Source: Haliotis rufescens (Eukaryota). Taken from it: a DNA stretch of 64,000 nucleotides. A model generated the notes under the pieces. It worked only from the letters and a program-made list of their open reading frames with translations, did not search any database and was not told where the DNA came from. The stretch lies in NCBI RefSeq assembly GCF_023055435.1, contig NW_025963868.1, forward strand, positions 22,754,001-22,818,000. The letters run 5' to 3'. Below, in pieces: positions 1 to 64,000 of the stretch; the stretch's first letter is position 1, and every line of letters starts with the position of its first letter. The position numbers were made by a program, and so were the translations under genes.

Positions 1-4
1 TTTA

Positions 5-159
5 GTGTGTGAGTTATACACCCCTTTTAACAATATTCCAGCAATATCACGGCTGGGGACACCAGAAATGGGCTTCACACATTGTACCCATGTGGAAATC
101 AACCCTGGGTCTTCGGAGTGACAAACAAACACTTTAACCACAAGGCTACCCCACCGCCC
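5..159 (-). mobile_element. SINE family A copy
   Basis: Matches the family A consensus. Confidence 0.85.
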
Positions 160-221
160 AACAACGTGATGATTAAATAGAATGGTGAAAAAAACAACTC
201 TCCTCAGAGCGCAGTACTTAC

Positions 222-288
222 AGAAATACATTATCAAAGTTTCCGTCCTTGTCACATATCCTGAGGACATGTTGTAGCATCACTGTTC
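222..288 (-). CDS. NAA50: NAA50 coding exon 4
   Basis: ttccag|GTVMLQHVLRICDKDGNFDNVF|gtaagt. Confidence 0.93.
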
Positions 289-405
289 CTGGAACATATT
301 CAGACAATGTCAGCCCCTGTATACACACATACTGAAGGAAACAAATAATGGAGGTGACAATTTGTCAACGCTAACTACAACCAGGGTTAGAAGTAAGGTC
401 CTTGA

Positions 406-664
406 TTTTGTTTATTTGTTATTTAATGCCGCACTCAGCAATATTCCAGCTATATGACAGCGGTCGAGACTGTAAATAATCGAGTCTGGATCAGACAATC
501 CAGTGATTGATATCATGAGCATCGACCCACGCATTTGGGATCGGTGACATGTATCAACCAAGTCAGCGAGTCTGACCACCCGATCCCGTTAGTCGCCTCT
601 TACGACAAGCACAGTCGCCTTTTACGGCAAGCATGGGTTGCTGAAGACCTATTCTAACCCGGAC
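406..664 (-). mobile_element. SINE-like family C (no tRNA head, (ACAA)n-type tail)
   Basis: 13-bp TSD GTAAGGTCCTTGA; core TGCTTGTCGTAAGAGGCGACTAACGGG. Confidence 0.9.
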
Positions 665-1174
665 GTAAGGTCCTTGACGTATCATAGCATATGGACGTCC
701 CTAATTTCAAACCCTGTTTAGAATCCAATTATTGTTTGTTTGTTGTTGAACTCCACACACAGCAATATTCCAGCTGTGTAATGGTGGCCTGTAAATATTC
801 AAGACTGGACGAGATAATAGTGATTCATATCTTGTTCATTGTTTAACGCCGCACTCAGCAATATTCCAGGAATATGACGGCAGTCTATTCATAATCAAGT
901 CTGGACCAGAAAATCCAGTGATTGACATCATGAGCATCTATCTGGTTGTACTAGGCTGGACTAATGCTGATCATAAAGTGCCAGCATACTGAGATACCAT
1001 GCCACGGTTCAACATGCATACCCCATTCAGACAGTGCACAGACTCCAAGCCGACCAGGCTTTGTTTTAGCCCCTTAATGCTGAACTAGAAAGGGTAACAA
1101 CACGGCCTGCTCTCTGCACAGGTGCCCTATCCCCTAGACCACGTAGGCGGTGTGCCCCCGAGGGGGAGACTTAC

Positions 1175-1294
1175 CTATGCCCAGTCTCCTGTACGGCGCC
1201 AGACAGCCCAGAGTCATAATGTAAAGTCTTCTCTGGTTCTCGGACGTGTCGATCCTACAGCATACTGCTCCTATAACTATGTCATTGTAGTAGG
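1175..1294 (-). CDS. NAA50: NAA50 coding exon 3
   Basis: tttcag|AYYNDIVIGAVCCRIDTSENQRRLYIMTLGCLAPYRRLGIG|gtaagt; includes the GNAT acetyl-CoA motif RRLGIG. Confidence 0.96.
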
Positions 1295-2310
1295 CTGAAA
1301 CACAGAGTGAGTGAGTGAGTTGTTATTAACAGTATTATGGAACTACAGCACACTGCTCCTATAACTATGTCATTGTAGTAGGCTGAAACACAGAGTGAGT
1401 GAGTGAGTTGTTATTAACAGTATTATGGAACTACAGCACACTGCTCCTATAACTATGTCATTGTAGTAGGCTGAAACACAGAGTGAGTGAGTGAGTTGTT
1501 ATTAACAGTATTATGGAACTACAGCACACTGCTCCTATAACTATGTCATTGTAGTAGGCTGAAACACAGAGTGAGTGAGTGAGTTGTTATTAACAGTATT
1601 ATGGAACTACAGCACACTGCTCCTATAACTATGTCATTGTAGTAGGCTGAAACACAGAGTGAGTGAGTGAGTTGTTATTAACAGTATTATGGAACTACAG
1701 CACACTGCTCCTATAACTATGTCATTGTAGTAGGCTGAAACACAGAGTGAGTGAGTGAGTTGTTATTAACAGTATTATGGAACTACAGCACACTGCTCCT
1801 ATAACTATGTCATTGTAGTAGGCTGAAACACAGAGTGAGTGAGTGAGTTGTTATTAACAGTATTATGGAACTACAGCACACTGCTCCTATAACTATGTCA
1901 TTGTAGTAGGCTGAAACACAGAGTGAGTGAGTGAGTTGTTATTAACAGTATTATGGAACTACAGCACACTGCTCCTATAACTATGTCATTGTAGTAGGCT
2001 GGAACACAGAGTGAGTGAGTGAGTTGTTATTAACAGTATTATGGAACTACAGCACACTGCTCCTATAACTATGTCATTGTAGTAGGCTGAAACACAGAGT
2101 GAGTGAGTGAGTTGTTATTAACAGTATTATGGAACTACAGCACACTGCTCCTATAACTATGTCATTGTAGTAGGCTGGAACACAGAGTGAGTGAGTGAGT
2201 TGTTATTAACAGTATTATGGAACTACAGCACACTGCTCCTATAACTATGTCATTGTAGTAGGCTGGAACACAGAGTGAGTGAGTGAGTTGTTATTAACAG
2301 TATTTTGGAA
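1255..2310. repeat. Tandem array, 88 bp x 12, overlapping the NAA50 exon 3 acceptor
   Basis: Unit CTACAGCACACTGCTCC...GAGTGAGTGAGTTGTTATTAACAGTATTATGGAA; near-identical copies. Confidence 0.97.
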
Positions 2311-5042
2311 CAGTTTTCAATTATATCACGGTGTGTCAGCTTAATGTGGGAGGAAAGCCATGAGCACAAATCTGTACTGAAATACTCAAATTCATCATGT
2401 AATTACACTGTCTGGTTGTAGAACGAGTTCATAATATATCTGCACTTATGTTGGTAATCTATATTATTAATTGTATTCAACAATTCATTCAATATTGTCA
2501 CCGTTATTTACAGCAACCACGCTCATATTATCGCTTTTGATGCTAGAGAATGGATATATATATCATAAATGCCATACATTTAATCGCTGAAAGTCATACT
2601 TGTTGTAGTTTGACAATTATATGTCAACATTAAGTTTTCGCAATCGTTGGCGCATGGACGGTGATTGGTCTAATTCTTCCATTCGAAAACATTTCAGCTG
2701 AACCAAAGTGCTACGCTTATGGTTATTAATTTATTTCACATGTATAAAGTAAATATGCAACTACACATGATATTGGAATAAATTATTCCTGATAAAATAA
2801 TAGTTTCAGATGCAATTCTTCCGCTCATTGTATTAAAATTCTTTAAAGTTATATTATTGGCCGAATCACTGATAGATTCCGAGAAACGTTTGTACAGCTG
2901 AATGCTACTTCCGGCTTAGTTTACGAGACAAGACACACGGTAATGTTAATCTCTGCATATAAAACAATGCCAATCAGAACAGGAAACAATTTAGTCGGCT
3001 AATCATTATGTTTAGTGATGTTTTATCTCAAATTTCAAATTTGTATTGACCAAGTTTATTTGATATAATCTGTTCAGTTTCCCTGAATTCGCTGAAGGGC
3101 TACGATGTAACTTTGCGGAAGACACACACATTTTTATTGCAAATGTAGAGATTTTGTATGCACTAGTGATGTGCTTTATTCTGATTCGCCAGAGTATATA
3201 AATTAGTATTGATTTCCCGCTTATTTTACGAGACAAATAACCTCTGCGTATGAAACATTGTCCCTCATACAGTACACAAATAACATTGACTTTGTATTTG
3301 AATACCATCATCATGTCTAGTGATGTTGTATCGCAAACTGAATGTTTTTATTGACCAAATTTGCAAACAGCAAAGCAAGCACACAAACTCCCATTGCCGC
3401 CATGACTATAACACACGAGATGCGCAGTAAAGCAGTGCGCATGAGAAGGGAAGTAACTGCATGTTATATTGGATCGCATTGTTTTTAAGTATTGCAGCAT
3501 TTCACAGTTTAGGTCGTGTGGTCGCGACGCGAAACATTTAAGGATATTATTTTTTGGAAAATGGAAATAAAAACGAAACGTGCGGCGGACTTTACGATGA
3601 TGTGGTGGTGCCTGACAACCAAGAATTCTTTTTTAGCCTTATAAATCTGTTTTTGAACAAATCAATGGCTATATTCACATAAGCATGATAAGTATATGCT
3701 TTGAATGAATTCAGCCTGTCTGTTACCATCACGGTTTCCCCTTGTCTATCTTTAGTGCAAGCAAATCACATTTCGCTTTGCTTCGAGGTTAACTATCTAT
3801 TTGTAGCAAACAACGAAAAAAGAGAAAAATGTGACTGAATTTTATGTAAATGACATGCAAATTTAACAAAGTTACCTGAGAGATGACGTCATTGTATGGA
3901 ACATAATGTAAAAAGAATTAAAACCAGGTAATTTTCATACTTTTTTTTATTTGCTAAAAGTTGAGACAGACAAAATTTAGGGGTGAACTGGTAGTTTCAA
4001 AAGTCAACGGAAACACTGGCAACTCTGCACAGTGAATTGCAATGCCTTAGACGACTGGGCGACCCGAACAGTGAGTGACGACACACTTACTGACCTATAC
4101 ACCTGCAGACTTTTGGTATATCTAAACAAGTATTTATCTAGGATATAACAAACTTAAATGAAGTAACAAATGATCAACAAAAAATGAATTAATTATTTTA
4201 CCATGAATCATGATGAATTCAGAATATACCAGATTCTGATTGGTCTAGCAGAGGTTTCAAATCACAATAACCAGCAGTGTTTAAAACAACTGATTTGATG
4301 ACTGTATTGCTGTGGGAGAATATGTTTCAAGAAAGGTACTCTTCCAATCACTGTTGGTTTGCATTTTGAAATATCATGTTATTTTCAACGTACAAAATGA
4401 AGGTCCTCCAATATTCAAAGTATGTTTGGCTATACATCTTGAGCAGAAAACAAAACACAAATTGACCTAGAGTATATTTCAAGTTTTAGGGAGATCTTGA
4501 ATTTTTTTCAAGCCTACTAAGACGTGTTCCAATCAGCTGAGTGAGTCACATCACAGGTGAGCAGCTTAGAACTAAACACTGCCAGGATTGATTAACCATG
4601 TACTTCAAAACAAATCCAACTCTTGAAAAACTTATATTTCTCCATTTGCTTCTACTTCTACCATGTTCTACAATTTGTTCAAAATATGAGATGAGTCGAG
4701 ACTGAACACTAATATTCATCAGTCCTTGGTATCGAAAGAAACAAAAGACTGGACTATGCGAAGACTGTTTCTGAAGGAGTGATCAAATGAGTGAGTATGG
4801 TTTTACGCTGCTTTGAGCAATATTCCAGCAATATCACAGCAGGGGGACACCAGAAGTGGGCTTCACACATTGTACCCATGTGGGCATTCTACGTGGCATT
4901 ACTACCCACTTGAAGCCTTCTATAACTGGACATATCATTTTGGACCATTTTTGGCCACCAACTGTTGGGTTAGGCTTGCTGCATAACCAACATAGACAAG
5001 CCATGACCAAATCTGACCATGCAAGAAAACAAAGGCTTTTAC

Positions 5043-5179
5043 CAAGTTTTGCAAGTTCTCCCACTTCTAGGACGTCCTTGTAGAACTTGTCATTGTAGGT
5101 GACTGGGAACACCACCTGGTTCAATCGCTTGAGCTGCTTGATGTTGTGCGGGGTTATGTCCCCTAGTTCTATGCGACCT
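5043..5179 (-). CDS. NAA50: NAA50 coding exon 2
   Basis: ttgcag|..GRIELGDITPHNIKQLKRLNQVVFPVTYNDKFYKDVLEVGELAKL|gtaaaa. Confidence 0.96.
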
Positions 5180-5217
5180 CTGCAACAAATACATGCATGG
5201 GTTAATATCGTTTTTAT

Positions 5218-5813
5218 AATTTATAAGCCCCCTAAAAATTTAAAGTTGGCGGGTTAGTGTTTGTCAACGCCTAGATTACAATATTAATGTCTCGGTTGTA
5301 TAAAGCCAATCGCTCTCCTTCCAAGATTCATCGTCCCGAGGCAAGAGAGTTAACTGACTTTAAAAGTCCAGTTTCCACCCTTGCCGAACTAGGCTGGAAT
5401 TACCGGGTTGATCGTAGCGCCACCAGTGGCTATTACCAGTTATGTCCTGTCTAAGCATCGCCTATGGACCAATCAGATTCCACCTCTCGTATCACTTGCG
5501 TTTGCTTCACACAAAATTTATAAGCCCCCTAAAAATTTAAAGTTGGCGGGTTAGTGTTTGTCAACGCCTAGATTACAATATTAATGTCTCGGTTGTATAA
5601 AGCCAATCGCTCTCCTTCCAAGATTCATCGTCCCGAGGCAAGAGAGTTAACTGACTTTAAAAGTCCAGTTTCCACCCTTGCCGAACTAGGCTGGAATTAC
5701 CGGGTTGATCGTAGCGCCACCAGTGGCTATTACCAGTTATGTCCTGTCTAAGCATCGCCTATGGACCAATCAGATTCCACCTCTCGTATCACTTGCGTTT
5801 GCTTCACACAAAA
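5218..5813. repeat. Direct tandem duplication, 297 bp x 2
   Basis: Two apparently identical blocks, including the left end of a MITE. Confidence 0.92.
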
Positions 5814-6169
5814 TGGTGGCGCCCGGTCAGGACGATCTGATAGATAATCAAGATACATATTGTGATAAAACGTGTCTTACATCGCGAAATGCATTAAATC
5901 ACGTGAGCATCTTGATTAAAAACATGAAAAGATTTGGAAAATATCTGCTGACAACGAGTTGACGGTGCACATGCTTTGCAAATCCTACAATTGACCGAAA
6001 TCTGCACGACAGTTAACAAACCGGATTTCTATTTCGGTGCGCATTTTTGATTGGACTATGCATAGACTCGTTAGTCCAGCCAAAATATAACTCCATAACA
6101 CCAGCCTAGTTCGGCAAGGGTGGAAATTGGACTTTTATTGTCAGTTAACTCTATTGCCCCGGGAAGATG
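5626..6169. mobile_element. MITE family 1 (~70-bp TIRs, CATC...GATG ends); relatives at 36233-36738, 48545-48734 and 61058-61131
   Basis: Inverted GTTAACTGACTTTAAAAGTCCAGTTTCCAC arms; imperfect 9-bp TSD. Confidence 0.85.
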
Positions 6170-6352
6170 TCCCAGAGTATGCCGAGCCTAATATTGTTTG
6201 CTTAACGCTGCACTCAGCAATATTCCAGCTATATGCATGATATGATGGCGGACTGTAAATAATGGAGTCTGGACCAGACAATCCAGCGTTTGCCTTGAGC
6301 AACAATCTACGCAATTGAGATACAATGACATTCTTCAACTACCGGTAAGTCG

Positions 6353-6616
6353 GTTGGTTTGTTGTTAAGCGCTGCACTCAGCAATATTCCAGCTATATGA
6401 CAGCGGTCTGTAAATAATCAAGTTTGGACCAAACAATCCAGTGATTGTTATCATGAGCATCGACCAACACAATAAGGAAACGATGACATGCATCAACCAA
6501 GTCAGCGAGCCTGACCACCCGATCCCGTTAGTCGCCTTTTACGACAAGCATAGTCACCTTTGACAGCAAGCATTGGTTGCTGAAGACCTATTCTAACCCG
6601 GATCTTCACGGGTCTC
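6353..6616 (-). mobile_element. Family C full-length copy, nested in an older family C copy
   Basis: 5' end GAGACCCGTGAAGATCCGGGTTAGAATAGG. Confidence 0.88.
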
Positions 6617-7107
6617 AACCAAGTCAGCAAGCCTGACCATCCGATGCCGTTAGTTGCATCTGACGGCAAGCAAAGGTTGCTGAAGACCTATTTTCTACAC
6701 GGATCGCCACAGATCCAGCCAAGTACCGACCCAGAGGGAGGAGGAGTTTTGGGGATCTCATTTTGATATGTGCCCCTGTTGATGTCGATCATCATCTCAT
6801 AAGGAGGATAACATGGGCAATACTAGTTCTTGATCTGACCCAAATGTAAAACGTTAAAGATTTAAGGGATACACAGATCTTGGAAGCAGAGGTCCACACA
6901 TGCCTGTACATAGCCATGATAGCTGGGCATGTGTGGATATATTGAAACGTTTTCTGTTTGTTTGTTGTTGAATGCTGCACTCAGCAATATTCCAGCTTTA
7001 TGAGGGCAATTTGTAAATAATCTGGACCAGACATTCCAGTGATTGATGTCATGAGCATCGACGACATACATTAACTAAGTCAGCAAGCCTCACCACCCGA
7101 TCCCAGT

Positions 7108-7267
7108 GAGTGAGTATTGTTTTACGCCGCTTTTAGCAATATTCCAGCAATATCACGGCGGGGGACACCAGAAATGGGCTTCACACATTGTACCCATGTC
7201 GGGAATCGAACCCGGGTCTTCGGCGTGACGAGCGAACGCTTTACCCACTAGGCTACCCGACCGCCCC
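7108..7267 (-). mobile_element. SINE family A nested in a family C element
   Basis: TSD CCCGATCCCAGT duplicates family C sequence. Confidence 0.9.
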
Positions 7268-8454
7268 CCCGATCCCAGTAGTCGCCTCTTATGACAAGCA
7301 TGGGTTGCTGAAGAACCAATTCTAACCCAGATCTTCATGGGGTATATCAAAATGAAGCATGGGTACCCAGGCCTAGAACAACTTCCCACCCACCCACATT
7401 ATCAGTCAACGTGATTATTGTACATATTATTCTTTCTGATTCTGTCCTTCAGCACACAGTTATGTCCTCTTCTAATGTTCGTGTATAACATCAGGGTCAG
7501 AACACTGACATACTCCATCAGGTGAGCATGTAAAGTCTCATCTTAATACAATGAAGTTCGCACCTAATGGGACTGTGTCCAACTATAACATCACCTAAGG
7601 AGAGTGAAATAAAATTTTATTTAGATTTATTTATCGCATAGATCTATGCAAGGTTTGTGCATGAAGTTGTATGTATAAGCCTCCCAAACAAATGTCCCCC
7701 CACGTTAAATTATGCGGTGATTTTGTTAAATGTTGGTAATTCAAGGATGGCAATATACTCTTGCAACCAAACAATCACACGCTGATAGTCGTCACTCATC
7801 TCAAGTAGATTGTTTACTGTGTTCGTGTTGAATCACGGTGTAAATCCGTAATGTAAGTCCCCACGGTCCCCAGTAATGTGCCCTAAGTTTGGTTTCTGGT
7901 GATCTATAGCACATTTTTATAATGTATTGTTGATTGAAAATGTATTCTTTTAACTGTTCTCAACTAGTTTTAAATTCGAAACTGTGATAGTTATCTAACT
8001 GTCCATCGTTGACAGATTCTTATTAAATGAAATTATAATTAATATGACTGTTTCGTCGCTGAAATATTGCCGATGTGACGTTAAATTTCACTCGCTCTCC
8101 TGCTTCTGAGATGTTTTCCTGGTTTGGCCAGTCAATGTATGGAGGAACCGTGTGAGCTGAACTGCCTTATTTCGCAGCCGTGGTAATACCACTATCGCCC
8201 TACTACCCCATTGACTTTAATATAATCATCATTTTTACGAGATCAGGCTCGATATCAACAGAGGCGCACATATCAAAATGAAATCCTCAACACGACTCTT
8301 CACCCAAACATGACTGATCAAGTCTAGATTTTCCGACATCACGTCATTCATTATTGAGGAACGATGCTATTTGCTGAATGAAGGGTTAGAAAAACTGCCT
8401 TTCTTAACACATTTTAAGTTTTACTGTATCAATCTCCAGATTTTAAATTACAAC

Positions 8455-8462
8455 CTCGTCAT
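8455..8462 (-). CDS. NAA50: NAA50 coding exon 1 (ATGACGAG)
   Basis: ATG ACG AG|GTTGTA; 8-nt phase-2 exon joins in frame to exon 2 and lies next to a promoter-like region. Confidence 0.8.
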
Positions 8463-8509
8463 GCTTGGACAGGAGGCCAGATTTCTTTGAAGTGATCGCC
8501 AATACTCGT

Positions 8510-8630
8510 GCTCCTTCCCGCCGCACTACCGGAAGTTCAGATGTAGACTATCCGCATGCGCTTCCGGAAATACTATTTGTACGACAACCAGATATTTATA
8601 CAAATCGCTAACGAACCTCACGTGAACACT
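8510..8630. promoter_or_regulatory. NAA50 housekeeping promoter (possibly bidirectional)
   Basis: ETS-like CCGGAAG and TTCCGGAA, NRF1-like CGCATGCGC, E-box TCACGTGA (8618-8625), locally CpG-rich. Confidence 0.6.
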
Positions 8631-9068
8631 TACTATTTCACTAAGTGCCTCGCTGTGTTTTTGCATATTTTACCCACGTTGAAACTAATTATCAATTGCT
8701 AGGCTGTATTAGGTGCATTATGAAAAATCTGATTTTTTCTAGATTAATTTATTACAGATAACGCTTTCACTTCAGTGAAAATGCTGATCAATGAATCTGT
8801 CTTGCATCCTTACATTTCATTGTCGAGTGCAACCAAGCAACACACACTTATCAAAATCTTACTGAATGAAAAGTTAATTAATGTAGGCCAATTTGAACAA
8901 TATGTTCGTGATACCAGGTCGTGTCAGCTAATGTGGAAGGACAGCGCAAAGTGTCACAGGTCGTATGTTACTAATTTACAGAAACTATCAGACTGGTGCT
9001 GACAGACCAAGTTTCATAATCAGGTTATTCTGGGATTCAAACCTCCATCAGCGGATCCTGGCACTACC

Positions 9069-9206
9069 GTCCGTCAACTGAACCGAGTCAAGTCGAACTC
9101 CATTAACCATTGGGTGTCTGTGATGTCCAACAGCTACCTGTCCGTCAACTGAACCGAGTCAAGTCGAACTCCATTAACCATTGAGTGTCTGTGATGTCCA
9201 ACAGCT
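9069..9206. repeat. Tandem duplication, 71 bp x 2
   Basis: TCCGTCAACTGAACCGAGTC...CCAACAGCT occurs twice. Confidence 0.9.
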
Positions 9207-9416
9207 GGTTATGTTGGCACAGTGTGTGACGCCGGGATTCCGAGTCTGTTGTCGTTTGAGTCCGAACACACAATGGACTGAACATTTCACTTCAAATGGA
9301 GTTAGTAAGCATCAGATGTCTATGAGCGAAGATTCGGGCTTTTTTTTATCAACATACGATGTGAAATGGGGTTTAACGTGGCGTTCAAGATTATTGCATT
9401 TATGTATATACGAAAA

Positions 9417-9427
9417 CACGCGCGCGC

Positions 9428-9480
<53 letters not shown>
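9417..9480. repeat. (CG)n(TG)n microsatellite
   Basis: Read directly from the sequence. Confidence 0.95.
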
Positions 9481-10744
9481 TGCTTGTACTAGTCCAGAAT
9501 ATGCCAGTTTTCTAGTTCTAGCCCACTGAGACACCATACCCCACTCAGACGCAGTGCTAAACTTGGCCGAGGCGACCAGTCAACGTCTCTCCTAATACAG
9601 CATGAGAGCCATGCAGGCAGGGTAATAATAAATACGTCTTTCGGCATGATTTGTTTGTTTGTTGTTTTACACAGCACTCGGCAATATTCCAAGCCGCGGC
9701 CGGGGATCGAACCACTAACCTTCCGTCCTCGAGGCAGATGCTCTAACCACGAGTCACGGAGCCAGTCCTCTGTGAACGGAGTATACGGTATATATATCAT
9801 TGATTAAAATAATCCCCACGCGCTTGAGGTTTCACACCTTGAATTTAGTCTTTTTGTCATTTTACCAAACAATCTGAAATGACCTCCTTCATCTGTTCGC
9901 CTCATCTTTACACAAGAACCACAGTTAAAGGGAGCAGTTCAATTCATTGTCGGGTGAAAAAAAGGTCCCTTAAGTTTGCAAACACACCACCATTTTCATC
10001 CTGTGATAGATGCTGTTCGTTTTCATAGAACATTTATGACGATAAAAGGTTTGTTTATTTATTTTATTACTTGAACTGTAAACCCTTGACAGCTTGATTT
10101 TGTCGATGGAAAACGTGCAGACCTGTGGAATTATATGTGTTTAACGTCGAGTTCAAGATTATTGCACTTACATAGCCCACCTAGATACCATGCTTCAGTT
10201 TAACACGGATACCACACCTAGACACAGTATACTGACTCCAAGCCAACAAGGCTTTGTTTTAGCCCCTTAATGCCGAGCACCAGGCAGGGTAACAACAAAC
10301 ACCATCTTTTAACGTCTATGACGAGATATGTGTTTTGGAAGTAAACCTAACTACGTTTGCTTCATGTTTGTTTAATGTTTGCTAACGAGGCATATGTTGT
10401 ACATACTTGGCTGTCATACAATATTTCAGTGTATACAGTGACATGATATGTTTAAGAGCTATTATCGGAAATTTAAAACGACAACCTACTCAAAACACTG
10501 AACTCGACACATGCAGCATCACTCATTATATTCCCTAAAGAGTTCGCGTTCTGTTCCAAATTCGATTTAGTCACTTCGAATCTGCAGGTAACCTAGTTCT
10601 ACACCGAATAAACCCCAGTATGTATCTTAAGTGAATACCACGGGAAACATTGTTATTCTAAGTTAAAAGAGCGTATCAACGTCAAACAGAATACCGTATG
10701 TGCTATTGACACATGTAATATGTTGTACGGCATATATAATATGT

Positions 10745-10817
10745 CAAATCGAGCCTCTCTCGCGTCATTTCCCGGAATATTACGAGGTGCAAGATCACAT
10801 GATTTAGGAACATCAAC
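10745..10817 (+). promoter_or_regulatory. Candidate ATP6V1A promoter / 5'UTR exon
   Basis: TCTCGCG, CCCGGAA and M-box-like TCACATGA (10795-10802) before ATG|GTGAGT. Confidence 0.45.
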
Positions 10818-10820
10818 ATG
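10818..10820 (+). CDS. ATP6V1A: Candidate ATP6V1A first coding exon (ATG only, end of a 5'UTR exon)
   Basis: caacATG|gtgagt is a strong donor; splicing to 16710 gives in-frame M-A-G-G-M-D-R; promoter-like motifs just upstream. Confidence 0.5.
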
Positions 10821-13800
10821 GTGAGTTGGATTATCACGAGTGCCGGTTTTATTTTGTGAATCTACTGCTTTAAATCGTTGAAATATTGCCGCATTTCTTA
10901 TCATAGTGTCCTGTTTGCTTTTCATGTCAAATACTTTAACATAATCGCATTTGAGAGAAAATCTAGGGAATACTTCACACCGCATCGCCGAAATCAGACT
11001 TCCTCCTATTTCTGATATTGATTGATTGATTGACCGTTGATTGGATTATTCTAAAGCGATCATTAATTATACCACGTCAGTGATGGTTTTAGGAAGTTTA
11101 AGCTTAAAGTCGAGCCGTTTATCCACGCCGCAGCTGTTACCAGCTTTAAAATATTCAGCTCAACGACATATGCAGGGCAAATAAATACGTATTCGTGGGC
11201 TGACGGTCACATTGCAATGACAAGCTATTGAGGATGAGGACTTTTGTGAAGGTCATACTTACAAATTAGAATGGATGTTTTTGAAAATTAATTTAATGAA
11301 GTATTTAATATGTTCACAAATGAAAAATGGTAGAGTTCATTTCAAATTTGAATGAGGTTGAATTTTCTCATTAAGGTTGTTTGTTTAAGATATTAACATT
11401 GCCCACCATTTTCACTATTGTTTATATAGTTAAAGATGTTTCATATTTTGAGTATTATAAACATTATTTGATTCCATAGTTTAATACACATCATGATTGA
11501 TGATTGAGAAGTTCTTGTTAATTTACACTCATGCAATGTGGACATGCTCTGTCATGTTAATATATATAATTCAACTAGTTATATTATTAAACAAAATAAT
11601 TACAGAATATATTAATGTGTATTAATATTATCCACATGTTGCCATAAAGGAAACTATAGAAAGTCATTCAACAAAACCTTGTTAATCTGGAAACCTCAGG
11701 AAACAACACAAACTCATCCAAATGATAGAGATTTATGGGCTCGGTATGTAACTATTTATAACAGATATATTGAAACAAATGAAACAAAAACACTGAAATA
11801 CCAGATTAAATATAGAAGCTCAGATGGCTTGGATTAAGTTATTTGATGATCATTGATGTTGAGTGACAGGAGATCTGTGTCCTGGATCCTGTCTTACTGA
11901 AGGTGACATAGGTGCATTCAAACAGCTGCTCACATCCTTGAGGACTCGGTACATACCTACGCCCCTCCCTAGCCCTTATTGAGGTATATGTAGGGATTTG
12001 TCCAGACCTGTAGACAAACACTTAGTCAATGAAAACATTTCTTTGAAATAATTTTTTTTTTTTTATCAAATGAAGCTTGGTTCAGTTTGATCTAGACTTC
12101 CCTGGGCTTTTAGTGTTATATATATTCCACAGTCATGGCTCAGGACGACCAGACCTGATCAGAGGCTAGTATTTGGCCCAATGTCTGAAGCTAATGTCTG
12201 TAAAAATTCCCAATTTGGAATTAAATCTTTTATATAGAATTTAAATAAAAAGAGTCATGTTATCTGCAGAGGTGACTTGTATTTCACTGATACGACCAAT
12301 AAACATGAAGAGGATTTAATGTGTAGTGTTACATTTGAATGAAATATTAACATGGTTAAAATACCCCTGAATTTGAGGAGGTGTTTTTCCTCAGTTTGTC
12401 AGCCAATGGCACTTCGTTGAAATCCTAGATAAATCCCTTATGTCTAACTGTAATTCAGGTTAAAAAATGTTGGTCCAAACCTACAAATGGGGGTCCCATA
12501 GAAATGACTTCTTGATTTCTAACTCAGCAAGAGTTTGAGCCTGCCCCTAAAGCTGAACATGCTATTCTGTCTACATGTTCTATAGGAACATGCTATTCTT
12601 TCTACATGTTCTATAGGAACAAGTTGTACAAAGAGCTGGTCTGTAAGGGTTCACACACCAACCATAATCCCTGGATACAATGTGTGAATACTGTAGCCAT
12701 TGTCATGTGGGATTTTTAAGCCGCAGTCAGTAAATACAGGCTGTCACTGTTTGTGAAATACTACTCACTCAATAAGTTACATTTGGTACAGCTCATTTAA
12801 TCATTTACGTGATGTAACCAGGGATGCGGAAATGTTAGACGTGACCCTCCCAGCAGCCCCTTAATTGGACAAGTAAATGTTTGCCTATATCTTTGGAAAA
12901 GTGAAAAATTCTCTAGAAGCTCAAGTGAAATATCGCGTATCAATGACATCTACTCACTGGGATTTCACAAGAAATATGTTTTCATATAATGTATTTCATT
13001 TTCTGATTATGGCTTTTGGTCTGGATAGTCGAATCTGCAACCCCCAAAGTATGGAGCGCCTTGCTTCCGATACTTGTTAAAGCTAGTAACGTAGACTTGA
13101 TGCAAGTCGCTTGTTTAACTTGGTACTTCATCTATCAACAAAATGTTGTTAACTACGTTGTTTTCCCTGTACATGATATTGATAAGTCGACATTTTCAAA
13201 TTCATAATGGCAACAAAGTTCTAAATGCTATTTCTTTGAATTTCTTTCTCTTCATTTTAAGGGTAGGGTTGGGTAGCCGAGTGGTTTTAGTGTTTGTCAT
13301 ACTGAATACCCAGGTTTTAATCCCCACTAGACAATGACAATGTGTGAAACATTCTTGGTGTCCCTATCTGTCACTGTTAATTTTATTAAAACTTATTCAA
13401 ACATTAGCGGACAATTGAACAATTATATAAAATGTTGAAAAAATTCATACTGAAGGAGAGTGGATTAAAAAAACGTCATTTCATCTAATACAGAAAATAA
13501 AAGAACTGATGAATATTATTTCAAAATATTCACTCCAAGTACAAAATAATTGAGGTAAGAATCCTAACTGTTATGGTTAAGTCAAAAGATGATATCAAAG
13601 ACTGTTCAACTGTTTTTCAAGCAAAGTGCATCTTCATCAAACAGGAAATATGTGTGTTTAAGCTGAATCCTGCAAGGAATTTTGCTCAAATATATATGTA
13701 CTCCTTAAGAAGGACAGTGTAAGCTGGACTCACAGGCCGTGGTTTAAGCACAGCACGCTACTGGCCAACCATGTCTGGATGTACTTAGCCAGCTCTATGT

Positions 13801-14048
13801 AAATACATACTTTATCTGCCTAGCAGCGCAGGAGATCACTAGTCTTCAACTCCAGAAGGTGACTTTGACAAGAAAACTCTCACGAGTGTAGATACTGTAG
13901 ATGTTGTAGTTGAAAAATAAACATTGATAGAGACATGGTTATCTGGCTGGGATTTGAGGGATACAAACATAGGTCACTGTCCCCGTTCTATTACAGAGTG
14001 TTCCCTGGAAAATAGTCGGTATGGGAGAAAATCTCTTTGTGACAGAAT

Positions 14049-14559
14049 CAATCTCATTAAAATCAGATCTCAGTTTTCACTACTGCTAAACAAAGATCTG
14101 AGGATATCCCATTACGGGTCACATTTGAACAACCTTTCGCGAATTTTGACCAACCGTTGAAATGACTGTCAAGAAATCGACATTGGCCAATCAGATGGCA
14201 GCTTTCTCGAGTTTTTCGAACACTAGTTTCAAACTGGTGATTACGCTTCGAAACATATTTTGACGTATTCTCGATTAAAAAATTTAAAACTGATAAGATG
14301 AACATGCTGAAATGGCTTATAGATGGCCTAGATTGTATGGATATAATAATAAAACCTGTAACTGTCGTTCGGAATACCCCTTGTTAAATATATCGTGGTT
14401 GCCTGATTAGAAAACACATTCAGACTGTCACTTTCAGGATCTGGTAAGCGACGCTCTGATTGGTTGGATGAAAGGTTGTTCTGACGTGACCCACAATGGG
14501 ATACCCTCAGATCTTTGTTTAGCGATAGCAAGAACTAAGATCTGATTTTAATGAGATTG
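14049..14559. mobile_element. MITE family 2 (~90-bp TIRs beginning CAATCTCATTAAAATCAGATCT)
   Basis: Long TIRs; imperfect 9-bp TSD TGACAGAAT/CGACAGGAT. Confidence 0.88.
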
Positions 14560-15640
14560 CGACAGGATGAATTGGAATTTTAGTCAGGCTTGTGGCGTTT
14601 CTACAAATATTAAGGAGATTTGATATTCTTTACAACTTTGTCAAATAAAATTTAAATTTAAACCCAAGGTCGTTATTTTTTATACATTTGTGCAACCAGG
14701 GTGTGTTTGGTTTACAGCTATTAATACTCATGCTTCTGGTATGGAGCATAATTCGCTAGGCAGAGTTGTATCCCTTTGATGTGCCAGAATCCGATGACGT
14801 TAGTTCCAGTTCAGATCCAAAATTTGCCCTGATGATGATTCTTGGTGTGTCTACTCCATTCCCGTGGGGTGATATGCTGTAAACACAACGCGCCTAGTCA
14901 TCCCCTCGCAGGCAACCAGTCCGACAACCTTTCAGTTGTATAACCTGCTACAACTCACAGTCTGTGTACATGAACACTTCCCGACATGTTGAATAAACAC
15001 ATTACTGTTACAGCAACATTTGTTCAGCTATAAACTGGAGATGTCCTAGATACAGCCCCCATTTTAGTAGCAAACAGATTGCCCATTCTTCCCATATACA
15101 TTGTATCTCATTAACATTCATGCTGGAATAATGAATCCGCAGACTGGCTGCAGAAAGTCCTTGAAAGATTGTATTGTGACAGAATTATATGAGCTAAAGT
15201 TCAAGCAGGAGTCGATTTAACTGCTGGCCCATTGGCCCATGGCCAGTTAAAATGACAAAGGGCTTGCTGAAACGTAAAGTAGATGGCTGTCTGGCTAGTC
15301 AAAATTTCACCCCTTCTCTGTGTATGTTTGATTATTTTTTTTTTGATCATCTAGGTAGAATGACATTTTGTAATGTGTGCAACAACTTCTTTATTTGCTG
15401 ATAAATCACCAGGACATGAGGCAAATGGAAGCCAAATTTAATCTCAGAGAAATTGTGTCAGTGTTTGTTCACATCATTTTGCTAAAGAATATCTCTTGCT
15501 GATTGTGTATAATATATATGAGAACAACAGTGAACAGAGTATTTAAACAAACAATATGATTTGTAAGCCTGGTAAGTGTGCCTTTGAGTCATCAGGAACT
15601 TAATTTAACTATGTCTTTGCCATTGGCGTTCTAATACAAA

Positions 15641-15808
15641 GGGGCGGTGGGGCAGTCTAGTGGTTAAAGCGTTCGCTCGTCACATTGGAGGCCCGGGTTC
15701 GATTCCCCACATGGGTACAATGTGTGTACAAAAGTCCCATTACAGTGTACCCACGGGGATATTGCTGTAATATTTCTAAAAGTAGCGTACAATCACACTC
15801 ACTCACTC
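15641..15808 (+). mobile_element. SINE family A copy
   Basis: A/B boxes and (ACTC)n tail. Confidence 0.88.
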
Positions 15809-16709
15809 AAATACAAGGAATTTGAAACCCTATTGATGCTTTATCAGTGAAAATTCCACTCCAGCTAGGTCGTGATGGTATTGTTGTTTGACATGCAACA
15901 TGTCCATTAAACAAGACAACAGTATTACTTGCTTTGCAAACAATTGACATTTTTGTGACAAGACCTGACCTTATTTAGATGTAAAAATCTATGTTGACAT
16001 GAATTTTTCAACGCATTCAGTAACTCCTAGACATGTCATCACAATGAAATTGCATCACTATCCTTTGCAGACCATCGTGATGTCACAATTAAATGACATC
16101 ACTAATCTCTCTACTGGTTAGCTGTACTTTTTACTCTCCAGACACTGGTTATTACTGTTTATAAACTGAAAAAGTTGAATGAATGTTTTCGGATGATGAA
16201 TAGAATCTCACCTCAGAATTTTAAAACTTTTATGGACTTTTTTATCAAAAGATACTCCAATATTATGCTCTGTAAGATGCTCTGTGATTTTAGAAAACTT
16301 AGGGCATGTAACGTCAAGAATGGCCTGATGTACATGTACCAGTAACCATCTACAACTGGCATTCAAAGGTAGTCACAGGTTTACGACTGTGACCTTGATG
16401 TCTACAGCTGGTGACGTGACTCACTTCACTTCCAAGTGTTTCATTGACATCATAGCTCATAGTGTGTTGTTGTTTTTTATCACAGTCTGTAAATAATTAA
16501 GTCAGGACCAGACAATCCAGTGACTGACTTAATGAGCAAAGAGGGTATGATGACATGCAATCAGCCAAGTCACTGTGCCTGACCATCCAATCCATTTAGC
16601 ATGTTTAGTGCCCTCTTAGACAAGCATAGGTCCCTGGGGACCAATATTCTTACCTATTTTTCCTACTGTTTTATGTGGTGATAAAATGCTGGTTATCGTG
16701 TATTTGCAG

Positions 16710-16803
16710 GCAGGAGGAATGGATAGAGCACGGCGCATGCCGAAGATTGCGGACTTTGAGAAGGAGTCCATGTTTGGATATGTGTACGCAGTATCCGGCC
16801 CTG
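16710..16803 (+). CDS. ATP6V1A: ATP6V1A exon 2 (internal ATG at 16719)
   Basis: tttgcag|GCAGGAGGA then MDRARRMPKIADFEKESMFGYVYAVSGP|gtaagt. Confidence 0.93.
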
Positions 16804-16820
16804 GTAAGTGCAGGGGAAAC

Positions 16821-17524
16821 AAAGGGCTGAAACAATCTGCTCGTCTGTCGTATTGATGAGTGGCAACAAGAATTGAAGAAACTCTCGTCCTACTGGTCGA
16901 GTACACATATTTCAATCTATCAATTCATCTCTTAATGTTTTCAATAAAATATTCAGGATAATTTCGAACATAAAATACGTTTTCATCCTTTGCACGATCT
17001 AAATAATAACATGAAATACATGTCGCTCATATCGTTCAAAAATAAATAGGAAGTGCGCTTGGGCAGCAGGTTTCGAAACTAAGTTTTAAAGGGAGATAAT
17101 TTAAAAGATTATTTTTGTTCGAAGTGTCGTGTTACTTATGCTCAAAGCGATAGTGAACAGCTGATGATTCGTTTTGTGAGGGAAATGGCTGACATACAGA
17201 AGTTTTTGATCGGGGATGGTGGGTTAACAACAAAAAACTTAATTGAATTAACAAACAGGCCGAAAAAAGGAAAATTTCCCCCAAACAGTATGACTGAAAA
17301 AAGAAAACGAACTGTGCATGAGGCTTGGTTGAGCGGGTTTGAATGGGTTGAGATGAACGTAGGTGACGGGGACTTCTGTTTGCACTGTCTGCTGAAAATA
17401 ATGACTGGGAATATAAACCTTAAAGAAATTTGACAGGGGAAGTGAAAATATTACAGGACGAGTACAAAATATTATCTGCTTGCCCTGCAGGACAAGTTGG
17501 GTTTAAGAATTTTTTCGAGTCCTG
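16821..17524 (+). mobile_element. Internally deleted hAT-like DNA transposon with an N-terminal transposase relic
   Basis: Right end TTTCGAGTCCTG; subterminal CTCGTCC/GGACGAG; ORF 17164-17433 has KRKR..W...FEWV..FCLHC. Confidence 0.5.
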
Positions 17525-17782
17525 AAATGGATCAACTTTGTTATTGATGACATGAAATAGCCATCATTAAGTAATACACCCATTATTTGATGTGCATGGA
17601 AATTTGGAATTATGGTATCTAGAGGTCCTTGCTGTCGTCTCCTGTTTATTTGAATAAATATTTGATTCAAGGACCTCCTATGACAAGGACTCCATGACTT
17701 TCCAGCTTGATTTCGAGCACTATGTGATTTTGAATCTGAAGTGTTGGGAGTTTGTTGGTAACCATGGTAACCTGTGTTTCAG

Positions 17783-17911
17783 TGGTGACGGCCCAGCAGA
17801 TGTCGGGCGCGGCTATGTACGAGCTGGTGCGTGTGGGTCACGCGGAGCTGGTGGGGGAGATCATCAGGCTGGAGGGGGACATGGCCACCATCCAGGTCTA
17901 CGAAGACACCT
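17783..17911 (+). CDS. ATP6V1A: ATP6V1A exon 3
   Basis: [43 protein letters not shown]; donor GTATCCTT (U12 type). Confidence 0.96.
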
Positions 17912-19179
17912 GTATCCTTCCACCCAGTTATGTGGAGCAGGGGGGGGGAGTGCACTAACCAATGGGCGAGAAGTGACCACAATGAATACTAGTCATAGCT
18001 TCATGGGTGCTCCAAGCAGTGTCTGTGTTTATTCTCATGTAAATGCAATCAATTTGTTTTTTATTGTTATCACATTTTAAAAAAATGACAGTGAAAAATA
18101 GAGAAATTGAAATTTTTTTTTTGCCTCTGTTAGTGTTAAAGAAAATAACTTTTCATTACAATCACCATGATCACCGACGCAAGGCACTGAGAAAAAAGAA
18201 CCTGCGAACTAAAGTGAAATACAGGCAGGCTTAAGGTGTTGTAATGACATGTGTCTATGTTCACCTAACTAATGAAATGAGGCCTAAGTCAAATGAACAA
18301 TACTGAAATCAGTGCCAGCTCCACCATTACTTGATACTGCTGTGTGAGACTTTTAATGTAATCTGGGTGCTTATTGTCCTGAGTACTTGCTGGCCCAACT
18401 TGAGCAGGGCTGTCTGGAACTGTTGGTTATAAAAATCAACTTGCATCACCGGGCTTTGTTGTTAATGACATTGTAAATACTTGACAAGATTATCAATTAA
18501 TATTTCCCTTAGCATTCCATTGTGAATTTTAGAATTTTTAAAGGAAACTTCAGTTCAGTCAATCAGTACTTGATAACATATTGTATTTCTGTACTATGCA
18601 ATTAGTAATATCAGGTCACCTGCTTGATTTTATAAAGTAGCCACGTGGCAAGTGCTTAAATAATATTGGTCGCCAAGTAAAAATTTCAATCGCCGTGGCG
18701 ACCTCATAAGTTGTAACTTTGAGGCCAGCACTGCAAGCAGTCTGTATGTATTCACGATGTAGGAATGTAGTGTGTACACAACCTGTGAAGTACTGACAAA
18801 GAAGGGCACCTGCGAGGTAGTCCTTCATGCCAGCACTGCAAGCAGTCTGTATGTATTCACGATGTAGGAATGTAGTGTGTACACAACCTGTGATGTACTG
18901 ACAATGAAGGGCACCTGCGAGGTAGTCCTTCATGCCAGCACTGCAAGCAGTCTGTATGTATTCACGATGTAGGAATGTAGTGTGTACACAACCTGTGATG
19001 TACTGACAATGAAGGGCACCTGCCAGGTAGTCCTTCATGCCAGCACTGCAAGCAGTCTGTATGTATTCACGATGTAGGAATGTAGTGTGTACACAACCTG
19101 TGATGTACTGACAATGAAGGGCACCTGCGAGGTAGTCCTTCATGCCAGCATCTGCTTGTTTCCTCCTTGACTCCCTCAG
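17912..19179 (+). other. ATP6V1A: U12-type (minor spliceosome) GT-AG intron
   Basis: 5' site GTATCCTT; branch TCCTTGAC at 19164-19171, about 10 nt before the acceptor CAG. Confidence 0.88.
18724..19150. repeat. Tandem array, 105 bp x 4, inside the U12 intron
   Basis: Units start at 18724, 18829, 18934 and 19039. Confidence 0.96.
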
Positions 19180-19269
19180 CTGGTGTGACTGTGGGCGATC
19201 CCGTACTGAGAACAGGAAAACCTCTCTCTGTCGAGCTGGGGCCAGGAATTATGGGTAGCATCTTTGATG
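19180..19269 (+). CDS. ATP6V1A: ATP6V1A exon 4
   Basis: [30 protein letters not shown]|gtaagt. Confidence 0.96.
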
Positions 19270-19580
19270 GTAAGTTCGGAGTCAATGTATCTCTTTCATC
19301 AATTTTGACGTAGTTTTGTTTGTTTTGTTGTTTGTTGTTTAACACCACATTCAGCAATATTCCAGTTATATGACGGCGGTCTGTATGACAGACTCCCCGT
19401 ATTGGTTTAATTTGTGAAGACCCTTTCCGTGATGAAAAATTCCTGGAATAATGTGACTGGCATGAAATAACTTTCTCCCATTCACTGATTCACTCACTCA
19501 AAGTGGTGTTAAACTCTGATGTGATATTGCTGGAATATTACTGAAAGTAACGTATAACCTCACTCACCCACTATGTGCAG

Positions 19581-19702
19581 GTATCCAGCGTCCGTTGGAG
19601 GACATCTCAGAGCTGACACAGAGTATCTACATCCCCAAGGGAATCAACACGCCAGCCCTCGACCGCTCCAAGAAGTGGGACTTTGAGCCCCTCAACATCA
19701 AG
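19581..19702 (+). CDS. ATP6V1A: ATP6V1A exon 5
   Basis: [41 protein letters not shown]. Confidence 0.96.
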
Positions 19703-20266
19703 GTGATCATACTTTTCTTTTTACTCTTATTCATTTTTTGCTTAAAGATTATCTCCCTTGTCTTGGAGATCTTGAACCTATGATGTAGGCCTTTTGATGA
19801 TATTCTTGTTGTCATGTGATACTAAAACTAGAACTAAAATTTGGCCTAGAAATACATTTCTTTGACTTCCAAAAGTACAGGGGATATTATTGTGACGTAT
19901 ATCAAGCGAGGTAACCATGTTACTCAGTTGAAGATTATCTCCCCTTGCTTACACGTTTCTATCAGTGTTCAATTAAACATAATCATTAATCCTGTTTTAT
20001 GCTTTAGTAATTTTTTAAGTTTAGTAATTTTAAGAAATTTTGGGTTTAATTGGAAATGAAACATTACTTTTTCTGGAATATGATTATATGCCTATTTGTG
20101 ATATAAGTCTCAAATCTGTTCTTAATTTGTTCAAGTTAGCCGATGCTTTCACAACAGTTTTATACAGCTTTTAATTATTTTTTGTTTAACTGATGTTTGA
20201 TTGATGTTATATGGTTCATAAACCCTGCTCCTGAAACAATTTCATACGTATTTCGTTCTTCATCAG

Positions 20267-20404
20267 ATCGGGAGCCACGTGACCGGTGGCGACATCTACG
20301 GCGTCGTGTATGAAAACATCCTCATCAAGCACAAGATCATGGTTCCTCCGAAGGCAAGAGGAACCGTCACATTCATCGCCGAGCCCGGATCATACGATGT
20401 CAAC
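20267..20404 (+). CDS. ATP6V1A: ATP6V1A exon 6
   Basis: [46 protein letters not shown]. Confidence 0.96.
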
Positions 20405-20826
20405 GTGAGTTGATTTGTTTCCATGTTCGCTGCTCCCTATACTTGGGCAGTGCCTTAAACTTGCTGGCGTCAACTTAGCAATCCGTTGTCATGTGGATAG
20501 AGCATATCCATGTTTAACCTCACTCCTCTCATGTTAAGTTGTATCCCTGAAATGGTGTATGTGAAATGTTCCTCGAGATAATAACAATTAAAAAAGCGCA
20601 ATATTTCTGACTCTCAAAACAGCTGACCTTTTAAAAATGATAAGACTATATTCCACTGATATTTTCACCTAAAATCTTTATCAAAACACTGATATTAATA
20701 GTAATTAAAATTTCCCAATATTTCTCAACTGATCTTTGTGATGATGATAATAACTTTTTCCCCAAATCTCTCCATGAAATTTTCTCAAGACTACTGAATG
20801 ATAACTGTCTGATCGCCCACTTGCAG

Positions 20827-20978
20827 GAAGTGATTCTGGAGACCGAGTTTGACGGAGAGCGCACCAAGCACACCATGTTGCAGGTGTGGCCCGTGCGTCA
20901 GATGCGACCCTCCGCTGACAAGTTGGCCGCTAACTACCCTCTGCTGACTGGACAGAGAGTACTTGACTCACTCTTCCC
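20827..20978 (+). CDS. ATP6V1A: ATP6V1A exon 7
   Basis: [51 protein letters not shown]. Confidence 0.96.
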
Positions 20979-21066
20979 GTAAGTCACATCATGACTACTC
21001 CCATATTTCAGCATAAGATAGGGTGCTGTTCACATTCATGCACATCCAACTGCTAATAAGAGGGAT

Positions 21067-21238
21067 TGAGTGAGTGAGTGAGTATGGGTTTATGCCGCTT
21101 ATAGCAATATTCCAGCAATATCCCAGCAATATCACGGCGGGGAACACCAGAAATGGGCTTCACACTTTGTACCCATGTCGAGAATCGAACACAGGTCTTC
21201 ATCGTGATGAGCGAACGCTTTAACTACCCGACCGCCCC
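21067..21238 (-). mobile_element. SINE family A copy
   Basis: TSD ACTGCTAATAAGA. Confidence 0.88.
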
Positions 21239-21508
21239 ACTGCTAATAAGAAGAATAAGTCCCCAGCAAAAAGAACTCAGTCTGTGCCACAAACATTTGA
21301 GTCTCATAGTTTTCTCATATTTTATAGTTTCAGTAGATTTTGGTGTTAATATATGGAGTATTATTAGCAGAGATTATGAAATCAGATTAAGTTTTATTGG
21401 ACTCGGGTGCTGGCAAGTGGCTGAAGTCTGAGACTCTGGAAGAGTTCCTGTTTTCTATGCATGTAATACATATGACACGTGAGTGATCTGTGTTTGTGTG
21501 TTCCCCAG

Positions 21509-21671
21509 ATGTGTGCAGGGAGGAACCACTGCTATCCCAGGGGCCTTTGGGTGTGGCAAGACCGTCATCTCCCAGTCCCTGTCCAAGTACTCCAACAGTG
21601 ACGTCATCGTCTACGTCGGCTGCGGGGAGAGAGGAAACGAGATGTCAGAAGTACTCAGAGACTTCCCACAG
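21509..21671 (+). CDS. ATP6V1A: ATP6V1A exon 8 (Walker A)
   Basis: [54 protein letters not shown]. Confidence 0.98.
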
Positions 21672-22003
21672 GTAATGATCTGTTAAGATGTATAAATTTT
21701 GTTATTTCTGTGCTTGAAGGTCAAAGGTCAAGGTCAGTATCCAGGTTGTGAGGTCATTGTAAGAGGCAAGGTCATGAGGCTACAATGGCTGCTGTAATAC
21801 CTTGATGAGTTGCAGCTGATAACACTGTTCAAAATCCGACATGAAAGTGAATGGGTCTTGTCACAAGCCTTATGTTAAAAGTTTCAAACACTATAGGAGA
21901 AAACCTCAATGGATCCAGGGCCCCCTTTAAGTGTGAGCAATGCTGCCCGACATATCATGTGGGTATTGGAATAGAAAGTGGGTAATATCATCGTTTACTG
22001 GAA

Positions 22004-22956
22004 TTATGTCTCCCCCAGAATGGAGGGAGACATATTGTTTTTGGCACGGTTCCCGTCGGCATCGGCGTCGGCGTTCCCACCGTTTCCGGACCATAACTCA
22101 GAAACCGTTTAATATTTTTTCGCGAAACTTTGTATACACATTAACCCAGCACTGAAGTGGTGCCTTTTGCTATTTAGAGATTTTTGACATTTTTATTTTT
22201 TCTCGTTTCCATGGAGATAACTTGAACATAGACTCTGAATGGGGGTAAGCTTTGTTTCCTGACCATAACTCAGAAACCGTTTAATATTTTTTCGCGAAAC
22301 TTTATATACACATTAACCCAGCACTAAAGTGGTGCCTTTTGCTATTTAGAGATTTTTGACATTTTTATTTTTTCTCGTTTCCATGGAGATAACTTGAACA
22401 TAGACTCTGAATGGGGGTAAGCTTGGTTTCCGGACCATAACTCGGAAACCGTTTAATATTTTTTCGCGAAACTTTGTATACACATTAACCCAGCACTGAA
22501 GTGGTGCCTTTTGCTATTACAGTTTCCATGACATCACATTTGTCATTGTGTAGAAGACCTGCAGAGTCAGATACACGGGCAATTACATCACAGAGACTTT
22601 CCTTTGTGCCATATAACATTGCTACATCATTTCTGATATGTTGGGGATATTAATATATTTGTGTCCAAACTCTATTAGAACTTTAAGTGGATTTTCTACA
22701 AATACTTCAGTAACAAGAAAACTGTGCTACTTAGATGACTACACTGTCAGGTGGGTAAATGATTGAGGGATTAGTGGTGTTGATTAGACGCTGAAGTGGT
22801 GCCAATTAGTTGTTTGAAATTTCTAGGAGTTCCATTTTGTATCTGTTATTTAGTAATGGAGGGTGGGTATGAAGAGATTGGGTTAACGTGAAGTAAACAA
22901 ATGAATGGGGAGTGGGGGGAGACATATGTTTTTACGAGTAAAAACACTTTCTAGTT
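22004..22956 (+). mobile_element. Non-autonomous Helentron/DINE-like element with 172-bp internal tandem repeats
   Basis: subTIR TATGTCTCCCC / GGGGAGACATA; 5' inverted repeat; 3' hairpin TGTTTTTAC-GA-GTAAAAACA followed by CTAGTT. Confidence 0.75.
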
Positions 22957-23073
22957 CACTGAAGGGGTGCAGTGTAATTTTTTACCCGGCATAATATTAA
23001 AAAAATGTTTTCCAAAATACTGAATCCGCTAGAGGGGGTGCGCATTATACTTGGGTGTGCACTATACTCATGA

Positions 23074-23735
<662 letters not shown>

Positions 23736-23798
23736 AGCTCTGTCATGCACAGTGTGACCCTGGGGTGTTGTTGGTCACTGTTGATGCACTATTACCCA

Positions 23799-24029
23799 AC
23801 CCATGGAGATCTAGGTTAGAATTGGTCTTTAGCAACCCATGCTTGCCGCAAGAGCTGACTCACGGGATCGGGAGGTCTGACTTGGTGGATGCATCGTATC
23901 CCAATTGCGTAGATTGATGCACATGATGTCAATCACTGGATTGTCTGGTCAAGACTCAATTATTTACAGACATTCATCATGTAGCTGGAATATTGCTGAG
24001 TGCGGCCTTAAACAACAAACAAACAAACA
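23799..24029 (+). mobile_element. Family C copy
   Basis: Matches the consensus; (ACAA)n tail. Confidence 0.85.
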
Positions 24030-24173
24030 TGATATAACTGACATACTGTTAAACTTAACTCTGTCACAAGCAAATCTTTTGCAACACACAAGTGTGTGGG
24101 GTAGTCTAGTGGTTTAGGCTATTCCAAAACCCTTATCACTGACTATTGCACAATCTGTCAACAACCACTGTAA

Positions 24174-24425
<252 letters not shown>

Positions 24426-25088
24426 TAAGTATCTTTGTTATATATTGGATAGTGTTGTCAATAGTATAATCAGTTCCTCGTTTGTGAGGCAAGCTCCTCA
24501 CAGCGATAGTACGTTCCCGGAGCTCTCTATACTATCGCTGCCACCAGTCAAAACTCCCCACTGTGAAAAGGTGGCCACAACCATGCTTGGAGTTGAACTC
24601 GCAACCGAATGACCATTATGTTTACAAACAAGTGACGACTGTCGTGACGCCAATTACACTTATCGCTGCTAAATTACTTTCTTCGTTTGTCAATTTGAAT
24701 TTTTGTTTCATTAAAACTATCGTATTATTGATATAGTAAGAATGTAAGGGAGAAGTTGGTTGATTTTCCGTTAGTCTGCAATCTCGAACCAATCTGATTA
24801 TCAAAACAACAAAGTAAATTCATCTGGAAAACATGGTCAGTCTTAAACCTTTTCAAAATGAAATATGATGGCATTCCCAAAGACATAAAAAGAAGTATAA
24901 ACGTTACTACATATGGGGTTGGAGGGCAAATTTCAAGATTCTTGTAATGGCCGCGCCCACACAGGTGGCAGCGATGTTACCGAGAGTGTAACGAAGGTGT
25001 CACACGCTTGGAAGGAGCTTGGTTTGTGAGGGTTAGAAGGGAGGTAACTGTGTTTGGAATTGTCCTGATTACCTCCCTTGGCTTATGA

Positions 25089-25337
<249 letters not shown>

Positions 25338-25589
25338 TAGCTAATTATACTCACTAAAACATTCATCTTGGATTCTTAGCTTAAAACCTTTTTTCTATTT
25401 AGGAAAAAAGTTTTGGAATGATTTTGTTAAAAATTTGATTTTCGTGAAGTTAAGTGAATTTTGAAGTATTTTAAACTTGAAAGTTTCTTCTAAAATCTAT
25501 GCACACACATTAAAGAAATGTTGAAAAATATTACCATTACTTATCAACCATCTTCTCTAGACCAACATTATCAATCTTCTCTGTTACAG

Positions 25590-25649
25590 TGCAAGGAGAT
25601 TCTACAAGAAGAGGAAGATGTCTCAGAAATTGTACAGTTGGTCGGAAAG
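25590..25649 (+). CDS. ATP6V1A: ATP6V1A exon 12
   Basis: CKEILQEEEDVSEIVQLVGK. Confidence 0.95.
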
Positions 25650-25764
25650 GTAGATCTACAGTCTGTCCCTTTAGGATTCCACAGCAAGGAATATCCATTT
25701 GACAAGTGTTCCACTCTCCAGAACATTCATGAATAGATCTTCAACAATAAATATAAATAAGTTA

Positions 25765-26047
25765 TCCATGAGGATCCGGGGTAGAATAGATCTTCAGCAA
25801 CCCATGCTTGCCGTAATGCAAACTCATTATGCTTGTTGTAAGAGGCGACTAACGGGATCGGATGGTCAGGCTTGCTGACTTGGGTTATGCTTGTCATTGT
25901 ATCCCAATTGCGTGGATCGATGCTCATGATATCCATCACTGGATTGGCCATGTTGGCTGGTCCAGATTTGAATATATATACAGACTGCCATCATATACCT
26001 GTAATATTGATGAGTGTGGCTCTAAACAACAAACAAACAAACAAACA
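25765..26047 (+). mobile_element. Family C copy
   Basis: Matches the consensus; (ACAA)n tail. Confidence 0.85.
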
Positions 26048-26341
26048 TTTTTGAACAGACGCATCTTTATCATTGCTTGTCACAGAAGTCAAGCTGATTG
26101 ACCTGTTGCTGACTGGTGGCTCAAAGAAGTTGCAATTTGCTGTGCAGAGTTGCATCCCTTAGCTTTGTCAGAAAACACTGATCATGGGTTCAAATCCCTG
26201 TTCACTCTGTGCTTGGAGGTTTGCCAGCACTTGTGCCCATAGGTTTCACCAACAAGGAAAGACCTGTATCACAAGCTGACTCACTGTGATGTAACTGAAC
26301 TACTGTTCAAAGTGTTGATCTCACTTTCTCTCTCTCCTTTT

Positions 26342-26627
26342 GGGGGCACGGGTGGCCCAGTCGTCTAATGCGCTGTGATTAGCTGTGCAGAGTTGCGTTC
26401 CTTGGGCACGCCAGAAACCTATGATTGTGGGTTCGAATCCCGGTTCGCCCTGATTATGTTTCTAGGTTTGTCAGCACCATACCCGTGCTCATGGATTTGA
26501 CTGAAGTGGTAAATGTCTGAGACCTGCATCACTTCGGGCTTTCCTCCCACATTAAGCTCATAAGCCGTGATATAACTGGAAGACTGTTACAAGCGGTGTT
26601 AAACCCAACTCACTCACTCACTCACTC
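26342..26627 (+). mobile_element. tRNA-derived SINE family B (~280 bp, (ACTC)n tail)
   Basis: A-box-like TGGCCCAGTCG, B box GGTTCGAATCCC, core GGGCTTTCCTCCCAC; similar copies at 39585 and 60209. Confidence 0.9.
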
Positions 26628-26644
26628 TCTCTTTTTGTACACAG

Positions 26645-26739
26645 GGCTCTCTGGCAGAACCAGACAAGATCCTCCTTGAGGTTGCCAAACTCATCAAGGA
26701 CGATTACCTGCAGCAGAACGGCTACACTCCGTACGACAG
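26645..26739 (+). CDS. ATP6V1A: ATP6V1A exon 13
   Basis: [32 protein letters not shown]. Confidence 0.96.
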
Positions 26740-27294
26740 GTGGGTGTCCCCATCCTCAGTGGGGATTCCGGGGCAGAATGGCTAAACGCCTCAGACATTA
26801 AGTTGTTTGTGGTCAACCTCAATGATGTCCTCCGGAATTCTCAGGCAGAATAGTTCTATTGCTTTAGAGGGATTTATATCAGATTCAAAACTATGTGCCC
26901 TTGGCAGACAAAATGGAAAAAATAACGTTCTTTTGTTCAAAATTGGGACTTTCTTTTCTTAAATTATTATCCTTATTTCTTTAATTCACCCAATCTAGTT
27001 CAATGCAAAAATGTCAAACTTAACATTAAAGCCTCTTGTTGTCAGTGAAGCCCATTTCTGGAGTCCCCCGCCGTGATATTGCTGGAATATTGCTAAACTC
27101 ACTCACTCACTCTTGTTGTCAGTGACATGCAAGTCATCTCTGTATAGCCATAACATTTATAGTTATTACTATAATAACATAATTTGGGAGTTTTTACTGA
27201 CAATTGCTTCAGACTTCAGAATGAAGGCCTCTGAGCAGGTCCTGAGAATTCCTTCTCCACTTTGATTTCTGTATAATTATGTGTCAACAACTAA

Positions 27295-27436
27295 TTGTTC
27301 GCTCGTCACCCTGAAGACATGAGTTCGATGCCTCACATGGGTATGCTGTGTTGCCCATTTCTGGTGGCCCCTGGGGTGATATTGCTTGAATGTTGCTAAA
27401 AGCAGCATAAACCCATACTCACTCACTCACTCACTC
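27295..27436 (+). mobile_element. SINE family A copy ending 14 nt before ATP6V1A exon 14
   Basis: Degenerate body plus (ACTC)n tail. Confidence 0.85.
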
Positions 27437-27450
27437 GCTCTGTTCCCCAG

Positions 27451-27622
27451 GTTCTGCCCCTTCTACAAGACGGTGGGCATGTTGAAGAACATCATCGCAT
27501 TCTACGACCTGGCCCGGCACGCCGTGGAGAGCACGGCACAGAGCGAGAACAAAATCACCTGGGCCATCATCCGAGACCAGATGAACGACATCCTCTACAA
27601 ACTCAGCAGTATGAAGTTCAAG
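27451..27622 (+). CDS. ATP6V1A: ATP6V1A exon 14
   Basis: [57 protein letters not shown]. Confidence 0.97.
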
Positions 27623-28001
27623 GTCAGTCCCACAATCTCACAGCCGACCAGGGTTAGAAGGAGACTACACTGAAGGGTGTGACGATTGTTGCACAGTGAA
27701 TGCATACTCGTGTGTTTGATATGTATTTCAGAGCCCACCAGATCAGTTTATTTAACAGAATGTTAATTTATTACATGCCAGCATATTGCTGTACAATTTG
27801 CTGCAACACTCACACTTATGAGACCTAGTTGCAGAAAGGGCTGACATCTCGATACAACAAGGGCACATTATAATGGTCTCAAGCCACCATATGACACACT
27901 GTTTGATGGAGATGTATCGCTAGATCAGGTGTCCATGGCCTGGTGACAATACATCGATGACATAAGGAACTAAATGGTCAACTTCCCTTACTTCCTAAAC
28001 T

Positions 28002-28315
28002 GACCCCCTTCGTGGTTTAGTGGATAGCGTGGAATTCAGAATGTCGGTGGTTTGATCTCCGTGTCATACCAAGAGACGTTAAAAGATGTTGCCTTGCCTG
28101 GCGCTCGGCAGTAGGGGCTAAAACAAGGACTGGTCATTTGGAGTCAGTACACTGTGTCTGAGTGGGGTATTCATGTTAAGCAGCGGCATGGTATCTCAGT
28201 GAGCTAGCACTATAAATCGGCATCAGTCCGGACTAGCTCTTTATCATTAGTACAAGCAGTGCCACCATGTTGCTATAAACGTGCAATAATCTTAATGTTA
28301 AACCCCATTTCACCT
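28002..28315 (+). mobile_element. SINE family D copy
   Basis: Core shared with the 50987 copy. Confidence 0.7.
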
Positions 28316-28429
28316 CACCTGCTTCCTAGACGCATGACCACACAATCTTCTGAATCTTGTACTGGGCTACATATTATAATACTATCACAATGCTATTTTG
28401 AAAATTGTAGCAGTTTGATGGCACAACAG

Positions 28430-28603
28430 AATCACTGTGGGTTCAAGACAAGGTTCGCCCTGATTATGTTTCTAGGTTTATCAGCACCATACCCGTGCTC
28501 GTGGGTTTAACCAAAGTGTTAAATGTCAGAGACCTGCATCACTTCGGGCTTTCCTCCCACATTAAGCTGACTCCCCATGATATAACTGGAATAATGTTCA
28601 AAA
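28430..28603 (+). mobile_element. SINE family B, partial (runs into the assembly gap)
   Basis: B-box remnant and core. Confidence 0.8.
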
Positions 28604-28732
28604 NNNNNNNNNNNNNNNNNNNNNNNNNNNNNNNNNNNNNNNNNNNNNNNNNNNNNNNNNNNNNNNNNNNNNNNNNNNNNNNNNNNNNNNNNNNNNNNNN
28701 NNNNNNNNNNNNNNNNNNNNNNNNNNNNNNNN
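28604..28732. other. Assembly gap (129 N) in the last ATP6V1A intron
   Basis: Run of N; the CDS is complete on either side. Confidence 0.99.
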
Positions 28733-28858
28733 AGTTGTAAAGTTACAAAAACATCGCAATTATATTGATACCTATCCCAATGCTATTGCGGTGATGAAAA
28801 TGCCATCGAAAACCACACCAATTGTGACCGTTTTGATATTTCCCAAACTTATTTCCAG

Positions 28859-28951
28859 GACCCAGTCAAAGATGGCGAGGCTAAGATCAAGCAGGACTTT
28901 GATGAACTCAACGAGGAGATGCAGACAGCATTCAGGAATCTAGAAGACTAG
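28859..28951 (+). CDS. ATP6V1A: ATP6V1A last coding exon
   Basis: [33 protein letters not shown]. Confidence 0.96.
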   Translation, partial: [30 protein letters not shown]

Positions 28952-31357
28952 ACCAAGGTCAAGGTCACCCGACATTGTGATACGAAGGCTGTGTTTTTAA
29001 TGTGGACCATATTTCTCTGTTAGAATACAACATGTAGGTACTACACTAGTGAGTCATTTTGTGAATGTTTTACCAAAAGGCACGGAATCAAATGTTCAGC
29101 TTAACCATTCAGATTGTCAAGTCATATTTAGTTCTGGTTATTCCATATCTTTCAATCCTGTCTCTGCACAGTCACGGAGAGTTTGGTTAACCATTTCCGA
29201 TCTTTAATCAAACTTGGCCTTACTTTGTAGCTATGTGTGTATCCAACATTTGAGAATATTTGGTAACATAGTTTCCATAATATACAACGGACTGTATTCC
29301 CGGAATGGCTGTAGATAGAGCGGGTATTTTGTAAATATGGATGTATTGATTGAATCAAGATTACGACTGCTTTGTATGTATAAATTGAACATCATCATCG
29401 CCAAATAAAACTACAGCAAATTACATATCCCATTTCAGCTGTGACTCGTAGTACGATGTAGGATATGTGGAAACATACCACTCAACGTTTGATAAGGATG
29501 CTGTGACGTTTCATTTTATGGACGAATACATATCTCACTTCCTCTCCCCATTCTGAAGCTGAAATTTGTCCTTTGTGAATAGCTGCAATATTGCTGATAC
29601 TTCGGTTAGCAAAATTCACTCACTCACTCACTTAAATGCGACAGTTCCATGGCACTACTGTCGTCATGACAACATATCTAACCAGTCAGTCACATTCACC
29701 TGGATGTCCTTATAAAAAGTTGAGTGATATGTTACTGCAGGTAAAGCATTAATATGAAAATTTGCAAAATAGAAAATGTTAAAAAGAGATGAATTTTGAA
29801 AAACAAGCCATAGTAAAAGGTTACAGTGTCTCGTTAAACAAATGTCTGTTAAGAACAATTGTATTCTTTTGAATGAAATCCACTCTTTCTTTGAGTGAAT
29901 GACACAAATTGTGAAGTCTTGTATTGTGATAGTGTATGTCCACACAGTTTAGAACAGAGCATGGAGTTTGTCAGAATTTCACCCCAGAGTACAAGAGTGT
30001 TGTTGAGAAGAATTGTTCAGTGAACTCACCATTCCATCCCATTATTGATTCTTTAAGAGGGGAATCCATTGTTTACATGGTATGTTTCTCTGAAAATAAT
30101 TTTCAGATTGATATTATTGGACATTTTGTTTGTTTGTTGACGAATGTTTATTAAAGAAGAGAACTTTGTATTCTAAATGAGATATAATGTTCAAGTGTGA
30201 ACTAGTTATGAATTTTTTTGTAATGTTATTACAATTTCTTTGATCTGCCCTTAACATGAACTGGTGATCTGTAACAAGATAGAATGTCTTGAGTAGGTAT
30301 TTGATGACAGAAGTCAAAACTATTTCAATCTTATTTCAATTTGGCATGATGTGTGCAACTCATTTTCTAAATCAGGTAATATCTAGTTCAGGTGACAGAT
30401 GCTCGAAATAAAAAAATGAACACCTTTTCACAGGACTTTCTGAATTCACAGGATTTTTTGAATTGGCAGGACGTGTTGACGCTGTCAGAGTGTTTGCTGA
30501 TTACATATGTCATAATGCGAGTCCACCTTGAAATTTGTTTGACATGTGTCATTTGTAATCTATTTCATGAAGCACTTTGTTGAGACAAGTTTACATCAAG
30601 TTCATCCATTGGCTAGTTATGATCAATAGTCTAACCCAGTGTTATACGGAAGAAGTAAATGCATGGCCGTTTCATTTCGTTCATAATTTGATTTGATGCA
30701 CACATTTTTATACACATACCAATTTCTTTTCCATTAAATGCTGTCGGATATTTATTTCTGTGGGTATCACTGTATAGTTCCAAGAAGATTTAATCCTGTT
30801 CTGTATGCAGTATTTTAACTCATGCACTATGTATATGAAAGTAGAAGAATCTTGTATGATTTGTTTCCTTTGGTGTAGGCTAGCTAGCTAGCTTGTGGAT
30901 ACGTTTAGCAGAAGGATTGAGCCTGAACAGGAAAGGGTCAGGACCGTTCACCATGGTCTCCAGTTTTCTGCCCCCAAATAATCCTGTGTCATCATGAGTG
31001 ATTTAAGCAGAATCAGTTTTAGAACAAATTTGTCCTCATTCAAATCAGAGCATGGAAAGACTGTGAAAGTACTAGTCATGAGTAGTATCCCTTGGTTTGT
31101 CTTCCTGACGTGGTAACCCTCCTTGATAGTTGTCAATTTTCTGCTCACTGGAATGGAATTGTAAAGTGATAACATGGCTTCTCAGATTTTCATCAGTAAT
31201 CTCTTTGATGACCTGTAGGTCATTAGCTGCAACAGTTGCCTCCCCTAGTTTGGGGATCGGCTGTGACCCACCATCCCCACCTGTCAGTCATGTGCCACCT
31301 ATGCTTCTTGTTTGCATGTGAGGGCGGAGTTGACAGGCTATGATATTACCATTACCA

Positions 31358-31363
31358 AATAAA
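31358..31363 (+). terminator. Candidate ATP6V1A polyadenylation signal (alternatives near 29404 and 30407)
   Basis: AATAAA followed by GT-rich TGTCTGTTGTTTT. Confidence 0.4.
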
Positions 31364-31691
31364 TATGCTGGAAAACTAACATGATGTCTGTTGTTTTGAG
31401 AATGAAATCAGTGAGATTGAACTTGGTGTAGTTTGAAATATAAAAAGGAGTGTTGTTTTACGCGATGGGTCAGGCAGCAATATGACAGCTATCTCATACT
31501 AAAGGTAAATATTTGAGTCTCAACCAGGCAGCACAATGGTTGAGAGATGTTGTCTGGGAATAACTGCATCAGGATGCTTCATCCAACAGTGACACGTAGA
31601 TATTTAATACTGCTAAACAAACTGTGGAGGGTGACAAGATGCACATGGAGTCCTATGTTGACTTGACACATGCACTGTAGCAAATCTTCCA

Positions 31692-31864
31692 AGGGGGCGG
31701 TCGGGTAGCCTAGTGGTTAAAGCGTTCGCTCGTCACGCCGAAGACCCGGGTTCGATTCCCGACATGGGTACAATGTGTGAAGCCCATTTCTGGTGTCCCC
31801 CGCCGTGATATTGCTGGAATATTGCTAAAAGCGGCGTAAAACCAAACTCACTCACACACACTCA
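31692..31864 (+). mobile_element. tRNA-derived SINE family A (~165 bp, (ACTC)n tail), full length with 19-bp TSD
   Basis: A box TAGCCTAGTGG, B box GGTTCGATTCC; TSD CACTGTAGCAAATCTTCCA on both sides. Confidence 0.93.
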
Positions 31865-32848
31865 CACTGTAGCAAATCTTCCACTTGCTGTTACTGACGG
31901 CAAGGCTTATGCAGATATGCGGGTTCCATTTAAAGGTTGTTTCTTCTGAAGTGGGTTTAGCAGTACGTTGGTGCACAGAGAATGAGTGCCACCCCCTTTC
32001 ATACGCCTGATGCCAAGCCCGGCGAAGCAGGATGCCATGAAATGTTTATCTTGTATGCGGATTTCAAAATTTGAAGCTTATTTTGAGTGTCAAATCAATA
32101 AAATATTTATCCCAAAGCTCATGAGCATGCATGGTCATGCATTCTACACGAAAATTCCAGTCTAATTTACTCGAAAGTTCTTAAACTGGATGCCAAAACA
32201 AATTAAGTAGTGTTCCAATTCCAAGAGGTTGAGGGTCGGCACCCACAAGGACCATAACTAGGGCAAAACTGGGATTAAAACAGCCACAATCAGCACATCC
32301 TGGGGTGGCTAAGGGAAACCACTCTGCAAAGAACCTTAGGCCACTGAGCCATCCATTTACGCATATTCACATCAGACAAAAATGAAAACAACACCATGAG
32401 TTCATAAAATACATTTTATATAGCTCTAAATAGCAGGATATAGTAGTGAAAACAGAAATATGAAATCTGTCACAAGCAATGAAAATATACACGTAGGCCT
32501 GCTATACACCACACAATGTTATAGTTAAATACATGGCTACATGTGTTAGCACCATCAAAATCAGGTAAAAATCGCAACAATCGTTCAAAGCTACAGTGAC
32601 ATGAAAAAGGCTTCCACCACATCTCCACTTCCCAGTGACTAGTTTTATCCACTGCGTTCTGTGTTCACTTGACAGATATTTTTGACAGTTGATAATATTA
32701 CAAAATAGGTAGATGTTCTGACTGACAAAATCATTCAAATCTGGAATCAATGTTTGTCAACAAAAATTCATGAGACAAGATTCTTCACAATCGAAGGCAT
32801 ATGGTTCTTATATTTTACTTGGCATATGGAATCGCCAACCAGGTCTTA

Positions 32849-33005
32849 AGAGTGAGTATGGTTTTACGCCGCTTTTAGCAATATTGCAGCAATATCACGG
32901 CGGGGGACACCAGAAATGGGCTTCACACATTGTACCCATGTCGGGAATCGAACCCGGGTCTTCGGCGTGACGAGCGAACGCTTTAATCACTGGGCTATCC
33001 ACCCC
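32849..33005 (-). mobile_element. SINE family A copy
   Basis: TSD ACCAGGTCTTA. Confidence 0.9.
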
Positions 33006-35651
33006 ACCAGGTCTTAGAAACAAAAAAGGAAGAGAGACTTCTGAGAATGATATTTCTAAGTTGTCATAAGCAATTCTCGGAATGAACTGGGTTTAACCAG
33101 CCCCAAGCAATAGTGATCTTAAGTCATTACAGGATTGGTGACTCCATAGACCAACTAATACTGTCATACCAAGAATCACGATCAGGGGGAATTGAGGATT
33201 CTGGCATGCCTAAGGGACATAACTCTGCACACCGAACCTAAGATGACTGCCACGTGTGCCCATATACATATATCTGATAATATGTATAGTGTCTGTCATA
33301 TGTATACAGTGAGTAATCATATGTGTTTCAGTATGAAGAAATCAATGAACAGATTATCAAAAAAAGTAGGTGGTGTCTTCATAATGACTTTCAACAAGTA
33401 ACGTAAAATTACGTAAACATTAATACATCCAACAGTTATAACTTTCTGTTGGAATCGGCTGATTATTGCTTTGCCATTAATAAGGAAACAGCAAGTGATG
33501 AAATCATTCTTGCACATGCCTATATGTATATCTATGTACAGAAACAATCTGAGGTATGTCGGCAGTATTATGATCATTGTTTCACCATCACCAGTCGAGG
33601 GTATTTTTGTTTCTGGTGATTAACACCCATAGCACATCCACAAAGAGGAGGAGCTATGAGAATGTTCACCCAATCAGATTTCAGCGTTATTCTGTCGCTA
33701 TGGATCCTATGTTTTCAACCGCGTCCATCATTCGTTTTTCACTCGTCTCTGCAATGTTTTGTTACAGAATCTAGTGGGGTTTATTTAAAATTCAGAAAAT
33801 ACAAACCAACCCAATAATCAACACAACCAAAATTATCATGTAATGGACAGTGTTATCGGTAGATAAATCAATCCAATTATCTTGGCATCACAATCCAATA
33901 AAAATCTGTAAATGAGGTCAGCTCGCAGGAACTACTTTCACTCAGCTTTGTACATCGTTTGGATGCCTACTTGCTTAAAGATCATCACATAACATTCCCT
34001 ACATGATTAGATAGTGATTTCCCGGTGCGTGAGTGCTTATGTTAACAAACAAGCCTGGAAATCATTTGGCACTACATTTTAAATGGGGCAGTTCACTCAG
34101 GCTCTGTATTCCTATGCAGATTATAAAGCTACTAAAGTGAAAATAGCTATATGTATTAAACCTGGATTCTTTAAAGAATGAGATCATGATAAACAAATTA
34201 TTAGCCGCCTGTCTTTCTGTATCATAAATATCACATTAGGAATACAAATATGTATACTCTCACCAGCTAGCATAATACAAATTTTATTCCGAATTTACAA
34301 TATTATGATTCAAATACAACTTTTGTGAAATTTTTCTATAAACCTACTTTTTCCATAATTTTAGACCAAAAAAAGCTGCAAAGTTCAAAGTCACCGTAGA
34401 CATTTTTGTTGCACATTGCAGACTTACCATGCTGAGATACAGACACCTGTTGACGTCACCCATTAATCAAAGTAAACAATATGCCAATTACAGCAGGGGT
34501 AATTAATGAACAAAAATACCTTGGCCGCTGTTGGCCAGCAATGAATAAACATATTCATAAAAATTATCATCACACAAACTAACATATAAGTAACATCAAG
34601 TTATAACAAAAATTGGGCCACAATATTCCTCGCAATACATGTTTTCAAAATGTAATGTTTATACAATGCAAACTGTTCATGGTTGGTCACCCTGTTAATT
34701 CCTAACACATCATTGACCTCATACAAACTTTTTTCTTACCTTGTGCTTCAGTTTGCCAAGGGTTTCTGGTCATTGTTGACAAGGCTCCCATCTATCTAAA
34801 CTAGTGCCTGATTTCTCGTAGGCTGTCATCAGACAACACAAAATCTACCATTCAGCGGTCTACAGGTTTTGAGTGAAAACAAACGGCAAAATTTTGTTAA
34901 GTAATATTGTTACCGAAAAAAATGAACACAAAGTAATTTGTAATATTATACTAATAATTTTTATCAAACAAAACAAACTTTCAAAGTGTTGACATATCTC
35001 CATGTACATTTACAGTCATAATTAAGAATGATACGCATGAGCATCTATCAACGGAAATGGTACCGATTTGTACCACATAGTTTGGATGTCACCACTTTTT
35101 AGCAAAAACACTGAGTATGCGGACCCAGTCTAAGTTCACAGGACAGTTTCTGAGCAACATGACCTGGATCTGATACCCAGCTCATCTATGTCACAGATAA
35201 TGGGTCACTTCATTTGTGTCATCCTAATCTTTGCAAAGACAGAAAAGACAACCCACAGATTCATCCAAGATTTCAAACTATGTGCCCCATGCCAGGCAAA
35301 TTGAAGTAAAAACATATTTAGTCCAAAATCAAAACTTTATAAAGTTAATAGTTTCTTAAATTTAGGTGTTTGGAATTTAGAATTTAGATTGCAGCCAATG
35401 CAATGAATACAAAGTTTCTTCTTTATTAGCCCTGTAATCAGTTTGCTAGAAGTCCATCTTGCAAAGCCATGACATCCCTTGCAATTATGCTAACCTGAAC
35501 AGAAGTTTTGTAATGGGCAATTTGGACATTTTAAAGATAAAAATTTGCTGAAGACTTCTTGTTGAGTGAGTTTAGATATAGAACCACAGTTATTCCATCA
35601 CAGAACAGAAGGTGACACTTACTGCCATCCATTTCAGTATTACTGATATAG

Positions 35652-35823
35652 TGAGTGAGTGAGTGAGTGAGAGGTTTTATGCCGCTTTTAGCAATATTCC
35701 AGCAATATCACGGTGGAGGACACCAGAAATGGGCTTCACACATTGTACCCATGTCAGGAATCAAACCTGGGTCTTCGGCGTGACAAGTGAAAGCTTTAAC
35801 CACTAGGCAACCCGACCGCCCCT
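35652..35823 (-). mobile_element. SINE family A copy
   Basis: TSD TACTGATATAG. Confidence 0.9.
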
Positions 35824-36232
35824 ACTGATATAGAAGTGCCACATTGTCCTCATAACACATGCAGCAGCTATAAAATGTTCCCTTATGGGATTTCAACCAC
35901 AGACCTTTTAACGCCATGCTACACACACACCATAAATTACATACATGTACTAGTATATACATATGTGAAAGCAAGACTTAATGTACATAAATAAATAAAA
36001 TATTTGTGAGCCAGCAATAACGCAGCTGAAGTTCGACACTGAACAACCAGTGGGAGTCTGCTGTTCATGGCAGCTCTTGTTCATCAACATCATGTCAAAA
36101 TGGATAATGTATTTCTGCATTGCAATACAATCACAGGGCCACATTTGTGAAGTGAGAACCATGCCTCTAAGGATGATCCTAATACACAACTCAACATCTC
36201 ATGGGGATATTCTGAGAGTCCAGGTTGGGGGA

Positions 36233-36738
36233 CATCTTCCTGAGGCAAGGGAGTTTTACTGAAAAGTCCAGTTTCCAGGCTTGCTGAACTTGGCTGGAAT
36301 TTTGTGGTTCAATCATAGTGCCAGCAGTGGTTAATATGAGTTATGTCCCTTCTATGTCCCCCCTACAGACCACTCACCTCTCATATCACTTCATATTGCT
36401 TAAAAAAAAATGGTGGCACCAAGTCAAGACAATCACATCGATAATATAGATTTGTTTTGCAACAAAACAGGTTTCACCTCGCAAAGTGCATCAAACCACT
36501 TAAAGACCTAGATTAAGATTATGAAAAGGCTTGGAAAATATCTGTCATACACGCTCTGCAAATCTTGCAATCGAATGAATTTGGCACAGCACTTGCCATG
36601 TTGTTTAGGAACAGGATGTGGATTTCGTCAGGGATCCTGATTGGACTATGCACAGACTTAATAGTCTTGCCAAAATGCAATTCCATTATTCCAGCAAAAT
36701 TTGGCAATGGTGGAAACTGGACTTTTAAAGTCACTTAA
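36233..36738. mobile_element. MITE family 1 copy
   Basis: Colinear with 5626-6169. Confidence 0.8.
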
Positions 36739-37830
36739 GCCAGCAAGCCTGATCCCGTTAGTCACCTCTTACAAGCATAGTTACCTCTTATGGCAAGCGT
36801 GGGTTGTGCAGTCAGGTAAGAGTGTCGATACATTGTACATACATAGGGACTTGAACAAGAGTAACGAACATGTGCACAGTAGGATCAGGATGAACGTATG
36901 CCATGGATATCAGTGCAACATTTTCAGTAATTCTCACAGGGTATATATATCTGTATCATGCTAGTTGGCAATCAACACCAAATGTCCGACTGTTTCACTT
37001 TTGCTCGCAGCAATGTGTCATCATAGCAATGGGTTTTCGCAAATAATCCAAGATGCCATCTTTGAAGTCACAGGTGGTTTTTTGTAACATCGTTCCAGCA
37101 TCAGACAGACAGCTGATGTCTCCATTTGTGATTGAAATCCCCCCTTTTATCAGAACACAAGGCCATGGGGAAATATATGGAGGAAAATATACCAGCAACA
37201 CGGAAGTACAGATTGTCTCTCCCTCCTGCAATATTTGATACTCATTCCTTGTGATTATTTGTACATTTGTTTGTATACTGAGTGAGTGAGTTAAAGTTTA
37301 ACGTCACATCGGCAATATTTCAGCCATATCGTGACGAATGTTTGTATACTGACACTGCCAACATCTTTGTCTGGAATGTGAGCTGACTACAGGTTTCACT
37401 CCAGGTACATCTATTTTCAGTGAAATAATAGATATTGTTTTGCTCTGCGACACAAAAGCAAGTTTAGAAGTACACATTATATGTAGGACATTGTTGCAAG
37501 ACAATAAAAATATCACTCCTGGCTGAATAATTGAACGAAATGGAAAGGAAAGATACAGTATGTTTTCTCATTTTTCACATTACCCTTCCAGCTCAGCTGT
37601 CCTCTATATTTTCATTGCTTTTCCTTGAAGTTTATTTGAACTTTGAATTTGGCACTGACCGTTGTTCCAATAATTGACCTTGACCTATATCATCCCTTTG
37701 ACCTTGATCTTTATCATCCCTTTGACCTTGGCATTCCATGTTTTGTCTTATCCCACGTCATCAAAGAAGATCAAAGTCACTCTCAGGAATTCTTACAGAT
37801 ACATCACAAGGTCAAGGTCAAGGTCAAGGA

Positions 37831-37978
37831 TCACCTTGATTGTTTGGCATCACGGGTTGGTGTCCTCTTCGGTGTTGCTTGGTTACCAGATGGGTTCCTG
37901 GTTTTGTTGGTCATGGATCGGTGGAACACTGCATTTGTGATAACCCTCACTGGTGTGAACAGCTTTAATGGGAACTCA
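37831..37978 (-). CDS. EI24: EI24 last coding exon
   Basis: FEFPLKLFTPVRVITNAVFHRS...AKQSR-TGA; phase matches the previous exon. Confidence 0.9.
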
Positions 37979-37995
37979 CTACAAGGAGAATACAA

Positions 37996-38225
37996 ATGAA
38001 TGAATGAATGAATGAATGAATGAATGAATGAACAACGTTTAATGTTGCACTTAGTAATGCACTTAGTAATGCAATATGACAGCGGTTTGTATATAATCCA
38101 GTGATTGACAGCATGAGCATTGTTACACACAATCGGGTTGCAATGACACACAATCAACAAATCACCAAGTCGGACCACCCGATACACTTTATAACCCCTT
38201 ATGACAAGTATAGGTTGCTCAGAAA
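37996..38225 (-). mobile_element. Degenerate family C copy with a (TTCA)n tail next to the EI24 last-exon acceptor
   Basis: Diverged consensus match. Confidence 0.75.
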
Positions 38226-39079
38226 GCATCATGCTGTATGAAGCCAACCAGACAATTGCAACTTGTTGAAAATAATGCCACTTCATAGTAGCTCATCTGA
38301 ACATGCAGTCAACAGTCTAAAATGTCAACAATTACACACATTTAACAAAAGTTCTCAGCGTTCATTTACTCAAATAGTTTTGCTATTGTGAGTGAGTGAG
38401 TGAGTGAGTACCCCCGCCCCGCCCACGCATTGTACCCATGTCAGGAATTGAATCTTGATCTTCAGCATGATGAGCGAATGCTTTAACCACTAGGCTACCC
38501 CACCACCCCCGATAGTACTGAGGAAAAACTAACACAATAATCTGGTTACATGAAGAAAATATGTTATAAGGATAAACATAAACAAAAAAGTTCAGCTCCC
38601 TCAGTCTGTTAATTTCAGAGACTTAGCTCACAGAGCCAAATATGCACTTGATAGACTTCAATAGTATGTTTAAAACAGAGTCAACTAGTTTCTGCAGAAA
38701 ATGTTCTGAAACCCATAATTCTGACCATCAACATCAAATCACTGCCCCACTACATTATCAATCTTCTCAGTGAGGGATCAAGGACAGATAACTCTGGTTG
38801 GTAACTATGGACAACGGGCAGGGGCACAGGTCATGTTTTTCCACTATAATGTATTGATTTTCCAGGCCAACAGGTGTATAAAAGATGACAGTGAGTTAGT
38901 ATGGTTTTAACAATGTTCCAGCAAAATATACCATGGCGGGGTACACTGACTTTACAAATTGTACCCATGTGGAGAAACAAACCTGGGCCTTCGACTTAGC
39001 AGGCAAACGCTTTAACCACTAGGCTACCCAATGCCCCCACAACATAGGTGAGAGAACTAAAGTGTCAACTACTACTCAC

Positions 39080-39154
39080 AATGGCTGAGCGGGCTCCTGA
39101 GCATCGTTGGCACTGATGATGAAAAGCGGGAACAGGATGGAGAAGATGCAGCCA
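39080..39154 (-). CDS. EI24: EI24 coding exon 8
   Basis: SGCIFSILFPLFIISANDAQEPAQP. Confidence 0.95.
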
Positions 39155-39341
39155 CTGAAAGAGACACTTGCGATCATTACAAGATCACAGGGATCACTAT
39201 TCTCGTCATCCCGAATGAACTAACACATCACAAGTCTGGGGCCCGAGGCACACATGAAACTAAACATTATGAGTTCAGTGGACAAGCACTGATTATCAAC
39301 TAGATTAGTGATGCAGGTATTTGACATTTACCACTTTAGTG

Positions 39342-39516
39342 TTTTTTTGCTTGTTTGTTGTTTAACACTGCACTCAGCAATATTCCAGCTATATGACGGT
39401 GGTCTGTAAATAATCAAGTCTGGACCAGACAATCTAGTGATTGACATCATGAACATCAATCTTATGGCAAGCATGGGTTGCTGAAGACCTATTCTCCACC
39501 CGGATCTTCAAGGGTC
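39342..39516 (-). mobile_element. Family C copy with an internal deletion
   Basis: TSD TACCACTTTAGTG fixes the 5' end at GACCC. Confidence 0.88.
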
Positions 39517-39584
39517 TACCACTTTAGTGAAAGCCATTAGTACTGGAACAGTACTGACAAACAAAGGATCTTACATGTAGTCAG

Positions 39585-39861
39585 TGAGTGAGTTGGGTTT
39601 AACGCCGCTTTTAACAGTATTCCAGTTATATCACAGCATGTCAGCTTTATGTGGAAGGAAAGCCCGAAGCGATGCAGGTCTTAGACGTTTACCACTTTCG
39701 GTGAAACCCACGAGCATGGGTATGGTGCTGACAAACCTAGAAACATAATCGGGGCGAACCGGGATTCGAACCCACAATCATAGGTTTCTTGCGTGCCCAA
39801 GGGACGCAACTCTGCACAGCGAATCGCGGCGCCTTGGACGACTTGGCCACCCATGCCCCCC
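39585..39861 (-). mobile_element. SINE family B copy
   Basis: TSD TACATGTAGTCAG. Confidence 0.92.
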
Positions 39862-41091
39862 TACATGTAGTCAGGATGAACTAGTTGGCTGATCCTGGCA
39901 TAAGCTAGGGACACAACTCTTCACAGTTTTATTTAGGAAATCATGTCACTATCTCCTCTATCTCTGACTTAACTTTTGAAGCATCGTTCCCTTTGAAACT
40001 GCCTCAAAATGTAGCTATAGTAGAGACTGGGTCCAGGCTATTTATCACAAATGAATGGAGACATATAATACCCTAGATAGTCGAGGATGGGAGACGGGGG
40101 AATGGCCTTCACATACTGTACCAGTGTGGGCATCTATGTCATGACAGGTGAACTATTTTAGCAACACTCCAGCAAAAGCACAATGAATAAGCTTCACATG
40201 TTGGTGCAGTGGCTGTGTCTTCAGCATGACGAGTTAAATCCACTACTCAAGCACCCTGTCTGCAGTGCAACCCTGTTTATGTGGACACCTCTCTTTGTGT
40301 CATAAAAACTTTCGTCTGAACCCTTCAACTTGATTTCCAGCTAATTGAAAATTATTTTCATTGTAAGATGTCATATTTTAATGAATATCATCAGGCGAAT
40401 CTAGACTCAGACATCTGAAGTTACGTCTGTTTGCAATAGGTCTGGAAAAGGCAAAGCGGTTGTTGATAGCATGACCAACTTTCCACACAGTCAGCCAGTG
40501 ACAGAGCCTTACCACCTAGGTAGGTTTGGACAATAACCATGATTGAATTGGGTTTAAAACCACTTTATGCAAAATTATAGCAATTATTACGTCAGGCTCA
40601 CCAGTGATGGGTATCACACATTGTATTTACGTAGGGAATCAAATCCAGGCCGTTGGTTTGACGATCAAACGCTTTAACCACTAGGCTATCCCACCTTCCA
40701 ACAACTGGTATTGTCAACAGGGCTTGATTTAAGGAACAAGATCTAATTTGCACCAGGTGCATGCTGACATGAAAACAACATTGCACTCAACACAACCAGG
40801 TTGCACATGGTCCCATATAATTACAAAGTTGAAACATAGGCCGGGCTGCTGCTAGTGTCACATTAATTACTAACAAATTGCTGTAAAACGTGATAGGAAC
40901 ATGTGCACATAATCTTGAAGTACCCACGGTGTGATGACGTCAAGCCCAAGACCAAATAACACATAATACAGGGACTAGTGATCTAGCATGGAAAATAAAC
41001 TTTAGATGAATTGAATGTGTTCAGAAATTGATTTTGTGAGGGGACAAGGAATTAGCCAGACACAATCTTTTTATTTTTTTACATGCAACAC

Positions 41092-41686
41092 CAATCTCAT
41101 TAAAATCAGATCTTAGATCTCGCTATTGCTAAACAAAGATCTGAGGACATCCCATAACGGGTCATGTCAGAACGACCTGTCATCCGACAAATCAAAGCGT
41201 CGCTTACCAGATCATGAAAGTGACAGTCGGAATGTGTTTCCTAATCAAGCAACCTCGAAAACGTTAACACAGGGTATTCCGAACGACAGTTACTGCCTGT
41301 ACGACTGATTCCGTCAAAATCATCGTCTATCTTTCGCTTCCGTGGGAAAAACATTTGAACGGAAGAGGCGTTGCACAGTACGTGGGAAGCACTGCCATAC
41401 AATCTCAACCATATATTAGACATTCCAGAATGTTTGTTTGTTCTTTCAAAATTTTAATTGAGAACTGTGTCAACATATCTTATAAGCGGAGTCTGAAATG
41501 GAAGTCGCCAGGTTGAAACAAGTGCTGTAAAGATTGAGAAAGCTGCTTTCTAATTGGCTGATGTCGACTTCTTGTTAGTCATTTCAGTGGTTGGGCGATA
41601 GTTCGTTCTGACGTGATCCGTAATAGGATGTCCTCAGATCTATGTTTAGCAGCAGCGAGAACTAAGATCTGATTTTAGTGAGATTG
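41092..41686. mobile_element. MITE family 2 copy (fragments also at ~44165-44600 and ~59284-59560)
   Basis: Same TIRs; opposite orientation to the 14049 copy. Confidence 0.88.
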
Positions 41687-41858
41687 GCATGTACACATGA
41701 ATATTAGGTTACATTTTTCAATAATAGGCTTCACAGGTGCATGTTTTATGTTGCTAAATCGAGCCCTGGTTGATAACAAGATATCAAAGGATTAGAGAAA
41801 TACGCCTGAAGATTTTTCCATTTTTATGTTCACAGAATGTCCGCTGCTTGTTACCAAC

Positions 41859-41970
41859 CTGATCACAGTGGAGGAAGATAGCGACGTCGCCAACGCCATG
41901 GGCAGGCCAAACCCAACAAAGTAGGGCCAGTTGATTTCTATCAATGATAACCGGGTGTGCACCTCTAAAC
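41859..41970 (-). CDS. EI24: EI24 coding exon 7
   Basis: GLEVHTRLSLIEINWPYFVGFGLPMALATSLSSSTVI. Confidence 0.94.
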
Positions 41971-42525
41971 CTGAAATGAAATTGTTTCAGATGAGTATTT
42001 ACTTCACCAACACTCTGATCATTCACTTTCTGTATCAGAATCACAATGAAGGCAAATGTAGGGTTCGAATAGAGATTAATAGGATCCTGACAGGCCTAGG
42101 GGGCACAACTCTGCATTTGGACTATATATTCAATGTTAAGGTGAAAAACATCCTATGTGTGTTTCCTATTTCAGCCCATTCGGAAAAAGGGTAGGTCACT
42201 AAATCAGTTTCTTAAGACCGATATCGGTAAAACAGTAACCATGGTAACCGGCAGTATGAAAGTAAAAGCCATATTGAAGGCAATGACTGGTATACCTGTA
42301 CAGTGGACAGGCAACTCTAAAAAATACCAGTTCCCCCCCCGATTTTTGTCAGTTCCAATTTTAAACACAAAAAAGACTTTACGAAATACACTGGATATTG
42401 ATGGCTGACATATTCAATGATGTTATCCCTGAAGTAACTTAGTTAGATCTACAAGGGTCCAGATCAGGGTCGGCCGAGGGACTGGCAACACAAATGTTTG
42501 GGGAGGTGTATAGGGAGGGTCTCAC

Positions 42526-42637
42526 CCATGTTGTACCACTTGTACTCGAAGGTGTACAGGGAGTAGAGCAGACAGAAGTGTAGCACGCTGACTAGTTGGC
42601 CCACTCCGTAGATCGGCAGAGAACTAGCCATTGTTGC
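42526..42637 (-). CDS. EI24: EI24 coding exon 6
   Basis: [37 protein letters not shown]. Confidence 0.95.
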
Positions 42638-43029
42638 CTGCAAATAACAAACACATGGCGTTCAACAGATGCAGGTGTGCAAGAAAGGTTACAGTAAATC
42701 AAAAAAATATTATTCAGTTTTCAGCTGAAATTGTTTTTTCTCCTAATCAGTTGGCTTATGAATCTGGTAATACAAAATGTCACAAATGGTGAATAAAATT
42801 AATATTTGAGATACACATGTAGTTCTCTAATTTCCATATTGAACAATTATAAAGTTGAACATATATGGCCCTTATAAATTAATTTCCAAGATTCTCTTCA
42901 CCGCTGGACTTTAATTAATTTATGTCACTGGAAATGTTATCAAAAAGATTAGTGATGCACACACAAGCCCGCACGCAGACATCTACCCCCATCACCACCA
43001 CACCAAAATCATTTCCAGCTTTGGCATGA

Positions 43030-43321
43030 GCCTCACCACAAACAAGAGCCTCACAGCATAAAAGAGCCTCACTACATACAAGAGCCACACAGCATACAAG
43101 AGCCTCACTACATACAAAATCCTCATCACATACAAGAGCCACACAGCATACAAAAGCCTCACTACATACAAAATCCTCATCACATACAAGAGCCACACAG
43201 CATACAAAAGCCTCACTACATACAAAATCCTCACTACATACAAGAGCCACACCGCATACAAGAGCCTCACTACATACGAGAGCCTTATGACATACAAGAG
43301 CCTCACACCATACAAGAGCCT
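43030..43321. repeat. Minisatellite, 18 bp unit (CACAGCATACAAGAGCCT and variants)
   Basis: About 16 units, close to the EI24 exon 5 donor. Confidence 0.92.
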
Positions 43322-43362
43322 CTCAGTGAATATAAGCCTCCAAGGCCTCCCATGGCACCCAC

Positions 43363-43479
43363 CTGTATGAGGAAGAAAGCCTGGAGTGTGACACTGAAGA
43401 GCATGTCGGCTATGAAGGTGCTGAGTGTCAGACTCTTTGGCTTCCCTCTCATTTTTAAATATGCAGCATCTGCTATGTC
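43363..43479 (-). CDS. EI24: EI24 coding exon 5
   Basis: DIADAAYLKMRGKPKSLTLSTFIADMLFSVTLQAFFLIQ. Confidence 0.95.
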
Positions 43480-44881
43480 CTACAACACAAAACAGGTCAT
43501 ATTCAAACTGTGATTTATAAAATGTATGTGATGATGTCAACAGTTGGGTAAAGTTGATTATGATTTGATAAATGTCTTGACATAAGCAATGATAAGACGA
43601 AGGCTGAGTGCCAGCTTACTAAAGGGACTTGCATTCCTTAACACTGACTTTACAAAGCCCAGCATTACTTTCTCCGAATAACAGCTTTTTTTCGTTTTGT
43701 ATTCACCCGGTCAGTAACACAAATCAAGTATAAAGCCGTTCAGGAACATGCCATTCTTTCAGATGATGGTACCATGCTCATTGCCACATGGTTCGGAATG
43801 GTGTCTCCTTGCATTAGAGTGAATGAATGTTGATCAACACTGATTTGGTGGATTGCATTTCATGGTATCCCAATTGCATAGGTTGATGCTTAAGATGTCA
43901 ATCACTGCATTGTCTGGTCCAGACTCGATTATATACAGACCGCCACCCTACAGCCGGAATGTTGATGAGTGCGGCATTAAACAACATACATTCCTGAACC
44001 AGACACACTATTATTATGCAAAAAATATGTAAACAATATTGCATGGATAACTAACACTGGCAGCAACTGAAATATGAAAATGGAAAAGCTTGAAGTTTGC
44101 TGGATATAAATACAATTGGAACATTTAGGGCATTTGGAGTCTTAGTGCTAAATAACGCTACATGTAGATTTGAGGACATCCCATTACAGGTCACTTTAGA
44201 ACAAACTTTCAACCGACCAATCAGAGCATTGCTCATGAGATAACACAACAGGCATTCCGAACGACAGTTACGACTGAATGTTTCTGTTAAAATCATTGTC
44301 TATCTCTTGCTTCAAAGGGATAAATATTTGAAATGGAAGTGACTTTGCATGGACTGTGGTAAGTCCTGCCATACAGTTGCGGCCATCTATTAGACATTTT
44401 AGAATTTTCTTATGTTAATTTTTGCAAATTTTGAATCAACGACATTGTTAAAATGGCAAAGTTGCCAGCTTGACACTAGTGCTGTATGCTTGAGAAAGCT
44501 GCATTCTTACTGGCTCATATTGACTTCCTGTTAGGCGTTTCATTGGTCATTCAAAGTTTGTGAAAGGGCATTCTGTTCTGACCTGTAATGAGATGTCCTC
44601 GAGTCTTTTTGTGTCGAGGTAGCAAGCACTAAGATGTTATTTGAATGAGATTGATTGAGGACCAGGAAATGACCTGACTGAATGTCATCACAAACTGATG
44701 TCTTGGATACTTACTTACACTATCAGTCATGGGTTTGTCTGGCCCAGACTTGATTATTTCCATGGAGGTGCCATGTAGCTGGAATATGGTGACATGGTGA
44801 TGTCCGCAACAACAATTATTCATTTTTCAAATGAGTCTTTACAAACATACAAATGTCAAGACACACACAGACATTTCTTAC

Positions 44882-45006
44882 CTGGAACCAGAAACAGTTG
44901 ATTACTTTTGACAGAACGAACAGCGGCAATACCCAGAGGGCGCTGAATGTCCATGACAGAAGGGGAGATAACCATGACCAAACAAGACCATGAGTCAGAG
45001 AACCAC
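44882..45006 (-). CDS. EI24: EI24 coding exon 4
   Basis: [42 protein letters not shown]. Confidence 0.95.
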
Positions 45007-45840
45007 CTGAAAATTAAATCAAATCTTAAATCCATCATGAAACATGCATTTTAGTCAGACAAATAACTTGTAGATAATAGCAGGTCATTATACCTGGGCA
45101 GAAAAGATCCCAGTGCCCAAGGCTCTCTTGAAGCATGGAAGTTATCACAACAGCAGTGTTACAGGCGATTTTGTGCACTCTGGTAGAGGTTAAAAACACC
45201 AAAAGCAATAGGAGACACTTTGTCACAATACATTGGTAAATGTATCTACATTATCCCTAGTAAAGTTATTTTCTTTTGAGCAAACTCAGGTAAAATGGCC
45301 TACATGAAACATGATGAAAACGATTAGGGGCGAAACGATACATCGGTGTACCTTGAGTTTTCATGTGACTATAGGATACATGATACATGATACATGATCC
45401 ATTAAGACGATACACTTGCTAAAATAAATTACATACTGGTTTGATGACCCCCAGGATTTCTGTCTTTCAAATATTGCAAAATGTGTTGTGATTAGCATTT
45501 CAAGTTCACTGCTAAAAGTAACCACTACGAATTTTTTCTACAGCCAGCTTTCTCTTTTGAACCTATACTGAAATATTTAAAGACAATAAGTTTCCATGCG
45601 ATTTGACATAGATATGCAAAATAGCTCTGTGACCTGAGATAAAGCTCCAATGACCTGAGATGAGCTCCGTGTGCTATGCTATGACTTGTATACATATTAA
45701 ACTAGATATTTAATAGATAATACTTAAAACGTTTTCGCTACCTAAAATTTTGGCTTATCTTAGGAAAAAAGAGGCTACCTGGAAAAAAGAACTTGTAGCC
45801 AAATGGCTACTAGTTAAAAAATTAAACTTTGAGGCCTGCC

Positions 45841-46418
45841 CACACTGACCTGAGACGAGTTCCGTGAACCTCACATTGACCTGAGATTAGCTCCGTGAAC
45901 CCCACATTGACCTGAGATGAGCTCCGTGAACCCCACATTGACCTGAGATGAGCTCCGTGAACCCCACACTGACCTGAGATGAGCTCCGTGAACCCCACAT
46001 TGACCTGAGATGAGCTCCGTGAACCCCACACTGACCTGAGATGAGCTCTGTGAACCCCACACTGACCTGAGATGAGCTCCGTGAACCCCACACTGAGCTC
46101 CGTGAACCCCACATTGACCTGAGACGAGCTACGTGAACCCCACACTGACCTGAGATGAACTTCATGAACCACACACTGACCTGAGACGAGCTCCGTGAAC
46201 CACACACTGACCTGAGACGAGCTCCGTGAACCCCACACTGACCTGAGATGAGCTCCGTGAACCACACACTGACCTGAGACGAGCTCCGTGAACCCCACAC
46301 TGACCTGAGATGAGCTCCGTGAACCCCACACTGACCTGAGATGAGCTCCGTGAACCCCACACTGACCTGAGATGAGCTCCATGAACCCCACACTGACCTG
46401 AGATGAGCTCCGTGAACC
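45841..46418. repeat. Minisatellite, 31 bp x ~18.5, overlapping the EI24 exon 3 donor
   Basis: Unit CACTGACCTGAGATGAGCTCCGTGAACCCCA. Confidence 0.96.
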
Positions 46419-46464
46419 AGTAGATACAGGGCAGCAGCATGTAGTGGAACACGAAGATGCTGAG
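46398..46464 (-). CDS. EI24: EI24 coding exon 3
   Basis: LSIFVFHYMLLPCIYWFTELIS|gtcagt; this donor is tandemly duplicated downstream. Confidence 0.88.
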
Positions 46465-47404
46465 CTGAAATACAGTAAAGCTTCCAATAAACTCCTCACA
46501 ACACTTTGGTGGTGTTAAATAAATTGGTTGGTTGATGGATCTGCCTAGCAAACATTTAACAAATCTGCGAAATAAATATCTGTTTTTCTGCCTGTCAAGT
46601 GTGTTAACCCTTTCTGTAAAAAAACAACTTCAATGTAAGACAATTATTAAGATCAATGTTGACTCAACTAAGTATTCCATGGACAAAAAAACCAGTTATT
46701 ACAGTTGATTTGCTGTTTGCATATACGAGCATATAGTATTTGCCAGTGGGACATTTGTCCAATGCCCTAAAAAGTGGCCATTTCCCCGTAAACATGTATA
46801 AGCACCATATGGTATACCCCTTCAAGTCAACATTTCCCCACTGATCCAACAAAGCCAGTTCAATCTGACAGCCACCTTGAGTCGAGTCTGTAAATATCCC
46901 CATAAGGGGCCTGGTTGGTGTAATCCCAAATTTTTACAAAATACGAAATTTCATATACCAGAACCATAACTATGGTAACCACAAGCAAGTGCATCAATCT
47001 TGATTTCTCTCCCACATTATACTGATACATCATGCTATATTTAATAGTCACACACTATGGGAGTGAAATAAAAACACTGAAGACCAGCAGCACAAGTTAT
47101 CTCCCCTGTGACAATGGCCCCTGTACCACTGTTGGGTTATTCTTACCGAGCAGATACCACCACTCCACATACAGAACATGAATATTATGTGCAGAACAAA
47201 GCCTCTGAGGTGATGCACAGGATGTGATGTGATGTGATGGGGCATGAGTCAGAACGCTGAGGTTTTACATTTCTGACCCACAATCGCTGAAGGTTTACAC
47301 CCTAGCACAAACAAGGAAGGAGTGCTTCCCTGGCATAGACGTCATGGGAAATGGACAAATATGTCATAATAGAAGATGCATTAAGTATCGAGCAAAAACA
47401 TATA

Positions 47405-47733
47405 CAGGTCTCAAAGTTGCAACTGGTTTGGTCACCATGGCCAATATAAGAAGCCAGGTAAAAAATTAGGGAGCCAAACTTGAAGATTATAGTCAGTAGT
47501 CAGTAGATTACAAGATCATTAATTATTTTTTACCTTACAATTTCCATGTTGATTTTTAGTATTTTTAAATGAAACTTTAGTTCAGTTATTCTGTATCGGA
47601 GTATGTGTTAATGTATAGTATTTCTGCACTATGCGGTTTCTTTTTCTAAGTAGCCAAGTGGTGACTGCTTAATAATATTGGTCGCCAAGCGAAAATTTCA
47701 ATCTCCATGGCAACCACATAACTTTGAGGCCTG
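47405..47733. mobile_element. hAT-like MITE (TIR CAGGYCTCAAAGTT)
   Basis: 14-bp TIR with CAG termini; the right end also occurs at 18715 and 45825. Confidence 0.7.
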
Positions 47734-48808
47734 TGATAGTCCTTTAATAAACCTACTAGAACAAGTACACAGGGACAGGTTATTTAATTGTGTGTATGTA
47801 CCTCTCTCTACCCATCAGATAGTCCCTTAATAAGTCTACGAAAACTAGAACCCATCTCTCGCTACCCATGAGATAGACCCTTTGTGAGTGAAAACATAGA
47901 CTGGGGGTCTTTCAGTAATGTCAATGTACACACAAAACAATAGATGTCAGTGCCCTAGGTTTCTAAACTAGTGTAACAAGTGAGTTATCCCCCTTGAGAG
48001 CATGGCCAATGTACATGCCTGTCCTCACAAACATGTACAAATAATGGACTACTTGAAGTTAGTGCCTGATGCAAATTGTTCTCTTCATAATTAACATCAA
48101 TGGAGGAGTTGGTTATAACTATATCGTCCATGACAAATTCTGTGGCATTGACATGTTTCCATGTTTATTTACAATTACCCCTGTACCTGGTCCCCTAGTA
48201 CCCGACCTGACTTGGGTCCCACTAAAAGGTCTCAAGTGTTGGATACCACATATCCGATTGTGAATTGTTTTACCAGAGCCCCAGCAAAAAATGTTTAGAT
48301 ACATGTATAAACGATCTCATCATTGATACACTGAAGTTCACCAAAGCTTTATCTTCACTCAAACGTATAAAAGAGGGTATGAATAGCCCAAAACAAATGT
48401 GAACATTAGCAACTTGTAATATAATGATGAGGTTTTATTGTTGTTGTCATTAAACAATAGATCACGTGACTAACCATGGGTCTGGGTAGTCCTCTGGGTA
48501 CCTGGGTCTTACTCGATCCGGACCCACCCAACCCGATAATGCAAGGTCGACTGAAATCTGCACGTTGAAATCCATGTTGTTTACGAACCGGATGTCGATT
48601 TTGCTAAGCAAGTTTAATTGGACTATGCACAGACTCATTAGTCTAGCCAAAATACAACTCCACAATCCCAGTCTAGTTCGGCAAGTGGAAACTGGACTTT
48701 TAAAGTCAGTTAACTCCCTTGCCTCGGAAAGATGTGCACAGCCTGGCACAATACAAGAATATTATGACAATATGTGAGTTACCTCCCTTGTGTTAATATT
48801 ATTCTTAC

Positions 48809-48869
48809 CCAGCAGACGCCACCATTCCATGCACAACACATGAAAATTCGATTTGTTACTCTGGGAACA
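48809..48869 (-). CDS. EI24: EI24 coding exon 2
   Basis: [21 protein letters not shown]. Confidence 0.94.
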
Positions 48870-48976
48870 CTGCAAAAGAAAGAAGATCATCTCAAGACAT
48901 TGACACAATTATATAATGTCAGTATCATACCAGGGTATTTGATAAAAGTTCATTTCATTACACAATGAAAACAGTG

Positions 48977-49143
48977 AGTGAGTGAGTATGGTTTTACGCC
49001 GCTTTTAGCAATATTCCAGCAATATCACGGCGGGGGGACACCAGAAATGGGCTTCACACATTGTACCCATGTCTGGAATCAAACCTGGGTATTAGGTGTG
49101 ATGAGCGAACGCTTTAACCACTAGGCTACCTGACCGCCCTCAC
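48977..49143 (-). mobile_element. SINE family A copy
   Basis: TSD ACACAATGAAAACAGTG. Confidence 0.9.
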
Positions 49144-49789
49144 ACACAATGAAAACAGTGTGTGCGTCTGGCAAACCAGTGGTTGACAACTTCATCGGCG
49201 AGGAAAGACAACACAACAGTTATACTGACACAAAAAGCTGTATATAGATCAATGATCTGGACCCAAGAAATGTAATAAGTCAATGGCAAAAGTCAATGAG
49301 TGAAATCAACAAAATGGCAAATGAACCATAACAACAAATCAATACTATTCGTGATTGCACGAGCCTGATCAAACAAACATCGCAATTAGAAAAGCGCTGT
49401 AGCTCCTCAAAAGCGTTTCCCAATGATACTGAAAGTGCAATGCAAAGACATGCGCTGCCCAGAATTTCTGGACCAGACAATCGAGTGATTGATATCATGA
49501 GCATCGATCCATGCAATAGGGATCAATGACATGCTTCAACCAAGTTAGCAAGTCTGACCACCCAATCCCGTTAGTCACCTCTTACGACAAGCATAGTCGC
49601 CTTTTACGCCAAGCATAGTCGCCTTTTACGTCAATCCATGTATTAGAGTTCAGAGATTTACCTTTTACAAGTTCAACTGTGTGTTATACATTTGGGGGGC
49701 CACAAGCATTGAAATGGTGGTCCAAGGCTGACCACTGTGCCAAAGGCAACAACAACAAGAGTTTGCCACTAACGGGGCTACATACCCCG

Positions 49790-50213
49790 CCCCTGTTGCA
49801 GAATTTATGACATAATTAAATCTACCGGTAAACAAACCCTAACCTTTTTTAACCAAGGTGGAAAAAATAAAAATTTCTAAATTTCAAAAAAGCAAAAGGC
49901 ACCAGTTCAGCATGTACCTGACAAACCTGCAAATTTTCATAAAAAAAATATTGAACGGTTTATTATGAGTTATGGTCCGGAAACGAACCCTACCCTCACA
50001 GAACCTAAGTCCATCTTGTTGCCATAGAAACGTAAAAAACAAAAATTTCTAAATAGCAAAAGGCACAAGTTCAGCATGTACCAGACAGACCTGCAAAGTT
50101 TCATGAAAAAATATTGAACGGTTTCTGAGTTATGCTCCGGAAACGAAACGTGACGGACGGACGAAACCCGTTTCTATATCCCCCACCAACTTTGTTGGGC
50201 GGGGGATAAAAAA
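49790..50213 (-). mobile_element. Related Helentron/DINE-like element fragment
   Basis: Internal repeat similar to the 22004 element; GACG microsatellite; terminal inverted repeat TATCCCCC...GGGGGATA. Confidence 0.65.
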
Positions 50214-50986
50214 GCATGTGTGATTCCTCATGGACTGTCTGAACATTGTCAGTGATAGTCTTTCTTATCAAAAAAGAAACATAAGATACATCAAACATGC
50301 ATGCTTCAATCTAACCAAACATTCACACTCTCATGCACCAAATGGAATGGACGTTACTTTTGTCCATTCTCAATCTTTATGAGTAGGATGCAAAATTGTG
50401 CATGAAGTATGACCCTGAATGCGGTGCCAATGGCATATATAACATTGTAAGGCACAGTTAAAATATGTTCCTTGTGTCTGAAGATCACGCTTAGTAATGA
50501 TATATTTTTTTTAAATCCATATGACGTATAAAACATGAAGCCTGAGATGAATATTCTACTGCAAATATTATATCAAGTAAATCAACACAAGTCAAGAAAA
50601 GTTAAAAATTCCTAGCGTTGATATTTGATATCGAAAGGCACAAGGATGAGAATCTCTTTCTCAGTTTGTAAACAATACTAACCAGTGTATTGAGTGTTTT
50701 AATTGAACAGCTAACCAGCTTCAGTGGCAGAGAGATTACAGATGACATTTCATTGTCACATCATGGTAACCGATGACATCACAATGGTTTGAAAAGCATT
50801 GTGATGCAATTTCACTGAAGCGAAATCTCTGAGGAGATATGGCTTAATCTCACCCAAGTGATATCTCCAGTGGAAGCCACTTTAACATTAGGGACCACTT
50901 GGCTTTTGTGATTAATTCAGGACACTCATCACAAGCACTGAGCCTTCAGTGGATCACTGCACTGTACCCATGTTTCCTATGAATTA

Positions 50987-51182
50987 GACCGCCTCTGCAG
51001 TCTAGTGGTACAGCGTCCACCTAGAGAATGGAAGGTCAGGGTTTCAATCCCCTGGCCACATCATATCAAAAGACGTAACAATGGTACTTGTTGTTACCCT
51101 GCCTGGCGCTCAGCATTTGGGGGCTATAACAAGGATTGGTCGGCTCAGGAGTCAGTAAACCGTGTCTGAGTGGGGTATTCAT
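50987..51182 (+). mobile_element. tRNA-derived SINE family D (related copies near 945-1100, 9530-9770, 10178-10322 and 28002-28315)
   Basis: Degenerate A/B boxes; shared core CCTGCCTGGCGCTCAGCA...GTGTCTGAGTGGGGTATTCAT. Confidence 0.75.
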
Positions 51183-51343
51183 TTTACACATGCACATGCA
51201 TGCACACACACACGCACACATCGCTAAATAAGTGCAATATTCTTGAACGCAACCTCCAATTATCTAAACTATCTTGATGACCAAGCAAACATTTTCCCTT
51301 GTAAACATCTCAAGATCAGTAACATAAGTGATAATATTCTCAC

Positions 51344-51540
51344 TGTTCTTTCACCACATCTTTATGTTTGTTCTTCTCCAGTCGTCGGCGGGCGAGGGTC
51401 GTCAAAGGCTCATTAGACTTCTTCTCCGCTTCTTCTTCCTGGAGGTCAGCATCCAGATTCAAGACTCTCCTTGTTCCCAAAACAGCATCACGGAACCCCA
51501 GGACTAGTGAGGCCGCCACACTCTTGATGGTGTCCGTCAT
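51344..51540 (-). CDS. EI24: EI24 first coding exon (exon begins at 51633)
   Basis: MTDTIKSVAASLVLGFRDAVLG...LARRRLEKNKHKDVVKE|gtgaga. Confidence 0.88.
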
Positions 51541-53091
51541 GATTGCAGCAGTGTTAGACAATCACTGGCTTGGGTGGCTGGTCGATGTCGATAAAGCTAG
51601 ATGCAGATGTTTTGCCATCGTGTTAATATTGATCTGAAATTAGAAAGATGATCACAGTTCATTTCAAATCCACTCCCTGCATTAGCGTTTCATTATCAAA
51701 AGATTTCACCCAGAAATTTATAAAAGAAGATTAAAGGATCAACATATATAAAGGATCATATATATATTATACTGAAATTGTTCACATACAAACTAAGGAT
51801 TATGCTATGTTAATCTAAAACTGTCACACAAATAAAATCAATACTAGACATAAAGAACTTTAATAATGGGACCTTAAGGTTAAGTTAGGAATTTATCATT
51901 ATGTAATTCTAATTGTCTGACAAATTTTTGTTTGTTTTTTCATGGATCCAACCGACTTGTATGTAATCAATTCTGGAGCAGACAAACCAGTGGTTGACAG
52001 CATGATGCTGTCTCTGTAACCCTGTGGGTATGATAGAGCAGAAATAACAATGTCAAATGGTTAACTGATGTCCCTGACTTTCGATCAAGGCTTGTTCTTG
52101 GTGAAACCAGTCATTATCAAAACTTGTCAATAGTGAATAGTAGTGATGGGTATTGCCCAGACTTTCGTATTGCTGTGTATTGCAATAATGATTCATATTG
52201 CGGTACTTATCACAATACATTGCAGGTGTTCTTGAATCTGTAATTTGTTATGAACCTAAATATAAATAACCCACATAACACATCAGACTCTCCCTGCACA
52301 CTTTTGACAACTTTTTACAGGAAATGTTTCGCTTTTTCTATTAGAGGAAACAGTTGCTAATTTATGACATTAAATTTTAACTTTGGCCACAAAAAGAAAA
52401 TATGCAAGATCTTCAAAAAGCAATATATGCTGGTATTATATTCAGGGGAAACGATACATCAGTGCATGAGTGAATTGTGAGTTTTCATGCTAATACGTGC
52501 ATGATTTTCAGTGATTATAGACACACTTACAACAGACAGGCAGGGATATGTCAGACTTTAACATTGTCGGCAATACTTTATTCACTCCTGTTACATTAAT
52601 TAATATAATTATCAAGCCTTAAAGTTAGTTCAGTACTATTGCAATAGATGACAACTATCACAAAACTATTGCAATAGTGTAAATAGCCCCAATATTCACC
52701 CCTCATGTTAATCTAGGGATAAAGTGTACCCTTTTCCACCATCAAATGACATCTATATTTATGGGTGTCATATCATAATACTAACATTACTAGTGCTTGT
52801 TTGGTTAGAATTTGCGACAACGTACATTCACTTTCATTTGTTTTCATAAAGCAACTGTTGACATCACTTCTGTTTCTATCTCCTGACCTCAGCTGAAAAT
52901 GTCTGAAAGCTATAACTACATTTCTCTGGAAACATGTCATGTATAACAATTTTATGTACACCAAACAATCTCTCACTGTTGGAAGAAGGACCATTAAGCT
53001 GGTTGAAATGAATAAGTATAATTCACATTAATTGTTCGTAAAAGCAGCCACTTATTAACAGGTGGGAGAGCGGACAATCATTGGCTCTTGA

Positions 53092-53303
53092 TTGTTTGTT
53101 TGTTGTTTAATGCCGCACTCAGCAATATTCCAGCTATATGACGGCGGTCTGTAAGTAATCGAGTCTGGGCTAGACAATCCAGTGATTGACAACATGAGCA
53201 TAGATCCACCCAATTGGGATCGATGACTTGCATCAACCAAGTCAGTGAGCTTGATGATCCGATCTCGTTAGTTGCCTCTTACGACAAGCATTGTCGCCTT
53301 TTA
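53092..53303 (-). mobile_element. Family C copy, 5' truncated
   Basis: Consensus match. Confidence 0.85.
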
Positions 53304-54439
53304 CATTGGCTTTTGATGATGTGTGTTTATGCCCATTGAACAGTTGAATATTGGGATTAATGATAACCACAAATTCCTTCAAAGTTTCTGTTAAGGGTTA
53401 AATTGGGGTATAAGCAATGTAGGCCTGTGTACATCGTTTGGTTCTGGGTTTTTTATCGTGGCAGCTGCTTTTAATATTTTATTGTGGTAAAGGTATGTGC
53501 TACGTCACATCCTCTCCATTTATCATTTTGAGAAAGCCATGCCTGTCATTGTCCATCAAAATGAGTAACGAATTGAATGACAAAAAATGTTAAAATGGAC
53601 TACTCTAATAGGATTACCCTCATTGGATTATTGGAAACACTGTGAAACGGTAACATTTATGGCTAACCCTAGCTCTAACCAGGCTAACCCTAAGGATCGA
53701 AAAGGGGCGTTGGACCAGAACTGCATGTCTGTTCCCTTAGATTGAAAAGGGGTGTTTGAATTGGAAAGGTGTGTCAGCTTCCCAAGATTGAAAGGGGATG
53801 TTGGATCACCAAGGCATGACAGATCCCTGAGACGAGTACGAGTGCATTTAAGTGTGAGCCACAGTAGCAGTATAGCAAGACAGCATGGTAGAGCTATAGT
53901 GTAGTAATAGAGCTGCTGGAAGCGGGTAAACTGCATTGTCGCCTATGTAGACACTGAATTATTGAAGTTGGGACATGGTATTGTTTCAATTATGTCTTGA
54001 GCATTAATTGTTTCAAGTTATAAACAAGCGCAAACCCTTTCATAACAACTTTGGAGAGGTTTGTATATTTTGTCAGTAGTCGCGTCATGAATCTGTAGTA
54101 TGAATGAAAATTCGTAAACCAAAAACTCGCTTGGCTGAGATGATCTAAGGGACCTATAAAAATACACACATAGTGAGTGTCAACACGAGATATCAGTTAA
54201 AAGTGCGTCAATTAAGGAGTTAGGTAAACTGCATCGGTCCAACTGCACTCTTGTCAATTTCACATCATCTGTCTAGAATAGGATCAAGGGAAATATGAAA
54301 TATGCGTCATAGCTCATATCATGATCACACTGTTTCAAACGCGACGCTAGAACAACTGATGTTTTAGTTGCAAATTGTGAAGCTCCCGTCAAAGATTTAC
54401 ATAAAACCATTATAACAATGTGACCCAATTGTCATTTGC

Positions 54440-54785
54440 GATGAAACGTACCAATCAAGGACAGCTGTATCAGCAAACTGTACGGGAAAGGACATTCTCT
54501 TTTCTGAGGTCCGTACAAGCAGCTGATTGTTGTTGTTGAATACTCTCACGCACATGTTCAGCGCATCGCTTACAACAACAAATATTCAAACATATGTCAA
54601 CATAGATTTCATGTGATAAATTCAAGGCTAATGAAATATATTATTGGTGAAAATATTTAATTGTGTATATAGTTATGAAGACAAAGGTCATATTTAAGAA
54701 GCATGATTTCTTTTTTTTCTTGATAATGCGATCTCCGTGATTTGTCACGTGACCACAGCCTCTTTCTGGGTAAACTCTCCACGAA
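54440..54785. promoter_or_regulatory. EI24/RPS25 divergent promoter with a perfect CLEAR palindrome and a TCT/TOP initiator
   Basis: GTCACGTGAC at 54744-54753; CCTCTTTC about 5 nt downstream; candidate EI24 non-coding exon donor TTG|GTACGT on the minus strand at 54451. Confidence 0.6.
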
Positions 54786-54788
54786 ATG
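54786..54788 (+). CDS. RPS25: RPS25 exon 1 (ATG only)
   Basis: TOP/TCT start CCTCTTTC at about 54759, short UTR, then gaaATG|gtgtgt. Confidence 0.8.
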
Positions 54789-56831
54789 GTGTGTGTGTTG
54801 TAGAGTCCGCATAAAATTCACATTTTCTACATAATATGCTGTAGTGTCATCATTTTAACTTTCCTCATATATATAATGCATGGTTTTCTAAACAAAAGAT
54901 GACAATGCGTGATATTCAACGATGCAAATTGATTCAGATGAGACTTAGAAAATTTAGGGCTGAGCACATGGTGACCATGCCGTTCAACATGGCCGCCAGA
55001 GTTTGTCTCGCTCAAGAGTAAAAGTCCAAAGACATCACTTTAATATTGTCCATTTGATACAATTTCTTTTCGTTGCTTTATTATTATTATTTAGTTACGA
55101 CTAGTTATATTGCGATATCGAGTAAATGTATGAGGAGAGTGGTCTTTAATCAATCCGATAATGTTTTTAGTCGAAATGGATTTAGCCATCACTTGCCTTG
55201 ACTATTTCCTAGGTAAGAATAAGGTTTACTGGACGCAACTGCCCGTCACCTCCCTAGTTATTAAGATGAACACTTATTGTTAAGCTTATAATCTTGTTAA
55301 TTTGAATGAAATATTTCTGATTCTGATGAAAGTACCAATTGTGTGCCTGGGTGAGTGGAAAATAGTATATAGCTATCTTGACTGGAAATATTAATTTAGT
55401 ATTTATCAATTAGGACTTATGTTGGAAAGCTACAAAGAAAGACACACAGAGTGCTGCATTTTTTAGAATTTCAATTAGTGCTATGCACAGGATCAAACTC
55501 TCTTAGCAGCTTGAAACAAAGTTGGACAAATATTTTTATCTGGTTAGCCAACACTTTACCATGAGACCAGAGGTGCAATCACAGTGCTTGTGATCAGCAC
55601 TTGATTACAGTTATACTAGAAAACTTTATTCTGCAGAAAGATATATATTCCATTTCTTGAATGCAGCTGTCTGAATCCAATAACAGAAAGAATATCAAGA
55701 CAAAAAGGAAACAATATGCCTCAACTGTATATCTGTATGATCACCGTAGATCTCTTAACAAGTGTCGATTTTCCTTGCTTTTGGGGTGATAATTCTCCAA
55801 CATAGGTAGCATTGTTTGAACGTCACTAACTTGACTAAGAAGTACATTTTCAATTTACTACAAACATTGACCCAATTTTCCCTTGATACTTCTTTACACC
55901 ATTGTTTTGAACTTCAATTATTAATTCTAATTAGTTAATAGTAATACATTCACACATGTTTAATCTACCTTAGTAGTTCATGGATTTCATCAAAACAATG
56001 TTTGTGATCACATTCAAAATATTCACTGTTCACACTCACTGGGATGTGTCATTTCAATTGGGTGCTTTCATCACAAAGGTTTCGCTCAAGAGTCATTTAC
56101 ATTAAACCTGTCCTTAATTGGCTAGTTTGTGAATACATGTGCTTCTGGAGTAATGCTTGTGTGAGGGGAGATGAGAAATTGCCTGTGCACATAATTCAGA
56201 GTAACAATTGATACTGATACCATTTGTTGCCCTCATCTGTTGGTGACAATGTAGGGTATTCAACTCACCTTCTTGTATGTCAGTACATATATATATTTTC
56301 TGATACTATAAAGAATGACCAATTACATTACAAATTAATTTTAATGTTGAACTGATATTTATGTAGAACATTGTATCCTGGAAGTCATTAAAAGATCAAC
56401 TTTGTCGGGTCACTGAACGAGATCAACATGTTATATTATGAGAAACAAATATACTCTAGATACATTTGTTGTTAGTAATGTAAAATAGAATTGTGTTCAT
56501 ATAGTTTTCTCATGAAACTGTTGTATATATGAGTAGAATTTTGTGGTTTCTCATAAAGAAATATGTAACATATAAACTATACCTGTCATAGCACACGCAC
56601 ACGACAGATTAACAAGTGATATGAAAGGAACATGTGTTCGTTGAGTTGTATATTTATGAAATGGTACATGCAGATTGCTAAGATAATTTTAACCTGAAAT
56701 GCAGACTCATCCGTAAAGCATATCTTCCGAGAGCATGATTCAAAGCATGATAAAATCGTAAAAATATCTTAATGCCATTTGTCACGATGAGGCTTTTGAA
56801 TCCTATTTTAAAAATGTTTGTATGTTCCCAG

Positions 56832-56921
56832 GGAGCAAAGAAACCCGATCCCAAGGCCTCGTCCAAGAAGGCACCGGCCAAGAAGAAGGAAGGTGGAGGA
56901 GGCGGCAAGGCTAAGAAGAAG
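56832..56921 (+). CDS. RPS25: RPS25 exon 2
   Basis: GAKKPDPKASSKKAPAKKKEGGGGGKAKKK. Confidence 0.93.
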
Positions 56922-57513
56922 GTAATGAGCGCAGATATATTTGTTTGCACAGAATAGATCTTGTTTGCAGAGCAGTGAACTATTGGGACTGTGTGTGAAA
57001 TATCTCCCAAGCAGTCTGATGATAGAACCGACTAAATGGGGTTTAGAAGGTGATGGTCTACAACTTGGAACATTGATTGGCGTGGCACATTATCCATAAT
57101 CCGTATTCTTGTTTATTTGGAAAACACTTGATTATTCGCTGCATTGTTGCTCCAAAGTTGTAAAACTATTTCAGCTAATTGATACAGTAGATCAGGGTTG
57201 GAAATTAAAATTTCACCAGTCTACTGTTTTGTGGGTGTGGGTGGGGAGAGAAAAACTAAAGTTTGTTGAAGTCACCAAGAGATTCGAAAAATATTGACAC
57301 AAATTACGGACATCTGCTCTCAACCGGCTTGGTTATAATAATGAAAGTGATGTGCCAAGCTGAAAACAATTTGGACCACAGGAATTTTTTATCTTACCAG
57401 ATGTTTTTCATTATGACATTTTGCTCAAAATTAAGGATTGGAAGTGGAGATCAAGTATTAGGAAAGTAAGTAGTGCAGATAACTAAATTTTGTTTTGCTT
57501 TTGTCATTTGCAG

Positions 57514-57697
57514 AAGTGGTCGAAAGGAAAGGTCAGGGACAAGTTGAACAACTTGATTCTTTTTGACAAGGGCACATATGACAAACTGTACAAAGAAGTA
57601 CCCAGTTACAAGCTGATCACCCCATCTGTCGTTTCTGAGAGGCTGAAGATCAGAGGCTCACTAGCCAAGGCTGCACTCAGGGAACTCCATGGAAAAG
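57514..57697 (+). CDS. RPS25: RPS25 exon 3
   Basis: [61 protein letters not shown]. Confidence 0.98.
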
Positions 57698-58231
57698 GTG
57701 TGCTGACCATTAAGTTGTATCTGCATTCATCCGGTGTTCAGTTGACTCTGCATAACTAGAACTTAAAACGTAGATAGCAGTATGGCACACTATTATTTGA
57801 TCCCGAACAGGATTGTGGTCAAGAATTGGCACACTGGAACCTACTGCTGTCTTAAGAGGCAATCAAATAGACAGTCTGTGACCTGGTTAATTTACACCCC
57901 ATTAAAGCCCATGGCTATCATATAATCAATCGCTGGTTTGTCTGATACAGACTCAACTATTTACAGGCCGTTTGATATAGCTGGAGTATTGAGTGTTTTA
58001 AAATCTTCAATTTCTGACGTATTGAAATGTCGCTCAACGGCAAAGCTTAAAAGCAAATGATTTTAAATTTGACCATCTCGGTTTCTATTGCTGCCCTTGT
58101 AGACTCAGATATTACTAGATATTTCTGTGACATTTCAGTCAAATGTATTCCAAGTTTTTTGAGACATCAGTCATGTCATGATGCTCATTGTTAGTCCCAG
58201 ATTCTCTATATTGATTGATTCTATATTGTCC

Positions 58232-58438
58232 ACCCCATGCCCATGATTGCTGTAAGAGGCGACTAACAAGATTGGGTGGTCAAGACTCGCTGACTTGTTT
58301 GATGCATCACATTGTATCCCAATTGCATGGACTGATGCCCATGACGTCAGTCACTGGATTGTGACTCGATTATTTACAAGCCGCTGTCATCTAGGTGGAA
58401 TATAATTGCTGAATGCAGAGTTAAACATCAAGCAAAGA
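58232..58438 (+). mobile_element. Family C copy, degenerate
   Basis: Consensus match. Confidence 0.75.
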
Positions 58439-58542
58439 AACCCATGCATTACTTCGATCTTTTTCCTATGTTGGGCTGTCATGCTGTGGTATTGGTTAAA
58501 TACTGCCCCAAACGCTGAAAAAACATCTCACTCCCCCACTGT

Positions 58543-59088
58543 GGGCCTGGTCGTTTTTAAGATGCCACTCGTTTGCCGAGATGTGTCACTTGGACATGCT
58601 AGAGGGCCCGGCCGTTTTTCAGATGCCACTCGTTTGCCGAGATGTGTCACTTGGACATGCTAGAGGGCCCGGTCGTTTTTCAGATGCCACTCGTTTGCCG
58701 AGATGTGTCACTTGGACATGCTAGAGGGCCCGGTCGTTTTTCAGATGCCACTCGTTTGCCGAGATGTGTCACTTGGACATGCTAGAGGGCCCGGTCGTTT
58801 TTCAGATGCCACTCGTTTGCCGAGATGTGTCACTTGGACATGCTAGAGGGCCCGGTCGTTTTTCAGATGCCACTCGTTTGCCGAGATGTGTCACTTGGAC
58901 ATGCTAGAGGGCCCGGTCGTTTTTCAGATGCCACTCGTTTGCCGAGATGTGTCACTTGGACATGCTAGAGGGCCCGGTCGTTTTTCAGATGCCACTCGTT
59001 TGCCGAGATGTGTCACTTGGACATGCTAGAGGGCCCGGTCGTTTTTAAGATGCCACTCGTTTGCCGAGATGTCACTTGGACATGCTAG
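58543..59088. repeat. Tandem array, 61 bp x 9, in RPS25 intron 3
   Basis: Unit GGGCCCGGTCGTTTTTCAGATGCCACTCGTTTGCCGAGATGTGTCACTTGGACATGCTAGA. Confidence 0.96.
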
Positions 59089-59801
59089 AAGCATAAGCAT
59101 GGGTTTGAATCGCAGTTCACCCTGAATGTGTCTTGGTTTTCCTACCCCTGAAGTGCCAGGTTAGAATAGGTCTTCAGCAACCGATGCTTACCGTAATAGG
59201 CGATCAAGATCAGATGGGCAGGCTCACTGACAATTAATGCTTTAAATAAACAAAACAGGATTAAACACATTCTTTGATTACCTCAATCTCATTAAAATCT
59301 GATACAATTTCTCGCTTATGCCAAGGACACCCCATTACATGTAGGACACGTCAGAACAACTATGACCACCCAATGAAATGGCTAACAGGAAGTCGACATT
59401 AGCCACTTAGAAAGCAGCTTTCTTGATCTTTGCTGTACCAGTTTCAAACTGGTGACTTCCATTCCAGACTACTTTTTAAAGTATTTTTAATCGGTCATAC
59501 AGTCCATAACAGTATTGTGTTAAGCTTTATAGGTTGCATGATTAGAAAACATTCCGCTGACAATGTAACAACAGTTTAAATATTTCAGTTTTTGTACTAC
59601 GTATTTGTATTGTTTTCTATCGTTGTCTATCGTGTAGTTGTCCGATTTTCGATCACAAATGTTATTACTAAATTTTGTTTGTGACATACTCCTCAATCCG
59701 ACATAATCATATGCAACCATGGTAACTGAAATATTGTTCAAAACTGTAAATCTGTTTACTATTGTGTACTAGCGTCTAAACAGCTGTGTTTTTCCTTTCA
59801 G

Positions 59802-59878
59802 GCCTGATTCGCTTGGTGTCGAAGCACAGTTCCCAGCTCATCTACACGCGTGCAACAAAAGGTGGAGACAATGAGTAA
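59802..59878 (+). CDS. RPS25: RPS25 exon 4
   Basis: GLIRLVSKHSSQLIYTRATKGGDNE-TAA. Confidence 0.96.
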
Positions 59879-59892
59879 ATGTTGGATCTGTA

Positions 59893-59898
59893 AATAAA
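59893..59898 (+). terminator. RPS25 polyadenylation signal
   Basis: AATAAA 15 nt after the stop, with a T-rich element downstream. Confidence 0.75.
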
Positions 59899-60208
59899 AA
59901 AAAAATCACAACTCATTCTTGTTTTCATTCTGTTAGATTTTTCTGATATAACTCGTAGCATCAACTATATATTTTGACATTTGATGAATCATACACGTTT
60001 ACTTATTGCCAGATATCAATCAGTCTTATCAGCAGAAATATACATTTGGCCTAAGAGGCAAAACAGCATTCAAGAACGGTTTAAGACCTATTTCAGTTTG
60101 TTTTTCAAGGCCATATGACACATATTGCATGCATGTATATCATACAGCTGTATTACATTACACATGCGTCATGGTATTGGATAACATTACGTCTTTTCTA
60201 GTTTAGGA

Positions 60209-60470
60209 GGGGGGGGGGGGCACGGGTGGTCCTGTCGTCTTAGGCGCCGCGATTCGCTGTGCAGAGTTGCGTCCCTTGGGCACGCCAGAAACCTATTTTT
60301 GTGGGTTCGAATCCCGGTTCGCCCTGATTATGTTTCTAGGTTTGGCAGCACCATACCCGTGTTCGTGGGTTTCACCGAAGTGGTAAACGTCTGAGACCTG
60401 CATCACTTCGGGCTTTCCTCCCACATTAAGCTGACACGCCATGATATAACTGGACTCACTCACTCAATCA
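60209..60470 (+). mobile_element. SINE family B copy
   Basis: Matches the 26342 copy. Confidence 0.9.
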
Positions 60471-61439
60471 CGTTCTCAAGTATTTTACGAAAAATAAGAC
60501 ATGGTTGTTTGTTAAAACTTTACAATGAGCATGTGCATCGGTATACAGAGGACATACAAAACTCAAGTGCTTTTCATCTAGACATTTGCAGAGAGTCTTC
60601 ATCATCTACATTGCATTTTTCTCTACGTACGTTTTGAACACCAAATGTATTATATCCACTTCTAAAGTTTAACCAGGCCTTTCTGTAATTAAGTACATCA
60701 ATATGTTGGACATACGGTTCAAACTGAAGTTGTGATCTCATGGTTAAATAAGTGAACGGTTCAAACTGAAGTTGTGATCTCATGGTTAAATAAGTGATCG
60801 TTTGTCTGTGACATGCGAATGCCAGTTTTCTTCAGCACGGTCAAGGATATGTTTCAGAACAAAGATAAATGCTTCATTTCCAACTCCCTGAGATTTCGAA
60901 CTAGACCGCACATTTTTTTAACATGAAATGCCCAAATTAAAGTACTTCCTATCACAGGTATCGTATACATCTTTCCGAGTGAGTTAACTGACTATATATA
61001 TTAGCTTTTTGGTGTATATATTCCCATTCCCCATCTTTGACGGTGTTCTTGCAAGAGCATCTTCCCTAGTGTTAACTGACTTTAAAAGTCCAGTTTCCAC
61101 AGTCCGTTAACTCACCTGCCTCGGTAAGATGCTGCAAGAGATACAATCATCCTGTTGCCTGGTATGTTCCGAATCATTAACATTGCTTATTTGTTTGTTT
61201 ATTGTTTAACACTGCACCCAGCTATATGACGGCGGTCACCTGGATATTTACGCAATCATGACAAATATACATTTGCATTGTGCATGTATATAATACTGCA
61301 AATATTTCGTAATTTTGACTGTCTGATGGCAATCTGACAGCATGAATGTGTATGTCTCTTAGATACAAATGTAGCATAAAGATCTGAACCGTTTCCATGT
61401 TATGATCCAGGATAAATCATATTAAAGGTATTATTCTCT

Positions 61440-61936
61440 TCATAACAAACAAATGTATACAATGTATCTGTGTATTATAGGGTGGGGATAATATCGGTTG
61501 TCATGGTATGGTAAAGATACCCAGGATTATTTCCAACCAAATATGGTTGATATTTATCTCTTAGTTCCAGAAAAGAAGTCATTTAAAGCAATATAACCAA
61601 ATTACCCCTATTTGGCCCCGCCTCTCCGCCCCACCATTTGTACAATTTTGAATCCCCACCACCAAGGGATGCGTCCAACCAAATATGGTTGATATCTATC
61701 TCTTAGTTCCAGAAAAGAACCCCAGCGTTAATACAATTTTGAATCCCCACCACCTAGGGATGCTTCCAACCAAATATGGTTGATATACATCTCTCAGTTC
61801 CAGAAAAGAATTCATTTAAAGCAGCCCCAGCATTAATACAATTTTGAATCCCCACCACCCAGGGATGTTTCCAGTCAAATTTCGTTAATTTCAAATTAGT
61901 GGTTCAGAAGAAGAAGTCGTTTGAATAAATTGTTGA
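61440..61936. mobile_element. Helitron-type non-autonomous relic with internal tandem repeats
   Basis: Repeated TCCAACCAAATATGGTTGATA...GTTCCAGAAAAGAA and TTTTGAATCCCCACCACC units. Confidence 0.55.
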
Positions 61937-64000
61937 GCATCGATCCATCGATTGGGATACCATGACATGCATCCACCAAGTCAGCGAGACGGGTGCATTG
62001 ATTCAGGAGATCAATATTTCCTTTTGTAAGATTTGCGTGATGTTATGCTGCATGGTTGTACGGCAATCAATGGATCTCCACGGTTGCATTGGTTATTTAA
62101 CACTGTAACATGCCATAAGTTTCCTTAAAGCCCCATCTGCGGTAGTAACTACCGCACTCTAGTGGGCGGAGCTTATACAAGTGATTTGACAGGTCAATAT
62201 GACGTCATGATAACACATACATTTCATTGGTTAATGCGTAAAGGGAGACGTCATGTAAACACCCACCCACGTGGGCCGTTTGACAACAAGGACGTAAGTT
62301 TTAATGGTAATATAAATATCTACCAAACGATTCCAAGACTTTTCAACAAACGCGTACATCTTTGAAGTTTGACGGTCAAATGTTGATCTCGTTCCCGTAT
62401 GGTTTTCAAAAAACGTCCCGACACTCGGTTGTGTTTACATTGTCAGTCGTTGCGAAACTGAACCACCGCCACTTTGCGGGCTATTTATAGTCAGGGTGGG
62501 GCTTTAAAAGTAGGGTTGGGTTGCACAGACCACTTTCGCCCCTTTCGGAAACACATTAAATGGCCTGGCCGGGCCCGTGTGCGAAATACGCATCAGTCGG
62601 AAAGGGCAATAAAATCTCCTAAGTAAGTAAGTAAGTTTAAGTAGTTTTATAGATTCTTAGATTGCATGCGAATTGTCGGGTCCCAGTTGGCAAAGGTAGC
62701 TTGTGCACAAGTGTATATCCTTGATTCAGGACGTTACTCGGAGGAAATACTGGACAACCAGTTGTTTGAAGGTGTACTTCTACGGATACGAGTCTTCTAT
62801 TCAGTAAGTACTTGTATATATGGTGTAACTGTCTTTAGGGTTCCTGTCGACCGCTGCCAACAAGGCATTTCAGCGTAGAAATGGTACGTCGAAGAGACTA
62901 ATCTCAACTCGTGAGAGGTTAATTTCACGAGGTTATAAGTCCAGGAGCGATGGGTTCTGAGACTGTTGTTCCTCATTACCTACATAAATAGAAATTCATG
63001 TACTTTCATGTGATTCTCTTTCACCCGAAACAGCCCCGAAAGCCTCGAATCATCTACGAAAATATCAAAATATTTTCTTCGAAACCATAAAGCAATGATT
63101 TGTCTAAATGAATAATTGCGTATGATATATTACACCTAATAACATGATGCATGAAATATAATTATGTGGCAAGGAATGATACATTCAAGTCAATAACACT
63201 GACCTGAAAAAGAATGCAAAAATATTTGGATAAATATTATTAAATAACGCCCGACGCTAACACCGTATTCGTTTCCAGTTGAGTTGATTGGTTCAACTGT
63301 GTCATATGGCCCTGTGACGCAGGGGTAGCATTATGCAGATGGATGTTACAATGAATGCTCGTTCCACCCGTGACGAACAGGTCTGGGCGTAGATTTTCGA
63401 AACGATCTTAGCTAAGATAAATCTTAACAACTTACGTTCAAAGATAAGATATCTTAAGGTTAAGATACGATAGATTTTCGAAACTATCGTAAACCTGTCG
63501 CAGATCGTTCAGAGTTACGATACCTGTCGTAACTCTGACAGAGAACTCATTTGTGTTAGAGATTGAAAAAGCGGGGTGTTTCCCAATGACGTCACGGGGA
63601 TTTCCCAGCTGCATATGCGTTCAGCATTTAACATGCGTGTTCAAGTCTGATGTTAAGTGATGTATACTGTTTATTTTTATGTTTATGTCAAAAGTCAAGT
63701 TTATATTAGTGTAAACACCAACATTTTACGTGGAAACACTCAAAACAAAAATTGTTCAGGAAGCAGCGCACCCACAAGCAAGTTTATATGACAATCTAAG
63801 CTTGTTAAGTTTGTTTTGTTACTTATGTATCCAATATATTTCACGAATAAACCAAGGACTTAAATACAATATCAAGCTATTAGTATTTAGATGATGAAAT
63901 TATTTTTTTATCTATCTAAATTAGATCCATAATTATTTTCAAAATCTAAAAGTGACACTAATTTTCGTTCGCAAAGAGAGATAATTTAGGAATTGTCAAG

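What the first reader, a model, noticed from the sequence alone, without database searches (positions are those of the whole stretch)
1255..2310. NAA50 exon 3 acceptor amplified 12-fold; only the last copy is productive
Seen: each 88-bp unit contains the intronic (ACTC)n tract, TGTGTT(T/C)CAG and the first 40 nt of exon 3. The spliceosome therefore meets 11 near-identical acceptors before the true one. Because 88 is not a multiple of 3, any upstream acceptor reads AYYNDIVIGAVCCSSIILLITTHSLTLCFSLLQ-stop. The decoys differ from the real exon by one synonymous base (GTG vs GTA). Inference: this is either a natural test of exon definition, or a copy-number-dependent NMD dial on a conserved housekeeping gene.
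Basis: partly seen in the sequence, partly recalled or inferred. Interest (0 to 1): 0.7.

Follow-up and report, generated by a model that had tools for sequence, protein, structure and literature searches.

The report
Splice-acceptor "mirage" minisatellite in NAA50
An 88-base piece spanning the end of an intron and the start of the next exon of an animal's NAA50 gene is repeated 12 times; a related species has only one copy and similar repeats sit at about one in twenty other exons checked in this genome, so it is likely a tolerated repeat of a kind already known from lancelets rather than a gene-dosage switch.

Summary
The array is real. It is 88 bp x 12 on the NAA50 intron 2/exon 3 boundary (minus strand). 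All 11 upstream acceptors would give a stop 33 codons on. The head-to-tail junction is in 2 of 2 DNA runs of this species and absent from 1 run of a related species, which has one copy. Array variants differ between runs, and depth hints at about 3 copies there. The GTG/GTA 'decoy marker' is private to the assembled haplotype. The unit's intronic half is the 3' tail of an older SINE-like repeat. Such arrays are common here: 5 of 90 conserved exons sampled carry one, about 2 expected by chance. The kind is published as lancelet 'mirages', and this scan has noted it at 7 other loci of this genome. Best reading: a neutral VNTR, likely spliced at the last copy by exon definition. One loose end: an RNA run holds a junction contig 13-34 times deeper than unique intron, so some leak is not excluded. 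Contigs cannot say which acceptor is used. No evidence for a dosage dial.

The parts
1255..2310 (-). 88-bp x 12 tandem array; each unit = 48 nt of intron 2 end + first 40 nt of NAA50 exon 3
   Evidence: junction in DNA runs X1, X5 and RNA run X13, absent in X14
1175..1294 (-). True NAA50 exon 3, 120 nt, the only copy followed by the rest of the exon and a strong donor (TAG|GTAAGT)
   Evidence: X13 contig 1284-1174 runs on into exon 4
1295..1342 (-). Intronic half of the innermost unit: SINE-like 3' tail with four yUnAy branch-point-like motifs per unit, then TGTGTTTCAG
   Evidence: branch-point use is inferred
1343..2262 (-). Eleven upstream acceptor copies (exon start at 1382, 1470 ... 2262); each would give a 208-1088 nt exon with a premature stop
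   Evidence: translation only; use not shown
2263..2390 (-). Decayed, sense-oriented SINE-like repeat whose (ACTC)n tail abuts the acceptor; older than the array
   Evidence: nhmmer E 2e-12 to other copies; high-copy piece 2321-2359; same flank in species B without array; 5' limit approximate
5043..5179 (-). NAA50 exon 2, 137 nt, donor TTG|GTAAAA
222..288 (-). NAA50 exon 4, 67 nt
   Evidence: loose end of X13 contig reads exon 4

Best explanation
This is a young, variable tandem repeat that copied the NAA50 intron 2/exon 3 boundary, and the cell likely splices almost only at the last copy, so the repeat is likely tolerated rather than regulatory. Shown: a SINE-like repeat ends at this acceptor in two species, but only this species carries the head-to-tail 88-bp junction. 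Inferred order: repeat insertion first, then one 88-bp duplication with 1-nt microhomology, then expansion and homogenisation by slippage or unequal exchange. Inferred mechanism: both flanking introns are long (3748 and 886 nt), so sites are paired across the exon. The last acceptor lies 120 nt from the only strong donor, while upstream copies have no donor in their unit and would make exons of 208-1088 nt. Any slip upstream is predicted to give a premature stop and be removed by NMD.
For: Junction in X1 and X5 (118-nt cycle contigs = 88+30; joint 1351->1264 going back 88 in X1), one unbranched contig 1100-1343 at even depth 12.1 in species B. Array variants differ between runs: G at 1298 in X1 and X13, A in X5 and 9 of 12 window units. 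No donor-like site in the unit above 4 of 9 matches and no AG|GT. A spliced exon 3-exon 4 contig of 910 nt is present in an animal or pool that carries the array (X13). Arrays over splice sites at 5 of 90 sampled exons (2 acceptors, 3 donors; 5 of 180 boundaries, 2.15 expected, P=0.07). Same architecture reported as harmless in lancelet BflGb6, Adh3, TnC (PMC3087553, PMC3902484 passages). Cross-exon proximity rule (PMC9225289 abstract).
Against: No call shows exon 2 joined to 1294: all 12 copies share the first 40 nt, longer than the contigs' word size. RNA run X13 has a 107-nt junction contig at depth 28.9, against 49.5 for the shared 41-nt piece, 45.3 for exon 2, about 0.9-2.3 for unique intron 2 and 0 for intron 3. 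Unspliced RNA or DNA explains that only if that sample carries about 14-35 copies, more than the roughly 3 suggested for X1 and X5. The tool warns that contig depth is no measure of RNA level. PMC9225289 section 9 says the upstream 3' site preference is reduced, not reversed, between long introns.
Confidence: 0.7

Rival explanations
1. Leaky but unregulated: a noticeable minority of transcripts splice to upstream copies and are lost to NMD, a small cost with no selected role.
For: Junction contig in RNA run X13 at 13-34 times the unique-intron depth, with no contig for intron 3 or for the outer flank of the array. All copies have identical branch-like motifs, pyrimidine tract and AG. Upstream 3' sites keep some preference even between long introns (PMC9225289 section 9).
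Against: One run only, contigs only, genotype unknown; a large allele times pre-mRNA or DNA background gives the same picture. The depths do not balance cleanly across the graph (28.9 + 45.3 exceeds 49.5). No decoy-derived protein was found (weak).
Confidence: 0.19
2. Copy-number NMD dial: array length sets the share of unproductive splicing and so tunes NAA50 dose between animals.
For: Every upstream acceptor is unproductive; the array varies between samples; X13 RNA holds the junction.
Against: Absent from the related species. The same architecture arises at about 3% of sampled boundaries, near chance, and any unit length not divisible by 3 is unproductive by default. The nearest decoy is present at any copy number of 2 or more, so extra, more distant copies should add little under exon definition (inference). 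No expression or genotype data.
Confidence: 0.08
3. Assembly artefact: the array, or most of its 12 copies, was produced by the assembler.
For: Cycle-to-flank depth ratios of 2.3-3.7 (X1) and 2.3-2.4 (X5) fit about 3 copies, not 12 (11.7 expected).
Against: The junction is in three independent runs from three studies, so the array itself exists. The 12 units carry an ordered pattern of variants. Different animals may simply carry shorter alleles.
Confidence: 0.03

Closest known systems
Lancelet 'mirages', above all globin BflGb6 (also Adh3, troponin C, PGBD5); PMC3087553 and PMC3902484, passages read
   Same: Minisatellite-like tandem copies of an intron 3' end plus the 5' part of the next exon; the authentic copy is terminal; copy number differs between haplotypes (6 and 3 in BflGb6); end units differ from homogenised inner ones.
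   Different: Different phylum and gene; 88-bp unit against 150-160 bp in BflGb6 and 10-72 bp in Adh3; units 98-100% alike against 81-100%; intronic half comes from a SINE-like tail; normal splicing was checked by RT-PCR there, not here.
Human F7 IVS7 37-bp VNTR (PMC1557585, abstract only)
   Same: A VNTR whose end unit spans an exon-intron boundary and leaves identical, normally silent pseudo-sites; used as a natural model of splice-site choice.
   Different: Donor, not acceptor; silence was shown with minigenes and explained by oriented scanning.
Unproductive splicing coupled to NMD (poison exons and alternative acceptors; general knowledge, recalled)
   Same: Use of an upstream acceptor would add a premature stop more than 50 nt before downstream junctions.
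   Different: Such switches are typically conserved and regulated; this array is missing in a related species and no regulated use is shown.

Membership tests
Mirage (splice-site-spanning minisatellite) | Tandem unit spans an exon-intron boundary | tested here: met
   48 nt intron + 40 nt exon, 12 copies
Mirage (splice-site-spanning minisatellite) | Copies keep the splice signal and the authentic site is the terminal copy | tested here: met
   12 of 12 keep CAG; only 1294 continues into the NAA50 frame and donor
Mirage (splice-site-spanning minisatellite) | Length or sequence instability between haplotypes | tested here: met
   Majority base at 1298 differs between runs; depth ratios about 2.3-3.7 against 12 assembled; one copy in species B. 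Copy numbers are rough.
Mirage (splice-site-spanning minisatellite) | Concerted evolution of inner units, end units distinct | tested here: met
   8 of 12 units identical; private bases in unit 1 (1263) and unit 12 (2305)
Mirage (splice-site-spanning minisatellite) | Normal splicing is not disturbed | tested here: inconclusive
   Spliced exon 3-4 contig present, but a junction contig is in the same RNA run; contigs cannot resolve the acceptor
Mirage (splice-site-spanning minisatellite) | Somatic instability (reported for Adh3) | not testable with these tools
   needs single-molecule typing of tissues
Regulated unproductive splicing (AS-NMD switch) | Alternative form carries a stop well upstream of the last junction | tested here: met
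   11 of 11, stop 107-987 nt before the end of exon 3, two more junctions downstream
Regulated unproductive splicing (AS-NMD switch) | Alternative site is used in mRNA | tested here: inconclusive
   X13 junction contig could be pre-mRNA, DNA or mis-spliced mRNA; no such protein found (weak)
Regulated unproductive splicing (AS-NMD switch) | Conserved in related species | tested here: not met
   One copy only in species B, 1 run laid
Regulated unproductive splicing (AS-NMD switch) | Level responds to a signal or to copy number | not testable with these tools
   no raw mRNA reads or matched genotypes were offered

The most novel reading that the evidence does not exclude
This mirage is not silent: a sizeable share of NAA50 transcripts splice to upstream copies and are destroyed, in step with allele length, so a VNTR built from a SINE tail and an exon start works as a heritable dose dial on a NatE subunit. 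With arrays at about 3% of splice sites, such dials could be a genome-wide source of expression variation in this animal.
Probability: 0.1. Interest if true: 0.6.

Novelty: new member of a known kind. Interest (0 to 1): 0.22.

Why it matters
As a single locus it matters little: it is one more mirage in a genome where they are common. It is a clean natural test of acceptor choice (identical acceptors at 88-nt steps, alleles of different length), and the only one of this scan's listed cases where I can point to a hint of array sequence in RNA above intron background. More widely, about 1 in 20 conserved exons here carries such an array. My four searches found this in print only for lancelets and humans, not for molluscs, so a genome-wide count would be new, and it matters for annotation and read mapping.

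Tried and rejected
No RNA holder with raw mRNA reads was listed (contigs, plus 3 miRNA runs that I did not lay). I laid 5 of the 24 listed runs (X1, X5, X9, X13, X14). (window 2175-5215, 85% likeness) was swamped by interspersed repeats: the exon 2 joint was not among the rows shown, and X9 gave no exon 2 cover, which says nothing. X1 has no cover at 1150-1259 (a hole, no finding). Using GTG/GTA to tell decoy from real exon was rejected, since the real exon is GTG in X13 and X14. Recursive splicing or seamless intron gain was rejected: no AG|GT in the unit. In-unit mini-exons were rejected as weak: best donor 4 of 9. RNA structure hiding the copies was rejected: 1175-1518 folds worse than 100 of 100 shuffles, z=+2.4. 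A protein search with the decoy frame found nothing at E<=10 among 5 candidates (weak). A profile of the tRNA-headed SINE family did not match the acceptor flank beyond the ACTC tail (2.3 bits, within shuffles); the match is to a second family, whose head I did not characterise. Exon 1 was not found. The 61-bp x 9 array at 58543 looked like a second acceptor mirage, but no exon evidently follows it. The original mirage paper (Canestro 2002) was not held; I know it only as cited in PMC3087553.

Full report
Observation. TRF finds an array at 1255-2311 with period 88, 12.0 copies and 99% matches. On the minus strand each unit is 48 intronic bases ending (ACTC)n-TGTGTT(T/C)CAG plus the first 40 nt of a coding exon. 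The gene is NAA50: the peptides of 5044-5178 and 1176-1292 match human NAA50 chains in the PDB at E about 1e-23 and 3e-19. Exon 2 has one match in G000. Exons are 5179-5043 (137 nt), 1294-1175 (120 nt), 288-222 (67 nt) and a last coding exon starting 266 bases before the window, in L011; exon 1 was not found. Eight of 12 units are identical. Unit 1 has a private base at 1263, units 9, 11 and 12 have TTCCAG, and unit 12 has a further private base at 2305. All 11 upstream acceptors give 33 residues and a stop, 107-987 nt before the end of exon 3. The organism is called an abalone in the scan's earlier notes; no call of mine names it.

Is it real, and how old? I laid contigs of 5 of 24 listed runs. 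In one search, DNA runs X1 and X5 (same species, two studies) each give a 118-nt contig, which is the 88-base cycle plus 30, and X1 shows a joint going back 88. The array therefore exists outside the assembly. DNA run X14, a related species, gives one unbranched contig from 1100 to 1343 at even depth 12.1 that leaves into the flank, with no junction: one copy. X14 has GTG and TTCCAG, the states of the outermost unit. The cycle has G at 1298 in X1 and X13 and A in X5, so array make-up differs between animals. Cycle-to-flank depth is 2.3-3.7 in X1 and 2.3-2.4 in X5; 3 copies predict 2.7 and 12 predict 11.7. This is rough, but it points to shorter alleles. The spliced contig of X13 has GTG in the real exon, and the place where X5's cycle opens (1255) implies the same, so the GTG/GTA difference is private to the assembled haplotype.

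What the unit is made of. The flank at 2321-2359 is a very high-copy element. A search with 2263-2400 over 84 kb finds other copies at E down to 2e-12, aligned through the (ACTC)n tail. The intronic half of the unit is thus the 3' end of a sense-oriented SINE-like repeat, and species B has the same flank closer to the family sequence. The order is inferred: insertion, then duplication, then expansion. The tail gives CTCAC motifs of branch-point type in every unit (four yUnAy matches); their use is not shown. PMC4758252 (passages) describes Haliotis SINEs ending in short tandem repeats; I did not assign this family to a named one.

How it likely works. Intron 2 is 3748 nt to the real acceptor and intron 3 is 886 nt, so exon definition is expected (inference). 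The real exon ends in TAG|GTAAGT (8 of 9 consensus matches). The 8 GT sites in a unit reach at most 4 of 9, and there is no AG|GT. The last acceptor is therefore the one nearest the only good donor; upstream copies would need exons of 208-1088 nt. PMC9225289 (abstract) states that sites closest across the exon are preferred between long introns. Its section 9 is weaker for acceptors: the upstream preference is reduced, not reversed. RNA folding offers no hiding mechanism (z=+2.4). Slips are predicted NMD targets; NMD was not tested.

What RNA shows. X13 holds a 910-nt contig from 1284 through 1174 into exon 4, so it contains spliced NAA50 RNA, and it comes from array carriers. It also holds a 107-nt contig across the head-to-tail junction at depth 28.9. 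The shared 41-nt piece is at 49.5 and exon 2 at 45.3; four clean intron 2 bins average 0.86 (pieces at 2.1-2.3), and intron 3 has none. Background explains this only with about 14-35 copies in that sample; otherwise some transcripts run through upstream copies. The genotype is unknown, the depths do not balance across the graph, it is one run, and the tool warns that contig depth is no RNA level. Contigs also cannot show which copy exon 2 joins, since all share 40 nt. I count this as a hint against strict silence, not as evidence of a dial. A protein search with the decoy frame found nothing (weak).

How common. I took Pfam exon matches for CCT/HSP60, kinesin and myosin in G000 and kept the 90 that lay in fetched loci: 37 of 52, 39 of 124 and 14 of 122. 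I dropped intronless hits, duplicate contigs and most of a tandem myosin cluster. In 184 kb, 44 arrays (period 20 or more, 2.5 or more copies) cover 9.7% of bases. Five exons carry an array across a splice site, judged by eye. Acceptors: C446:1162273 (29 bp x 34) and C556:3501730 (34-43 bp units, only 1-3 exonic bases). Donors: C201:5436602 (83 x 15), C556:60047477 (45 x 8.5) and C113:17004029 (83 x 5). That is 5 of 180 boundaries (95% interval about 1-6%) against 2.15 expected from random founding units (P=0.07). The NAA50 array is thus an ordinary product of a minisatellite-rich genome. The scan's earlier notes list 7 more such arrays in this genome; I did not check those loci.

Comparison. 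[quoted passage not shown] PMC3902484 (passages) adds PGBD5, Adh and troponin C. PMC1557585 (abstract) is the human F7 donor-side case. The array meets four mirage features, one is inconclusive (silence) and one untestable. It fails conservation as a regulated NMD switch. Searches (listings only) found no mollusc or NAA50 report. I looked at no supplements.

Verdict. Observation confirmed; new member of a known kind. Silent, tolerated VNTR 0.70; leaky but unregulated 0.19; dose dial 0.08; artefact 0.03. Interest 0.22.

Noticed in passing
L011 about 9734-9840 (163-266 bases before the window), minus strand: The same SINE-like family also ends directly upstream of the NAA50 last-exon acceptor (E 1e-11), so 2 of the 3 acceptors located after exon 1 other than exon 2's, namely exons 3 and 5 but not 4, sit right behind its (ACTC)n tail.
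   Followed up: partly
G000 loci L015-L097 (184 kb around 90 conserved exons): The tail of this family lies within -40..+35 of a called acceptor in 3 of 18 sense copies (0.65 expected, P=0.03), with a fourth at 48; the tRNA-headed family 0 of 24. Modest evidence that these tails collect at, and may supply, branch points.
   Followed up: partly
G000 loci L015-L097: Strong strand bias of both (ACTC)n-tailed families in introns: 20 of 22 and 26 of 30 copies are sense to the host gene (P about 1e-4 each). The antisense tail reads GTGAGT, a donor consensus, so antisense copies are likely purged (inference).
   Followed up: partly
L046, L063, L069, L053, L091: Five further splice-site-spanning arrays in kinesin and myosin genes: 83 bp x 15 and 45 bp x 8.5 and 83 bp x 5 at donors, 29 bp x 34 and 34-43 bp units at acceptors.
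   Followed up: partly
window 5218-5814: Two 100% identical 297-bp copies 38 bases upstream of the exon 2 acceptor, with an inverted partial copy near 6103-6160. Earlier notes describe a 297-base Penelope-linked repeat in this genome, but a look-up by sequence found no link.
   Followed up: partly
window 58543-59089: 61-bp x 9 array with TTTTTCAG in each unit, starting right behind a decayed copy of the same SINE-like family; no exon evidently follows.
   Followed up: partly
window 26624, 27432, 19577 (+ strand): SINE tails followed within about 30 nt by a pyrimidine tract, AG and coding-looking sequence; possible further acceptors behind SINE tails.
   Followed up: no
window 3875 and 4094 (- strand, intron 2): Two strong donor-like sites (8 of 9 and 7 of 9 matches) upstream of the array; they could in principle pair with array acceptors.
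   Followed up: no
window 1298: The real acceptor reads TTTCAG like most inner units, while the related species and the outermost unit read TTCCAG; array turnover may have overwritten the functional acceptor (inference).
   Followed up: partly

What the first reader, a model, noticed from the sequence alone, without database searches (positions are those of the whole stretch)
26608..26644. SINE tails occupy the branch-point region of five different 3' splice sites
Seen: sense-oriented SINE tails end about 10-18 nt before the exon at NAA50 exon 3 (1295-1320), ATP6V1A exon 5 (19559-19580), exon 13 (26608-26644), exon 14 (27416-27450) and the EI24 last exon ((TTCA)n, 37979-38030). That is 5 of about 29 acceptors in the window. 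Established: CTCAC and TTCAT fit the metazoan branch consensus yUnAy. At 26342 the upstream flank (CTCACTTTCTCTCTCTCC) resembles the tail and the downstream pyrimidine tract. Inference: these SINEs target, or are tolerated at, branch-point/pyrimidine tracts because their tails regenerate the splicing signal.
Basis: partly seen in the sequence, partly recalled or inferred. Interest (0 to 1): 0.7.

Follow-up and report, generated by a model that had tools for sequence, protein, structure and literature searches.

The report
Sense-biased SINEs fill splice branch sites
In this animal genome, likely an abalone's, short jumping elements inside introns face the same way as the host gene about 85% of the time, and the few that sit right before an exon likely survive because their repeat tail would replace the splicing branch point, not because they aim for it.

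Summary
All five tails are real, sense-oriented, end 8-17 nt before the intron end and carry the only branch-point-like motifs there (5 of 28 acceptors). The window is a high fluctuation: in 674 homology-called introns from 51 other loci, 20 (3%) have a sense SINE end within 35 nt (14.3 expected, p=0.08). Branch points are not targeted: target-site duplications (about 13 nt) share mostly 0-3 nt with the tail. Tolerance has moderate support. (ACTC)n-tailed copies end 7-21 nt from the intron end 10 times (3.1 expected; bin chosen after looking), (AAAC)n-tailed copies once; 0 of 73 antisense copies lie within 60 nt (5.4 expected). Against it, (AAAC)n tails with no consensus motif sit at 22-34 nt. 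No lariat data. The robust result is wider: intronic SINEs are 425 sense to 73 antisense, in four families and three gene classes, rising from 77% (young) to 94% (old), while most other repeat families are near even. In mouse and dog introns SINEs lean antisense. The cause is open; co-oriented insertion plus later purging is my best guess. The scan noted single SINE/LINE-at-acceptor cases before, here and in cartilaginous fishes, but not this bias.

The parts
26342..26627 (+). Young full-length family B SINE (6% from consensus) with (ACTC)n tail ending 17 nt before the end of ATP6V1A intron 12
   Evidence: thousands of candidates genome-wide at 92-94% identity among those scored
26329..26341 (+). 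Upstream copy of the 13-nt target-site duplication; the downstream copy overlaps the tail end and forms the pyrimidine tract
26115..26327 (+). Older family B copy whose decayed CTCAC tail lay at about -27 from the same acceptor before the young copy landed (reconstruction inferred)
26645..26739 (+). ATP6V1A exon 13, spliced to exons 12 and 14
   Evidence: RNA-like contigs; open frame
27295..27436 (+). Family A SINE (16% diverged), (ACTC)n tail ending 14 nt before the exon 14 acceptor at 27451
   Evidence: also in contigs of organism B (record 16)
19505..19572 (+). 3' remnant of family A (22% diverged) ending 8 nt before the exon 5 acceptor at 19581
   Evidence: junction
37995..38228 (-). Family C SINE with a rare (TTCA)n tail ending 16 nt before the EI24 last-exon acceptor at 37978
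   Evidence: this tail unit in 1 of 357 other C copies
2273..2360 (-). 3' part of a family B SINE at the head of the NAA50 tandem array
1255..2311 (-). 88-bp x12 array, each unit = SINE tail + AG + first 40 nt of NAA50 exon 3; only the last acceptor (1294) gives an open frame among the five tried
31693..31867 (+). Reference young family A copy: tRNA-like head, shared 3' core, tail, 19-nt duplication
   Evidence: Rfam tRNA match 31699-31770
6354..6613 (-). Reference family C copy (LP-SINE-like, (AAAC)n/(AAC)n tail), sense in NAA50 intron 1
28007..28320 (+). Reference family D copy (MESC-like: internal (CA)n, (CACCT)n end), sense in ATP6V1A intron 14
   Evidence: description in PMC4758252

Best explanation
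These are ordinary SINE copies that sit mostly in the host gene's sense and that likely survive in the last 10-20 bases of an intron because the target-site duplication keeps the pyrimidine tract and AG in place while the AG-free (ACTC)n tail would put branch adenosines where the displaced native ones were. Shown: positions, sense orientation, 13-nt duplications with short tail overlap, host branch-motif peak at -21 to -25, normal ATP6V1A junctions, no antisense copy within 60 nt of an acceptor, and an 85% sense share that rises with age. Inferred: insertion by target-primed reverse transcription with a LINE's enzymes; branching inside the tail; loss of antisense and of poorly fitting copies by selection. 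For the genome-wide sense bias I commit, with less confidence (about 0.45), to insertion that is already co-oriented with host transcription, followed by extra loss of antisense copies; selection alone against antisense RNA pairing (about 0.35) or cryptic exons (about 0.2) are the alternatives.
For: Host yTnAy count 165 at -25..-21 against 59-97 in the other full 5-nt bins, CTCAC 21 against 3-14 (604 acceptors). All five window cases have only tail-derived motifs. A/B ends at 7-21 nt: 10 against 3.1 expected, p=0.0009, or 4.4 after the target-motif correction, p=0.015; family C 1 against 2.5, shifted to 22-34 nt (7 against 2.2). The one family C copy at 16 nt in the window has the rare (TTCA)n tail (1 of 357 elsewhere). 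Exon 13 took two successive B insertions. Antisense 0 of 73 within 60 nt, 5.4 expected, p=0.003. Orientation 301:54 dynein, 63:10 myosin, 61:9 DEAD-box, 34:7 window; 43:13 in copies under 5% diverged, 149:10 over 20%. Reversed DNA gives 0 hits; 7 of the 9 other repeat families with 11 or more copies are near even.
Against: The 7-21 nt bin was chosen after and many bins were tested; the 0-35 nt bin gives 20 against 14.3 (p=0.08), A/B alone 12 against 7.2 (p=0.055). The donor side shows an excess of like size (A/B heads 21 against 12.4 within 60 nt, p=0.008), so the uniform null is imperfect. The branch motif is weak here (39% of acceptors against 24% background) and 11 of 18 near-acceptor copies, all 7 family C among them, have no yTnAy at -12..-39, so any adenosine-rich, AG-free end may do. 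The held-out DEAD-box set is too small to test the bin (1 against 0.2). No lariat reads; no empty site was seen. Cryptic-exon scores are higher antisense only for family A, lower for B, equal for C and D; inverted pairs are depleted only at 3 kb (47 against 63), not at 0.3 or 1 kb.
Confidence: 0.58

Rival explanations
1. The tail sequence does not matter. SINEs are dense (about 0.65 per kb of intron) and 85% sense, the host branch motif is loose, and any sense 3' end without AG is tolerated; five cases in one window are a lucky draw.
For: 0-35 nt excess not significant; (AAAC)n tails at 22-34 nt without yTnAy; like-sized excess near donors; 2 of 70 in housekeeping DEAD-box introns.
Against: A/B against C contrast at 0-21 nt, Fisher p=0.011; rare (TTCA)n tail at EI24; CTCAC peaks at the host branch position.
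Confidence: 0.27
2. The SINEs target branch points or pyrimidine tracts, by tail-target pairing or by docking on the spliceosome.
For: 60 of 92 young A/B duplications overlap the tail by 2 nt or more and targets start T/C-rich; the motif predicts 1.4-fold more hits at 9-23 nt from the AG.
Against: Only 7 of 92 overlap by 5 nt or more; 8 of 66 upstream copies hold a CTnAy-type word; 97% of acceptors have no SINE end within 35 nt; near-acceptor copies are mostly old; the flank at 26342 is an older SINE tail.
Confidence: 0.07
3. Exaptation: the tail gives a better, redundant branch site than the native one and such insertions are favoured.
For: About 3-fold excess at 7-21 nt; two window copies are shared with a second organism; tails offer 2-6 candidate adenosines.
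Against: Small counts; tails at acceptors decay like others (4 of 11 A/B cases lost the motif); tolerance plus a weak target preference covers part of the excess.
Confidence: 0.08

Closest known systems
Transposon under-representation zones near mammalian exons (Zhang et al. 2011, PMC3088655; passages read)
   Same: Orientation and distance to splice sites filter intronic SINEs; human SINEs are sense-biased 20-200 bp from exons, put down to cryptic acceptors in antisense Alu.
   Different: There SINEs of both orientations are depleted within 100 bp, more so at acceptors. Here sense copies show no depletion beyond 7 nt, and the sense bias holds along the whole intron.
Intronic SINE orientation bias in mouse strains (PMC3446317; passages) and dog (bioRxiv 10.1101/2020.10.27.358119; passages)
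   Same: A strand bias of intronic SINEs read as selection.
   Different: Direction and size: 41.6% sense in mouse and an antisense excess in dog, against 85% sense here, rising with age.
Canine merle SINEC_Cf at the PMEL intron 10/exon 11 boundary (PMC7349775; passages)
   Same: SINE at a 3' splice site, 15-bp duplication of the acceptor region, tail serving as a splice signal.
   Different: Merle is antisense, its poly(T) acts as pyrimidine tract and causes exonization and a phenotype; here the copies are sense, the tail mimics the branch site and junctions look normal.
MIR/AluSp-derived branch point in BLOC1S2 (PMC6822395; abstract and outline only)
   Same: Two successive SINE insertions supplying branch-point sequence.
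   Different: It makes a new alternative exon; here existing coding exons keep their acceptors.
Haliotis LP-SINE (Hdi_LP) and MESC/HalSINE1 families (PMC4758252, passages, section 10 and supplement hits; PMC4824008, passages)
   Same: Family C fits LP-SINE in length (261 against 255), non-tRNA head and shared tail; family D fits MESC in its internal (CA)n and (CACCT)n end.
   Different: No sequence alignment was possible (figures not held, supplement file 1 not searched); families A and B matched no named family in what I saw; the word 'intron' does not occur in PMC4758252's main text.

Membership tests
tRNA-derived SINE (families A, B) | tRNA-related head | tested here: inconclusive
   Rfam tRNA at threshold for two family A copies; no hit for B; ARAGORN none
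tRNA-derived SINE (families A, B) | Short, high-copy, interspersed | tested here: met
   165 and 281 bp models; 4513 candidates for B
tRNA-derived SINE (families A, B) | Target-site duplications and 3' tandem repeat | tested here: met
   161 of 277 young full-length A-D copies, median 13 nt; (ACTC)n ends
tRNA-derived SINE (families A, B) | 3' end shared with a partner LINE | tested here: inconclusive
   A, B and C share a 3' core; no LINE frame ending in it among long frames of the fetched DNA
tRNA-derived SINE (families A, B) | RNA polymerase III transcription | not testable with these tools
   needs transcription assays
U2-type branch point | yUnAy motif at the organism's branch position | tested here: met
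   host peak -21 to -25; tail adenosines at or within 2 nt of it in all five cases
U2-type branch point | Lariat formed at the tail adenosine | not testable with these tools
   only contigs and miRNA-size raw reads were listed
Site-specific (targeted) retroelement | Conserved target sequence | tested here: not met
   targets share only a T/C-rich 2-3 nt start
Mammalian-type exclusion zone near acceptors | Both orientations depleted within about 100 nt | tested here: not met
   sense 32 against 24.6 within 60 nt; antisense 0 against 5.4
LP-SINE (family C) and MESC SINE (family D) | Sequence homology to the published head or core domain | not tested
   published consensus not available as text; match by described features only

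The most novel reading that the evidence does not exclude
The SINE-mobilising LINE machinery of this genome inserts co-directionally with host transcription, nicking the template strand of active genes, and the (ACTC)n tail is a splice-neutral adaptation that carries its own branch site, letting the elements colonise the one intronic zone that is closed to SINEs in mammals and come to supply branch points for about 2% of exons.
Probability: 0.2. Interest if true: 0.8.

Novelty: new variant of a known kind. Interest (0 to 1): 0.5.

Why it matters
Intronic SINEs lean antisense in mouse and dog and are purged near acceptors. A genome where four SINE families are 85% sense, with controls near even, gives a clean case to separate insertion preference from selection, an old question for orientation bias. 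It also suggests that a retroelement's terminal repeat can decide whether it survives at a 3' splice site. The five-in-one-window pattern itself overstates the effect; about 3% of acceptors are involved.

Tried and rejected
Antisense tails read GTGAGT, so I looked for antisense copies supplying donors: no (GAGT)n run within 60 nt of a donor among 448 introns. Raw (GAGT)n counts there were inflated by one minisatellite. Cryptic splice signals as the sole cause of the sense bias: not consistent across families. Strand composition: the target motif predicts 51-54% sense and 5-mer asymmetry is weak or opposite. Promoter collision: headless copies are as biased as full-length ones. Inverted-pair avoidance: inconclusive; the distance test was dropped because split fragments biased it. 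Empty orthologous site at exon 13: contigs of both organisms stop 32-35 letters upstream of the laid stretch, as at a repeat; no empty allele seen, which proves nothing. No RNA holder was listed on record; RNA-like contigs were used only for junctions. Partner LINE not found. One of 18 dynein loci was not fetched; 7 of 28 DEAD-family loci gave no called intron. Hits under 25 bits were dropped before all counts from then on. One family B copy near the last ATP6V1A exon runs into N, so its tail was not scored. Ten literature searches (listings seen) showed no paper on sense bias of mollusc SINEs; the library lacks most subscription papers.

Full report
Setting. The window lies in a 1.33-Gb animal genome. 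It is likely an abalone: family D and family C fit published descriptions of Haliotis SINEs; this is inference. ATP6V1A exons join into one open frame and RNA-like contigs show GT-AG joins at nine listed introns and at exons 13 and 14. I count 28 acceptors.

The elements. Four families were built from the window and 1 Mb of the genome: A (165 bp, tRNA-like head) and B (281 bp), both ending in (ACTC)n; C (261 bp, mostly (AAAC)n); D (345 bp, (CACCT)n). A, B and C share a 3' core. Of 277 young full-length copies 161 have a target-site duplication, median 13 nt; for A/B its start overlaps the tail by 0-1 nt in 32, 2-4 nt in 53 and 5 or more in 7 of 92. That is short priming homology, not a target sequence.

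The observation. All five tails are there, in sense, 8-17 nt before the intron end, and hold the only yTnAy motifs of the region. At NAA50 the tail, AG and exon start are repeated 12 times in an 88-bp array, and only the last acceptor gave an open frame among five tried. At EI24 the copy is family C with a (TTCA)n tail, seen in 1 of 357 other C copies.

Independent test. I located dynein heavy chain, myosin and DEAD-box loci, fetched 1.95 Mb, and called introns by joining protein matches at GT-AG with no score for branch point or pyrimidine tract: 532 introns in 17 dynein loci, 72 in 13 myosin loci, 70 in 21 of 28 DEAD-family loci. The unscored pyrimidine tract appears in the logos, so most calls are real. 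SINE hits under 25 bits were dropped; reversed DNA gave none. The host branch motif peaks at -21 to -25 and CTCAC peaks with it, but the motif is loose: 39% of acceptors against 24% background.

Near acceptors. 20 of 674 acceptors (3%) have a sense 3' end within 35 nt; placing each copy evenly in its own intron gives 14.3 (p=0.08). The window's 5 of 28 is thus a high draw (p=0.0013 before allowing for its selection), and housekeeping DEAD-box introns show 2 of 70. Split by family, A/B ends fall at 7-21 nt 10 times against 3.1 (4.4 with the target motif, p=0.015), C once against 2.5 but 7 times against 2.2 at 22-34 nt. These bins were drawn after the first look. Antisense copies are absent within 60 nt (0 of 73, 5.4 expected). 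Against a tail-specific role: in the 604-intron set 7 of 18 near-acceptor copies carry a SINE-derived yTnAy and 11 carry none, and A/B heads are also in excess within 60 nt of donors (21 against 12.4).

The larger signal. Of 498 SINEs in called introns 425 are sense: 301:54, 63:10 and 61:9 in the three gene classes, 34:7 in the window, in plus- and minus-strand genes, in all four families. The sense share is 43 of 56 below 5% divergence and 226 of 243 above 15% (Fisher p=0.0009). The target motif predicts 51-54%. Of nine other repeat families with 11 or more intronic copies, seven are near even (13:11, 15:9, 10:10, 9:6, 8:6, 7:5, 6:5), one is 14:4 and one 15:0; I call the last Helentron-like from recall, untested. 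Cryptic-exon scores, 5-mer composition, head loss and inverted-pair spacing do not explain the bias. A 77% share in the youngest class points to biased insertion or very fast purging; the age trend points to further selection, or to older bursts with a stronger bias.

Mechanism. Inferred: a LINE enzyme nicks, the tail primes with 2-3 nt of homology, and about 13 nt are duplicated. An insertion 10-20 nt before the AG leaves tract and AG intact but pushes the native branch point 165-290 nt away; a sense (ACTC)n tail has no AG and offers CTCAC every four bases at the right distance, so splicing would go on. Branching in the tail is not shown.

Comparison. Mammalian SINEs are depleted within 100 bp of exons, human ones sense-biased only near exons (PMC3088655, passages); mouse variants are 41.6% sense (PMC3446317, passages); dog SINEs lean antisense (bioRxiv 10.1101/2020.10.27.358119, passages); a five-species survey reports antisense biases for several classes (PMC2911107, passages; its additional file was not seen and may hold SINE orientation counts). 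Single SINEs acting at acceptors are known (merle, PMC7349775, passages; BLOC1S2, PMC6822395, abstract), and this scan has noted such single cases. My ten searches listed no report of a strong sense bias in mollusc SINEs, and a look-up in earlier findings gave none. Verdict: observation confirmed, targeting rejected, tolerance likely, frequency overstated; the sense bias is the part worth following up.

Noticed in passing
window 1255-2311 (minus): Twelve tandem copies of the NAA50 exon 3 acceptor; the spliceosome would have to skip eleven decoys. 6 of 604 dynein/myosin acceptors are also locally duplicated.
   Followed up: partly
window 45839-46419 (minus): A 62-bp array repeats the end and donor of an EI24 exon; a donor-like word occurs 18 times in 45801-46480.
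   Followed up: partly
window 48809-48869 and about 47146-47205 (minus): EI24 seems to have a duplicated short exon with similar translation, possibly mutually exclusive.
   Followed up: no
window 49861-50147 and 22081-22518; related copies in 13 genes: A non-SINE repeat, Helentron-like by recall, is strongly one-sided in orientation (9:0 in called introns; what appears to be the same family 15:0); a terminal-inverted-repeat element (41091-41687) is 13:4.
   Followed up: partly
dynein loci on contigs C605 and C68 (L033-L038, L090-L096): Sense SINEs 7-8 nt behind a donor whose target-site duplication copies the exon end and GT, the mirror case of the acceptor insertions.
   Followed up: partly
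window 37279-37340 (minus) and 8051-8105: A very short (about 60 bp) element with the shared 3' core and (ACTC)n tail but no body, with duplications at some copies; 8 of 10 blast hits look like it.
   Followed up: partly
G000 C113 12.86-14.29 Mb: A tandem cluster of more than a dozen closely spaced myosin-head genes.
   Followed up: no
window 18724-19155 and 23266-23745: Minisatellites ending 25 nt before the exon 4 acceptor and starting right at the exon 9 donor of ATP6V1A.
   Followed up: no
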